Below, in pieces: positions 1-64,000 of a stretch of 64,000 bases of DNA. The stretch covers positions 152,615-216,614 of the forward strand of contig JALDTO010000098.1 of NCBI GenBank assembly GCA_023515725.1. Reading direction: 5' to 3'. Position numbers and translations under genes: made by a program. Every line of letters begins with the position of its first letter. The first letter of the stretch is position 1. This DNA is from Amoeboaphelidium protococcarum X5 (lineage: Eukaryota > Fungi > Aphelidiomycota). A model generated the notes under the pieces. That model saw nothing but the letters and a program-made list of their open reading frames with translations, ran no database searches and had not been told where the DNA came from.

Positions 1-81
1 ACGCAGACAAAAGAATTAAACTCTGATAAAAGCCTCCAAGTTGAATTATATAACTTAATAACATCAAGATCATGTTAAGAA

Positions 82-2088
82 TCATTGTTTCTCATCCGTG
101 TCAGATTCTTCTCCTTCAGTCCATTCGGCCATATTCATCTGCTCAACTTGTTCATGCAGAGCCGTCAACTCTGAAACTTTCTCGGCCAATTTAGGATTTA
201 TCAGCACAGATATAAGGAATTAAATGCCACTCTACTGGTAAGCTTCAATCACCTTCATACTACACGCTGTACATTTATCATAAGCTCGGCCATCTAGAAA
301 TACAGCTTGTCCGTAACGCAGGTAATATCTCACAGTGTGAGGCAGAATGCCCAGCTCTGATCCGCGAATCTCCTCATTAAGACCCACAACCCGGTGTTCA
401 CTTGAACCAGCTGGCTATCTTTACTACTTCTACTATTAAAGCAGCGATATAAACAACTCCACTGCCTAAGCTGAACACATTGGAGCTAAAGCAGGACGTG
501 TCACTGTACACTCTTAGTCTAATGAGCGAGCAGTCATGGAATTTGATGGTCCCACTACATCGTTGCAGAAATAACATCCCAGATTCGAATCTCTAAGACC
601 ATGCCTCATAATCAAATAGGAATCGAATCCAAGTGCAGCATTTATACACAGCTTATTATGAAATTTTGCCATCAATGTGGGAATATATCGACTTTCTCTC
701 GAGTCAGTCAGCAGAAAAATGACATTACATTCTTTAATCAGATTCTCTAATCGGCCAAGATCTCGTTGAAGTTAAATGATATCCTTATCCTGTAAACTCT
801 ACTCATTCAAAGGAAGCCGGTCCCGTAAATGATCATAATGTCCTGGGCATGGAATTGTAAGCTGTTCAGCTCTGACTTTATACGATGGATTGATAGCAAG
901 AAGATTAGTTCTGGCAACATCAACCTTATTCCTACCATAATCTGCAAAAGTATACAGAGGCTAACGTGGAAGATTGCTATAAGATACTTTGCCATTATCA
1001 ACAATTAAAAAATCTGTCACATTCCATCCGATCAAGGTGCGAACCACATTGCATCCGAGAGTACCCATTCCTAGCACTAGCACCTTCTGCTGTGCAATTG
1101 TGTCCAAATCTAGCTGTTGAACCATTCTCCATTTCATTAGACGCAAATTCAGGTCAATAGATTGATTACACAACAATGATGGATCGATACTATCAGAGAT
1201 ATCGACTATGCTAACTTATGCCTTCTCCCACCGAATTGCTTTGTATGACTTACTGCCATAACCGTTAAGCAAAGGCAAATTCGCGTGATAAAGGGTGTAT
1301 TGTTGAAGCTGATCATTCCATACATATATTTTAATATATTCCAACTTATATCGCACTTGCAGATAACTTAGGAAATTTCGCAACTGCCAGCACAATTCCA
1401 GCTGACTATCTGTAGTAGTTTAACTAATATGATTAGATCTTTACTTTACAACAAGGCTATATCCAGTCTACCACCCATGGCCTGCTTAAATCAAATTCTT
1501 TCCAACTTCATCATAGAAGCATACATTGGCTGACTGCTCATGTAAATACTCGTCAAATAGAGGCTATAAAGATGCAAGTTCTTGTGATTAATGTTCAATA
1601 TTAGAGACCGACGGCAGATAATTCACATCGAACAGTACAACAGGGTACGCAACAAAGTAATAAAACTTGTACTTTTTAACATCTGCAAAAGTCACCATTA
1701 AGAAACGACACGGATATTTAAAGAAATTCTAATTCTATTAGTTCGGAGCTGACATTTCGTTATAGATGGAGTCAACATATTCCAGCAGAAATTTTTACTT
1801 GTTAAACTCATTGAATTCTTTCAGTGTATTGAGATTCTTACAGACACCAACTGCCTATGCAAAAGACAGGGAATTCTATATGCTTTCATCATCAGTCTTC
1901 TCTACTTACTCCACACTATTATTATTGAGACTGGTATGGTCAAATATGACAGCATTAGCAGATATTTGAGCACTTATAGGAATCACTTCATCATTAAGTT
2001 TCAAGTCATTAAGCTTGTAGTTACTCAATCTTGTCCAAAAATCAATTTTGAATTCAGATTAAATCTTTTAAAACTTGACCAGCACCAT
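82..2088 (-). CDS. ATG7: Autophagy E1-like activating enzyme Atg7 (668 aa, intronless, TAA/TAG=Gln)
   Basis: One frame from ATG 2088 to TGA 82. N-terminus [31 protein letters not shown]; GMGTLGC nucleotide-binding loop; SYSNLPRQPLY; catalytic region SLDQECTVTRP. Conserved Q residues are encoded by TAG (961-963) and TAA (514-516). Confidence 0.96.
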
Positions 2089-2328
2089 AATTATCGATTA
2101 TTTTTGAATGTTAATGAAAGAGTAAATACAATGCAGTGAATGAAATAAGAGGGGATATGCCCATGAGATCTTACTTAAAGAGCCGAATTCTCACGAGAAG
2201 AAGAACGGTCTCAAAACGGAATTTCTGCTGGTCAAGAGAAGAATGGCGATATCATACAATTGATAGAACCAAAAATTCAAATTCAAGCAATTAAACATAA
2301 TAAATACTCACGATATAATATCTTATTA

Positions 2329-2961
2329 TCATTCGCTACCGGATTTGAATGTAACTGGAAGCAAAATTTCATTAGTGCGCATGAATGCAAGTGTCCACGG
2401 TGGATTGTAACGGGCTAGAAGCACTTGAGCATTGGGCGGGATAGACACGTCAGAATCATTTGACAGACTCTGTCGCAGCTTTTCTTCTTCGCTCTTCGCC
2501 GTCTCATCGGTAGCACTCCAGCTAAACTGGGCGACTGCAAAAGTTTACTTGGGCACTTGACAAAGCTTGACTTGATCATTCTTGGGTGTCGGCAACTGTG
2601 ACACGTCAGTGTACTTTGATGGCAGAACAAAAGCCATTTTCACCTTATCGTCATCGGATTTTATAGTTTACACAGGAGCAGTCATGCTAATCTTTTCGCT
2701 AGAACCTTTATCAGATTAAGCAGTAGTCTGCTGTGATGTGATAACAGGTGAGGTCATGGATACCGACTCCTTCTTGACATTGTCTCCAAAAATAAAGCCG
2801 GCTAATTAACGAAAACCTTGTCCGGAGACCAATGATTTACTATCATACTCAACCTCAGCTCTTATCTGAGGCTCATATTCTCTAATTTCATAGCCAACAG
2901 CCTTCTTTAGTATACTAAACTTCGGAGTCTCTTCTCTGATTATACCAAATAGTGATGTCAT
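2329..2961 (-). CDS. SOUL/HEBP heme-binding protein (210 aa)
   Basis: MTSLFGIIREETPKFSILKKAVGYEIREY...GFRQLAGFIFGDN...KISMTAPV...MAFVLPSKY...ARYNPPWTLAFMRTNEILLPV. These are typical SOUL family motifs; the frame ends at TGA. Confidence 0.93.
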
Positions 2962-3965
2962 TTTTTGAAAATGTTGCTGTCATAAAACGCGAGTCAAGAA
3001 GAGAATGGAATGACGCGTTTCACTGTGCTTCAAACATAATGATCACTAATAATGACTCTGTAATATTAATATTAAAAGGAGAACTTTGTTGATTTCATAA
3101 AAGCCTATTTCTCCATACTAAGGTCATTTACAGTATATTATCTGTTTCATTCGCTATTGCCGCAATTTACAGAAAGTGTTTGTTAGATTTATCAGAATAT
3201 GATCACACTAGACTGTGAGAATCTATGTGTGGCTTAGCATAGAGTCTGGGAAATGTGGCACACTCGAGAGCCTAGAACGTATACAATGGTGAAATGGCCA
3301 GCCATGGATTGAACAGTGATCTTGTATTCTATGAAATTATTGAAACATCATTCATCAAACTCTACTACTAATTTGTTAAGATTAAATTAATTCCTGAGAA
3401 TTCATTCTTGGTTTGAAATTTTTACAGACGCGTCTAGCCATATCTCTTCCATGTTGTTTTACCTCCAGAATCTGCTAAATTGTTTCAAGATGTTTAATTT
3501 AAGCCGCCTTGTATATGCTGGAGATCGCCGATCTGCTGCTCTAATCGTTTTCAGTTGTCGATTGATTTACCTCGCCCATCTAATTTGGCGGTGACCTGTG
3601 TATGTTCGACTGAGCATACTTTCCCAGCAGCTTAAAAGTAAGATATAATTAGCCTTGACCTGCATAAATAAGCAATGAAACAAGACGGACATTGTTACGA
3701 CATAGGAGAAGAACAAGGACACGAGTATTAAAGTCATTTAATTGAAACTATTGTCTCGCGTAAAATCATTCTGTATCGAATATTAATTATGGTCAATATT
3801 AACGTTCGATAGAAGACATTAATCTAAATATAAGTGAGATAGTGATAGTGCTCGTTTGAGCGTGAATGACACTGCGAGTTGATGAACTTCATCGTCGCCT
3901 GTTCTACTCTTGATCTGACAGGTGGTGGTGACAATATATCGTCAGATTTGTTCTGCATTATACAA

Positions 3966-4322
3966 ATGAGCACAAGGGAGTTAAATTTGGAGGAATCCGA
4001 ATCCCTATTACAGCAAATTAATAATGACAAAATATATGAGAGTGTCTAAGAAGTGGAAGAGGTGAAGTATATCATGCGTCAAAATATCGAGAAAGTGATG
4101 GATCGCAATGATCAACTAGAGATCCTCATAAACAAGACCGAAGGATTAAATCAAAATTCGCAAGACTTCAAATTTGGTAGCTCTAGACTTAAAAAATCTG
4201 TGAAATGGAATAGTAAGCGAATGCTCATTATTATAATCATCGTTGTTGTCTTGCTATGCTATCTGATAAGCTGCATCGCCTGTGGATTTCCGCTTTTCCA
4301 CCAGTGTCGACAGGCAGATTGA
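3966..4322 (+). CDS. R-SNARE (synaptobrevin/VAMP7-like SNARE motif plus TM, no longin domain)
   Basis: VQEVEEVKYIMRQNIEKVMDRNDQLEILINKTEGL (zero-layer R) followed by a C-terminal TM helix. An alternative in-frame ATG lies at 3882; an in-frame TGA at 3867 bounds the frame upstream. Confidence 0.88.
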
Positions 4323-4595
4323 TTGATATCTATATCACTGTGAAGTATTTTTCTCCGGGACTAAAATAGCCATTCTGTGATATAATGACTTTTTATTTCC
4401 AGGGTCAAAGCTAATGATCTTCTAATGTATGATTCTAAATAGAATTTCTAGAATAGTTGTCGCGTCGTTGTTAGGCGTCTGCAAAGTGATCTTTTTATAG
4501 CTTCGCCACTCTCACCTGCCCATCAACTTTCTATATTGTTACAAACTCAATCTGTCAGTAAATCAAAACAATTTCAAAAGGTATTTTAAAGGGAA

Positions 4596-5712
4596 ATGGC
4601 ATCGAATAGTGTGAGCACATCAGATTTCAGTAAGACTTTCTTTATTTGTCATTGGTTTCCATTTGCCACTTCTACTTTATCTGCGTGTAGTGAGCATGAA
4701 CAGCTTGGAGCTCAAGTCTTAATTAAAAGCATTGAGAAGTGAATTGAAGAAATACGAGTTGGAATTTCTAGCGCAACACGGCAAGAAGCCAGCAAAAGAT
4801 GATATCGTGTAAGACAGAAATATAAGTAGGAAATATGCATCATATAGCAAGATGAAGAATAGATTAAAAGAATTTGGCGACATTGGACAGAGCACTGCAG
4901 ATGCATCAGGGAGTGATGCGGATATAGCGAGAAATGCTGAAAATATGAACACGCTGTCACGACGAACGAGAAAACCATCTGATACGCTGGAAAGACGGCA
5001 GGTGGAAAGGAAGCGAATGAGCACACATCTATCGACTTAATCTAGCGTGGTCAGTGTTGGATCGGCTCTGTTAGATATTGATTAACCACCCGTGCGTCTA
5101 AGTGTTACTGAACAGTTCAAGAAACCGAAAAAGCCGGTCGACATCACGGACCGTGTAAAGAGTGCAGAGGATTTGACTAAACACAGTACATACGTCGTGG
5201 AGCCTCCTCAGTTCTAATTGACTCCTCTTGCAAGTAGAACTTCTGATGCCAAGCGTCCAACTGCAGATATGGATGGATAGGATGGCGTTGTGTCTGATAA
5301 TGACAAGATGGTGTCATCTCCTCTATCTTTCAGTACTACGGGCTAGAGCACAGAAGATCACACTTTGGCTCTGGTCGCTAACAAATTATCGCTTCATCAA
5401 AGTGCCACTACGAATGGAGTCGCGTCGAATAGTGTGTCTGATGGTAAGATTAATGACTAAAATACGGTGGCATCAAAGCGGGCAGTAGACGCGCCAGCTT
5501 TACAAAAGATATACGAAAGCTAGTAGGATACTGTCACATAGGAATAGCAGGTCACTTCTAACTAATCGTCGATGGGCAGGAATCCCGGTAAGGAGGTGGA
5601 AGATGCTCAGAAATCTCCTTCTCTTTCTGGAATAGAACCTCAGGCTGCTGGTAATAGAAAAAACTCGAGTAAGGGCATTCGCGGTCTGTTTGGGAAAATA
5701 TTTCACAAGTGA
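4596..5712 (+). CDS. Protein with an Sld2/RecQ4-N-like helical motif and a low-complexity tail (about 351 aa; intron 4630-4690)
   Basis: A 61-nt GT..AG intron joins the exons in phase. LKALRSELKKYELEFLAQHGKKPAKDDIVQDRNISRKYASYSKMK resembles the Drc1/Sld2 N-terminal motif; the remainder is S/T/Q-rich up to TGA 5710. Confidence 0.7.
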
Positions 5713-6053
5713 TCCCCAAGGTCGCTTTGCTATCGTGTCAGCTATCCCTTCGAGAGTCTTTTGTTTTTAATTTGGAATATGATTTTATTCTTCAATGTAG
5801 TATCAGTTGTTTAAAAGCTTCATCCTTTGCTACTTGAAGGGACAAGTTTTAGTTTCTGCAGTTTCGCCGAGTCTGTATTCCCTTTAATTGTCTCTTTAGG
5901 CACTGTACTCTTCAGCGACTTCGCCTCCTCTCAATAATCAAGTGTCTCTCTCTGCTGAAACAAATCGTTTCACATTTTCTTCTTCTGCTCTTTTTTTCGT
6001 TTCATCAGCAATTCTCATTAATAAGAAGATCCGCTATATTTTGTGCAACAAAA

Positions 6054-7181
6054 ATGACTTCAGTTGAAAATAGTAGTCCTTTACTGTCTGGAACTCCGGG
6101 AACTCCTCGAAAGTTAAAGGATAATCCTTTCCAATAACAAATCAAGACTGACAGCTTATCTAGACCGTCGTCATCAGTGATCTTGCGCTCTCCTGCAGAG
6201 TATGAGAAGCAGACTGAGCCAGTGTAAATTCTTCTGAAGCCTGGAATTCCGGTGAAGTGTGCACATCCTCTGCTTAAGCATCTGTCTTACATGCCTCAGG
6301 ATGGTGATAATTACGTTCCTCCTCCAGTGAAGGGTCATCGATCCAATACCATAAGTTAAGGTGGTATAGCATCACAATCCACACAGAAACTTTTGGCGGC
6401 TAATAATGTGCTGAAGAATATTGCTAATCCACTGAAATTTAGTAAAGCAATGTCAGGTACATTTGAACTCTTCTCTCGCATACCGCCTGGCAGTATTTTG
6501 AAGTGTAAATTGACCCGAAAGTCCAAGAAGCTGTACACTTTGACTAACGAGACTGATGATAAGGTATTCTTGTATGCTGCTCATGTCGGTTCATCGCCTT
6601 CTACATTCTTTGTTGGCTCCGATATGAATGGTATCGTTGGTAAAGGCACTAATGAGGATCCAATTCAGAATACCTTTGTCGCAAAGATTATCAGCGATAA
6701 GCTGTGTCATCAGTTCACCGTTTATGACACTAGAAACATTGTTAAATTGACTGAAGCAAAGAAGCCTTTACCTGCTATGGCGTTTGTGTCGTATCAGAAG
6801 AAGCTACCAAAGGCTATCAATATTGGACTGAGAAGTAAATTGGTTTTGGATGACCTGAGTGGTACTAGTGAGCCATTCACTGAAGATATTGCGAAAGATT
6901 TCGAAGCTGGTGGAACCAACAAGCTAGTTGTGTATAAAAGCAAGAAGCCCAATATTGATGAGAGAAGTAAACAGCTGAATCTAGATTTCGGAGGCAGAGT
7001 TCTGATGTCCTCTATCAAAAATTTCTAGATTGTCGACGTGACTCTGGAATCTCAGCCGCTTATTTTACAGTTTGGCAAGATTGATGAAAATTAGTTTGCC
7101 CTGGACATTCTCTATCCATTCTGCCCTATTGATGCCTTCGGTCTGGCTCTGAGTGTTTTCGATGCTTACGTTGATGTGTGA
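6054..7181 (+). CDS. Tubby-domain protein (375 aa)
   Basis: C-terminal LNLDFGGRVLMSSIKNFQIV...LILQFGKIDENQFALDILYPFCPIDAFGLALSVFD. The conserved KNFQ glutamine is encoded by TAG (7026-7028). Confidence 0.93.
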
Positions 7182-7714
7182 TTTTTCTAGTTTGAAATTG
7201 AGTATAATTTATTGATGAATATTAATTGAGTAATTGCCATTTTGTGTCCTTCAATCATTAATATTCTATAGTTCTCGAAGGCTTTCATATAGAATTTACT
7301 AGACAGAAACTCCGATTTATAACTTTCCATTAAAATCCCCAAAAAGTAAGTTAATCGCCAAGCTTTTAGGTGATTGGATCATGAGATTAACAAGTATTAC
7401 TTGTGATCTCATCTACTGCTTGACCTCAATCTATCTAGATAGTCAATGACTGGATAGTATAACTCATCGACGATCTGTTTTGAAAAGCGCGCGTAAAAAT
7501 AAATTTTGTTGTTTCAACTTTTTATATCGGCCTGACTATAATTCAACCGCCGCTTACCCGCTGCTTAGTAACGCTTAACTTTGCTGTATATTTTTGAAAC
7601 TCTTAACTAGTGATCTTCTAATAGTAAAAGTATTAACTGATATCACTGCCATCCAGGTGATTGTATATTATCTTGGTAATTATATACCATCTAGAGCTAA
7701 AATATAGTTGATAC

Positions 7715-10052
7715 ATGATGAATACCTCCCTCCCTCTGTACTAAAGTGGTGTTCGTGGCAACAATGCTTATAATAACTCAAAGCACAAATCCCCACTCAG
7801 GTCTCCGTTGATTAAACTGATATTTTCTCGATGGAATATTTTAGTGGTGGTATTGCTAGCATTTATAGCCCTTTATGCGTCTCTGCCTTTGATATTTTAT
7901 ACCTCACTGAAAGCTGGTTAAAGTAGTGATGTAAATAATAATGGCTTGAAATCTTACGACCGGCTGGACCAGAAACTCGACAGAGATTTCACCTCTCATA
8001 ACGACGGCTCTACTCTATCGCCTGATGAGGCTGACATTGTAAAGAAGCTAAAAGGTGCGTGTTATTTATTTTAATATTTCAATATTAATGACTTATTTGT
8101 TTTTATGAAATGATAAGTAGGAGTAGCTGATAAAGTCAAGCAGTAAACGCAGACTGTAGGGGAGTTGAACTAGGATTTGTTGGTGAAAGATGTTCTTATA
8201 AGCGATCTGAAAAATCAGCTGGGATCTGAAAAGTCTTTACGCGCCAAATTGGAGGAGAGTTTGAAGACTATTCAAGGTATGACCATTGATACTATTCAGT
8301 TATCTAACATATATTCTCAACTCTCATAATGACTATGTATATGTAGCTAATTCTGTACTGAATGGGAAAAAGACTTCAGCAGAGAAAAACAGTGATACAA
8401 GCAACGGTGTCAACGGAATATACAAGAAGGTATATCCCAAGTTGCCAGAATCTTCTATTTGGTGCGTTGGAGAGAAGAAATATGATCGAGTATGTCGCTT
8501 CAAGAATCTTTACTATCATCCCAAAATGGATTTATATTTCGTAGTGATCACGGAGCATTCAATTCTTGATAACGTGCCCAAAGATCGATCTCCAGCTCTG
8601 GTTGACATGACAAGTATTGACGATCACTCGTACTTTTATTTCAATTATGATGAAGCTACTCAGGATAAGTTCAAGGACGTGTTGGTTAATGTAGTGGAGA
8701 AGAAGTCGTTTTTAATAAGCAGATTTCACGTTGGTAACATTATGCACTCTTTACACGATGATGCACTTGGCCTGTATTACAATATTCGTCGATTTGCTAA
8801 TACTGAAGATGATTTTACTGCCACAGATAAGCCATAGTTTGCTCAATTCTCAACTGATCATCTCGTATATTTGACGGATGGTCATGAGGCTTATGAGTAC
8901 GGCCATGTGTTTAATCTGTTCACCGATCACCCGGCTCAGTACAAGTCTTCACTGTCATAAGATAAAGATGTGATCACTGTATTTAATGATGCCATCGTCG
9001 GCTAGAGTAAGGCTTTAAATTGGTACTAGTATGGATTTCTTTCACCGCAAGGTCCTATCAAAGACAAGCAAGTGAATGGGTACTATGTTCGCGACTTTGC
9101 TGATTACATTGCGTATAAACTGGATTTATTTAAGCCTGAATTTGACGTCCCAGAACCTGTGGCTGATGTGGCTGTGGTATTTTCCAGAAGGTAGAATCGT
9201 CTCATACTGAATGAGGACGACTTGCTTAATGGAATTGCCACCAAGTTTTAACTGAAGCCTTAATTCATCAGAATGGAGGATCTGACTTTCAGGTAATAGA
9301 TTGAGATATTGAGAAGGACCAAAGTGGCAGTTGGAATGCATGGCAGCGTTTTGATAATGTCTGTATTCATGCCGAGACGTTCAGTGCTCATTGAACTATA
9401 CCCTTATGCCGTGCCACCTGAAGGATACACTCCTTATAAAACTCTAGCGGGACTAAAAGGAATGAATTTGGTCTATCGTCCATGGAAGAACACTCACAAG
9501 GAGAATAATGTCCCTCACCCAGATCGTGATATGTATCATGGTGGTCTCGTGCATTTGAGTGATGCCGAGCGCCGAAAGATTGAAGAGACTCTTACTGTGC
9601 CGCCTCATGTCTGCTGTACAGATCCGTACTGGCTTTTCAGAATATATCAAGACACCAAAGTTGAGGTGTAGGAAGTCATCGCTCTGATTCAGGAGGGTTT
9701 AGAAGAGGGGAAGAAGATGAACTTGAATCAGTTCCGAGTTGACTCGTCGGTGTTGCCATCCATGATAAATGAGAATTCAATCACATGCTCTCTAGTATAC
9801 ACTGGGTCTTATGTTAAAGGTGTCCTGGTTGAGTGGGCAGAGCCGTGGAATGGTATCAAGCCTGATAAATACTCCATTTGGGAACATTTGGCGTACAAGG
9901 AGTTTTTTACTGACACTAATAAGATTATGCTCGAGCATCCATATTATAAAGAGGGGTCTGAGCTGGGAATATACGTGCGCAGTATCAAGAATGATATAGT
10001 TGGAAAGTATAGTGGTCGTCACGATTGCAAGATTACACTTCCTAAATAATGA
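7715..10052 (+). CDS. GT61 glycosyltransferase, POMGNT2/GTDC2-like (about 733 aa; introns 8055-8120 and 8277-8346)
   Basis: N-terminal type II TM and coiled coil; RVCRFKNLYY; RFHVGNIMHSLHDD; WYQYGFLSPQGP; VGMHGS; PPHVCCTDPYWLFRIYQDTKVEV; C-terminal FnIII-like segment. Both introns are GT..AG and phase-compatible. Confidence 0.88.
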
Positions 10053-10695
10053 ATGAATGAATGATTGATTGATGGCTTTTAGACTTAGAATAAAATCGTT
10101 ATTGATTAAGAATTATAGAATCGCTTGAACATTTACTCAAATTTTCCTATTACTGTTGCGCACTCATTCACTTGATTCTCTCGGCATATACTTCACACCT
10201 TGAATCACCGCTTAGAGTAAACTCTTTTCCGAGTGAACCGATTGCAAAGTTCAGTAATATCTGCGACAACTCTCATATCAGCGTCAACAGGCGAGCACTT
10301 CAATCTTCAATTATTTATTCGACATGGTCAAAGCATCAAACACATCAGCAGGTGAAATAACTTTCTCATCACGGAGAAATCAGGGAATCTTCAGCTAGAC
10401 AAAAAAATGTCATGAGCTTGATGTAGTTGTAAAATTTAAGGCTTTTAATCATACGCGTAAAAATTAGCCTAAATATTGCGGTGGCTTTATTGAAGTCAAA
10501 GTATCGATCAGCGTGAGACGACAGTGAGGTCGTTTGACTCTGGTGCATCCGATTGAAAACGAGTGATGAAAGATCGCAATAACTCGTTCCAAAACTGCTT
10601 CTAACGCCCTCAAACATATTTATAGTGTATGTTGTTTAAAATTCTTAACGAAGCAATGACACTTTTAAAACTATTATTTATATCAGCACTTACTT

Positions 10696-13101
10696 TCATT
10701 GTTAATTCGGAGGCAACTGAGTGAGCCCAACCGTAGCATTGATGCTTGACATGTATAAAGGGATGGTGTTGGTCAGGACTGTAGTACCGCCTACTTGCGT
10801 CATTGACTTGGTAGCCTGTTACATTCGTCTTCTTCTAGATCTGACACGCAACCACATTGCAATAGCAACCAACAAAATGATCAGACTAAATACTCCAGCC
10901 AGTATTGAAATAATTGAAGTCAGATTGATGGCATTCTGATTGAGATTATTAGCCGCGCCTGATCTGTCTCTGTTGTCTCCTTGATCGTCAGTTGTTTAAT
11001 ACGACTTGCCATTATTACCACCGCTGGGAGCATTAAATTACACGAGTGTCTAAGTAACCGTGCTACTGACCTTCGTAAGCTATTCAGAGGAAGATAACGA
11101 ATATGAGGTACTTTTCACCAATGCCGATGACCAGATCAGTGTCGATAGCTCTTACATTGACTGCGAAGGAGATTAAGTTGACGCGGTAGACGAGCTAGTA
11201 CTCAATATGTCAGAGGATGTGAGCACACTTGACAGGATGGATGTGGAATATATCGTGGCATTAAGAATCGACATAGTTCCTGTACTGGTAATGACAGTCA
11301 GTTACGCGCTACTCGTGCTACTACTACTGATACTGATACTATTACTTGACAATTTAGAACTAATAGTCTACGTGCTTGTGATAGTAAATGACGCGTTACT
11401 ACTACTCGACATTGTAGAACTGATAGTCTACGTGCTGGTGACAGACAATGACGCGCTACTATTACTTGACAATGTAGATTAGAAACTCGATGATGACGGA
11501 AAAGGCACGGAAGTAATACTTGTGGTGACCGGGGTGGATTATGATGAGGATGCAGTAACGATAGTGGAGGCCACAGAGACACTTTAAGTAGTAGAAGTTG
11601 AAGAATGATTATACTAAGGTTCTACCAATTAAGCTAAATTTCCAATTTTAATAAATCGAAAACTGCCTGGGAGGGATATTTACATTCCATTTAAATTGGC
11701 TATATCAATCGAGTTAGACTAAGACTGATAAGTTATATGCATAGAGCCACGGGCAATCACCACGCCAGATGCCAAATCAACCGCACTGCCATTTGAATAA
11801 ATGTAAGTTACTCCTAAGACGTAATCGCTCTAGCTCAGCATCATAATAATTCCGTATTAAGATGCCACAGGACGGGAAAACGAGAAGTTTGAATTAGTCA
11901 ACGACGAGTTTGTTATCAATTAGGCGTCAGTTACTCCTACAAGGTACCTTCCGCCTTGGTTATCTAACAATAATTGAATCTCATTAGTAGAACCACCTGT
12001 AATGGAATACCACTACAAAATGCTGCTTCCACCAGACAATCTGAAGATGTAAGATCCGTTGGTGTTATTTTAACCAACTGTAAGTACTGCCACATTAGAT
12101 GCATTATAAACTTAGAATTGGTTGCCAGACCTCACAGAAAAGTATCCATAATTCTGACTATCAAATGCGATACCCACAGCCACCTCATTTCCCTGCCCTG
12201 AGAAACGCCAGTAGTACTAGAAATGTCCAGTCTAATTGAAGACTAACAGAGGACAATCCGAACCGGTACTAGATGGCGCTGTATTAATTTTTTTTTATGT
12301 ATCCGCAATGTTCACATCTCCAACTGCTGTCCCTAGAAAGTAAAGCCATCCATTAGAGTTGATATGCATTTTGACTTCAGGAGCAAAAGTACTGTCAGAG
12401 AGATGAAACATGTAATCAAGATTGTTGTCCATCATAAAGTAATGACCGCCACCATCACTTGATGCTATGAATTAATTACTATTATCATAAAACTGAAGTG
12501 GATTAGTTTAGAAACCTACATAACTATTCCAAGCGTGTACGAGAAGCTATCCACTTGGGCGCATTACGCTAGATTTCGGCTCATTCCAAGATTAGCCGGC
12601 ATCTAATCTGGCCGATCTCAGGAGAGTACCATTGGAGCCAAACTTGCAAATAACAACCTGGGATGCTCCAATTCTAGTAAATTGGCGTGCAGACACGCCG
12701 TTAACTCCAAACACGGTAAAAATTAAGGATTAAGCCCAATAAAGCACCAGCAGGTTATCTTGAGCATCAATGTGAAATCCGCGTATATAATCGTCTCTCT
12801 ATAGTCCTGTTGCTTTTACCACCCACTGCAGTAGACCACGCGTATCATACTTGGCAAGATAAGAATCGAAATAATACCCACTCTGCATAGATATGGTACT
12901 CGATACTGATCCATTTGAAGAATAGATCGGATTATTCTACTCACTCCAATACTTTCCATAAAGATAGAAATTACCAGCAGAATCCAAGCCAGATACCTTT
13001 ACATCTTCACTAGTCTTGATGGACATATCCACTGGGGCAAGCACAGAGCTGACTAGTGGTAGCAGCACAAAGGTAGCAATCAGCCAGTTAATAACGATCA
13101 T
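10696..13101 (-). CDS. Type I membrane surface protein: signal peptide, beta-propeller-like repeats, Ser/Thr stalk, TM, short tail (801 aa)
   Basis: Signal peptide MIVINWLIATFVLLPLVSS; SBBP-like repeat DSYLAKYDTRGLLQWV; Ser/Thr-rich region at about 11050-11610; TM IISILAGVFSLIILLVAIAMWL followed by RVRSRRRR. ATG 13101 and TGA 10696 are in frame. Confidence 0.85.
11341..11478. repeat. Imperfect 60-bp coding tandem repeat (about 2.3 copies) in the Ser/Thr stalk
   Basis: ttacttgacaat..agaact.atagtctacgtgct.gtga..g..aatgacgcg recurs at a 60-nt period (11341, 11401, 11461). Confidence 0.85.
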
Positions 13102-13341
13102 TGGTCTTCGTGTGATTTATATGTTGATACCTTCTAATAATGCTGGAAGATTAAAAGTCAAGCAGAGGAAAAAGCTAAATTGGAGTTAAGCAAATTAACA
13201 AAGTTATCGCAAAATGAGCACCAGCAACCATACATATAGCATTGCTGTGGTGACGGCCGCACATTCTGATTGGATCATCATTTCGACTAAAAGGATGTTG
13301 CGGATTCGATCTGAATAGAATTACAATATTATTTATTATTA

Positions 13342-14841
13342 TCACGTCAATTTAATAAAATCACTATAAGTTTCTGCCATTAGGTTCTTATTATGTTACA
13401 TCTCCCTCTTTAGAGAGCTAAATCGTCCACCGTAAGCATGACCGCTCAACACGATAATATCTTCATTGTTGTCAGGCGCCAGTGATTTAATCTTCTCCAA
13501 TGAGGCATGCATAAGCCGTTTATCAGACTCTGGAAAGTCTAATCTCCCGATAGAATTGATGAATAAAGTATCACCGCTGAGGAGGGAGATCCCATTCACA
13601 AGAATGCATTGAGATCCTTTAGTGTGTCCAGGTGTGTGAATAAATTCAAGGTTGACGCAAGTTCCCACCCGAAGATTGAATCCATCAGAGGTTGGTGTTA
13701 TCTAATCTCGCGTCATATCAGGATTACCGCGCAATACTTCATCAATATCTTCCGGATGAATATAAGCTGTAACTGACGGACCAAGTTTACGAAGAACTGT
13801 AGCAACTCCATCCACAGTGACTCCGTATTGACTGTACGGTTCGGGTGGCTTCCCACCGACATGATCAAAGTGCTAATGAGTGACCACACAGCCAACAACT
13901 TGAAACTACATCTAAGAGCAAAAATCCAAGATGGTCTATACATCCCAGCAGACATCGACGAGTACGCATTTCCTACTGTGTTCGCAGACAATGATATAAA
14001 CAAAATTCTACAGCGAAGCGGCGAATCCGTTTATGACCTTGGTCACTGGATTTATTGATGATAGAACTGACGTGGTCTGATTAGAAGCAAAATCGTGTCC
14101 TGCCAGCATCTAAATCACCTTCACATGATCAGCTTGTAGATGTAGCATTGAGTTGGCGTAGACAACCTTTAGCTATATTTTCTATCGTTCGTCATCATTA
14201 GGAACTTTACAATCCAATGCAGCGCAATAATAATGCAGAGCCTCTTCGTATTTATACATTTAACAACACGCATCACCAGCTCTGACGTGTCCTTTGAACC
14301 AGCGATGATCGATCATTATGGACCGTTTAGCATCATCCAAAGCACATTAAGCCATCGAAGGCGGCTGTTCGGTTACGCACACAGATTAACTGATTGCATA
14401 CGATCTGTTAGAGAACAGAATATGAATATCAAACTATTTCAACTTGCTGGAATTAAGTTCGGCCCAAGATTGAAAGTCATGACTATATTTACTGACATTT
14501 GCAGATGTTGATGAACTACCATCCTCCCGATCACCATCACTATCATCCATTAGATTCCTAAAGAATCGGCCAACATTACTTACTGCCTGCCCAAAAGATT
14601 TTTGAATCTTATTATCAGTATCCAGAAGTACTCTAGTAAAATCGCTTCCAAGCAATTGGTCTGCAATGTATGGTAATCGGAATTGATTTCTAACACAATC
14701 ATTGGCAAATACACTCAATGCTTTGGTATAGCATTAGATAGCCTGCCTGTACTTTTACTCTGCCACAAATCGATTGCCTTCATCTTTCGACTCTTTAATT
14801 TTCTATTTAAGTGAATCTACATCATCTACAGAATATTTCAT
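13342..14841 (-). CDS. TPR-repeat plus metallo-beta-lactamase-fold (glyoxalase II-like) hydrolase fusion (499 aa)
   Basis: One frame. TPR motifs KDEGNRFVAEQKYRQAIQCYTKAL, ILFSNRS and RWFKGHVRAG; MBL motifs QNFVYII, THQHFDHVGG, HTPGHTKGS, LSGDTLF, GRLDFP and LSGHAY. Confidence 0.88.
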
Positions 14842-15009
14842 GTCGAATATTTAAGTTGATACGCTCTCCTATAGCAATGGGTCAAATATGCGGAAGATGT
14901 TATTATATCAGAAAATGAGAAGCCTCAAGCGCGTAAACCCCCTCTTTATTTTGACAATCAGGAGTGCTGGCTTAAAGGTGCTAAGATTGTTGGTACATTT
15001 TACAGTGAG

Positions 15010-16438
15010 ATGAACTTTCAGAGATTGTATCAACTGAGTAGAAGGAGATTTTCTAATGAAAGTGGCACCAGTCATAAAGCCCAGTTACCTCTCAGCGGAA
15101 TCCGTGCTCTAGATTTGACGCGCGTCCTTGCTGGACCGTTCTGTACATAGCTGCTTGGAGATCTTGGGTAATTCTGAATATTCTCATCACATTCAATGTG
15201 ATGTCATAGTTGATCATCATCTCAATTCATGAGTGAGCTTGTGTATGTAGAGCTGAAGTGATCAAAGTTGAAAAGCCCATTATAGGTGATGATACCCGAA
15301 GTTGGGCTCCTCCGTCTACTGATTAGGATGGGTTTGAGAGTCCTCAGACTGCATACTTCTTGGCCGTAAATCGAAACAAGGCTTCCATTACTGTGGACAT
15401 ACGTTCGAAAGAAGGTGCGGATATTATAAGATAACTTGCCGCAGTATCTGATGTTCTAGTTGAAAATTATCTCCCAGGTAAACTTGCATAGTATGGTCTC
15501 GGATTCGACTAGATTCATCAGACAGTGAATTCGCGCTTAATATACACATCTATATCTGGCTATGGCTAGACTGGCCCTTATGCTGGTAGACCCGGATATG
15601 ATGTTATTATTGAGGCGGAAGGTGGACTCATGCACGTTACGGGTGAAGCGGATGGAGATCCTGTAAAGGTCGGTGTTGCCATCACGGACATCTCCACAGG
15701 TAAATTGGTTTTAAGCGCTGTATGAGAAGTAGCTTTTCATTATGGCAATTTACTGATCATGTAGGATTGTATGCTCATGGCGCTATAATGGCAGCACTGC
15801 TCATGAGATAAAAGACTGATAAAGGGTAACATATTGATGTCAACTTGTTTGAAACTCAACTCGCCACTATGGCTAATATTGCTAGCAACTATCTTATCTC
15901 TGGTGACAGAGGTTCTAGATACGGAACAGCGCATGCTTCTATTGTCCCATATTAAGCTTTCAAGACTGCAGACTCTGGAATTGTGGTCGCTGCTGTTAAT
16001 GATACTTAGTTCAAGAAACTGGTCACTTTATTAGAACTTTCCAAGGCATTAGATTAAAGCAGATTCAAGACTAATGCGGATCGAGTTAAGCATCGTGAAG
16101 AGTTGGTGTCAATTATGGCATAGCGTTTTCAGTCTCAACCTACTTACTATTGGATGAATTCTCTAGAAGGTAGTGGACTTGTACATGGGCCTATAAATGA
16201 TGTACAACAGGCGTTTGAGCATCCGCAAACTAAAGCTCGCGGTATAGTAAATAAGGTGCATCATCCGTCGTATGGTGATGTGAAAGTCGTGGGTAGTCCG
16301 GTTAGATTTAGTGACTTTGACTGTAAGGTATCACGCGCACCTCCTGTTCTAGGCCAGGATACCGAGGATATACTTCGAAATTTACTTCACTATGATGATG
16401 CTAAAATTCAGAAATTGAAATAATAAAAAGTTATATGA
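15010..16438 (+). CDS. Family III CoA-transferase (CaiB/BaiF, SUGCT-like), probable mitochondrial presequence (426 aa; introns 15168-15250 and 15700-15764)
   Basis: [83 protein letters not shown]. Confidence 0.95.
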
Positions 16439-16499
16439 ATTTACACAACAATGACATACTAATCATCATAATCACCCAGCACAATTCCTACGGTAGTAT

Positions 16500-19400
16500 T
16501 CACAACTTGCGTGCTTTGCGTGCTCTCTTAGAACGACTATTATCCTAAGCAATTTGAGGTTTCACAAATTCATCATCCTCAGCCACAGCGGATTGTCCAT
16601 CGTCATCAGACTCTTCCAAATCTTCATCTTGTACTTAAGCCTTCTTCTGCTTCTTAGATTTACTTTATACTTTAGTGTCGGCTGGAGACGTCTCATTAGA
16701 CTTTGGCTTGACATTGTTATGAGTCTTGGACACTGCTTCAGTTCTGATAACTTTTACAGACTTGTAAGTTGAGCTGATGTCATCAGGTAAGAACAGCTTA
16801 TTAATGTTGGCCTTGATCTAAGCCTGATTAGTGATAGGAGCGTATAAAGCAGGAGGAAGAATAAGACTGCCATGGTACGAAATCAGAGCCCAGCCATGGG
16901 AATGACTCAAATCCTGGCATATTAGTTAGCACAGGTCAGCCAAGACATATATCGCGTTAGAATCGCTCAATCTATCTTTGACAGTCTTGAGCTTCGTCGC
17001 GATAAAGTACAAATAGGAGACATTCTCACTATTGGCCACAATACTCAAATAGAATTCAAAGTACTTGACAAACAGCTTTAAATCCTCCGACGATGTTCCA
17101 AAGTCGGGATGGCGAGCCAGCAAATGGATCAGACGAGGTAGAATAGACTCCAGTCCTAACATTTCAGGATTCGTACGCAGATTCTTATGCAATTTTATTA
17201 AAGCGCTTTTTACATGCTCATACAGGCTCTTAATCGGTTCATACGCAACCATAAAAGGCAGCGTGACATATCTCATAGCAATTTTAGTATCGTCAATGTA
17301 CTTCAAAAGCTTCTTGAGAAATTGTTCGCGCACTTCAAAGCATGGATCTTGCGTAACAAATGCCAACACATAAAACTGCTCAGTGGTAATGAGCTATTCG
17401 ATAGGAAGCTACTTGCACACTTTGAGCATGCCCAGTGCAGCTTCCAATCTCAAATAGACTTTAAATGCATTACAAGTTGTACCGTCAAATGTACAATCAC
17501 CTTCAGCCTCAATAATTTAAACTAATAAATCAACAATCTTTATGCAAACTTACTTCTAGTCTTCACATTAAGATTTAGATGCCACAACAGCATACATTAC
17601 GAGGAATCGAATGCCTGAAAGTTTAGCGCAAAGTTCATCAGTGAGCATTTCATCGACAACCATCACATCTTCTTCGGCTTGCACAGAGCTTTCATTAGCC
17701 TTCAAAAGATTATTGATCACAAAGTAATAGATATCATTAAACTTGATCCCAGAATTCTCATAATGCTTAATCAGGCCAGATGCAGTGGTGAGAATAGAAG
17801 CCAAGCGTGGATAATCTTCGCAAATCAAATGTTAATTCACTTCCTCGACAATCTCAGAAACGACTTCTTTGCTGCTCTCCCGGTCTGAATAACTGATAAC
17901 TTTGGCAGCGTATTTTGCATGAGAAGCTGAACCGTTCAGCATACATTCCTTAAGACTATACAGCACCATTTCATTCAGCTTTACATGCATTCTACAAACG
18001 GCAAGTACTTTCGCCATTGCTTTCAGACCGACCAGCTAAATGGCCGCGCTTTAATGATTGACCAAAGACTCTAGCTAACCAATTTACTAAATAAACAACT
18101 ATGGGATACATTTTGATAATGAATGCACGAGCGATAAAGCAGCCTCCTCAATGGCATCATTCACCGATCCATCATCGATTTATCCAGAGGCGATTCGACA
18201 GATTTGAGGTACCATCAGCTGATCGATAAAAGTCCAGCAGGCTCTACGAATGATAACAGAGAAAACCTTTTGAGCTTCACTCACTGTATTACTTGACGTC
18301 TCAAATCTCTTGATGATCTCTTTTCTCAGCTTCAATCGATCTTTGTAATCCGTCTTTACATCACAGACAACAGCCATCATCTTCAAGATTTTAATGTCAT
18401 GCTATTTGGCGAATTTCTGCATGACATTGGCTGCTTTCGTAGGCTCAGGAAGAGTCGATGAGAGATACTTGACCACATAGTTCAGCTCATTGTCCACCTT
18501 TCCTTCTTACTCCTATTTTCTAGCCAGCAGTCGAATAAAGCTCTCGAATCCTTTCAGTGACTCTCGCTGTCTAAGCAATAGGACGCCAAAAGCATCTTTG
18601 CACTGTTGATTAAGAGAGGTGTAGACATATAACAAACGCTGCGCGCGCAAGTCTCCATCCAAGTTTGGTGGAAGAATATCTTCATCGAAAGATCTCTCAA
18701 TGTCCGCAGCAGAATCCATCTCTGGAAGACATAGGCAAGACAGTAGTTTACCCGGAATCCATCCAAACTAATCAGCCAGACGGTCAGAGCCATGGCTCAA
18801 CATGATGTCAAACATTAGATTGTACAGTCTTCCCAAGGTCTTAATTGCTTCATGACGGACAATAGCTTTCTTATCACGGCAACGATCACCGACCTCCATC
18901 AGCATCCCAACATCCATTGCTTTGAGAATGTCAACAGCTTTATCTTTGACCAGAATGTGAATAATCTAAATAACTTTGACGCGAACCTTCTCATCTGGAT
19001 CCAGAATCTTTACCCTCAACGATGCATTTAGTTGATCAATCATGTCTACATGAAAACGGTACAACTATGGAGCATAGTCGAGCCACTACAATCGGATGTT
19101 GACAGCTTTGTCATTCTTCTTCTCCAACCAATTCGACCAGACAGACGGATACTTTTTGATAATGTCAGAGCCTTTCTCGGCAAAGAGCGTTCCAAGAGTT
19201 TTCACTGCCAGCGTCCGCATTTGAAGATCATCCACCTTCAACTCTGCATCCAGCTAAGGGATGACACTCAATAGGACACCATCAGTCACTTTGAACAACT
19301 CATAAACCAAAGAGTGTGCCTACTCAAGCAACGCAGTGTCCTTCTGATCAGAATCAACCTCTAGTGCAGTACTGCCAGCTACGGAGGATGGAGCATACAG

Positions 19401-20117
19401 CATGATTATATCATTGAAATACTGAGAGACATAGTGCTACAGTCTATCTTTAGAGTATCTGACCAATTCACAAGCCAACTTGTAAGATGCGGGACGGGCA
19501 AGCTAGTTCTTCTTATCAAATTACTGCAGGATCACTTTAATAATCGCCTTATTAAGAGTAAACTCTTCACAAAGCTAATGTAAAATATCCAATGAGCATA
19601 GAAATACATTATTGTTATGTGTCGGTCGTATATTGTCAAACAAGTCTTGAAACAGTTCCAGCACCAGTTTCTCAGCACCCGGAAGTTCTGTCATTAGAAT
19701 GATAGACTTCACGGTGGACAAACTCTCCAGCAGAGTATAACTGTAGGCAAAGTATGGGCTATTGACATCTTCAATGTACTTCAATTAGCTGATAAAAAGA
19801 GCGAATATCTCACCCAGTTCAGAATGAGAGAATGGAGCTTCAGGAGCAAATAAGCGCAGCAGGTTAGCCAGACAACAAGAAACAATAGCCTTCACAGTCT
19901 TGTCCCTATGGGCCAATATTACAGGACTAATCAGCTCACGCGTCACACTATTCAATGAATTGGTATCAGTTGTTTCCTGGTCGAGAGACTTTAAACCATT
20001 CAAGAGCAGCTTCATGTTCCTGATGAGCTCCGTGGTGGACGTGACATTTTTAGCATCCAACTTCAAATCTTCAAGATTGCCTTCATACTAAATACTATTC
20101 TACGTATTCTCAGACAT
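16500..20117 (-). CDS. PDS5: Cohesin-associated HEAT-repeat protein Pds5 (1205 aa, intronless)
   Basis: HRDKTVKAIVSCCLANLLRLFAPEAPF; YTLLESLSTVKSI; QDPCFEVREQF; LESILPRLIHLLARHPDF; basic C-terminal tail. All listed minus-strand ORF fragments share one frame when TAA/TAG=Q. Confidence 0.95.
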
Positions 20118-20376
20118 TTTGATAATGATAGACTTTAAATAACCTTGAGTAATCACTTGAGTCACTGCTATAAGGATTATTCTAGAGTAAAAGAGAGGAG
20201 TTTTGGAGGAGGTGCAGCATTAACGCGCTTTGAAGTGAAACAGTACTCTGAAACGGAAACTAGGACTGGAAAGGAAAGCGCCTCATCAATTCGCTTAATC
20301 AGAAGATAGACTCGTTTCGCACAACTTTGCAGTTACAAAAACATTATATTTGAAACGTATCGGCAATTATATTCGT

Positions 20377-21066
20377 TCACTCCTCTCGAGTCTATTTGCG
20401 CAAAGAAGTTAACGGCACGTATCTGACGGCAAATAGAGGTCTTTTGGTCATTACAGCATCGGCCTTCTTTTCATACAGTATCACTGTCTAATCGCCGGTC
20501 TTATCCTCTACAGGGACGAACAATACTCCAGGCTACTTCAATTAGTTTTACAGATTCTACAATGAATTTTCATCTTGACATGCTGCACCTACGTGGATTA
20601 CATCATACGGACCTCCCTACGGATAACCTTTACGACCATCCCCAGCTATTAATTGCAATCGTCCACTCTCAATAAGGGTCGCGTCATCTCGCCGGACATT
20701 TTCAATTGACTGGTCAACTAATGATGGTACGTGATCAACTCCGACTACACGTCCAGTAGGCCCAACCGCTCTTGCAAAGCATGCACTTAAATAGCCACTA
20801 CCGCTACCAACGTCCAACACATTACAATTTTCACGTCTCAAGTACTCTGAAACTTCTTGTAGAGCATGTGCATGCATATGAGGAGCAGATATAGTAGCAC
20901 CATGCCCAATGTATTGCGGACTGTCTTGATATGGCAGGTGAGGAGCATAGCAAGCTCTATCCGTTTGTTTCAAGGCTTGTACAACGCGCTCATCACGCAC
21001 GACGCCAACCTTTACTAAATTCTCCACCAACTTGGAGTTGCTTGCAGCACTACAATACCAAGCCAT
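20377..21066 (-). CDS. PCMT1: Protein-L-isoaspartate O-methyltransferase (229 aa)
   Basis: MAWYCSAASN; YQDSPQYIGHGATISAPHMHA; VLDVGSGSGYL; GDGRKGYPQGGPYDVIHVGAA; VRYVPLT. Confidence 0.96.
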
Positions 21067-21396
21067 TTATAAAGTTGATACTTAATTCAATACTTAAAAT
21101 TTGTTTTCAATGATAATTTTATGATTAAATGAAATGAAAAGTTGATCAGTAAATGATACAGTTTGTTGGGCCAACCTATGACTTGGAATTGGATGATGAA
21201 TGCATAACAGGGTCGCCTACAGTCCATGCCTTTTCAAAGCCGACAATGTGAATGAAATAAGGTATTGTTGCTGCTAAAAGCATATGATAAGTAAAATGAT
21301 CACGTTTCAAAATCATTCATTGCATTCACATTTCACACAACTTCATTCAATTCAACTTCATTTCAAGCCAATCAAATTTTCACCAAAATATTCAGT

Positions 21397-22682
<1,286 letters not shown>

Positions 22683-23187
22683 TGTTTCAAGTCTAAGCGT
22701 TATTTAATTGTTGTCAACTTAATGATGGAAATAAGAAGGTGCAATATCAGCAGGAGAATATCCTGAAAGTACCAGTTATCATAAAACTATATGCTGATTG
22801 GATGCAAATTAAAGCTAGATTGCAACAAATCACGTTGCTCTCTAATCTCATTGCGGATCGCTGATTCGTTGCTTTATTCCTTTTCGACAGAGAGAAAGCG
22901 AGAGCAGCACGCACGGAGAATAAGAATAAAGGATATACTGACAATTCGACCCCTTAAAACTAACCGCGAGACTAAATCCGTGTGATCGCCTGAGAGGTAA
23001 CAATTCATGAGCATACGATTGCGTGGCTTGCGTAATTGTTCTTATTTTTCACAGCTCTGTGAATCAGCCAGGCTTGCTTGACTCAGCCACTCTTCTATTT
23101 TCTTCACTGTGAAATTGTAGAGCGACTGGCAATTTCTATTTAAAAAATTGCAAAACTCTAATTGGATAAAATTATTATAAAATAATA

Positions 23188-24252
23188 ATGACTCAGGGAG
23201 CCTCCAAGTAGCCTTAAAAATTATGGACCAGGGACGATGTGGAATCCAAGTCTTCTCTCAGCCACCCTTTGCTCATTTACAAGAATAAAGTGTATGATGT
23301 CACGGATTTTGTGGAGAGCCATCCGGGTGGCGATATTCTTTTGGATTACCATGGTCAAGACATCACCCATGTCATGCTTGACGTGTCATTTCATGTCCAC
23401 TCTGATGCTGCCATGAATATGATGGAAGATTATTACGTTGGCTCCTTGGCGGTTGGCTCCTCTTCTGACTTGCTAATGAATCACATTGAAGCCGAGAGTA
23501 GCACAATCAATGGCGAGTACGTGGCAAGCGGCAGCGAGATGGATAAAGTCAGCTCTGTCAGCAAGTACGTAGACTTTGATAAGCCAATATTCCTGTAAAT
23601 TTGGAATCTTAACCTCAGCAAGTAGGAATACTTGAAGCTTATCCACACTCCGCATCATCTGAACCACACTGCTCGTTTCTTCTAATATGGCTTCCTGGAA
23701 GTATTCTCAAGGACGCCTTGGTGGCTTGTTCCACTCCTATGGATTCCGTATAGCTGCCACCTGTTCTATTAGTCAGTAATAGCTAATGGTAATGCTGAAT
23801 CCGTTAAGCTGTTTGTGTTTGGGCTGGCCCTTTGGACTTTTATGGAGTATATGCTGCACCGATTTCTCTTCCACATTGACGATCAGTTGCCAGATAACAA
23901 GATTGCTCTAATACTGCATTTTACATTCCACGGCGTGCATCACTTTCTACCAATGGACAGGTACAGACTCGTGTTCCCGCCCGCCTTAGCTCTGCCGATT
24001 CTGGTAATGTTTTGGAAATTGTTGTTATCCACTTGCACCCTGGCCACTGCGTACGGTGTACTGAGTGGTGGTGTAATTGGATACGTGCTCTATGACATGA
24101 CGCATTACGCGTTGCATCACAGCAGATTCTACTTATCGCATCTGAAAGAAATGAAAAGCTACCACATGCTGCATCATTACAAGGACTTTCACAGTGGCTA
24201 TGGAATTACTTCAAAGTTTTGGGACAAGATCTTCTTTACAGAATTGAAATGA
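23188..24252 (+). CDS. SCS7: Sphingolipid fatty acid 2-hydroxylase with cytochrome b5 domain (354 aa)
   Basis: HPGG cytochrome b5 motif; His boxes EYMLHRFLFH, HGVHH, HYALHH and HMLHHYKD; YGITSKFWD. Confidence 0.96.
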
Positions 24253-24532
24253 TTTGGGCAAGTTTAAATTGAAATATTATCACTACATTTATTAAAGAGC
24301 AGTTTTATCTTGTACTTATACTTTTGCGTTGAATTTTTCTTTATGCTCCCGAATTGACGTCTGGATTTTACTCAACTGCTCCTCATCGCTTTAACATTGT
24401 GCGATCGTCCGGCTTTGTTTCACTTTGATGAAGCGCTCGATCTCTACTGTTTTGTTTCGTCTTTGAGTCAGTCAATAAGTCAGCCAACTCGCTCGCCCTT
24501 TCCTCTTTTCGATTTCACTGATCTTCCCTTTG

Positions 24533-24554
24533 CTCTCTCTCTCTCTCTCTCTCT
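24533..24554 (+). repeat. (CT)11 microsatellite in the pyrimidine-rich leader upstream of TAO3
   Basis: Read directly. Similar CT-rich tracts precede the Tubby ATG (about 5945-6000) and CSN3 (about 44340-44385, minus strand). Confidence 0.9.
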
Positions 24555-24643
24555 ACATTTACATTCAAACTGTCAAACAGATCATTGTTTTATCCCATTC
24601 ATCATTATTACATAGACGTCATTATTGTAACAGTGTCAGTATC

Positions 24644-27600
24644 ATGTCAAAGCTGGGGGACAGAACTATATCAAGTATAACATCTGGCAATCAGAGCTTT
24701 GCCAGTAATGAAGTCAGTCCACTCAGTGCTTACAAGAGTAAAAAGCTGCCGGATTTTGTGTTTCAAGCAGTGTTTAGTGAGTTTACACGGCATGCAGATT
24801 AGAAGATTGTGATGTTGTTGAATCTCATGGGCAGCTCTAATAGATCAGATGCTGAAATTACCAAATATTTGACTGCAGGTTCTGATCCGGATTTTGATCG
24901 AGCCATTGAGAATATTGGCTCGTTGTCGAAGCATCGCACCAAAGGTCTTATTGATGGATTGATGTACTGGCGTAAAGGGAAGAGTGATCCGGTGGATTCT
25001 GGTATAGTGTAATCTGTAGCAGGTCTCGACACTAGTCCGATAAAGATTAAAGAAATTACTGTGGCTTTGAAAGAACGCAAGGTGTTTGCTGCCAATTTCG
25101 TTCTCTGTCGTGCCCTTATCAGTATTTTGGGACACATAAAGGCGCAAGAATTGGATGGGGACCTTGGATAAAAGTTGGAAGAAATGATGTTCTAGCAAAT
25201 TAGATTGCCGGATTCTGACGCCAATGTTCAATTGTATGAGCGCTATGTGACTATTTAATTGTTCGCAGAGTGTCTAGGCTGGTTGTCTCGATTGAGATTT
25301 GTATCTGTGAAGCAGCGAATTTTCAATGAATTGGCCAACCTGAACTCTATGAAAGAAGCCAAGGCTGAGCAGTTTATAAAGTCTTTAAAATACGTTAGAC
25401 TAAAGATGTATCCGCAAGATGCGCTAGAGTAGTCTGTGTAGTTTGTCTAGCATATTTCTGGATTATTTAATGCTAGTCATAGCTCTGTACTGAAATTGGC
25501 TTATGCTTCTTTAATCACTGATCTTCTCATGCCACTCGGTCAGGTGGTCAATGCTGAAGTTAATCTACCAACTTGGAGTTAGTCTATCGATTTGATGTAC
25601 TAGAAAGGATATAAGATGATTGCCAAGCCGAGGTATTTAAATGTTATTCTTCCACTGTTGTGCGCACTCCTCGGCGTTACCAAGAAGGACCAGTTTATGA
25701 TAAAGTTTAATGTAATTTTGGAATTGTGCATGTAAAAGTTAAAAGACAAGACTTCAAAGAATTTGGCTCTGGTCTGTATTAACAGATTGCTATGGGTTTA
25801 TAATTATAGATGTACAGAGGCTATATCTCCCACTCATAAGCGAATAGATTCGATTTTGAAAGCACTAAATCCTGGGTCTAGGAAGCCAATGTTTCCATCA
25901 GAGATTCCGGCTGATATATTTGTTCATTTCACAGTCACTATTGCTGTGCGACATTACGATTACATGGTTAAGAACTGGTTTAATGCCATGTTAATGGCTG
26001 ACTAGCCTAATGTTATCCTTGATATGGTGTCCGTTGAGAAAGTTTTGGTTGTATTCTACTCCATTTGTAGCATGCTCAATTCCTCCAGTAATAATAGTAA
26101 GCCTGATTTTGTATTTGATTCTATGCTTTGTCCTTCTGGTGATCTTATTGAACCCCTTGAAGCTGACGTCATAAAGCGCTTCGATCAGTCAATCTTGAAG
26201 TAATTGTCTGAAAAGTCACAGATTAGTACCAAGTACTCTGATCTGATTAAGAAGTATTCTACCCAGCTGTTCAACCTGGTGAAGCAAGCGATAACTCATC
26301 TTACCTCCTATTCGGCAGCTGATGATAGATCTTCAACTCACAAGTCTTCTACATTGACACAAGGTACTATATCGGCACTAAGCACTATATCATCGAATAC
26401 TTTTGATACTCTGGTAAGTACATCAACCACTCGAGATAAGAGCGGATTTTACGAATTTGTTCTTGGTTGGTTGAAAGTACAACCTTTGGTACAGCCTACC
26501 TTCAATGATGACGCTACAGGATTTATAGATTATGTGGACGTTCTTGTGAAGCTTTGTGGCCATCATGACCAAGAATTGGCATCTACTGCAGGATAAGCTG
26601 TAATCAGATTGATGAATGCCAAGAATGTTGTCACTGATAGTAAAACTAGAGACAAAGATATAATTGTTGTGGATAGAATGGCTAAATTCATTCGATAAGC
26701 TAAATATTTACCTAATGATTAGACTGAGTCTTTGCTTGATCTCTACTGCTCTGTGATTGAAGTTTTTATCTCCTCTATTGCGGTGCAGGATACCAGTCAT
26801 GATTCTTATGTCGATCTGTTTCTGGCCACCGAGTAACTTGGTGTGATACATATTTGCAATTTCATCCCTGCCATTCGTTCAAAGGCGGTAAAACTTTTGA
26901 AGTTATCCAAGCAGCTCATTTAGTAAATTGTGTCCGTGGGAATCAAGTCTTAATCTCAGAATCCGTATTAGTTCTTGTCTGTTATTGAAATATTGAATCA
27001 AGCTCTACCTGCTATTTTGTCCATTCATTCAGATGATTACAAATAGATTCCGGAGATTTTATATAAGCATAAAGAGGATGAGCAGCCGTATTTACTGACT
27101 CTAATTGCAAGCGACAATGGTAGTGAATTGCAAGTTTGGGATTCTATATTTCCTGAAGTTTTCAAGCTGTTGTATAGCAAGTGTCCATCATTGTTGTTGA
27201 ATGTTTATCAGGACATTGTGGATAGATTTCTGCATTTGTTTCCTAATGTGATGGCTAGTTCTGATCCGTCCAAGTATTAATCTTCCACTCTCTCAAGCAA
27301 ATGGTCTTCAAAGACATTGTAACCTGCCTCTGCCGAGATTCTTGAACAGTGGAAGATGTACTTGGTCTATATTTGTGTATGTATTCAATAATCTGACAAG
27401 AACTGGAAGCCTAGCAAGTCTAAATAAAGTGTAGCGTTGAATTGCATTCAGGAACTGTCGAGTTATGTCCTTCAGCTGATAAATTCTGAAAATTCTGCCA
27501 TCAGATAGTCTGTAGTGATTGCTTTTGGTAACTTGAATTTCCTGGTGCTTAAAGATTTTCTAGAGGAGATACAAAGCTACATCAAGTCTGTTGTGGATGA

Positions 27601-30600
27601 TATGAGGGCTCGATACTTGAAAGGCAGTACTCGACGTGTGAAAAGATTGGAGCGCTTACGAGCTAATATCACCAACATTTTATTCTTGTCCTGTAATGTT
27701 ATAACCATCGATCAGTTCAAGAATGATTCCAAGTTTACTGCGTTCATGTTATCATTTATCAAAGAAGTTGGAGCTTTCCTCTCTGATATGGAGGTGTAGA
27801 TGGAGTGGGACCACCAGATATTGAGATATTATTTCGCTCAACTTGTGGCGCGATATTACTACAAGTCTTCATCTGTGATGGAGCACCAGCAGGCTATGCC
27901 GTATGAATTACGTTTCTCTCTGTATGAGTTATTTGAGGAATGGTGTGGGTATGGACCAAAGGGCGGTGTTATGAAGGAGAGTGAGAGCAAGATGATCATG
28001 AGTGTCCTGGAACATGTCAAGGATGTTAGAGAGCGAGCAGCGTTGACAAGTGCGATGGAAGAGTAGAGGAAATCACTGGAAGTTGCATCTGCTGGTGCTA
28101 TTGCTAGTTTATGTTTTGGCACGATTATGCCACCTGCTGAGTCTGTGCTTAAAGCGCATCTAACGATTCCTTCAGTATTCGAATGGATTGATTTAACCGT
28201 GTGTCATAATGATGAGAAGATTGCGTAATATGGGGAAAGAGCGCTGAAGAATGCAATATCTGCCAATAGAAATGATATTTAGGTGTTGGAATTGGCACTG
28301 CAATCAGCATATGATCGTGATGGGTCGTCCTACCTGGCAGATATCTATTTGAAAAGTGTTGTCCATTTGCATCTGTCTGAAGGATTGTCCATCCCATTGT
28401 CACGACTCCTTTAGTTGGCGTCGTACAATTTATGGAGCGGCTAGTCTTCGTGTCGAAAGATTGCCTTAGAATTGCTCTAATATCTTGCCGAATCTAATAT
28501 TGTACAGTTGGTGATAGATGACGTGCGGTTATCTATCCTATCTCAATCTTGGCCTTCTGTTAGAAATGGCTCCTCGTTGCTTACTAAACGGTTGTTTGAG
28601 AGCTTTATTGCAGAGAGCTCGTCTTTGATGTCGGAGCTGTTTATTTAAATGTCAAAGTTGCACTCTGTCGGTCAGGAGTAGTGCTTAAATGTTATTGAGC
28701 AGTGGGCTGGGCTTATACTACTCAGCCTAGGTGGTGGTAATGACTCGCAGAATACATCAACCCTGTTTGTGCTGCATAATTTTGTTCATCTCACCGCCAA
28801 GTATGGATCTGCTTTCGAGAGTAAATTAGTGAAAATATGGACTAAGTTGGCTATGGTGTAGGATAACCTTTTGATTATCATAGAGTTTCTTATCAATGAG
28901 TGTTTGAATAAGCGAAATTCTAGCTATCTGCTCATTGCACGGAAGGTTGTTGGTATGATCGCTAGAGGTTCAATGAGCTAATAAATTCTGGATTATCTGT
29001 AGAAATAGCTTTATCCAAAGAATATGATCCCTTAGAAAAGAGGCAGTCTCAATGTTCATATGGACAATAGTTCATCGTCTCTATATATTGGCTCAATGGA
29101 ACAAGTCATTGGTGTTGATTCTGGAAAGCCCGTGTTTTCTATTGGAAATATTGTTTTGGTATTAGTTACTGATCTATTGCTGATGGCCCCTGGTACTTGT
29201 ATGTCTATATTCCCTCAAGCTATACTGCTGTCAATGTGTTATCTTGATGGTGGAATAGCGGTGGTAAAAGAGCACGCTTCTATTATTTGTCAGGCTATTT
29301 TGAAGCATCTGGCTTTGCAGATTTAGTTTGATAAGGCCGCTTTCACTAAAGTGAACTCTCTCTAAAGTGATTTTGATAAGGTTTTGAAGACTGAGAAGAG
29401 TTATTAGCTCAGTACTTAATCCAAGCAGGAACTCACTTAACCCGTTCTGAAAATGATTTTGGATGGATTTGTAGTGTCATTACATCTTGTTCATAAAGAG
29501 TCGCTACAAGATATTGGAGATTTATGCGTAAAATATGCCACTTAATGTCCTGTTCGTCATATCGCTTTCAGATCATTGCAACTATTTCAAATGGTCAATC
29601 CGGTGTTCAGTCAAAAAATGCTTGCCGATCTACTAGCGCGTTTATCGAATACTATTTGTGATTCTAATTAGGATGTTCAAGTGTTTGCTCAGGAGATTCT
29701 ACGTTCTTTGCACATGGTAGTTGGTTAGTACGATGGCGCCCGTCTTTTATTGTTCCCTCAACTATTTTGGGCGTGTTTGGAGTGTCTTAATTCCTGTGTC
29801 ATTGTTGAGTACTAGCTTAGTTTGGACATTGTGTACTTGTTCTTGTCCAGATTAGATTTCTCTAATGATCTTGCTGTTACAGTGATTTTGTCTAACCTTG
29901 GTCTGCAGTCTGTGCACGATTTGATTGGTAAAGTGGTTCAACTTCTCATGAAGGGACTGTAATCCTCCAAGACTTACAGTAAATCTGCAATGTCATTTCA
30001 TGCTTTGTGCAAGATATTGCCGACTAATTTCGCCTCTGCTCAGCCATTTGGAATGTTCAATATCCTGCTTTGTCTTGTATTTCCTATGCTTCTACAGAGC
30101 AATTAAGGGGGTAAATTGGACAAGGACCTTGTTCAGTCATTATAATCGCTAAGTAGAGTATGTCGCGAATCATCATAAATTTCTGCATTTAGTCGTCTGT
30201 TTGACTCCTTCATTAATGGAAAGCTATCGAATGCTGATGATATTGTCAAGCAATTCAGTGGAATAATGAAAGACACTTATATGTCACAGTATGATGTGAA
30301 TTTGGTGTAGTTTTGTTTGTAGATGCTTAATATGAAGGATTAGAAATTGGAGTTGATGATCTTTAAGCTGCTCAAGGCTCTTCTTATCAATATTAGTCCA
30401 GCCAGTAATTAACTTAATCAATTGACGAGTGAAAGTTTACTTCCTTTAGTTTAGCGTTTAGTATTGCCGTCTGCTACGTCTAATGAAGCATAAATCATAC
30501 TGGATGAGGTTATTCGAATTCTTTTGACATCTTCTGAGACCATTAGGCTGTCCAATGTGGCCAAAATGAAAAGTCTCGATGTACCTCTCATCTTGGAGCG

Positions 30601-31693
30601 CTGTGTCGACTCGGATGACCAATGGCTTCACCGTGATAGTGACACTTAGAAGACAAGGTCGTCATTGTCGCAGGTTATATCGTCCTATATTGCCACCAGA
30701 GTTATTGAGAGAACTGCCAGCTCTGATGCTCTTCATCAGAGGGCACTGCAAGTCCAGTAGATGTAGTAGTAGCAAGCGGAGCAGTAACAGAATACCACTG
30801 GTGTCACTCGCGGAAGACCCTCTATAACTGATATTGAAATGGAGCCTATGGATTATCAGGCAATAGTTGATCAGTTTGAGGATCTCGACTAGTTCTTTAC
30901 TGAGGATCTGAGAGCTGCCGGCTATGATATTGACAGCGACGACGACAATGGGTATCTTGATCATAGAGACTAGCTGTATTTTAATAAGTAAAAGCAGAGT
31001 GGAGCCATTAGTCCATCTAGCAAGCACTATGGATATGGAGATCAAGTTGAGCAAGACGTTTAGGATGATGCCGATGAAGAGGATCTAATGTCCGACAGTG
31101 ATGCTTTCTTTCCTCTGGATGACCTTATAGATGATCATCTGCATATTTAGCGCGAGCATGGTGTTACCGAAATGAATGTGCTGAGTATAGGAGATAAGGC
31201 TGTGGTGGAAGGTGTATCTGACCAGTAGCATACTTTATCTGGTAGTTCAAGTGAGGATGATGATTCGGATGATGCTTTCGCACTTGAAGATGCTCTAAAT
31301 CAGGTGATTGGAAAACTACCGCAGACTAAAATCGATGATCACACCAGACTTATTACTCCGTCTAGAGGTTAGCCAGCTGATGGTCAAATTCCTTAGAATG
31401 ATGGATCTGTAAAAAGTGATAGTGACGTTCAAGATGTAGGATTCCACAAAAGCTCTCAACTTATGGTCCTTTCCAGTCCTGCTGTAGTGGATATGGAGAC
31501 TGTCCTTCCGATGCCGTTAACTGCAGTGCAAGTTGTACAAAATAATGATAAGGATGATGAAGATATTGGCGATGGAGTTGAGCAGTATTTGAAAGAGGAA
31601 TAGGAAGGCTCTTCGTAAGTCAAACGGCTCAAAAGTGAGGACTCAATGATAATATCAGGTGAAGACGATACTCTCAAAAGGCCGCTCCAATGA
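24644..31693 (+). CDS. TAO3: Tao3/Mor2/Furry cell-morphogenesis scaffold of the RAM/MOR pathway (2349 aa, intronless)
   Basis: VFSEFTRHADQKI; GSDPDFDRAI; LIDGLMYWRK; LKERKVFAANFVLCRALI; ELFEEWCGYG; CPVRHIAFRSLQLF; MLADLLARLSNTI; LFPQLFWAC; acidic tail. ATG 24644 and TGA 31691 are in frame. Confidence 0.93.
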
Positions 31694-32182
31694 TGATTAA
31701 ACAGTTGATGAATATATGTAGCATTTGTTATTTCGATATTTAGAGCATATTTATCAAATGTATATGAAATGGTTTTCGTAACAATGTAGTGCAGCCAGTC
31801 AGTCGCATTAAATAACGTTGATTATCATGAAAATTATGTGAACATAACCGCGAAATCCAATGAGAAGAGGTGATAGCTTATTCAAATTGCAATAGAAGTC
31901 CATAGATTGTCGGAATAATGGGATATATCCCCAACTACTAAATGATGCTTATCTACAAATACTGTGCTGTGTTTGTGTATTGTATGTGCTCTTTTAGGCA
32001 GTTGCGACGCGATCAATTAATGTATTTTTCACATTTTAAGCGAATCACAGAAAAGGTGAGGTGCGCCTTCAAACGCGACAATTCCAATATGGGCGTTTCT
32101 AACTCCCTGCAAAATACTCTTCAATCAGGAGCATGTTTAAACTTGCGTTGGCATCCCAATTCAAAATAGAAGGTTGGCCATA

Positions 32183-32477
32183 ATGAGAAGACTCTTTTAC
32201 TATGGCACCTCTCTACATTCAGCCTTGATGTGTAGCTATATAATTGCGCACGACCAAAAACTACCATGTAAGCGTGAGCCGACGTATAATAATGCGTAAT
32301 ATATATTAAACAAAATGTATTGCGCTTGATCAAAATATAAATAGTTTATTGATCAACCGATGATTAACTTCATTAGATGTTTCATAGACGCATTGGTCAC
32401 TATTCATTTAAGCGGCTGTCTATATCTTTGTGTCAAGATCTTAGCGTTAACTTGCTTCCTCCTATTTATAGTAACTA
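32183..32477 (+). pseudogene. Severed 5' end of the Crinkler-like gene that continues at 40084 (putative intron 32268-32376)
   Basis: Joining TA 32476-77 to TA 40084-85 gives an open frame ...QRQLASSYLQQL|LLKNDKEATLSIWYSLSEQQW.... A GTAAGC donor and a TTAAC..TAG acceptor are phase-compatible. The exon 1 assignment is tentative. Confidence 0.6.
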
Positions 32478-32480
32478 CTG

Positions 32481-32909
32481 TAGGTACCTCAGCTCTCGAT
32501 ACAAAGTGGACTTTGATGGCACATTGGTGTTCTTAGGCAGCTTTTTGGCCACCAGCGCTGGCAAATCTGCAATTGAGAACCTCACTTCCAGCTCCAACAC
32601 TTATTTTAAGGCCCTTCTAACAGCAGGTGTAACTATTTTCCTCCTATGAACCTCTTTGGGTGGTAAATCTTTCGTAAAAGTGTAACGCGCCAGTAGTTTT
32701 GACACTGTGGACTATGCAAAGCCAAAACAGCGCGCAATGGTCTTTATTTACACTCCCTCTTCTCGAAATTTATATATAATAGCTTTATCTCTGTCTGATA
32801 TCATTTTTACAAAAATTGGAGTTGAAAAAAAGAAAATGAGGCGTATTAACAGGGGCTTTATTTGATTAACGCCGATCAAATCCATCGGACAAATCACTGA
32901 AACGGACTG
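32481..32909 (-). mobile_element. Tc1 element, 5' half: 30-bp TIR (32880-32909) plus transposase codons 1-108 (ATG 32804, HTH region)
   Basis: TIR CAGTCCGTTTCAGTGATTTGTCCGATGGAT is flanked by TA. The frame reads MISDRDKAIIYKFREEGVQIKTIARCFGFAQSTVSKLLARY...PSKSTLYRELRYL and breaks at a TA. Confidence 0.93.
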
Positions 32910-35000
32910 TAGATTCCAAACCATCCGGCCAAAACAGAGAGACATTTATTATATTCAAACGCTGTCTTTCATCACCTAAAATACCACAAAAATGCTAACC
33001 TTATCGCTTTTAGTCGTCACATTTGGTCAATTGCATGCAGTACAATTTTTTTGTATAAACTTTATTACTAGATGTATCACAAGGTCAAATGTCAGCCTTG
33101 TAACCTACTGGTTTCTACAAAGCGCCTTACAGGAAGGAATGCATGTGTTGCACCCTTGATTAATCTTAACAATCCCAGCTTTTCAAGCCAGCACCTGGAC
33201 AGCTCTAATAATGCAGTACAATTAGTAATAACCAGACTGAGGGCAAGGTAACATGAAAATTGGCTACATCACTTTTTAGGGAATTATAATCAAAGACTAG
33301 TTCTAACAGCCATGTTAAGACAGCTTAAGCTGCGAAGCAATATTCGCACCGGAAGTATACATTTCTTTACACATTCAGATAGCAGAGCACGTTATCCATT
33401 TTCAAAGCGAAGTATTGATGGAACACATTGATAACGAGCCATCCAGACGCACTTTTATTGAAAGCTATCTGTACGCAGCTGGATTCGTACGTGGACATAC
33501 AAAGAAGTGGAACCAGACATATCGTAAAATCTTTAAGTATAACTGATCATTAGGAATCAAGCATAAGATAGACGTATCAATTGAGCAGAGTTTTACAACG
33601 AAGGGTACCGCGTGAGGAGAACCATTAATTACGGTGGATCTACCATCAACAAACGTATATTCAAAGTACAATTAGTATAATCTTACCTCTGAATACTAGC
33701 GCTACATCTTTAAATCAACATCTCATAGAGCAAAGTAACATCCAAACGGTCGACTTCAACATACAAATGGAGATACAAGCTTGAAATCTTACATTATAAA
33801 ATCCGGAAATATGATCAGCAGTCAGCATACAGACAGACGTAGATAAAAGACAAATAGACACAGCAAAATTTTACACAAATTGCATGTACATCAATCAAGT
33901 ACATGATCTTACCAAAAGTTACACTGTAGCTCAACATCCAAAGAGGTTATGCAGTAAAGGTCTGCTTCACATGTTGCCGGAAGGCTATTCGTACTTTATG
34001 CACGATGGGCTGCATTCAAATTACAGAAGCCGAGACTACCGAGGATGATGGCGAATGTTATTCCATAAGTTGGTGATATGGAAGCATTTCATGAGTATAA
34101 ACTTGCCTATTTACATCGATATGCCAGCCTTGCTATAATAATGGCGCTTGCTGTCACTTATGATGAACAGAGAAATAAATGAGACATGCTCTCGCGTCAT
34201 GGTAACATATGGATTGTCCAGTCAACCAGAACCCCAAGATCAGAAGCCATAGCATCGCAGCAACCAAAACGCTTTCGAGCGAAACGTAGGATGACAGCTA
34301 ATGAGTGACAATTCCAACTCTTAGAGACAACTACTTCACTGGGACTTTGTCAAATATATGTTAACTGCGGCTGCAGGTAGTGCTATTATCAGCGTAAGAA
34401 TCTTACCAAACAAATGAGAAGACTTGGATTACATGACTGAATAGGTTCTTGTGCGGCAATGCAATACCATTCGCTTGAAGACATACATGAATCTATATAT
34501 AAGGAAGAAACGAGCGGGGAATGGAAAGGTCATATGACAACGGTTGAGAGGATATTCATTGGATTTCAGCACTTGAAATCACTCTGATCCCTTATGGATT
34601 AAAGTCTGGGTTTTACGGGATATCGAGAAACTATCAGCGTATTTCAAAATGATCGCTGGAATCCTGCGTTTATGCTGCGTACATGTACAGTACAACAATT
34701 TGACTCTCCGATATCATTTGATTAGTGGCGACTCTCTGCGCAGGCTGATTAACTTCATGAGAAACACTTGAAACAAGCCAGATAAAATAGCATCTGGGAA
34801 GTGAGGGGAGATATGAAACACTTCACCTGCTAGAAAGATACGCGCTGAGTCGCTGCGTTGTTAGAAGGAGTCGAGTTGGCCAAATGGTTTGGAATATCTT
34901 TGCAAATTAAGAGACTGCTCTATATGAGCGGGAACTTATGTAACTGACGACTATATACGATCCTTCGCTATCATTTAAATATAGCAGAAAATAATAGCGC

Positions 35001-36789
35001 GACTCTCTGAGAAAATCCTCATACCACACAAGGTGTGATGTACTTTAGCGAAACACCACACAAAGTGTGAGGCATTGTCAAACCGCGATAAACTAAGATT
35101 TGGCTGCTTTTAATCACACTTTTCTAGTATATTCGAGGGTCCTCTATCATTTAAAAGAAACCGCAAATTTAGAACACTTCTCGCTTGGAAAATACTGATA
35201 CCACACAAGGTGTGATGTACTTTAGCGAAACACCACACAAAGTGTGAGGCATTGTCAAACCGCAATAAAATAAGATTTGGCTGCTTTTAATCACACTTTT
35301 CTAGTAGATTCGAGGGTCCTCTATCCGTTGAAATTAACCGCAAATGCAGAACACGACTCTCTGAGAAAATACTCATACCACACAAGGTGTGATGTACTTT
35401 AGCGGAACACCACACAAAGTGTGATGCATTCACTAAAGCGATAAAATAAGATTTAGCAGCATTAAATAACACTTTTCTAGTATACTCGAACTTCCCCTAT
35501 CATTTAAAAGTAACCGCAAATGCAGAACACTTCTCGCTTGAAAAATATTCATACCACACAAGGTGTGATGTACTTTAGCGAAACGCATCACAAAGTGTGA
35601 GGCATTGTCAAACCGCAATAAAATAAGATTTAGCAGCATTAAATCACACTTTTCTAGTATATTCGAGTCTCCTCTATCATTTAAAAGTAACCGCAAATGT
35701 AAAACACTTCTCGCTTGGAAAATACTGATACCACACAAGGTGTGATACACTTTAGCGAAACGCATCACAAAGTGTGAGGCATTGTCAAACCGCAATAAAA
35801 TAAGATTTAGCAGCATTAAATCACACTTTTCTAGTATATTCGAACCTCCTCTTTCATTTAAAAGTAACCGCAAATGTAAAACACTTCTCGCTTGGAAAAT
35901 ACTGATACCACACAAGGTGTGATACACTTTAGCGGAACACCACACAAAGTGTGAGGCATTCACTAAAGCGATAAAATAAGATTTAGCTGCATTAAATCGC
36001 AATCTGCTTGTTTATTCGAACCTCCTCTTTCATTTAAAAGTAACTGCAAATGTAAAACACTTCTCGCTTGGAAAATACTGATACCACACAAGGTGTGATA
36101 CACTTTAGCGGAACACCACACAAAGTGTGAGGCATTCACTAAAGCGATAAAATAAGATTTAGCTGCATTAATTTACACTTTTCTAGTATACTCGAACCTC
36201 CCCTATCATTTAAAAGTAACCGCAAGTTTAGAACACTTCTCGCTTGGAAAATACTGATACTACACAAGGTGTGATGTACTTTAGCGAAACGCATCACAAA
36301 GTGTGAGGCATTGTCAAACCGCAATAAAATAAGATTTGGCTGCTTTTAATCACACTTTTCTAGTAGATTCGAACCTCCTCTTTCATTTAAAAGTAACCGC
36401 AAGTGCAGAACACCTCTTGCTGGGAAAATACTCATACCACACAAGGTGTGATGTACTTTAGCGAAACACCACACAAAGTGTGAGGCATTCACTAAAGCGA
36501 TAAAATAAGATTTAGCAGCATTAAATAACACTTTTCTAGTATATTCGAACTTCCCCTATCATTTAAAAGTAACCGCAAGTGCAGAACACCTCTTGCTGGG
36601 AAAATACTCATACCACACAAGGTGTGATGTACTTTAGCGAAACACCACACAAAGTGTGATGCATTGTCAAACCGCGATAAACTAAGATTTAGCTGCATTC
36701 ATTTACACTTTTCTAGTATACTCGAACTTCCCCTATCATTTAAAAGTAACCGCAAATGCAGAACACTTCTCGCTGGGAAAATATTCATA
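35001..36789. repeat. Tandem satellite, about 10 units of 176-177 bp
   Basis: The ATACCACACAAGGTGTG anchor (one base variant at 36257) recurs at 35021, 35198, 35375, 35551, 35728, 35905, 36081, 36257, 36434 and 36610. Confidence 0.97.
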
Positions 36790-37615
36790 TATCATACCAT
36801 GTGAGCGCTTACAGCGATTAGAGACATACACGGTCGTGCGCGGTAATCCGATTACTAAACTTCAACGCACTAAAAAACTCTGGCAATAGATTTTGTTTAG
36901 AGAACAGAATCATCTTAGAGCATTAGCGATGCCACGATGGAGAGGTATATGCTTCTTACAGAGTGACTCTCAGGAGTTCTACTCAGTGCTGTGATACAAG
37001 CCCTTAGAACAGTCATCAAAACACACGTTGCACTCCTCCTGTACATAATCAGGTACATTGTGTTAAGATAAAACCAAAAAGGTAAATTATATCTTTCGAT
37101 AATACTGAATTTATTCACAACTGAGAAGAAAATGTCCTTCACACTTCAACCTAAGCCACTCGGATCAGTGACACCTGAACCGATAACCGATGCTCTGGAA
37201 CACCAACCTTCACACATTGGGCATCTTAAATTCTATATCGTAGTAGACATTAAAAGCAGTTGAATTATGGTAACTTTTAACGGGTACAATTTCACAAACT
37301 AACGAATGGAAACTTTACGGGAGAAAGGCAAATTGCTCGCTTCCACCAGACGTCAAGCGTCAATGTTGTATGTAGGCTAATTGCACTTTGGCGGTATTCG
37401 TAAATCGCTCCTGCAGATGTTGATTATTGTGCGAAACGGAACAGCTCACGATTTAAGTTGAGCTACAAACCTCAAAACTATTTCCTTTTCGATTTAAAGT
37501 TAGGAGGCGTGAATTTCCTTGTTCGAATGTGAAACAGATTAGATCGATCCATCCACCATGTCTCAAGCTATTCAATGCACATCAGTCTTTCAAATTGAAC
37601 TTATTTCAACTAAAT

Positions 37616-39169
37616 ATGGTATTAACTGCATAAGAAAAGAAGAATTTATTAAGCATTCTGGCTGGTTATACTAAGGATCAGGTGCTGTAAGTTGGTTAAC
37701 GCGCTGGTTTGAATGAGATGGTTGGTACAAAGTCTAAGCTCACCGAAAAGGTTGTGAATGCTGGGCTTTCAGTGAAACATTTATAGTTCTTCTTTGTCAA
37801 TGGATTCTCCGAAGATTAAACTACTCGGCTTCTGTCCTAGATTGGTCGTACATTCTGCCAGAAGTTTGGCATTGCTCCCATCAATGATTAGTGGGTCCCT
37901 TTGTGTGGTCTGGCTGCTGCCATCATGGCGAAACAGCATTCAATGGACTGGGCTAGATTACAAACAAGTGACGCGCTGAATTAGGCCTCATGTTCTCTAA
38001 GTTCTACCTAAGATGAGTTGTTGAACACTACGCATAAAGCTGTCAGGTTGGACACCGTGTTCTTCATCATCTAGTGGTACAATGGTGTTGCGTTTGCTGT
38101 TACTTTGGTTCATCAGCTGTTGACTGAAGTTCGTCCTAATCCGCGTCTTCAGTAAGATGGTGCTCAGTCTCCTCAAAATGATGGTCCTTTACTTGGTAAC
38201 GTGGCCTAAACTCCGGCGTTCTCCGAGTAGTCTGAAGCGCCTCAATTAAATTCGTTCACCATGGCACTAACAGAGGCCGGATAACACGATGTTGCTGCGA
38301 TGCGCAGCTTTTCTGTATAAAAGTGCGCGATTCAAGACTTTGCGGGGAGAATAATCTCGCATCTTGGAAAATCCTTCACTCTCGATAAAGTAGAAAATGC
38401 TTTATAATCAAATCTTGGGGAACTTCCTGACCCTCTGTCATGGTGGAAATAAGCAAGACAGTCTGCACCATGTCTGGTGGATGAGTTTGCTCTTTGTAAG
38501 ACTGTGTTTGTCATTTCTAAGCTGTTGGGTGGACAGTGCAGCGTATCTCTAATTACCACTATCTGTGTTGAAGCATTAAAGTACTTATCAGTGCAGTAGA
38601 CAGTTTATTATATTGCCAACATACTGAATGGACTGGGACTGGTGAGAACTTTGGACGCGTGCTGTGTATGCATACGTGCATCTGCACATCTGGCGGTTTC
38701 AATCAAACTTTTTAAAGAATATGATAAGAGCTCTGGTGGACTCTGGCTCGCAGAAGCATTTGGTGAAGACTTAATTGCCGGTTGCTTCAGAGGTGAACTA
38801 CCTCAGATGCTGTTGTTCTGGTAATACGCAGCAAACAACCAAAGAATTACTGGCATGATCTGCGCTCTGTTGGCAGGAGTAGGTTCCGCCATGCTGTTCA
38901 AGGGAGACTTAACAGCAGTAAAAGAACGTGCAAAACATTTGTCCGTGTCAGAGTTGCTGAGCGCCTCAGAGAATGGCGAATGCAAGGCACTGCTTGAGCA
39001 TTTCAAGGGTGAAATGAAGCCAGTGGAGTCTGAATTGAGTATGGCATTCACTCATTTGATGAAATTAAATGGCCGTGCGTCTGTAGGCTTCAGAGGTATT
39101 GAAGACAATAACTAAGAGCTTCCATCAGAGTGCGCTCTCCTTGGATATCCACACACATCTGAATTGTGA
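37616..39169 (+). CDS. Hypothetical protein with an N-terminal SAP-like motif (517 aa)
   Basis: Uninterrupted frame from ATG 37616 to TGA 39167. YTKDQVLQVGQRAGLNEMVGTKSKLTEKVV resembles a SAP helix-extension-helix. Confidence 0.75.
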
Positions 39170-39299
39170 TTATTTGATTAAACGTGTACATAACATCTTA
39201 ATTTCGTCTTCATTAGCGCTTGCTTGATGAATATTAATCTATTAGATTATAAAAAATAGAATCGCGTTTATATACTTGTCAACTATTGAAATTCAGCTA

Positions 39300-40080
39300 C
39301 AGTCCGTTTCAGTGATTTGTCCGATGGATCAACAAAGCGATATAAATTCATATAGCGTAACAAATATTAATAATCAATAATCTATAGCTTTACCCTCACT
39401 TTTAATAACTTCATGGCATCTATTTTCAAAACTCAGAATTAAATTCTGGCAAGTTTCGATGGAGATATTACGCCAAACCTCTTCAAACTAGCTGATTAGC
39501 TGCTGTCTGGAAGTAGGGGCACCAAATTTATCCACCCTCGCAGCTTTAGCAATTGCCCACATATTCTCTATAGGATTCAAATCCGGAGACTGCGCTGGCC
39601 AATCCAAGCGCTGGACCCCCTATTCGTCCAAAAAGGTGGTCACTACCATTGCCTTATGGCATGGTGCATTATCCTGCATATAGGTGAACTAAGTACCAGA
39701 GACCTCTTCCAACTCCTTCAGGCAGGGTATTACTACCTCCTCTAACAATACCAGGTATTATTCCTTCCGCATAGTGCCATCTATAGGAATAATCGGACCT
39801 GGGCCGTAAATCGACACACAACCCCAAAACATGACCGAAAATCCACCCGCCTGAACTTGAACATTGGTGGGCAAATTTAGACCTTCTCGACCATGCTTAA
39901 TCCATTGCCGAACCTGTCTTCCTTTCTAGATGGCTTAAACTGAACATTCATCCGAGAAGCAGATCAGCCGCATAGCTTCTTGACCCTGTTGTATCATGCC
40001 TTACGCGAACTAGACCCTCTTAACTTGATTTCTGGCACTTATGAGTGGTTTATTTTTCAGAATGACGCTGTCAAAGCCTA
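39300..40080 (-). mobile_element. Tc1 element, 3' half: DD34E catalytic domain (stop 39374-39376) plus 30-bp TIR (39300-39329)
   Basis: KPLISARNQVKRVQFA; ICFSDEC; VMFWGCVS; MQDNAPCH...WPAQSPDLNPIENMW, with 34 residues between D and E. The TIR is identical to the one at 32880-32909 and is preceded by TA. Confidence 0.95.
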
Positions 40081-40083
40081 CTG

Positions 40084-41196
40084 TATTGCTGAAGAATGAC
40101 AAAGAAGCAACTCTTTCGATTTGGTACAGTTTAAGCGAGTAATAATGGAGCGCCTCATATGGTGATTTGGGCCGTGATATATATAAAATTTTTTGCTCTT
40201 CTGCGTAGTTCCCGCTAAAATCTAATGTCGACGTGCTGAATGGTCTAATTGGGTTAGATGTTGAAGGTGAATAGGCTTATAGGCAGTATCGCAATGTTGC
40301 CGACGCGTTGATTCGGGATCCGGTGTAGAATCGTAAAATTGATGCTGTTTGCCAACTGGTGTAATAGACTATTGCCTTTTGCCGAGACAATCCTTATAGT
40401 AGAGTACCATTTATTTTTGTTGATGGTTCATCTGGGATAGGAAAGACACAGTTGGCATTTTGTCTCTTGCAAAAGTGTCGTGGCTAGTAATCAGTTGGCA
40501 GCTCGAATACACCTATTTGTTATCTATTACCTACGGGTCAGGACGAGTACTCTTAGCCGATTTATCGATGATATGACAATGCTAGCTCTCTATTCTCCTA
40601 GTGCATAGACAAAGATTTGGCTAATTTGAATGATAATCCGAGTATAACCATTCTCCGACACAGTTCTCTGTTCACTTTTGGCTTCCTGAAGAATTTGCTA
40701 TCATAGTATGCGTTGCCACATCTGTAATCAAGTATGTATACTGGCAATTTTAAACTTACTAAAGTTGCGATTGAGGCTTGAAAGTTATAGACAATTAAAG
40801 ATTTACTTACAGAGAGTCATGTATCGTCGTCTGCATCCTACTGTGTTCCGGTGATTATTATTGACGAATATGCGACGGCCAGATCCAACGATAGTTCCTA
40901 TGATATTCGCAAGTGGAGATTTATGCGCAACGTTTGCAGAGCTTTGCCGTGTTGTCTAGTGTTGATGGGAATCAATTCTTCTGCAGTGAATCTTATTTCC
41001 CACGCCTCCTCTAGTAGATCTGATGACGGTTCCCTGTGGTGTCATGTTATTGCTGATTTGCCCAAGTTGTCATACGATTCCTTAATGTATTTGTCTAATA
41101 GAGCTACACAATTTCCTGAAAATAGTCAGTTTTGCCAACTGCTGCTACATTCAAGGCCCCTCTTTGCCAGATTTGCGTATTAGTACTTTGATGATC

Positions 41197-41232
<36 letters not shown>

Positions 41233-42566
41233 TGTTGTAAGGAGTAATTGATTAACCGACATCTGATGGCCGTCTGAACAGCTCCATGCTCGATGAGTTT
41301 TGCAATCATGTATACACTAAAGCAGTGACTGTCAAGGAAATCTACTAAACTGATTACGGAGTATTTGGATAGGTTGCAATGCTGTACAATATGTGCTATG
41401 AAAGTGAGGGCTCTACGGAGACTTCAATGGTGCATCAACACTATGCCTTGCTATATCCCTAAAGTAATATTTCGCTTTATAACACAGCGAATTATTTGTA
41501 CTCTCGGAATCCGGCTGGTGCATTGTCTTCTCAGATGCGATGGATACCTTGTTAAAAGTTTCCCAATATTGAGGATGACATTTTGTTATATCTGAGTCTT
41601 TGTGGTGGTAAAACATATGGCGCAATGAAGTCAACGACAAATCAGCAACAATCTTACATGGCGACGATGGCTTAAATTTAATAAAAAGTTCGTTTAGTTT
41701 GTCGCTGGCTTGACTTTGATAATGCAACTCAGAAAAGTAGTTCCAACTGGCTCCAGTTTGAAGCTCATCTTGTTGCGGCATGTTGTCTTGCCTCTCATCG
41801 CGGTGGAATTGGTGGGATAGAGTTTCCTCAGTTTTTATCTCACTTGATATATGATCTGGGGATTAATAACACGGATTGTAAAGAGGTGTCTGTTGTGGAC
41901 GTTAAAAGTCTTATGGATATAATGCCAACCTTGAAGCATTTCCGGGTGCCTTTCTTGACTCCACCCAACTTATGCTGGCCTGAGTGGTTGTCTTAAGTGG
42001 AGGGAAGCTATTTTGGTCATTGTAAGAGAACTAAAAATGGGGAAAGAATCGACTTCACTGCTGCTGATGGTCGTATATCTGGAGAATGCAAGTCTACTCC
42101 TGTTCTGCGTTCGAGAGATTTATTAAACATTTTGCAGAGAATACCTCAAACGTCCATTCTGAATTTGGTGCTTGTTGATGACTTATAAAGACGCTAATCT
42201 AGTAAGATGGTGTAGAAAGAAGTTAAGTTGGTATCCTCTAGCGGTTGCTTGAATGAATAAGATATTGCAGCGGAAGAGAGCGATAGAATCAATTTCGATT
42301 CAATGGTCGAAGGGCAGGATACAATTAAACAACTGGTGATGAATCGGCGCTTGGTATTTTTGCAGGTGAGTGCAGTGGATGAATTGCCTGCGTTGCGTGA
42401 GATCAAAGGGCTTCCATCTGCCAGTCATAATGCTCAAACTGCAGTCATTTTCATAAAGTTGCAGCTATAGAGAGAGAGTGAGTAAGTGTTAACTGCATTA
42501 AGATTCCATCTCGTATTGTATAAGAAAATGATGATAATGATAGAATATAGCAATTTTATACCATGA
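40084..42566 (+). pseudogene. Crinkler/RHS-type P-loop NTPase plus PD-(D/E)xK nuclease-like protein, 5'-severed, with two in-frame TGA stops
   Basis: Walker A FIFVDGSSGIGKTQLA; Walker B VIIIDE; FMRNVCR..LVLMGINS; HSRPLFA; C-terminal RIDF...ISGECK. In-frame TGA at 40569 and 40779. Confidence 0.8.
41196..41231 (+). repeat. CAG(TAG)11 trinucleotide repeat, an in-frame poly-Gln tract
   Basis: In frame with the NTPase-REase gene and flanked by coding sequence on both sides. Confidence 0.9.
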
Positions 42567-42596
42567 ATTTCTCGAGTGACACATTGAGACTGAATT

Positions 42597-44195
42597 TCAC
42601 GTCATTTACTGCTGTAGAAAGCCAGCGTTGAACCCACCAAAGCCAGAATCGCGATCTTCTGGCCCATACCATTGTCTACCCTTTCCCTTACTATTATTAT
42701 TACTACTACTTCCCAATACAGCAGAAAAAGATTATTAGGATTATTTTAGTGGCTTTGGCAATTTAGGAACCGTCTTTTATTATCCAGCTTTACTCTATGC
42801 TATTACACGTTTCCAATATACCTCATCCTATAAAATAGCGCCATTCTTTTATTTCAATGCGTCGATATACTAATTTAGTTATGAGTGTCCATTCACTGCA
42901 GCCTACCTATCATCCATTATAGAAGAATCATTTTATAAAACTAAATGCATTTAACGAGTAGAGTATCCAAACTGCTTCGTCAAAACTCTCACTATACGAT
43001 TTAACTCTTCATCCGCCTATGGGTTCCCATTATCACTAGGGATACCCAACATCTTTCTTAGCCGTACCAGAGTAATATCAGAATACACTGAGGCAATCTG
43101 AGTGCGGACATAATGAGCCTTGAACACATCCTAACACATCAAAACCAGACTATAATTACCATCTGCCTGATAAGACTATTTACTACCAGCATCCTAGTGA
43201 ATGATTTTAACAATATTATCATACTGGCTGAGAGAGGAACATTCGTAAGCCTAGGCTAAGACCCAATAGCCAGATGCCATCTAATGATAGATAATGTATT
43301 TGGAACATCGTGGCTATTGGCTGAATGTTCTACGCGATGGATACTCTCCATCTAGAATAAGAGACAATAAGAGATACTTTTTGAAAGCCTCCAACTTGAT
43401 CTTACTCAACACAGTATTACTATCACTCATACGAAGATTCATACGCGCACTTTTACCACCTTCATGTCCTCCATTGTCCATCATTTATTAATGTTACTGT
43501 TATAGCTATTGAGATGGCACAATATCCAGTACATACTTGAACATCTGTCTTGCCAGTGGAAAGTCGCGTTACAATACGCCAACCTGACCACAGTTATACT
43601 AAAATTCGAGATAGTGTTGAACATTCTGATTATCAGACGGTGAATACAATATCGCCTTCTTGCAATAATTTAGGACTTGCACAGGCTCTATGTCAATACT
43701 ATAATCTTGATGACCACTATTCTTTGTCACAATCAAAAGATAGAGGTGCAAGAATAGCGACTAAACAATAGTAATCTTTGACTAAGATGCTGCAACTTCA
43801 TATAGAGTATTCATCACCTGAGGGCAAATAAGCAGCTTCTCCAGCGCAGTGAACAAATGCTTATACATTTACCATTAAAAGTCTACAGATAAAAAGGCTT
43901 TTAATTACATGCAACATGAAGCAGCAAATCTCTCACTTATAACAATACTATCTCTGTTCAGCAATACCAGAGATATAATCGCGTCACTTTCAGTAGTTAC
44001 ATGACTATTAACTAAATTACCGCCATCAACAGAAAGAGAATTAGAGCGACCATTACCACCGGCGAATACTTCACTAACATCAATGCCTTCACCCAGCCGA
44101 GTTGCAAAATCACAGAGTTTACTGTACAATTGAAACTAGTTCAACTATGTATGTTTAGCAGCTTCATCTCTCAACTACTAACGGATCATCACCAT
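42597..44195 (-). CDS. CSN3: Divergent COP9 signalosome subunit 3 (PCI family) (532 aa)
   Basis: QHYLEFQYNCGQVGVLQRDFPLARQMF; KIKLEAFKKYLLLSLILDG; QADGNYSLV; IASVYSDITL. One frame from ATG 44195 to TGA 42597. Confidence 0.72.
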
Positions 44196-44928
44196 TTTTA
44201 ATATTCCCTTGAAGATATATAACTCTCTTTTATTCTCAATTTATAGTTGGAGTGTGGAACGGAGCCTTATTATAAGCTTATAGACAATAAAAATAACCAC
44301 TGCAACTAGATAAAGTCAATTGCAGTATATTTCGTGTAACAAAACAACAAAGAGAGAAGAGAAAGAGACTGGAGGAGAGAACAGAGACGAATTATAACGG
44401 ACTTTATTGATTGAATAATCGAACGATTGGACTGACGCGTCTGGCGATCGGATCGAAGCCATTCAAGTGTCAAGCAGTAAAGGACCGTGATCCATCCGTT
44501 CAGAGGGGTTCGACGTAGAGATAAGCCCATAATGGACGTGATTTGTTATATTACGCAATCATTTACCTCTTCATAATTCTCCCACTCTCTATTATCACTG
44601 CGATAAGACGTGTAATGTTAAAACGCAACTCTATGAATATGTTCTATCATTGCAAACTGGATTGCAAAATGCGTATGAAATTTATTCCCATTCACTGCTA
44701 TATTAGTCGAGTTCATTTTCATAGTAAGATATTAGTCAATTTAAAGCAAGGCAAACGTCGCGATTATAACACGAAGCTACAATATATATCACAGGGGCAT
44801 CTTACCTCCTGTGACTGACTGAGCATAGATCGCTCCTAATATAAAAATTGGGATACTGGCTGCTTTTAAACTTTTTTATTGATTTTCCAGTGTCGTGTAT
44901 TTGGTAAACTGGAGCAGGATAATAAGCT

Positions 44929-46902
44929 ATGATATACTGGCATTTAATATCGATGATACTCTTTATCATTATATAGATTTTGAGTATCTCAGTACTGGCT
45001 GAGTAATTGACGATTCATGATCTTGTTAATAAGCACTATGCTCAATCAGTCGCCTTTCAAGGCCCTGTTGCTTTTTATTCGCCGCGCTGTAAGGGCATAT
45101 ATGACAAGATTACATTTACTTAATTACCATCTCATTTTGGTGACATTTCTGGGTATAAGGCAGATATGACTCGGCTCATGTCTTGGCTGGCGGATGATCA
45201 GGTGGGAGCTTCCATTCAATAGCTTGATGTGACCAGCTGTCTAACTCCTTTGTATGACATGGTTGATGGTGTCGACAGCTATCGCGCTTCATATGAAAAG
45301 CCCTTCTTCATTTATGGCTTCGATTATACAGAGTAATCGGCTATTGACTCAATGGTTGAATAGAAGAGATTGGTTCTGTATCAGAAAATATTCCACTCAA
45401 CGTATAAGCTCAGTCTGCGCAGTGACGAGCGTCTGGTAAATTAAGGAAAGCTTCCTCTCTGTATGCCTAATCTGATTCAGGTTCTGCCTGATTAAATGGT
45501 AAAGAAGGATTTGGTTGATATCGTGATCTATTTGCATAATCCAGAATTCTCCGTCCGTTTGATCAAATTGATTTTTTGGTACTTTTAGTCTCGTAACACT
45601 TTATCATAACAATAATAATAATAATTATCTGTAATCTAAAGCAGGCCTAGTGTTGGCCCTAATGCTGAAGAATTTGTAATCTCGGTGATGTAATCTGCGA
45701 TAACTCATAAGAGAGTTGCATTGGCTTAGTTGCTGTTTGCGAATCATTTCCATATTGATATGAGGATGACGCGTTAGTTCTTTGTTACATCTATGGGTAT
45801 GATTAATACTTATGGATCTCTGAGGGATTCGATCAAAATGTTGGCTGTCTTGGAAAATGTTCGAGATTTTACGCTATTAGCCGTGACAGAGTCTTAGTAG
45901 TCCTAGATGATTTAACTGTTCCTAGAGGTATTTACTTAGAAAGCCCACTATGATTTTGTACGTCCTGCTTATTCACTGCTGACTGCAGCAAAAGATTTGA
46001 CCCATACTCATCCAGGCGTAATAGCCTCTGCCTTCTAGACTATGAGTAATCAGTAAACATTGGCGTATTTCTAGCATCTTCCTGTTAAATATAAGACTAT
46101 CTTCTTAAATCTAAAAGTTGATGCGCAACTGCTTTTGGTAAACTTTGGTCAATTTACTTTCCATTAGCTGAACAAGGATTAATTTCATAGGCTCTCTTTT
46201 AGTGTTAGACTAGCGTTGCTAAAGAGAGAAGCTCATGGTGTGTAAAGTGAGGACGACTAAGGTCAGCCGATCAGGCCTACTGTGAATACTCACTTCTCTG
46301 GCCATATATATTTGTCTTATCCATCTTAATAAGATAAATTTTAACAGGCTCTATTCAAAAATCTCTATGACGATAACATTTTGAAATAGTTGCGTCAAAT
46401 GTACATGAGGGCTTTTCCCTCTGGTTTCACTCAATCTGTGGACTTTGATCGCGCTTTGTTGAGATTAGATTGGGCATAGTGTCGCTAAAAGTTTCAAATC
46501 ATGGAATTAGAGTCCCGATAGTATTGCCTTTTACTGGCCAGGGTCATATATTTGAGAAAAGGATAAAATCCTCATGATGGCTTTATGGCTGACATTTCTA
46601 CTGATAATCCTCCGCCTCCACCTGTAGATCCTTTGTAATTTACCCCTTAAGCACTCGTCTTCAGAGATTCTAAACGCGTATATCCTTCTGATATGGTAAC
46701 CTTCGCACCTCAGCAAGTCAATGCCAATATGGAAACTGCGGGCTTGCAGACTGAATAAATTCACGTTTAAGATGGCGGCTAAGAATTAACGCGTAAAAGA
46801 AGACTGGATCATGACTAGGTAGATCAGAATTAGCCCAAATTGGGGCGTTTTGACGACTACAGCTTTATAGATTAATTGTTCGTTTCTGACAACGATCAGT
46901 GA
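44929..46902 (+). CDS. Secreted effector-like protein, subfamily A copy 1 (657 aa)
   Basis: Signal peptide MIYWHLISMILFIIIQILSISVLA; start and stop in frame; paralog of 47523-49427; C-terminal TRKRRLD and DDYSFIDQLF. Confidence 0.85.
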
Positions 46903-47522
46903 ATTACAGTGCAATCCTCATGCCGACTGTCAAGCTCTTTCACGAGTTACCTAATTATTAGATTTGAAGTTAATAGAAACTAGATGAACGATTTAATTTT
47001 AATGTCGCCGTTTTTGAAAATCGTCTCTACCAAGCCATAGCCACGTTTAGAGTTCCTATGTACATTTTAAGCCGTCTTCTGATTGACTGCAACTTTATTA
47101 CTTACCAACGCGCTGCGATTCTACTGTACATTGGCTGAAACTGACTGTTGTAGGATATGATAGTCAGTTACGCGTCGCTTTAATGATTAATCACATACAA
47201 AGCAACAATCCTGACTTTATTACATTCGTCTGCCATCGAATGGATCCAAAGCCTTTGACTGGAAAGCTTGCGTGCCATTCCCGGTTGTGAATATGATAAT
47301 GTGTACTGTAGTCATTTAGAGAAACCATTCACCAACGCATGTGCACAAACAGTGCAGACACGGGGGCTACTCTCCTTAATTGATTGAATCAAAGATCAAC
47401 TAATCGTGTTCGACTCTGGAAAGATCTACAAAAACTGACTCACTGCCTTAATCTTTTAGATTACCAATTTTTGTTATAAGTATTAGGCTTTCGTTAAAAT
47501 TGAGTGATACTGGGGAAGAGTG

Positions 47523-49427
47523 ATGGTGAACTAGCATTTAATTCTGATGATAGTCTTTATCATCATCTAAATCTGGAGCATCTCTGTGCTGGCAGAAAAT
47601 TTGAAAATTCGCGATCTTGTTGATAAGCACTATGGTCAGTCTGTTGTCTTTGAAGGGCCTGCTGCTTTTAGATCACCGCAATGTAAGACTATATATGATA
47701 AGATTACTTTTACTGAATTACCATCTCGTTTGGGCGATATTCCTGGATATAAGGCAGATATGAGCTAGCTCATGTTCTATTTGGCATTTGATCCTGTCGG
47801 CTCTATACTGCAAAATTTGGACGTGAGTACTTGCGTAAAATCTCTATATGACATGGTTGACAGCTATGACGCGTATCGCCCGTCGATCTTGAAGCCATTC
47901 TTTATCTACGCGTTCGATTATGCAAAGTCAATCGTTATCAATTCCATGATTGCGTAGCGGAGAAATGTCCTCTATGAAAAGATATTCGACGTCACTTAAT
48001 TACCCAGTTTATTGAAAGACGAGCTCCTGTTTAAGGATGGAAAGTCGCCTCTTTGTACAGAAAGCCTAATGGATGCTTTGCCCATCCACAAGTTCGGAAT
48101 GGATTTGGCTGAGAATGCATTCTATTCCAATAACCAAGATTTTATATATTACTTAATCAGCTTGGTCTTTCAGAGGCTTGGCTCTGATGCTGGCAATTTC
48201 TTGGCCAAAATGATGTACTCATCAATTAGCCTCAAGAGGACTGTGCTGTCTCAGTTGCTTTATGCGAATCATTTCGAAAGTAATACCGAGTTGACGCGTT
48301 AGTTTTTTACCGCATGTGCGGACAAGATCAATATGTATGGAGTGTAGCGTAATTTGATCAATATGCTGGCTGTATTGGATGTTGTTCGTGATTTTACATT
48401 GGTACCTGTGGCGGAATCTGGGCAGTCCCGCCTAAATTTATTGTCTATAGAGGTGTTGACTCAGGTTGTCCAGTATCATTTTGTGTTTTCGTCTTATGCG
48501 CTACTGACTGGTTCGAAGGATTTAAATCACGATCATCCTGACGTTATAGCGGAGTCCTTTTAGACTATGAGTGCTTAGCAGATATTGAGATATTTCTATC
48601 CTTTGTGTCCGGAATAGAAGGCTGTCTTTGTTAGGCTTAGAGTTGATGCTCAGTTGCTTCTGGTACACTTTGCTTAGTTCTCATTGTAATAGGTGGATCA
48701 GGTTTAGTTTCATAGGCTCAAATTTAATGTTAGGCTGGCGTTGCTGAAGAGAGAGGCACCATCTGTTGTGCAGAGCCAGAATCAGCAGGATAATGAAATG
48801 CGCCGTAGTAGAACTATGGAATCTTCTGGCCATGTGCTTCAGCCCGCTCAACATCAGTAGGTAGACTTTTTGCGCGTTCTGGATTAAGGGGGATACGATA
48901 ATAACATTGTAATCTTATTGCGTAAAATGTACATGAAGGTCATTTACTCTGATTAATAAGCTCAATCTGTGGACTTTGATCGCGCTTTGTTAAATGTAGA
49001 TTGGTCGCATTGCCGTGCCAACTTCCAACTCATTTAGTAGGATTCCCGTTTATATTGCCTTCTATTGGCCAGAATTGTATTTCTGAGAAAGCAATAAAAT
49101 CCTCATGATGGCTTCATGGCTGACATTTCTGTTGATTAGCTGCCTCCTCTTGTAGATACTTTGCACTTTCCTACCTTTTAAGGCGATCCTAGGTACCGTA
49201 ATGGCGTTTTTCGTTCCGATGTGCGGATTTTTGCACCATCTCAAGACACTACTCTTGAGGATGATACGACATAGTAGATTGAACAGGCTCGGGTATAAGA
49301 AGGCCATGAAAATTTATAGCGTTAGAGAAGAGTGGATACTTACGAAGCGCAGTAGCAATTGGCTGTAGCGGATGGTGGTAATGATAATTATTTTGATGAA
49401 ATCTTCGCCATGGACATGAGCCATTGA
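47523..49427 (+). CDS. Secreted effector-like protein, subfamily A copy 2 (634 aa)
   Basis: Signal peptide MVNQHLILMIVFIIIQIWSISVLA; colinear with copy A1; ends DNYFDEIFAMDMSH. Confidence 0.85.
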
Positions 49428-49998
49428 GTGTTACTCTCTAGCCGGACTCTAGAAGTTCATGGGTTGTCGCTAAAGGAGAAATATAATGATAATAGAATCT
49501 GAAATATAGTCAAATGTTTTAGCACCTCTAATGAGTACAATAGTTGAACGTTTAGTCTTTAATCTAGCAATTAGCAGCGACTCCATGTTATAGTAATGAT
49601 TGCGACGTGTAAGAGCGTAGTGTTTTTGATTGGCCGTCTGCAACCTTCTCTTAGAACTAGGAAACGTAAGATGTCTGATGAATCGGAGTATCTTGGTGTC
49701 TATTCGATGAATCTTGAAGTTAAACGATTAGAGATGAACAATGAACAAAGCACGAACTAAATTGAGCTAACATTTCGCGTTATTTAATCAGGTTGCGTTT
49801 AAACACTACAGCTTTGCATAGTCCGAATTAAACTTCACTTTTGCCAAGGTACCCCTTCATTTAAATCGCGATGAGATTCAAAGACTGAGGGGTTTGGTCT
49901 AGACTTTGCTAGAATGGCCGAGGCCTTTTCAGATTTTGGCGTCGGGAATTTGTCACATTCGTCGGTTGAGGCCTTTGGGAACATTGAGATTACGAGAG

Positions 49999-51735
49999 AT
50001 GATGTTGCTGCTGGTACCTATATTATTAGGCGTGGTGTAAGCGTTAAGCTTTCACGATCTGCTATCCAGGCACTATTCTGGCTGGAGGCTGTAAAATGTG
50101 ATAAATAGCTTGTACTCTGAAGATCTCGCTCTCAAGACTTAGTGTTTTACGCTTTTGCAGTATGGAGTCGACTTTCAACCGCTGCAATAACAGCTTGCAA
50201 TGTAGCACTAGTACCAGCTAGATCTGTCTAACGTTGTTAAGTAACAATCATCTAGTATGATTGCCAACGTGATACCTTTTCAATAACTTGTGAAGTGTCT
50301 GGATCCGCTGTTTACGCGCGATTTTTCGTTTGAGATTCGCTAATATAAATGGCTTGATCAAGATTAGATTGGAAGCGCTGACGATGTGACTGCTGACTCT
50401 GCTTACGAACTATTGGTTGCCGTGTTCAAAGATGTTCTTCTACCTATGCATGAAAGAGACTTGGATCTTAAAGCGCGATATCGCTTGGATATGGCTGTTT
50501 AGTCAGTCATTGGGGCGGTCTCGAAGCCGATTTTATTCCATAAGCTCATACCGATTGTAGTCTAGCTATAGAAAAGGAGCGTCTTAACCACCATCATCAA
50601 TGCTATGCTGTTGGAACGCTAAGATATTACCAGCAGTATTATCGCTGCGACTTTTGGTTGTGCTATTCGAAGTAACAATATTGCATCTGCTCGAGTTATT
50701 GCTAAGTAATATATTCACGGCAACGAAGCGTTTGAGTTTTAGGCTGTAGACAAATTAGTGGAGTATCTGGCAACATATATTCCAACTTTTGATTTCAATC
50801 GTCTGCGTGATGAAATTGCTGCATTGGTCATGGTGAATAATTTGATGCCACAGAGTAACTAATATGGTTTGACAATCGATTTGATTAACAGTTAAATGAC
50901 TGCACATTAAATTCCTCAATACGTGTAAAGTTTATTTCAAGAGATGCTTTAGAACGAGCAATTATAGTCGAATATGCTCACATTAAACCAAATAACTAAT
51001 ATTGTGTAGCTGATGACCGAGACTGACTTGATCAGGTATTTTGATACACTGCCTTATCGATGGAACTTGTACGCCAAGTTAACTCAAAGATTAAAGCTGG
51101 AACTTATAAATTAGTTGCTTGTCCCTGGAAAATTTATATCTAACAAGTAGTTCTTGTAGCTAACTTTCCAGACGCGTCTTAAGATACTGATGGACATTTA
51201 AAAGGGAGAATCTGACTTGATCAAAGCCTTTGAAGTTGTGATGTAGGAGTAGACGTCTCCTTGGACTGCTGAGCGAATCCCTGTCATTGATGATTATGTC
51301 GACAAGCTTATTCCTAGATATTCTGACTCGAATGGCGTCTTATTGATTGAGGACGTTCAGCAGGAACATTTAGTGCTGGATCAGCTGTCGAAACTGTAAT
51401 TTGTTGAAGAATACCTTCAGTTGTGGGCGTATCATATTCTGATTAAGCGCATTTTGTTTCTTTACGGGAGCACTCAATAGCATGCTAGATAGTTAGATTA
51501 GGAAGATGAACATAAGATGCTTGCAGAGTTTGTACTGGATGCAAATGCTGAGTACTTGTTTCCTCAGGGTGATTAAATGGAAATAGAGCGCGTCCAGCCA
51601 TCAACTTCTGATAACTATGTCTCAGATACTGATCATCTGTTGGATCCACATTAGATTTAGACGGACTTAGAAGACTTTGACGTCGACCTTGATAGTGAAG
51701 AATTTGCCAAAGTATTAAAAGATATATATAAATGA
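49999..51735 (+). CDS. Secreted effector-like protein, subfamily B copy 1 (578 aa)
   Basis: MMLLLVPILLGVVQA|LSFHDLLSRHY; YQLDLS...CLDPLF; ends EDFDVDLDSEEFAKVLKDIYK. Confidence 0.85.
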
Positions 51736-52158
51736 CTGGAATAAACGCTTCAAATTTAGTATGCAAGTGTTGTTTCTTCTCAAGTATCTGACGCGTATAA
51801 TTCAGTCGCTCAGGAAAGGGGAGTACTATAGGGGAGCTGGAAAAAAGCATTTGAGCTCAACATTTAATAATCAAGCTTCGAGTAAACCACGCTGTATTCA
51901 GTAAGAAGTTCAACGCGACGACAATAAAGCAGACAGTCGATCTCCGTATGAAAAATGTTAAGCTTTGTCATGGATGCAGAGCCAATGCACTAATGATTCA
52001 CCATTACTCGTGGGAGACCCCTGATTCGCGGAATTTCTGAATATAAGAAGCTAGGGGCCCTGAATGTGAAAAAAAATTATCCGTTACTCTCTGCTTAGCA
52101 TTTCTCACACTTTCATCCTTATATACAGTCATAAAATCTTGGTGATTGCGTGATAAGC

Positions 52159-54108
52159 ATGGTGTATTTTAGGCATTTTTTGTGTGTGATGGTCTCCTTT
52201 TACTAAATGCTTTCAGTCAATGCGACAACGTATTCCTTGTTAGAGCTTCTACCTCTTAGAATGAGTAATCCACTCTATGATGTATTTAATCATGGGCTCT
52301 TGATTGATCAATTGCAGAATGTCTAATGCTATCCTCTGTATGATCATATCAGACTGGTTTAAATATGGCCTGAAACTGATGCGTTCTAATTGGATTTGAG
52401 TTCTTTGATGGCATAGCTGACGGTTGACAGTCAAATCAGTAATGTGGATCCTACATTTCTATAGCAATGCCTTAAGCCTTTGTATGACGCGTTGGATATT
52501 ATTGACCTTCAAGATGCTGCACAGATTTATAAGCCACTACCTATCATTTCTATTAACTACGTGTCAGATTGGATCTTGTCCACTTAAAGTACCGACTTGA
52601 ATCAGAAGTTGTTCTAGAAGATTTACTAAGTTGCCACTCCCCTGTCACTCGAGCGTGATCTAGAACTCTTTGCTCAAGGCAAGCCTCTGGTGGCCTCTTT
52701 GTACTTGATCCCGGTGTTGCCGACAAGGGAGCTTCTTATCGGTCTCACTAATTTGGCGTTATCATTCACTAATTATAACTTTGGGTATGTTATTATAAAT
52801 TTGATCATGCAGAAGCTGGATAATCATGCAAAGGCTGAATACGTCGTGCATATCATCGCTAAAACGTTGACTCTAAACTTAAGTGAACTTTCCTCAATGA
52901 TCTTCCAAACTTACTTTTACTAGCATGTAGACACGATTCAGACATTCTATGAGATGTGCGTAAGACTTATTTACAAGTATGGCAGTAAGAATTAGCTAGA
53001 GGGTGTGCTTAAGATGTTGATTCTCGTCGATAAATTTAATCGGCTGGCTGGGAACTCGAAAGAGATCTAAAATCTCAATATCATGGCTGACTCGGCTCTT
53101 GAGCAATCTCTGGGTCACTACAGATTTGTTAGCTCTGCTTTTCATAAGATGTGCTAGAAAAAAGTCCCGTCGCTAGTTACTGATCTCGATGTTGTAGTGG
53201 CTGCTTTTAATAGTATGACCGACACCGAACTGTAGCTCTATTTCAGTCCTCCTATGAATGGATAACATATATTTCTGTAATTGGGGCCTAGTTAACAAAT
53301 GCATTTAGCGCAGTTTAGATATTTCACGCTATAAGAGTTATAACCTCCAAGATAGCTGCACCTTCTAAATTTTGAGACTCGGTTCGCGTTGCTTTATCGA
53401 CATTTATCATTGGATCAGCCTAATGATCATGACTTGGCCAGCATTAAATATGGATCAACATCAGGCACTTCTGCCGGCTAACCTGTAGCATTTAATTACG
53501 AGATATTTTTGAAGTCATTAGCGTCGGGTGTATTTGACCAGAGTATAATGTCAACATTTCGCTAGTATTATCTTTAAGTGAATGGTGAGCTTGATTTGGC
53601 ACTATTGAATGAAGATTGGAGTTAATGCCGTTAAGGGAAGAATGTGCTAAGTCAAGACGCCAAATCTTATTGCCTCTTATTGGGCAGACTGTAAAATCTA
53701 TTTTCACAAGAGCAAGATAAAGCTTAGTCCGCGAGTAGAAACGAGTTAATTGTCAAGCCTACACAACCTATTCAATCTGCGGTGACTGATGATATAAGTA
53801 TAATGGATGGTATATATTATATAAGCCGTGTAGTTACTACTGGAGATATTGCTTCAGCACCTAAAGATCATTCCAAACTTTAGCCGATGCTGAGTAGTCC
53901 TCTCTTTAGCGGGCAACAGCAGTAACCTAATCTTATGGGCGATTCTCCAAATACAGATGATTCTGGATATTCAGTCTTGACTTCTGGGACGCAGTTTGTG
54001 CCACAATAGCCTATGCCGGTACTGCTACAACAATTTCAAGTCCCGTAGACCGCTGCTGAACCCAAAAAGCGAGGACGTCCATAAAAGAAGAGGTAGAAGT
54101 TTGATTGA
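52159..54108 (+). CDS. Secreted effector-like protein, subfamily C copy 1, with a C-terminal AT-hook/NLS (649 aa)
   Basis: Signal peptide MVYFRHFLCVMVSFYQMLSVNA; FQLDLS...CLKPLYD; ends EPKKRGRPQKKRQKFD. Confidence 0.85.
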
Positions 54109-55037
54109 GATTCAGACGCTGACAAAATGTCTCTTAGTAGCTAGATTTAGTTGTAGTTTTATAAGTGATAACACTCCGAAATATTATCAATAAAATAGAT
54201 ATAATTTTATAAGTTCTGTACTCTTTTACTAGTTCGTTTGAAAACAGTTGATAATTGTCGCATAGTATTAAAAGCCCTGAATCTTGAACCTTTTATTGTA
54301 TATTGCATATTATCTAATTGATTTATAAGTTTTGAAAAGTCATATATATGAATTAATATCACCTCAAGATCTTGAGTAGAAACACTTATGGCTGTTGGTT
54401 GATTATCTTCGTAATTTCTTACAAGCTTACGCGTTGGTAAAATAGTTCGCTCGCCTAGTGCCAGAAAAAGATTTCAAGGAATTAGATGTGATGAATTTGC
54501 AACACCCCTAGTTTAAAAGTACGTGGACCTAGTGAATGTCAATATTCAATGTCAAATATAAGCTTGCGTTTACTTTTCGACGCCTCAACGCATTTGCCGT
54601 GTTAACTCAAATACTCCAACGACATGTGCCTGAACAGTCCGATATCAAGTTGGGGATACTCCAAACATCCACAATGATCTTAATCTATCAAAGCTCTATA
54701 TATAGATGAGTCTAAAGCCGAAGCAATGGGCGAAGCGACACGCCCCGTGGTAGCGTTTAATCGTATTAAAACAAATCGAGATTTAAACAAGTTACCACTT
54801 CTTTTAATAGTCCCGAAAATTCAATAATATCACGGTTAAAAAATAGTAAGATATAAACAGAGCCTGCCATGAGAAGGCGTGCACAATTCAACTGATTCGT
54901 CTTCACTAGTGGTTGACTCCTGACTCGCGAAATACCAGAATTTCAAAAGAATGTGGAATTTTTATATATAAAGTTTATTCTTTTCCTCATGTATCTAATT
55001 GCTCTGATAGAAAGTACTAAAATCCTGGCAAGAAGTG

Positions 55038-56993
55038 ATGGTACTGGCGCCTATAAATTTATTGTATGGCTTGATAATCTCCGCTCATTGGCTTTGTAGA
55101 TTAATGCAAATGCTTATCCCTTGTTAGAGCTGCTTCCGCTTAGAGTGAAACATCCATCGTATGATGTATCTAATCATAAGCTCCCTATTGACCAATTGTA
55201 GAATGTCTATTGCTATCCGCTGTATGAACATATCGAATTGGTTCAAGTATCGCCTGATACTGATGCATTTCAATTGGATTTGAGTTCTTTAATGGTATAG
55301 CTGACGTTTGACAGTCGAATCAGCAATGGAGATCCTGCATTTCTACAGCAATGCCTTAAGCCTCTGTATGACGCGTTTGATATTATTGATCTTCAAGATG
55401 CTGCACAGGTTTATAATCCTCTGCCTATCATCTCCATTATATACCTGTCATCAGAGATCATGTCCGGATAAGATCATGACTTCCAGCAGAAGTTTTTCTC
55501 AAAGATTTTCGAGGTTGCCACTCCCTTGTCACTTTAGCGTGATCAAGTACTGTTTGCTCAAGGTAGACCATTACTGGCTACTTAATGCTTAATGCCTGTA
55601 TTGCCGACTAAGGAGCTTCTTGTTGGTCTCACTAATTGGGTGTTGTCAATTACTGATTATAAATTTGGGTTTTAAATTATAAGTTTGATCACACAAAGGC
55701 TAGACTAAGACGCGCATGCTGACTATATGGCGCTTATTACATCTAAATCTTTGACTCAAGACAAGAAAGAGCTTTCCTCAATGATTTTTCGTGTACATTA
55801 TTACCAGGATGTTGACAAGATTTAGACATTTTATGGAATGAGTGTTAAACTTATATAATTATATGACACCAAGGGTTCGTTAGAGGGGGTCCTTTAGACA
55901 CTGATTCTCGTCAAATATTAATCGGCTGGCTGGAATTTAGAAAGAGATTAAAGATTTTGATATCCTTGGTGAATCGACTTTTGAATAATCTCTAGTGCGC
56001 TGCAAATTTGTCAGTTCTGCTTTGTTTAGGATGTGTTAGAAGGAGTCTCCATCGACACCCGATTTTGATATAATGGTGATTGCATTTAGGAGTATGAATG
56101 ATGTTGAACTGTAGCGCTATTTCCGTCCCCCTAATAATGGATTACGTATATTTTTTTAATTGGAGCCTAGCTAATAATTGATCTTAGCTCAATTTGGGCT
56201 TTTCACTTAATAAGAATTGTCATCTCCTAAAGAGCTGCACTTACTTAATTTCGAAACTAGATTCGCGTTGATTTATCGACTTATATCGTTGGATCAGCTA
56301 AAGGATCATGACTTGACCAGCATTAACTCCGGCTCAAGTGCTCAGGCCGGCTAGGCTGTTGCATTTATTTGAGAGAAATTTTTGAAGTCATTGGCGTCTG
56401 GTGTATTCGACCAGAGTATTATGTCGTCGTTTCGCTGGTATTATCTCCAAGTAAATGGTCAGCTTGATATGGCACTATTGAATAAAGATTGGAGTTATTG
56501 CCGGAAGATGAAAATTTTGCTTAGTCAGGACGCGAAAGCTTATTGTATCTTACTAGGCAGATTGTAGAATCTGATTTTTTAAAATCAAGATTAAGTTAAT
56601 TCAGTTGGAAAGAATGAGTTAGTTGTAATTCAAGCACCACATATTCAACCTGAAATGATCGGTGATATAAGCATAATGGATGGCATACCTTATAAAAGCC
56701 GTGTAGTGACCACAGGAGATACTGCTTCAGCACCTCAAGATTATTCCAACCTTAAGTCGATGTAGAGCGTTCCTCTCTATAGTGGGCAACAGCATGAATA
56801 TAACCTTATAAGTGATGCTGAGATTTCATATGATTCTGGATTTCCGGTATTGACTACTGGAGCACAGTTTGTTCCACAGTATGCTATGCCAGTGCCTCAT
56901 TCACAAGTAGTGTAGACTGCTGATGAACCCAAAAAGCGAGCACGTCCTTACAAGAAACGTTAAATACGTATTGGCAGTTCTGATTTTATCTGA
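55038..56993 (+). pseudogene. Subfamily C copy 2, disrupted
   Basis: Colinear with C1, but with a 1-nt frameshift in the signal peptide (about 55095), a second frameshift at about 55915 and an in-frame TGA at 56370. Confidence 0.82.
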
Positions 56994-57411
56994 ATACCAG
57001 CTCGGTGATATTAATTGAATACTCAAATATTAACATCAACTAGAAATATTATAGATATATATACAATCTTCAAGAGTCTTATTATACGAGTTCGTTGGAT
57101 GAAACAGATTGCTGCGTACTACGGTACTTTGTGATGCTAATTTCGTGAAGTGGCATATGCAGCTACACGAAATTGATTCGCAATGGATAATACAATGAGT
57201 CGTTGTTACATAGCAAGCATTATTAATGGTAGCATAAACAAATATATGTCTGGAGTATCCAAGTGCTTCAACGTGAAAGCTACTCTGAAGCACGCATCGG
57301 TTCAAGGGGTATGATCTTGGATTATGTGAACCTGCCGACTTATATTGAATTGTATTTACCAGCTGTCGATAACTTTTTAAACGCGTCATTTTTATCTGAT
57401 ACTTGAGCGTG

Positions 57412-59147
57412 ATGTGGCTGGTTCCAGTATTCTTGGTATCTGTGCAAGCAGTAAGTTTCCAGGATGTTTTGTCCAGCCTTTACACTGCTCACAGTTATCA
57501 TGACAATGTTTATGGCTAAGACGCGTCTGGCTAGGATTTGATGTCCCGATGCTCTATCATCCTGAATGAAGACATCAACTTCAGTCCGATAAATTAAATT
57601 TAAAGCACAATATTGCCTAATTATTAACTAGACTTAACCAAGATCATTTAAGAGTAAAGCACAGACAAGTATAATGATGTTGAACCGCACATGCGTTTAG
57701 TTAATGAATGTCTTACTTTCCTCTTATCGCATGGCTATCCGTTTGAGATAAGTGGCTTAAAATGGATTGACCAAGATTGGTTGACTAATGCTCAACAAGA
57801 AGCCGCTGATTCTGCATATAAAGTAGTGGTTGACATTATAAAAGACGTGCTGTTACCAATTCTAGCGGATGGTAAGAGCAAAAGGACGCGAATTCGCCTT
57901 TAAAGTGCAGTAGGCTCTGCTTTCAAGATCTTACCTTCGCCTGTGATATTGCAGTATCTTACTCGTGCTGTGTCATAAATCAAGAATAAGAGCCAATAAT
58001 TTCCTGTTATAGGAGCAATGTTAAAATCGCATCAAGACTCCGCTCATGATATAATTGCCGATGTGGTCATCCATTCCATTCGCGATGGTTACTTTGAGCC
58101 AGCCCATGACATCGTCAAGAATTATATCCATGGAAACTCCCTCTTTGAATATCAAGTCATCTTTAGAGCTGTGGATAACTTGAAAAAGTCTCTACCATAA
58201 TTCGACGACTTCAGTGAGCTATGCTCTGAAATTACAGTCTTGGCTGAGATGTACCATTTTGATTTATAGCTAATTCTATGGATCTCCGTCAGAGTTTATC
58301 AGTCGTTTGATCAAAGAACAGGAGTTTCCTCCATTTGCAGTGCTGTTATATGATGAATAGCTCTAGAGTCGGGAGATGCGCCATGGATAGTATTCTGTTG
58401 ATTAGGTTCAACGTGTAGTTTCGGTAATGACTGAAGCTGACGTGTTTCAGTATTTTGATACTCTACCATATAATGTAATAATTTATTCCCAACTTTAGGA
58501 GACCTTAAAATCCGCACTGATAGCAAACTTTCATGGTTCCATTGGAGTTTATCAGCGCTATAGAGTTTTTTGCAATGACGTATCAGACGCGACTAAGCTT
58601 GGTTTTAGGTGTTAAGAAAGGTGAATCTCCTTTGAATAAGGCGTTTGATATTGTAATTGCATATCAGCACGCTTCTTTAGATGCTGATAACATACCTGCA
58701 ATTGATATCTACGCTGATAAACTTAATAATAGATATGGCGATTCAACTGGCGCGGTATAATTGGATCTTATATGGTAGGAACACGAATTCCTTGATTACT
58801 TATTCAATACTTTTGTAGCTGATGACTATCTTGAACTCTGGGCGTATCATATCCTGATCAAACGAATTGTGATTCTTTACGGTGGTAGTCGGTATCGTTA
58901 GATGCTTCTTTTGAACGAAAATGGCGCATCTTACTTGGTAGACTTTGTAAATGATGCGAATCGGTAGGTGGTAGCGCAGGCTGGCGTATAACTGGAGCCT
59001 GATGGTCTAACACAGTATGAAATGCCATAACAAGGCGCGTATAATTAGGATTAAAACTTTGGATCCTTATTTAATGAAGCTGATATGGTAGATGATGACT
59101 TTAATAGTCCTGAATTCGCGTAATTGCTAGAATAAATATATCAATGA
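57412..59147 (+). pseudogene. Subfamily B copy 2, frameshifted
   Basis: MWLVPVFLVSVQA|VSFQDVLS; colinear with B1; frame changes at about 58265 and about 58530. Confidence 0.8.
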
Positions 59148-59440
59148 GTTGGTCTTTTTACATGGTCGCTTCATTTCATATCGATGACTTTTGAAGTCTT
59201 AGATTGATATTCACCTTACAATTGAACCTTAAACGGTGGTTTCTTGTTTTTGGAGCAGTTGCAAATCATATGCTGGTATTTTTTACCGAAGCCCCGCACT
59301 ATCTGAAGATCTCAATCGATCAAGGGGCTCTGAACTTCCCAAGTATAAAATGACGAATTTCAGGCCTACTATACATCTACAATCACCTTTGCATCGTTTT
59401 CGCCTTCTCTCTAAATACGAAATAGGCACTGAATTTGTTG

Positions 59441-61249
59441 GTGTGGAGGCTGTTGTTACCTACAATACTGGCAGTGGTGGTGGTTTAAGCTTTGTTGTCT
59501 CATGAATTGTTGTCTAAACATTATCAAAATAGAAATTTAATTAGCATTGTCAGTGGCTTATACTCCCATAACATCGATCTGGCGCTCTAATGCTTCATCG
59601 TACTACAATAACGCGGCGTGAGTTTTCATCCAATTAGCTAGCATAACTAGAGGGGATCTGTTCAATATTTTGCAGATCTGTCCAAGGCGGTGTAATAGTA
59701 ATCCATGGTCGAGGTTGATAACGCGGGCTCTTAGGCTTTACTAATGCTTTGCCTCAAGCCGCTGTTCTCACACGAGTTTTTGTTTGAGATCAGCGCCATC
59801 AAATGGAGTGATCAAAACTTGGCTAGAATTGCTGATCTAAATACTGCTAGCGCTGCCTATTAGCTATTGGTCGGACTATTTAGAAATATTCTCTTGCCAC
59901 TTCAAGGCTAAATTTTGAGTAGACGGACGCGTAGCCATGCATAGAATTCTATAAACTCTTTGATGGAAACTATCCCGTTGGCTGTAATTTACAAGGATTT
60001 GATTCCAATCGTTGCTCAGATGGAGAATCGAGTAATCAACTTCTAATTCTTGGTACCATATTATTGTCACATTAGGATTAGGCACCCGAGATTATTGCTA
60101 GACTGGTCATTCAGACGATACGTAATGGAGAATTTGTTCAGGCAGAAGTACTAATTAAAAGCTATGTCAATGGAAAGCCGTCATTTGAACTTCAACTGGT
60201 GCAGACAGCCGTGTTATAGTTGAAAGAAAACTTACCATCGTTGTCAGATTTCTAAGTTATGTATGCTGAAATTGGCGTTCTGATCGTGATGGCTTTGTTT
60301 ATGAAACACAGTCACGTCCATGGATCACCATCTGCATTGGAAAGTCGCTATATTGGAGCGCAATAGCTTCCGCAGTATGAGCTTTAGCTGTATTCGGCTT
60401 AGCTCTTTAGTGAAGAGATGCGTAATGGTGTGTATACCTTTGAGTAGATTAAGAGAGTCGTTGCCACCATGAACTATGCTGAGATTATCACCTATTTCGC
60501 AACTCTATCTTACAACGGTGACATATATAGATCGTTTGATTAGAGCGAAAAACTCGCACTAATAGAGAATTTTATAATACCTTGGGATTGGATTTTGAAT
60601 GAAGAGTTCTTAAAATTGACGTATTAAACACGACTAAGATTGGCCTTGGGTTTAAATAAAGATGATCCGGATCTTTTAAGAGCTTTTGATATCTATCATT
60701 CTGGCACTGGAGACGGCGCCTTCTAAATATGAACGTATACCCGAGATTGATGTCTATGCTGATAAGCTATATGTCAAATATGCCAAATCCAGAGGTGCCG
60801 TAATGATGGGCGATGTTTGGTAGGAGCACATGTCACTAAAATCTCAAATAGAGCACAGTACTTCCGTCGACAATCTTCAGTATTAGGCGTACCGCATTTT
60901 AATTTAGCGTATTCTTTTTCTGTATGGAGGTTTTCAATATCATTAGATGGAAGAAGAAGAAGAAGAAGAAGTCGATGTTGGCGATCCTTATGAGTACTTG
61001 ACAAAGTTTGTGCTTGATACAGATATGAGCAACTAGCGTTTGCCTGGGCCGTAGCCGTAACGGCAACAAATAATCGGGCCTTTGCCATAGATGGGATCGC
61101 CTAGTAATAGCGTTGATTTAGAACTTCTCAATAGCGATCTCTTACATGGTCACAGTTTTGACTCGGACTTTGACAATATAGATTTTGCTTAGCTGTTGGA
61201 AATATACAAACGAGTTGCTCATTATGGCGCCTTATTTACTTACGACTGA
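59441..61249 (+). pseudogene. Subfamily B copy 3, disrupted
   Basis: The signal-peptide-like start has GTG where ATG is expected. Frameshifts occur at about 60040 and about 60695, and the paralogous stop appears mutated to CGA (61211). Confidence 0.8.
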
Positions 61250-61599
61250 TGACGCGTCTATGGCATTGAAAGTGCTAATTCATTTCATTGATGAAAAATG
61301 ACTGTTGGATGAAGCATAGGAACAAAAAAATGACATTAATAAAAGAACTAAAGTTAAATTTGAAAAGCATGTTGATTTTTAGAAATTAATCTTTCAACGT
61401 AAATGAGAAATTTAGGTTCTTGCGATTTGGAGCCCCTATTAAGTTGTGATTTCTGGAGTTGCGTCGATCATGATGATTGTTATAGAATTTGGGTTTGACT
61501 TTTTATCATGTAATGCTGCCCCTCAATTGGTCATCATTTTTTTCACCCGTTATATTTTGATAAATTGGATATTCTATTCTCATTTATTCTGGTACCATA

Positions 61600-63180
61600 A
61601 TGATGATATTTTGCTTTGGTGTCGCGTCGTTTCTATTGCCTGCTGTGATATGTGAGAGCTGGTCTCAGGTAATGCTAACGCGTTAAGGACTTAATGCTGC
61701 AGATAGCTACAATCTTCTGTACAGTGATGCTTATTAACGCCGATAATGCCAGCCATTCATGGAAGATATGGTTTCCTTTGAACCGGTGCGTAGTGATGAG
61801 ATTAATGACAACTAATATGCGACCAATGTTGGAGTACCAAGTTATAAATTAGACATATCTCAATTCGTAAAGTCTCTTGCTGCTGCCCTGGCAAGATAGA
61901 TTAATGTCGCTGACTATGTACTTTGTCTATTCCCTTTTTATAATGAGTAAATGTATATTCGACATCAAATTCGTATTGTATCCATCAAATATGTTAATCA
62001 AGCACATGATCTAAATTCACAAGACTAGACGAGTACTGGTCGTATTTTAACGATGATTTTGACTTAAATGGCTGTTGGGCAAGACATAATACAGTTGTAT
62101 CTTGGAAATCGGCTGCTTTATTCTCAAGATTTGGTAGACTAACTTCCGTCTTCATGGATTATTAACGAGCTCCCTGCTCTCTTGGTGAATAAAATTTAAG
62201 AGGTAAAATATGCCGTGGCTCTGCTTAGACATTTGAAATCCTCCCGATATAAAGTATATATCGCGACATTAGCGAGGACTCACTTCTAGGCCACCTATTA
62301 TTAAAAGGAGCATTTCGCGTATCAGCTGTTCATTGATCTAATACTACCCGCTATGCCGAGTACATTGTCCGATCTGATGACAATATACTGTAAATTCATA
62401 TCCATTGAAGACGATAAGCACAAAATATAAACTGTAATGGAGTTGACGTCTTCAGTGGCTTCGCTTTTCTGGTAATTCAAAGTATATGCTCCCTAATAAT
62501 AGCAGTGGTAGTAGTCGTAATAGCTAGCAATTATTAGCTCCCATATGTACAGTGATGATGTTCCCGAGTACGTCAGGCGTGGTTTCTAGTTGCTAGCGAG
62601 TGATTAAAAGCTCAGTATATACAATTACAAATTTCTAGGTGACTTATACTCGACAATGCCATCGGATAAGCTATTGGCTACATTTGATCCATTATTTGGT
62701 GGCGGCGCCGTGTTTGACGAACTGCCATTCGAGCGTTAAGTCCTTCTGGTTAAGACGATGAACATCCCTTATGAATGGATCAGCGATGAAGTCTTTACAC
62801 GTTTAAGTTGCTCTGAGCGCTTTGAATTGCTTGCTGACGTGTATACTGATTTCAGCCAGTACGGTGCAATGAGTGATATCACCGATAACTTTGACATTCG
62901 CTTAGATTTGGGTGACTATGACAACAGTCTAATCGAATTGCTTAGGAAAAGATTATCGGTCACAAATGGAGATGGGAATGAACACCGTCGTAACATGTCC
63001 AGGATCGGTCGTTAAATAAGATTATGCCTCTAAGAAGAAAAGAGGGAATCTAGTAATACACTCACATCCTATTACTGCCTACTGCTGAAGCGTATCTAGA
63101 GTTTGGAGACTGATTTGGAAAGTGTTCCTGAGATTCCCCAGAAGCGATTAAAACGGAAAGCAATGGACGATGAGATTTGA
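61600..63180 (+). CDS. Secreted effector-like protein, subfamily D copy 1 (526 aa)
   Basis: Signal peptide MMIFCFGVASFLLPAVIC; YKLDIS...CLFPFY; ends PQKRLKRKAMDDEI. Confidence 0.85.
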
Positions 63181-63961
63181 TGGAGCCAACAGAAACTACC
63201 AATCTGGTAGATTTTGATAGTTGTGAGTGCTAATCTCGCATCTTAATCATTCGAGACAGAATAATAGAAAATGATTAATTAGATTTTAGTTTGTGACGAT
63301 CCCATGAGGAGTGAGTAACGCGCACGGAACTGAGTTTGCTATAAAGTAAGTCGGTGTAAAAGCACTTCCTGTTTGAGCGACTTTGTTTCAGATCCTTAGC
63401 ATAGATTTAATAAAAAAGCCTTTTCCCATGGCACTCAAATTGCATTACATGGTGCATATTAATACGATTAGATTCCCATTCTGTTTTCAGATTTTAAACG
63501 GCTTATTTACGGTAGTTTAGCCACATATGGATTCGCCTTTTCACTCAGATCAATCCATGCTTCATACCGACTCAACTCGTTCCTCAGTGCGCTAAAAAAG
63601 TACGGAGATTATGAGTGATCAAAGCTGCAATACCTCAACTCGCTCCCAAGGTCCAATCAGAGTCAATTAATTATTTTTATTTACATCTTCTTGGTCTACT
63701 TGGAAGCATCAAAGCGGGTTCAAGTTAAATTGATCTGATATTCAATGGTAATTACTCTGAAGATTCTCGTGACTCGGAGCTCCAATCATTCGATCTGTGG
63801 GGTTGCGCTGATCGTGATTTTTAGAGTCTAGTCTAGCACTAGAGGCTTGCTATTGGCGCCCCTCAATTTGTCCCCGCTTTTGTGCCTGATTTAAGGCATA
63901 GCCTTATATAAGGTAAATCGTTAGATATATCAATTTTATTTTCATATATTCTGACACCGTA

Positions 63962-64000
63962 ATGATAATATTTTGGTTTGGTGTCGCGTCGTTTCTATTG
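63962..64000 (+). CDS. Subfamily D copy 2, 5' end only (runs off the window)
   Basis: MIIFWFGVASFLL is nearly identical to the D1 start at 61600. Confidence 0.75.
   Translation, partial: MIIFWFGVASFLL

Follow-up and report, generated by a model that had tools for sequence, protein, structure and literature searches.

Two halves of a single Tc1 element, in swapped order, enclose a satellite-bearing insert with TACTGTA at both outer joints

The sequence analysed is a 64-kb window (contig C98) of the genome of an algal parasite, and coordinates are positions in this window unless a contig is named. An insert made up of two halves of a Tc1 element and a cargo lies between a fragment of another transposon, T2, and host DNA. 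The features are listed below; C142 is the homoeolog of the locus, and scaffold C206 and contig C240 carry other copies of the cargo.

31500-32017, no strand: left host flank X; C142:78217-79730(-) matches window 30500-32017 at 89%
32020-32475, plus strand: truncated 5' end of T2, positions 1 to about 456-457 of a 2.79-kb transposon
32476-32482, no strand: left joint J1, TA (T2 internal) + CTG + TA (Tc1 internal)
32483-32909, minus strand: Tc1 half B, 427 bp, transposase codons 1-107, ATG at 32804
32910-32911, no strand: TA target duplication of Tc1, cargo L side; in Logan contigs of X3 and X4 the L-TA-TIR joint appears as loose ends
32912-35010, no strand: cargo part L, 99% identical to C206:7474-9463 and C240:1-1973
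35011-36789, no strand: 177-bp satellite, 10.1 copies
36790-39297, plus strand: cargo part R, 99% identical to C206:9466-11959 and C240
39298-39299, no strand: TA target duplication of Tc1, cargo R side, from the window letters and the empty site
39300-40078, minus strand: Tc1 half A, 779 bp, transposase codons 108-342 at 39377-40080
40079-40085, no strand: right joint J2, TA (Tc1 internal) + CTG + TA (host)
40086-40846, no strand: right host flank Y; C142:77309-78072(-) matches at 90%

The halves B and A share an internal TA and rejoin exactly into an element of 1208 bp, which bears out the original prediction that one Tc1 had been divided at an internal TA and its parts placed in swapped order. 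One TIR lies in half B (32880-32909), where the end of the element is directed right, whereas half A carries the other (39300-39329) as well as the TGA stop (39374-76), and its codon span takes in the TA of the joint (40079-80). The arms 32880-32912 and 39297-39329, each consisting of a 30-nt TIR, the TA and one flanking base, are 33 nt long and 100% complementary, so that the TIRs do face inward around 32912-39297, as had been described. The rejoined ORF contains 11 in-frame TAA/TAG codons with a TGA at its end; the predicted intact 342-aa DD34E transposase is therefore right in length and class, but it is intact solely under code 6, where TAA/TAG are read as Gln.

In the code-6 translation of the rejoined halves, with the motif placed by eye, the catalytic residues are D151, D244 and E279, at spacings of 92 and 34. 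Database searches of the transposase used stop-free pieces other than the one spanning the split, and PF13358 (DDE_3) matched the piece 39491-39619 with E=1.8e-5; with 5 TAA/TAG read through, the same domain scored 43.2 bits (cut-off 28.6) on C98:192147-192569. The DDE_3 domain, the D-D-E with a spacing of 34, the TA duplication and TIRs starting with CAGT place the element among the Tc1/mariner DD34E transposons. The halves are very unlikely to be the diverged, independently truncated pieces that the prediction had named as the opposing case, given exact complements at a common TA and arms agreeing at 33 of 33 positions. Two unrelated, independently truncated copies flanking the unit by chance, for which nothing speaks beyond general possibility, are barely conceivable, since no base is duplicated or lost where the element is split, rejoining restores an intact ORF, and the assembly has a single copy of the Tc1.

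Cargo part L is without a convincing gene in an ORF screen, and the ~110 bp at its end (34791-34900) occur together with the satellite elsewhere as well. Cargo part R holds an ORF (37424/37616-39166) that under code 6 is about 516-581 aa long and whose two longest stop-free pieces had no Pfam match above the cut-off. R, L and the satellite make up one period, 6.4 kb long, of a tandem unit present in multiple copies. The order in the window is L-satellite-R, whereas C206 and C240 carry R (36.8-39.3 kb), a TA and L (32.9-35 kb), and in both of them the empty Tc1 site, ..TTCAGC-TA-GATTCC.., has a single TA. As proposed, the cargo is circularly permuted with respect to these copies and their R-TA-L joint; a tandem donor looks identical. 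The donor locus that had been predicted was thus recovered in its unpermuted order, but with a single TA in place of the Tc1. The TA on both sides of the element and the empty site elsewhere establish that Tc1 inserted at the R|L TA.

The layout of C206, which runs from unique DNA through satellite, R, TA, L and satellite to a gap and R', is, judged by the order of its parts, the end of a tandem array. A Logan contig leading from 39299 into L has ~5x the k-mer abundance of the flanks, a rough hint only; an array and a circle are indistinguishable in Logan contigs, and the units between the two Tc1 halves may be more than one, as short-read contigs cannot count units. A supposed insert 'Z' (C206:508-6907) is a run of N, and the unusual joints of C240 and of C98:398163 stem from scaffold joins with a single N.

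A second Tc1 is absent from the assembly and was not found at appreciable frequency in the Logan contigs; the unsplit or scarred break site had no match in a metagenome scan, nor had the TIR in a separate one. The lack of a second Tc1 in the assembly bears on a route without a circle, in which Tc1 with a nested element would have lain in two adjacent array units and the stretch between the two nested copies would have been moved in linear form, whether as a composite transposon that later lost its end copies by excision or through double excision and subsequent capture. With a tandem array as donor, one period cut from it would resemble an opened circle. Two Tc1 and two nested copies are needed, however, and a Tc1 or a scar would be expected in the array, whereas the assembly has no other Tc1 and each observed R|L joint consists of one TA free of any scar, and we consider this route unlikely.

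The left flank was first considered as unique host DNA or as a split gene, but it is a piece of a transposon that has further copies in the genome. T2 is a TA-flanked TIR transposon carrying a Fanzor/TnpB-like gene, with TIRs of ~30 bp. Host-like sequence to the left of the insert extends to the TA at 32018-19, the target TA of the fragment, whose first three bases are mutated (ATG for CAG). Other T2 copies match the fragment at ~87-95% and continue through the break site as AGTAAC-TA-CTTGAAC. The T2 translation contains the RuvC-like motifs GIDVN, PEYRTSQ and RDLNAARNI, a TGA parting the two segments in the C200 copy, and the 3' piece of this copy (L045:7205-7546:-) matched PF07282, the Cas12f1-like TNB domain (E=1.6e-11, 44.6 bits, cut-off 26.3); it was the only one of the large ORF pieces with a Pfam or PDB sequence match. 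In this TNB domain, the RuvC-like motifs, the TA flanks and the TIR length, T2, and T2 alone, resembles Fanzor-bearing TIR transposons, from which it differs in having CAG at both ends, so that base 2 of its TIR is mismatched; the window contains no more of it than the first ~457 bp. A tblastx comparison of T2 with the right flank detected no similarity, and the T2 nuclease has no evident part in the formation of the joints.

In C142, X and Y are separated by about 115-144 bp of host sequence that is missing from the window locus. The loss at this locus comprises ~2.3 kb of T2 together with the C142-type host stretch, and hence two different TA sites are joined to the insert. The empty site expected from the original prediction, AGTAAC-TA-TTGCTGAAG, did not hold up, because its left side is the internal TA of T2 and its right side host DNA, and the two were never contiguous. 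C142 has a homoeolog-specific TA-CTG-TA scar of its own near X and Y, which indicates that excision of such elements occurs in this lineage. Its 144-bp spacer was considered as a decayed T2 relic and rejected, as it scored 35 in a local alignment against a mean of 39 for shuffled sequence; it has no other occurrence in the genome.

Both outer junctions were confirmed to read TACTGTA (32476-32482 and 40079-40085), and the pattern TA-C(A/T)G-TA is present at J1 as well as J2. The motif alone is not enriched, with 10 occurrences of TACWGTA observed in 64 kb against 8.6 expected. As estimated from base composition, chance would place either break point of an element this exactly with a probability of ~2e-3, and both with ~5e-6, and two independent truncations at the same TA would add a further factor of roughly 1/1200. 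Excision of Tc1 and Tc3 in C. elegans involves a stagger of 2 nt; the 3-nt scar here therefore points to a Sleeping Beauty-like stagger. The canonical excision footprint is cag/ctg between TA duplicates (PMC5224488, Fig. 5D legend), and the attribution of TACTGTA to a Tc1-type footprint is upheld by the TA on both halves and the CTG on both sides. The two scars suggest excision-type footprints of a former resident element, as far as their letters can tell. They resemble the Sleeping Beauty/Tc1-type footprint described in that legend in having three element-derived bases between two TAs, but the known footprint reseals one donor site, whereas the scars here join DNAs that were never adjacent.

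Read-contig support, from four public runs of one sample, each assembled separately in Logan, concerns J2: a 963-nt contig spans 39300-40262 with 0 differences in 4/4 runs. A misassembly or chimeric consensus would find some room in the cargo being a multi-copy repeat ~99% alike, in the N joints of its other assembly copies and in the confinement of the read-contig check to J2. It is nevertheless very improbable, as the window is without N, X and Y are close neighbours in C142, J2 is crossed in all four runs, and an assembler has no means of creating, at each end, a CTG enclosed by two TAs. The single reading frame claimed for the rejoined outer flanks is no more than chance would give, since only TGA stops translation here and 3 of 6 frames are open. 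The exact 90-aa ORF across J1 has no record in the Logan gene calls, from which the genome of the window may itself be left out.

The joint sequences are best read as a circle of one array unit plus Tc1 that a nested TA element opened at a TA and that was then joined to two chromosome ends made by transposase, a reading that we favour tentatively. One array period would have left as a circle through recombination between neighbouring units, and the only 1208-bp Tc1 of the genome would have inserted at the R|L TA before or after circle formation. A second TA-targeting element with CAG/CTG ends would then have occupied the internal TA of Tc1, and its excision would have linearised the circle as B-L-satellite-R-A with 3-nt overhangs. 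The transposase would have made two like chromosome ends, at the internal TA of the resident T2 and at a host TA ~2.4 kb beyond it, with loss of the intervening DNA. End joining of compatible overhangs would have given TA-CTG-TA at both joints, with the satellite array, an orphan gene and the still single-copy Tc1 placed at a new locus.

This reading is favoured by halves that are complementary at one TA and keep the TA on both, by the empty R|L site in C206 and C240 with C206 as the array end, by the CTG between TAs at both joints, by the other T2 copies being unbroken at the break site, and by the need of a circle for one Tc1 only, with no scar left in the donor and no second Tc1 found. It counts against this reading that three sites cut by transposase had to be open at the same time. 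The nested cutting element is putative, and no copy of it remains at either joint. T2 in plus orientation was rejected as the cutter, as its CAG...CAG ends would leave TACAGTA and not TACTGTA; a T2 in minus orientation remains compatible with the scars, as does a canonical CAG...CTG element. The genome has at least 17 DDE_3 loci (TAA/TAG read through), which are possible sources of transposase.

Later excision of flanking copies gives the same final sequence as direct end joining, and the two cannot be told apart by it. The original prediction had invoked such excisions after a cointegrate: a circle with a TA element in its Tc1 would recombine homologously with a chromosomal copy, and both flanking copies would later excise. 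This also accounts for both scars being CTG on the same strand, as T2-type CAG/CAG elements would leave one fixed scar per orientation and two direct minus copies would leave CTG twice. To our knowledge, cut-and-paste elements do not form cointegrates by transposition, and the route would thus need homologous recombination. It further needs a chromosomal copy flanked by the internal TA of T2 and the host TA, which are not neighbours, so that an earlier deletion is required, and two more independent clean excisions, while no such flanking element is left; we judge it doubtful.

The reverse order of events would start from a resident permuted Tc1 with abutting ends, derived from a Tc1 circle; its two inward-facing ends, once cut by transposase, would have attacked the TA of an R-TA-L circle, a reversed-ends transposition with the chromosome in the role of the transposon. 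It would duplicate the TA on both cargo sides, as seen. We know of no reversed-ends reaction for Tc1-type elements, and the same footprint-sealed circle integration would still be needed along with an extra step, which makes this order quite improbable. Reversed-ends transposition itself is documented for maize Ac/Ds (PMC3744419, PMC4270019), as are Tc1 circles (Radice and Emmons 1993, as cited in PMC5224488). Those extrachromosomal circles likewise tie Tc1-type elements to circular DNA, but they consist of the element alone, whereas the circle proposed here would be host DNA carrying the element.

Alternative transposition and composite insertions of maize Ac/Ds (reversed-ends or sister-chromatid) similarly bring together ends or cuts that belong to different places or copies, and yield insertions, deletions and duplications whose joints bear transposon hallmarks (PMC4270019, PMC3744419). 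Ac/Ds, however, is a hAT element of a plant with 8-bp duplications, whose copies normally stay at the joints, whereas here scars alone are present and the inserted DNA is circularly permuted. The spread of satellites via circles formed by intrastrand recombination and their reintegration has been put forward as a proposal (PMC3411249, Discussion). The present locus agrees with it in having the satellite-bearing unit of an array at a new euchromatic site; the mechanism invoked in that Discussion is homologous recombination through short similarity, in contrast to the transposase-type TA scars and the permuted transposon as marker found here.

The locus is a rare sequence record of the movement of a block of satellite plus gene. 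Such relocation is usually inferred without evidence at the level of joints, and circle reintegration is an old proposal (e.g. the Discussion of PMC3411249). Here the single-copy Tc1 serves as a built-in marker, its permutation indicating that the moved DNA was one closed array period, and the two scars point to transposase-type breaks. It is conceivable, though still rather speculative, that circles from satellite-bearing arrays re-enter the genome via breaks made by Tc1-type transposases and are a partial source of its many 176-178-bp satellite islands. If so, cut-and-paste elements would seed islands of satellites and genes in gene-dense DNA with the cargo not lying between their own ends. 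If this is general, cut-and-paste transposases would reshape genomes through the compatible breaks that they provide, in addition to their own movement.

The Tc1 transposon is inside out, as the original prediction held: its two pieces, which flank the cargo, rejoin at one TA to an element of 1208 bp, with the TIRs facing inward and TACTGTA at both outer joints.

Insert, in window positions
32476-32482 and 40079-40085: left and right outer joints, TACTGTA
32483-32909: Tc1 piece B, TIR end at 32909, then TA
32912-39297: cargo block of 6386 bp between the Tc1 pieces
32912-35010: part L of the cargo
35011-36789: satellite, 177-bp, 10.1 copies
36790-39297: part R of the cargo
39300-40078: Tc1 piece A, TA before, TIR start at 39300

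The 33-nt arms at 32880-32912 and 39297-39329 are perfect complements, and the internal TA is common to both break ends (AAAGCC-TA in piece A, TA-GGTACC in piece B). On the minus strand of the joined element, the frame runs through 11 in-frame TAA/TAG to a TGA. The predicted intact 342-aa DD34E transposase stands in length and catalytic spacing (D151, D244, E279), but its frame is open only with TAA/TAG read as Gln, the meaning of UAR in the aphelid Amoeboaphelidium protococcarum (PMC5304391). PF13358 (DDE_3) scores 43.2 bits at the locus with TAA/TAG read through, and one stop-free transposase piece alone matches DDE_3 at E=1.8e-5; the database searches used stop-free pieces, none of them spanning the split, and the joined protein was translated from the window. 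At least 17 DDE_3 loci occur in the genome, every one with in-frame TAA/TAG. The Tc1 is single-copy in the assembly (23.6 Mb, 346 pieces, ~40% GC; the window corresponds to C98:152615-216614), with only one partial relative (66%) elsewhere, and the alignment of a decayed relative on assembly piece C135 spans the split region.

The window contains no N, and a 963-nt contig, identical to 39300-40262 in each of four separately assembled runs, passes the Tc1 break site and the right outer joint unbranched. This supports the right joint and indicates that neither an unsplit Tc1 nor an alternative right-flank allele is common in the sample; as contigs lose rare variants, the absence holds for common ones. 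The L-TA-TIR joint is seen as loose contig ends in runs X3 and X4. The left and right flanks lie ~144 bp apart at the homoeologous locus on C142 (89 and 90% identity, respectively), and this proximity places the two outer joints at one locus. Misassembly is argued against at the right joint by the read contigs, and for the pairing of the joints by the homoeolog. Runs X7-X9, from another sample labelled as the same species, contain none of the 31-mers of 39000-41000, unique host flank included, and yielded no empty site, which suggests that the two samples are well diverged.

The cargo is a unit of a tandem array. C206, read on its minus strand, has R and L (99% identical to the window) joined in that order by one TA, and the joint (..TTCAGC-TA-GATTCC..), which is the same on C240, is the empty Tc1 site. 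The order on C206 (unique DNA, satellite, R, TA, L, satellite, an N run and R again at the scaffold end) indicates the end of a tandem array of period R-L-satellite. Further unit copies with 98-100% identity to the window lie on the small contigs C193, C125, C199 and C187, and beyond 39299 a Logan contig over R (four runs, one sample) passes directly into the beginning of L. This contig has ~5x the k-mer abundance of the flanks, a hint only, such depths not being copy numbers; together with the small-contig copies, this abundance could reflect a collapsed array or extrachromosomal copies. With the array order R-TA-L and Tc1 at the TA between R and L, the L-satellite-R order of the window is a circular permutation of the array unit plus Tc1. 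The R|L TA was the target of the Tc1 insertion, and the insert is one closed period of the array unit; the read contigs cover the right joint and the L-TA-TIR joint, and such short-read contigs are compatible with one unit or several between the Tc1 halves. The donor order anticipated earlier is thus present as R-TA-L on C206 and C240, where the site is empty and an intact Tc1 is lacking. A difference of 0.8-1.2% between the window copy and those of C206 and C240 suggests that the insertion is not brand new.

The R-L-satellite unit is not resolved in the assembly, C206:1-12506 having a 6400-N gap and ending inside the unit. About 205 kb from the insert on the same contig, C98:395939-398662 runs from unique DNA through satellite into the initial 1.1 kb of R (98%) and, after a single N, through satellite back to unique DNA. 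A further anchored array may lie here, with content hidden behind the N. Within R, ~155 bp at 37061-37217 has 90-93% copies at at least 13 loci (C264, C162, C57, C146, C150, C135, C205 and others), suggesting a small dispersed repeat or a MITE. A 20-nt inverted repeat (32913-32932 and 34876-34895, 90% complementary) encloses L exactly, starting at its first base and stopping just short of the satellite; L itself may be an old TIR element, and no TA duplication was seen at these repeats.

The left flank (32020-32475) belongs to a repeated element, T2, and comprises its first ~457 bp; T2 has at least a dozen copies, the compared ones being ~87-96% alike. A complete T2 is ~2.79 kb long, with TA on both sides, TIRs of ~30 bp and CAG at both ends (6/6 full copies).

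Full copies of T2
C200:~103812-106599, minus strand
C154:~427570-430354, minus strand
C244:~442572-445345, plus strand
C211; C264 at 1.90 Mb; C98 at 635-638 kb: further full copies

T2 carries a long code-6 ORF, the 3' part of which matches PF07282 (Cas12f1-like TNB domain, E=1.6e-11), and RuvC-like motifs are visible in its translation; these features, along with the TA flanks and TIRs, mark T2 as a putative Fanzor-type transposon. In the C200 copy a TGA lies between the RuvC-I and TNB parts; an intron or decay may account for it. Two T2 copies are interrupted, at C146:654657-663998 (insertion of ~9 kb, query overlap ~10 bp) and C98:637347-638021 (~170 bp, overlap ~6 bp).

Other T2 copies read AGTAAC-TA-CTTGAAC, whereas the window reads AGTAAC-TA-CTG-TA-GGTACC. 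The right flank is host DNA, the window TA-TTGCTGAAG corresponding to TA-TAGCTGTTA in the homoeolog, where ~115-144 bp of host sequence, found nowhere else in the genome and bearing no relation to T2, separates the T2 site from the right-flank TA. Set against a simple insertion, the window is therefore without ~2.3 kb of T2 and that host sequence. Three TA sites are involved, within T2, within Tc1 and in host DNA. The proposed empty site was never contiguous, its left side being an internal T2 TA and its right side a host TA, and the single reading frame across the outer flanks is no more than chance would give, as three of the six frames are open over the rejoined flanks. A Crinkler-type gene split across this stretch is doubtful on the same ground.

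The window shows no enrichment of TACWGTA (10 observed, 8.6 expected); what is improbable is to find it exactly at the two break points of a single element that keeps TA on both halves. The chance of both scars is estimated at ~5e-6, excluding the further coincidence of the break points. Both scars match the canonical footprint of three bases between TAs (PMC5224488). The homoeolog reads CTCTTTTA-CTG-TA-GGTGG (C142 ~78236-78242) against CTCTTTTA-GGCAG in the window (~31996-32003), and this CTGTA at a TA just left of the C142 locus is an independent TA-CTG-TA scar, which shows that such scars arise in the lineage.

The internal TA now on both Tc1 halves indicates opening by a TA-targeting element, since only such integration yields it. 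The starting point would be a circle made up of a single array unit and the Tc1, with a TA element nested in the Tc1; excision of that nested element would linearise the circle, and the linear piece would join two transposase-made chromosome ends with loss of the DNA between them. Transfer as a linear piece cut from a tandem array, without a circle, is less favoured, as it needs more than one Tc1 and would leave a scarred donor; the circle suffices with one Tc1 and leaves none, no other Tc1 was found, and every R|L joint seen is clean. For the joining of the opened circle, direct end joining after one burst of cutting is preferred. Recombination with a resident copy followed by two excisions, as originally predicted, is possible, as is a reversed-ends reaction between an already permuted Tc1 and an R-TA-L circle; the final sequence is identical for all three and cannot separate them.

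Candidate cutters are a second Tc1 copy, another canonical element and a minus-orientation T2-type element. CAG at both T2 termini implies one fixed scar per orientation; the minus orientation remains a candidate, since with CAG...CAG ends it would leave CTG at each joint, and plus-orientation T2 is excluded.

All ingredients are known, namely Tc1-type footprints, circles from tandem repeats, for which satellite spread by reintegration has been proposed (PMC3411249), and rearrangements from combined ends of different transposon copies, as in maize (PMC4270019, PMC3744419). A literature search found no published description of a permuted, footprint-sealed insert. The insert is a one-off structural fossil and not a system, yet it is unusually informative and testable.
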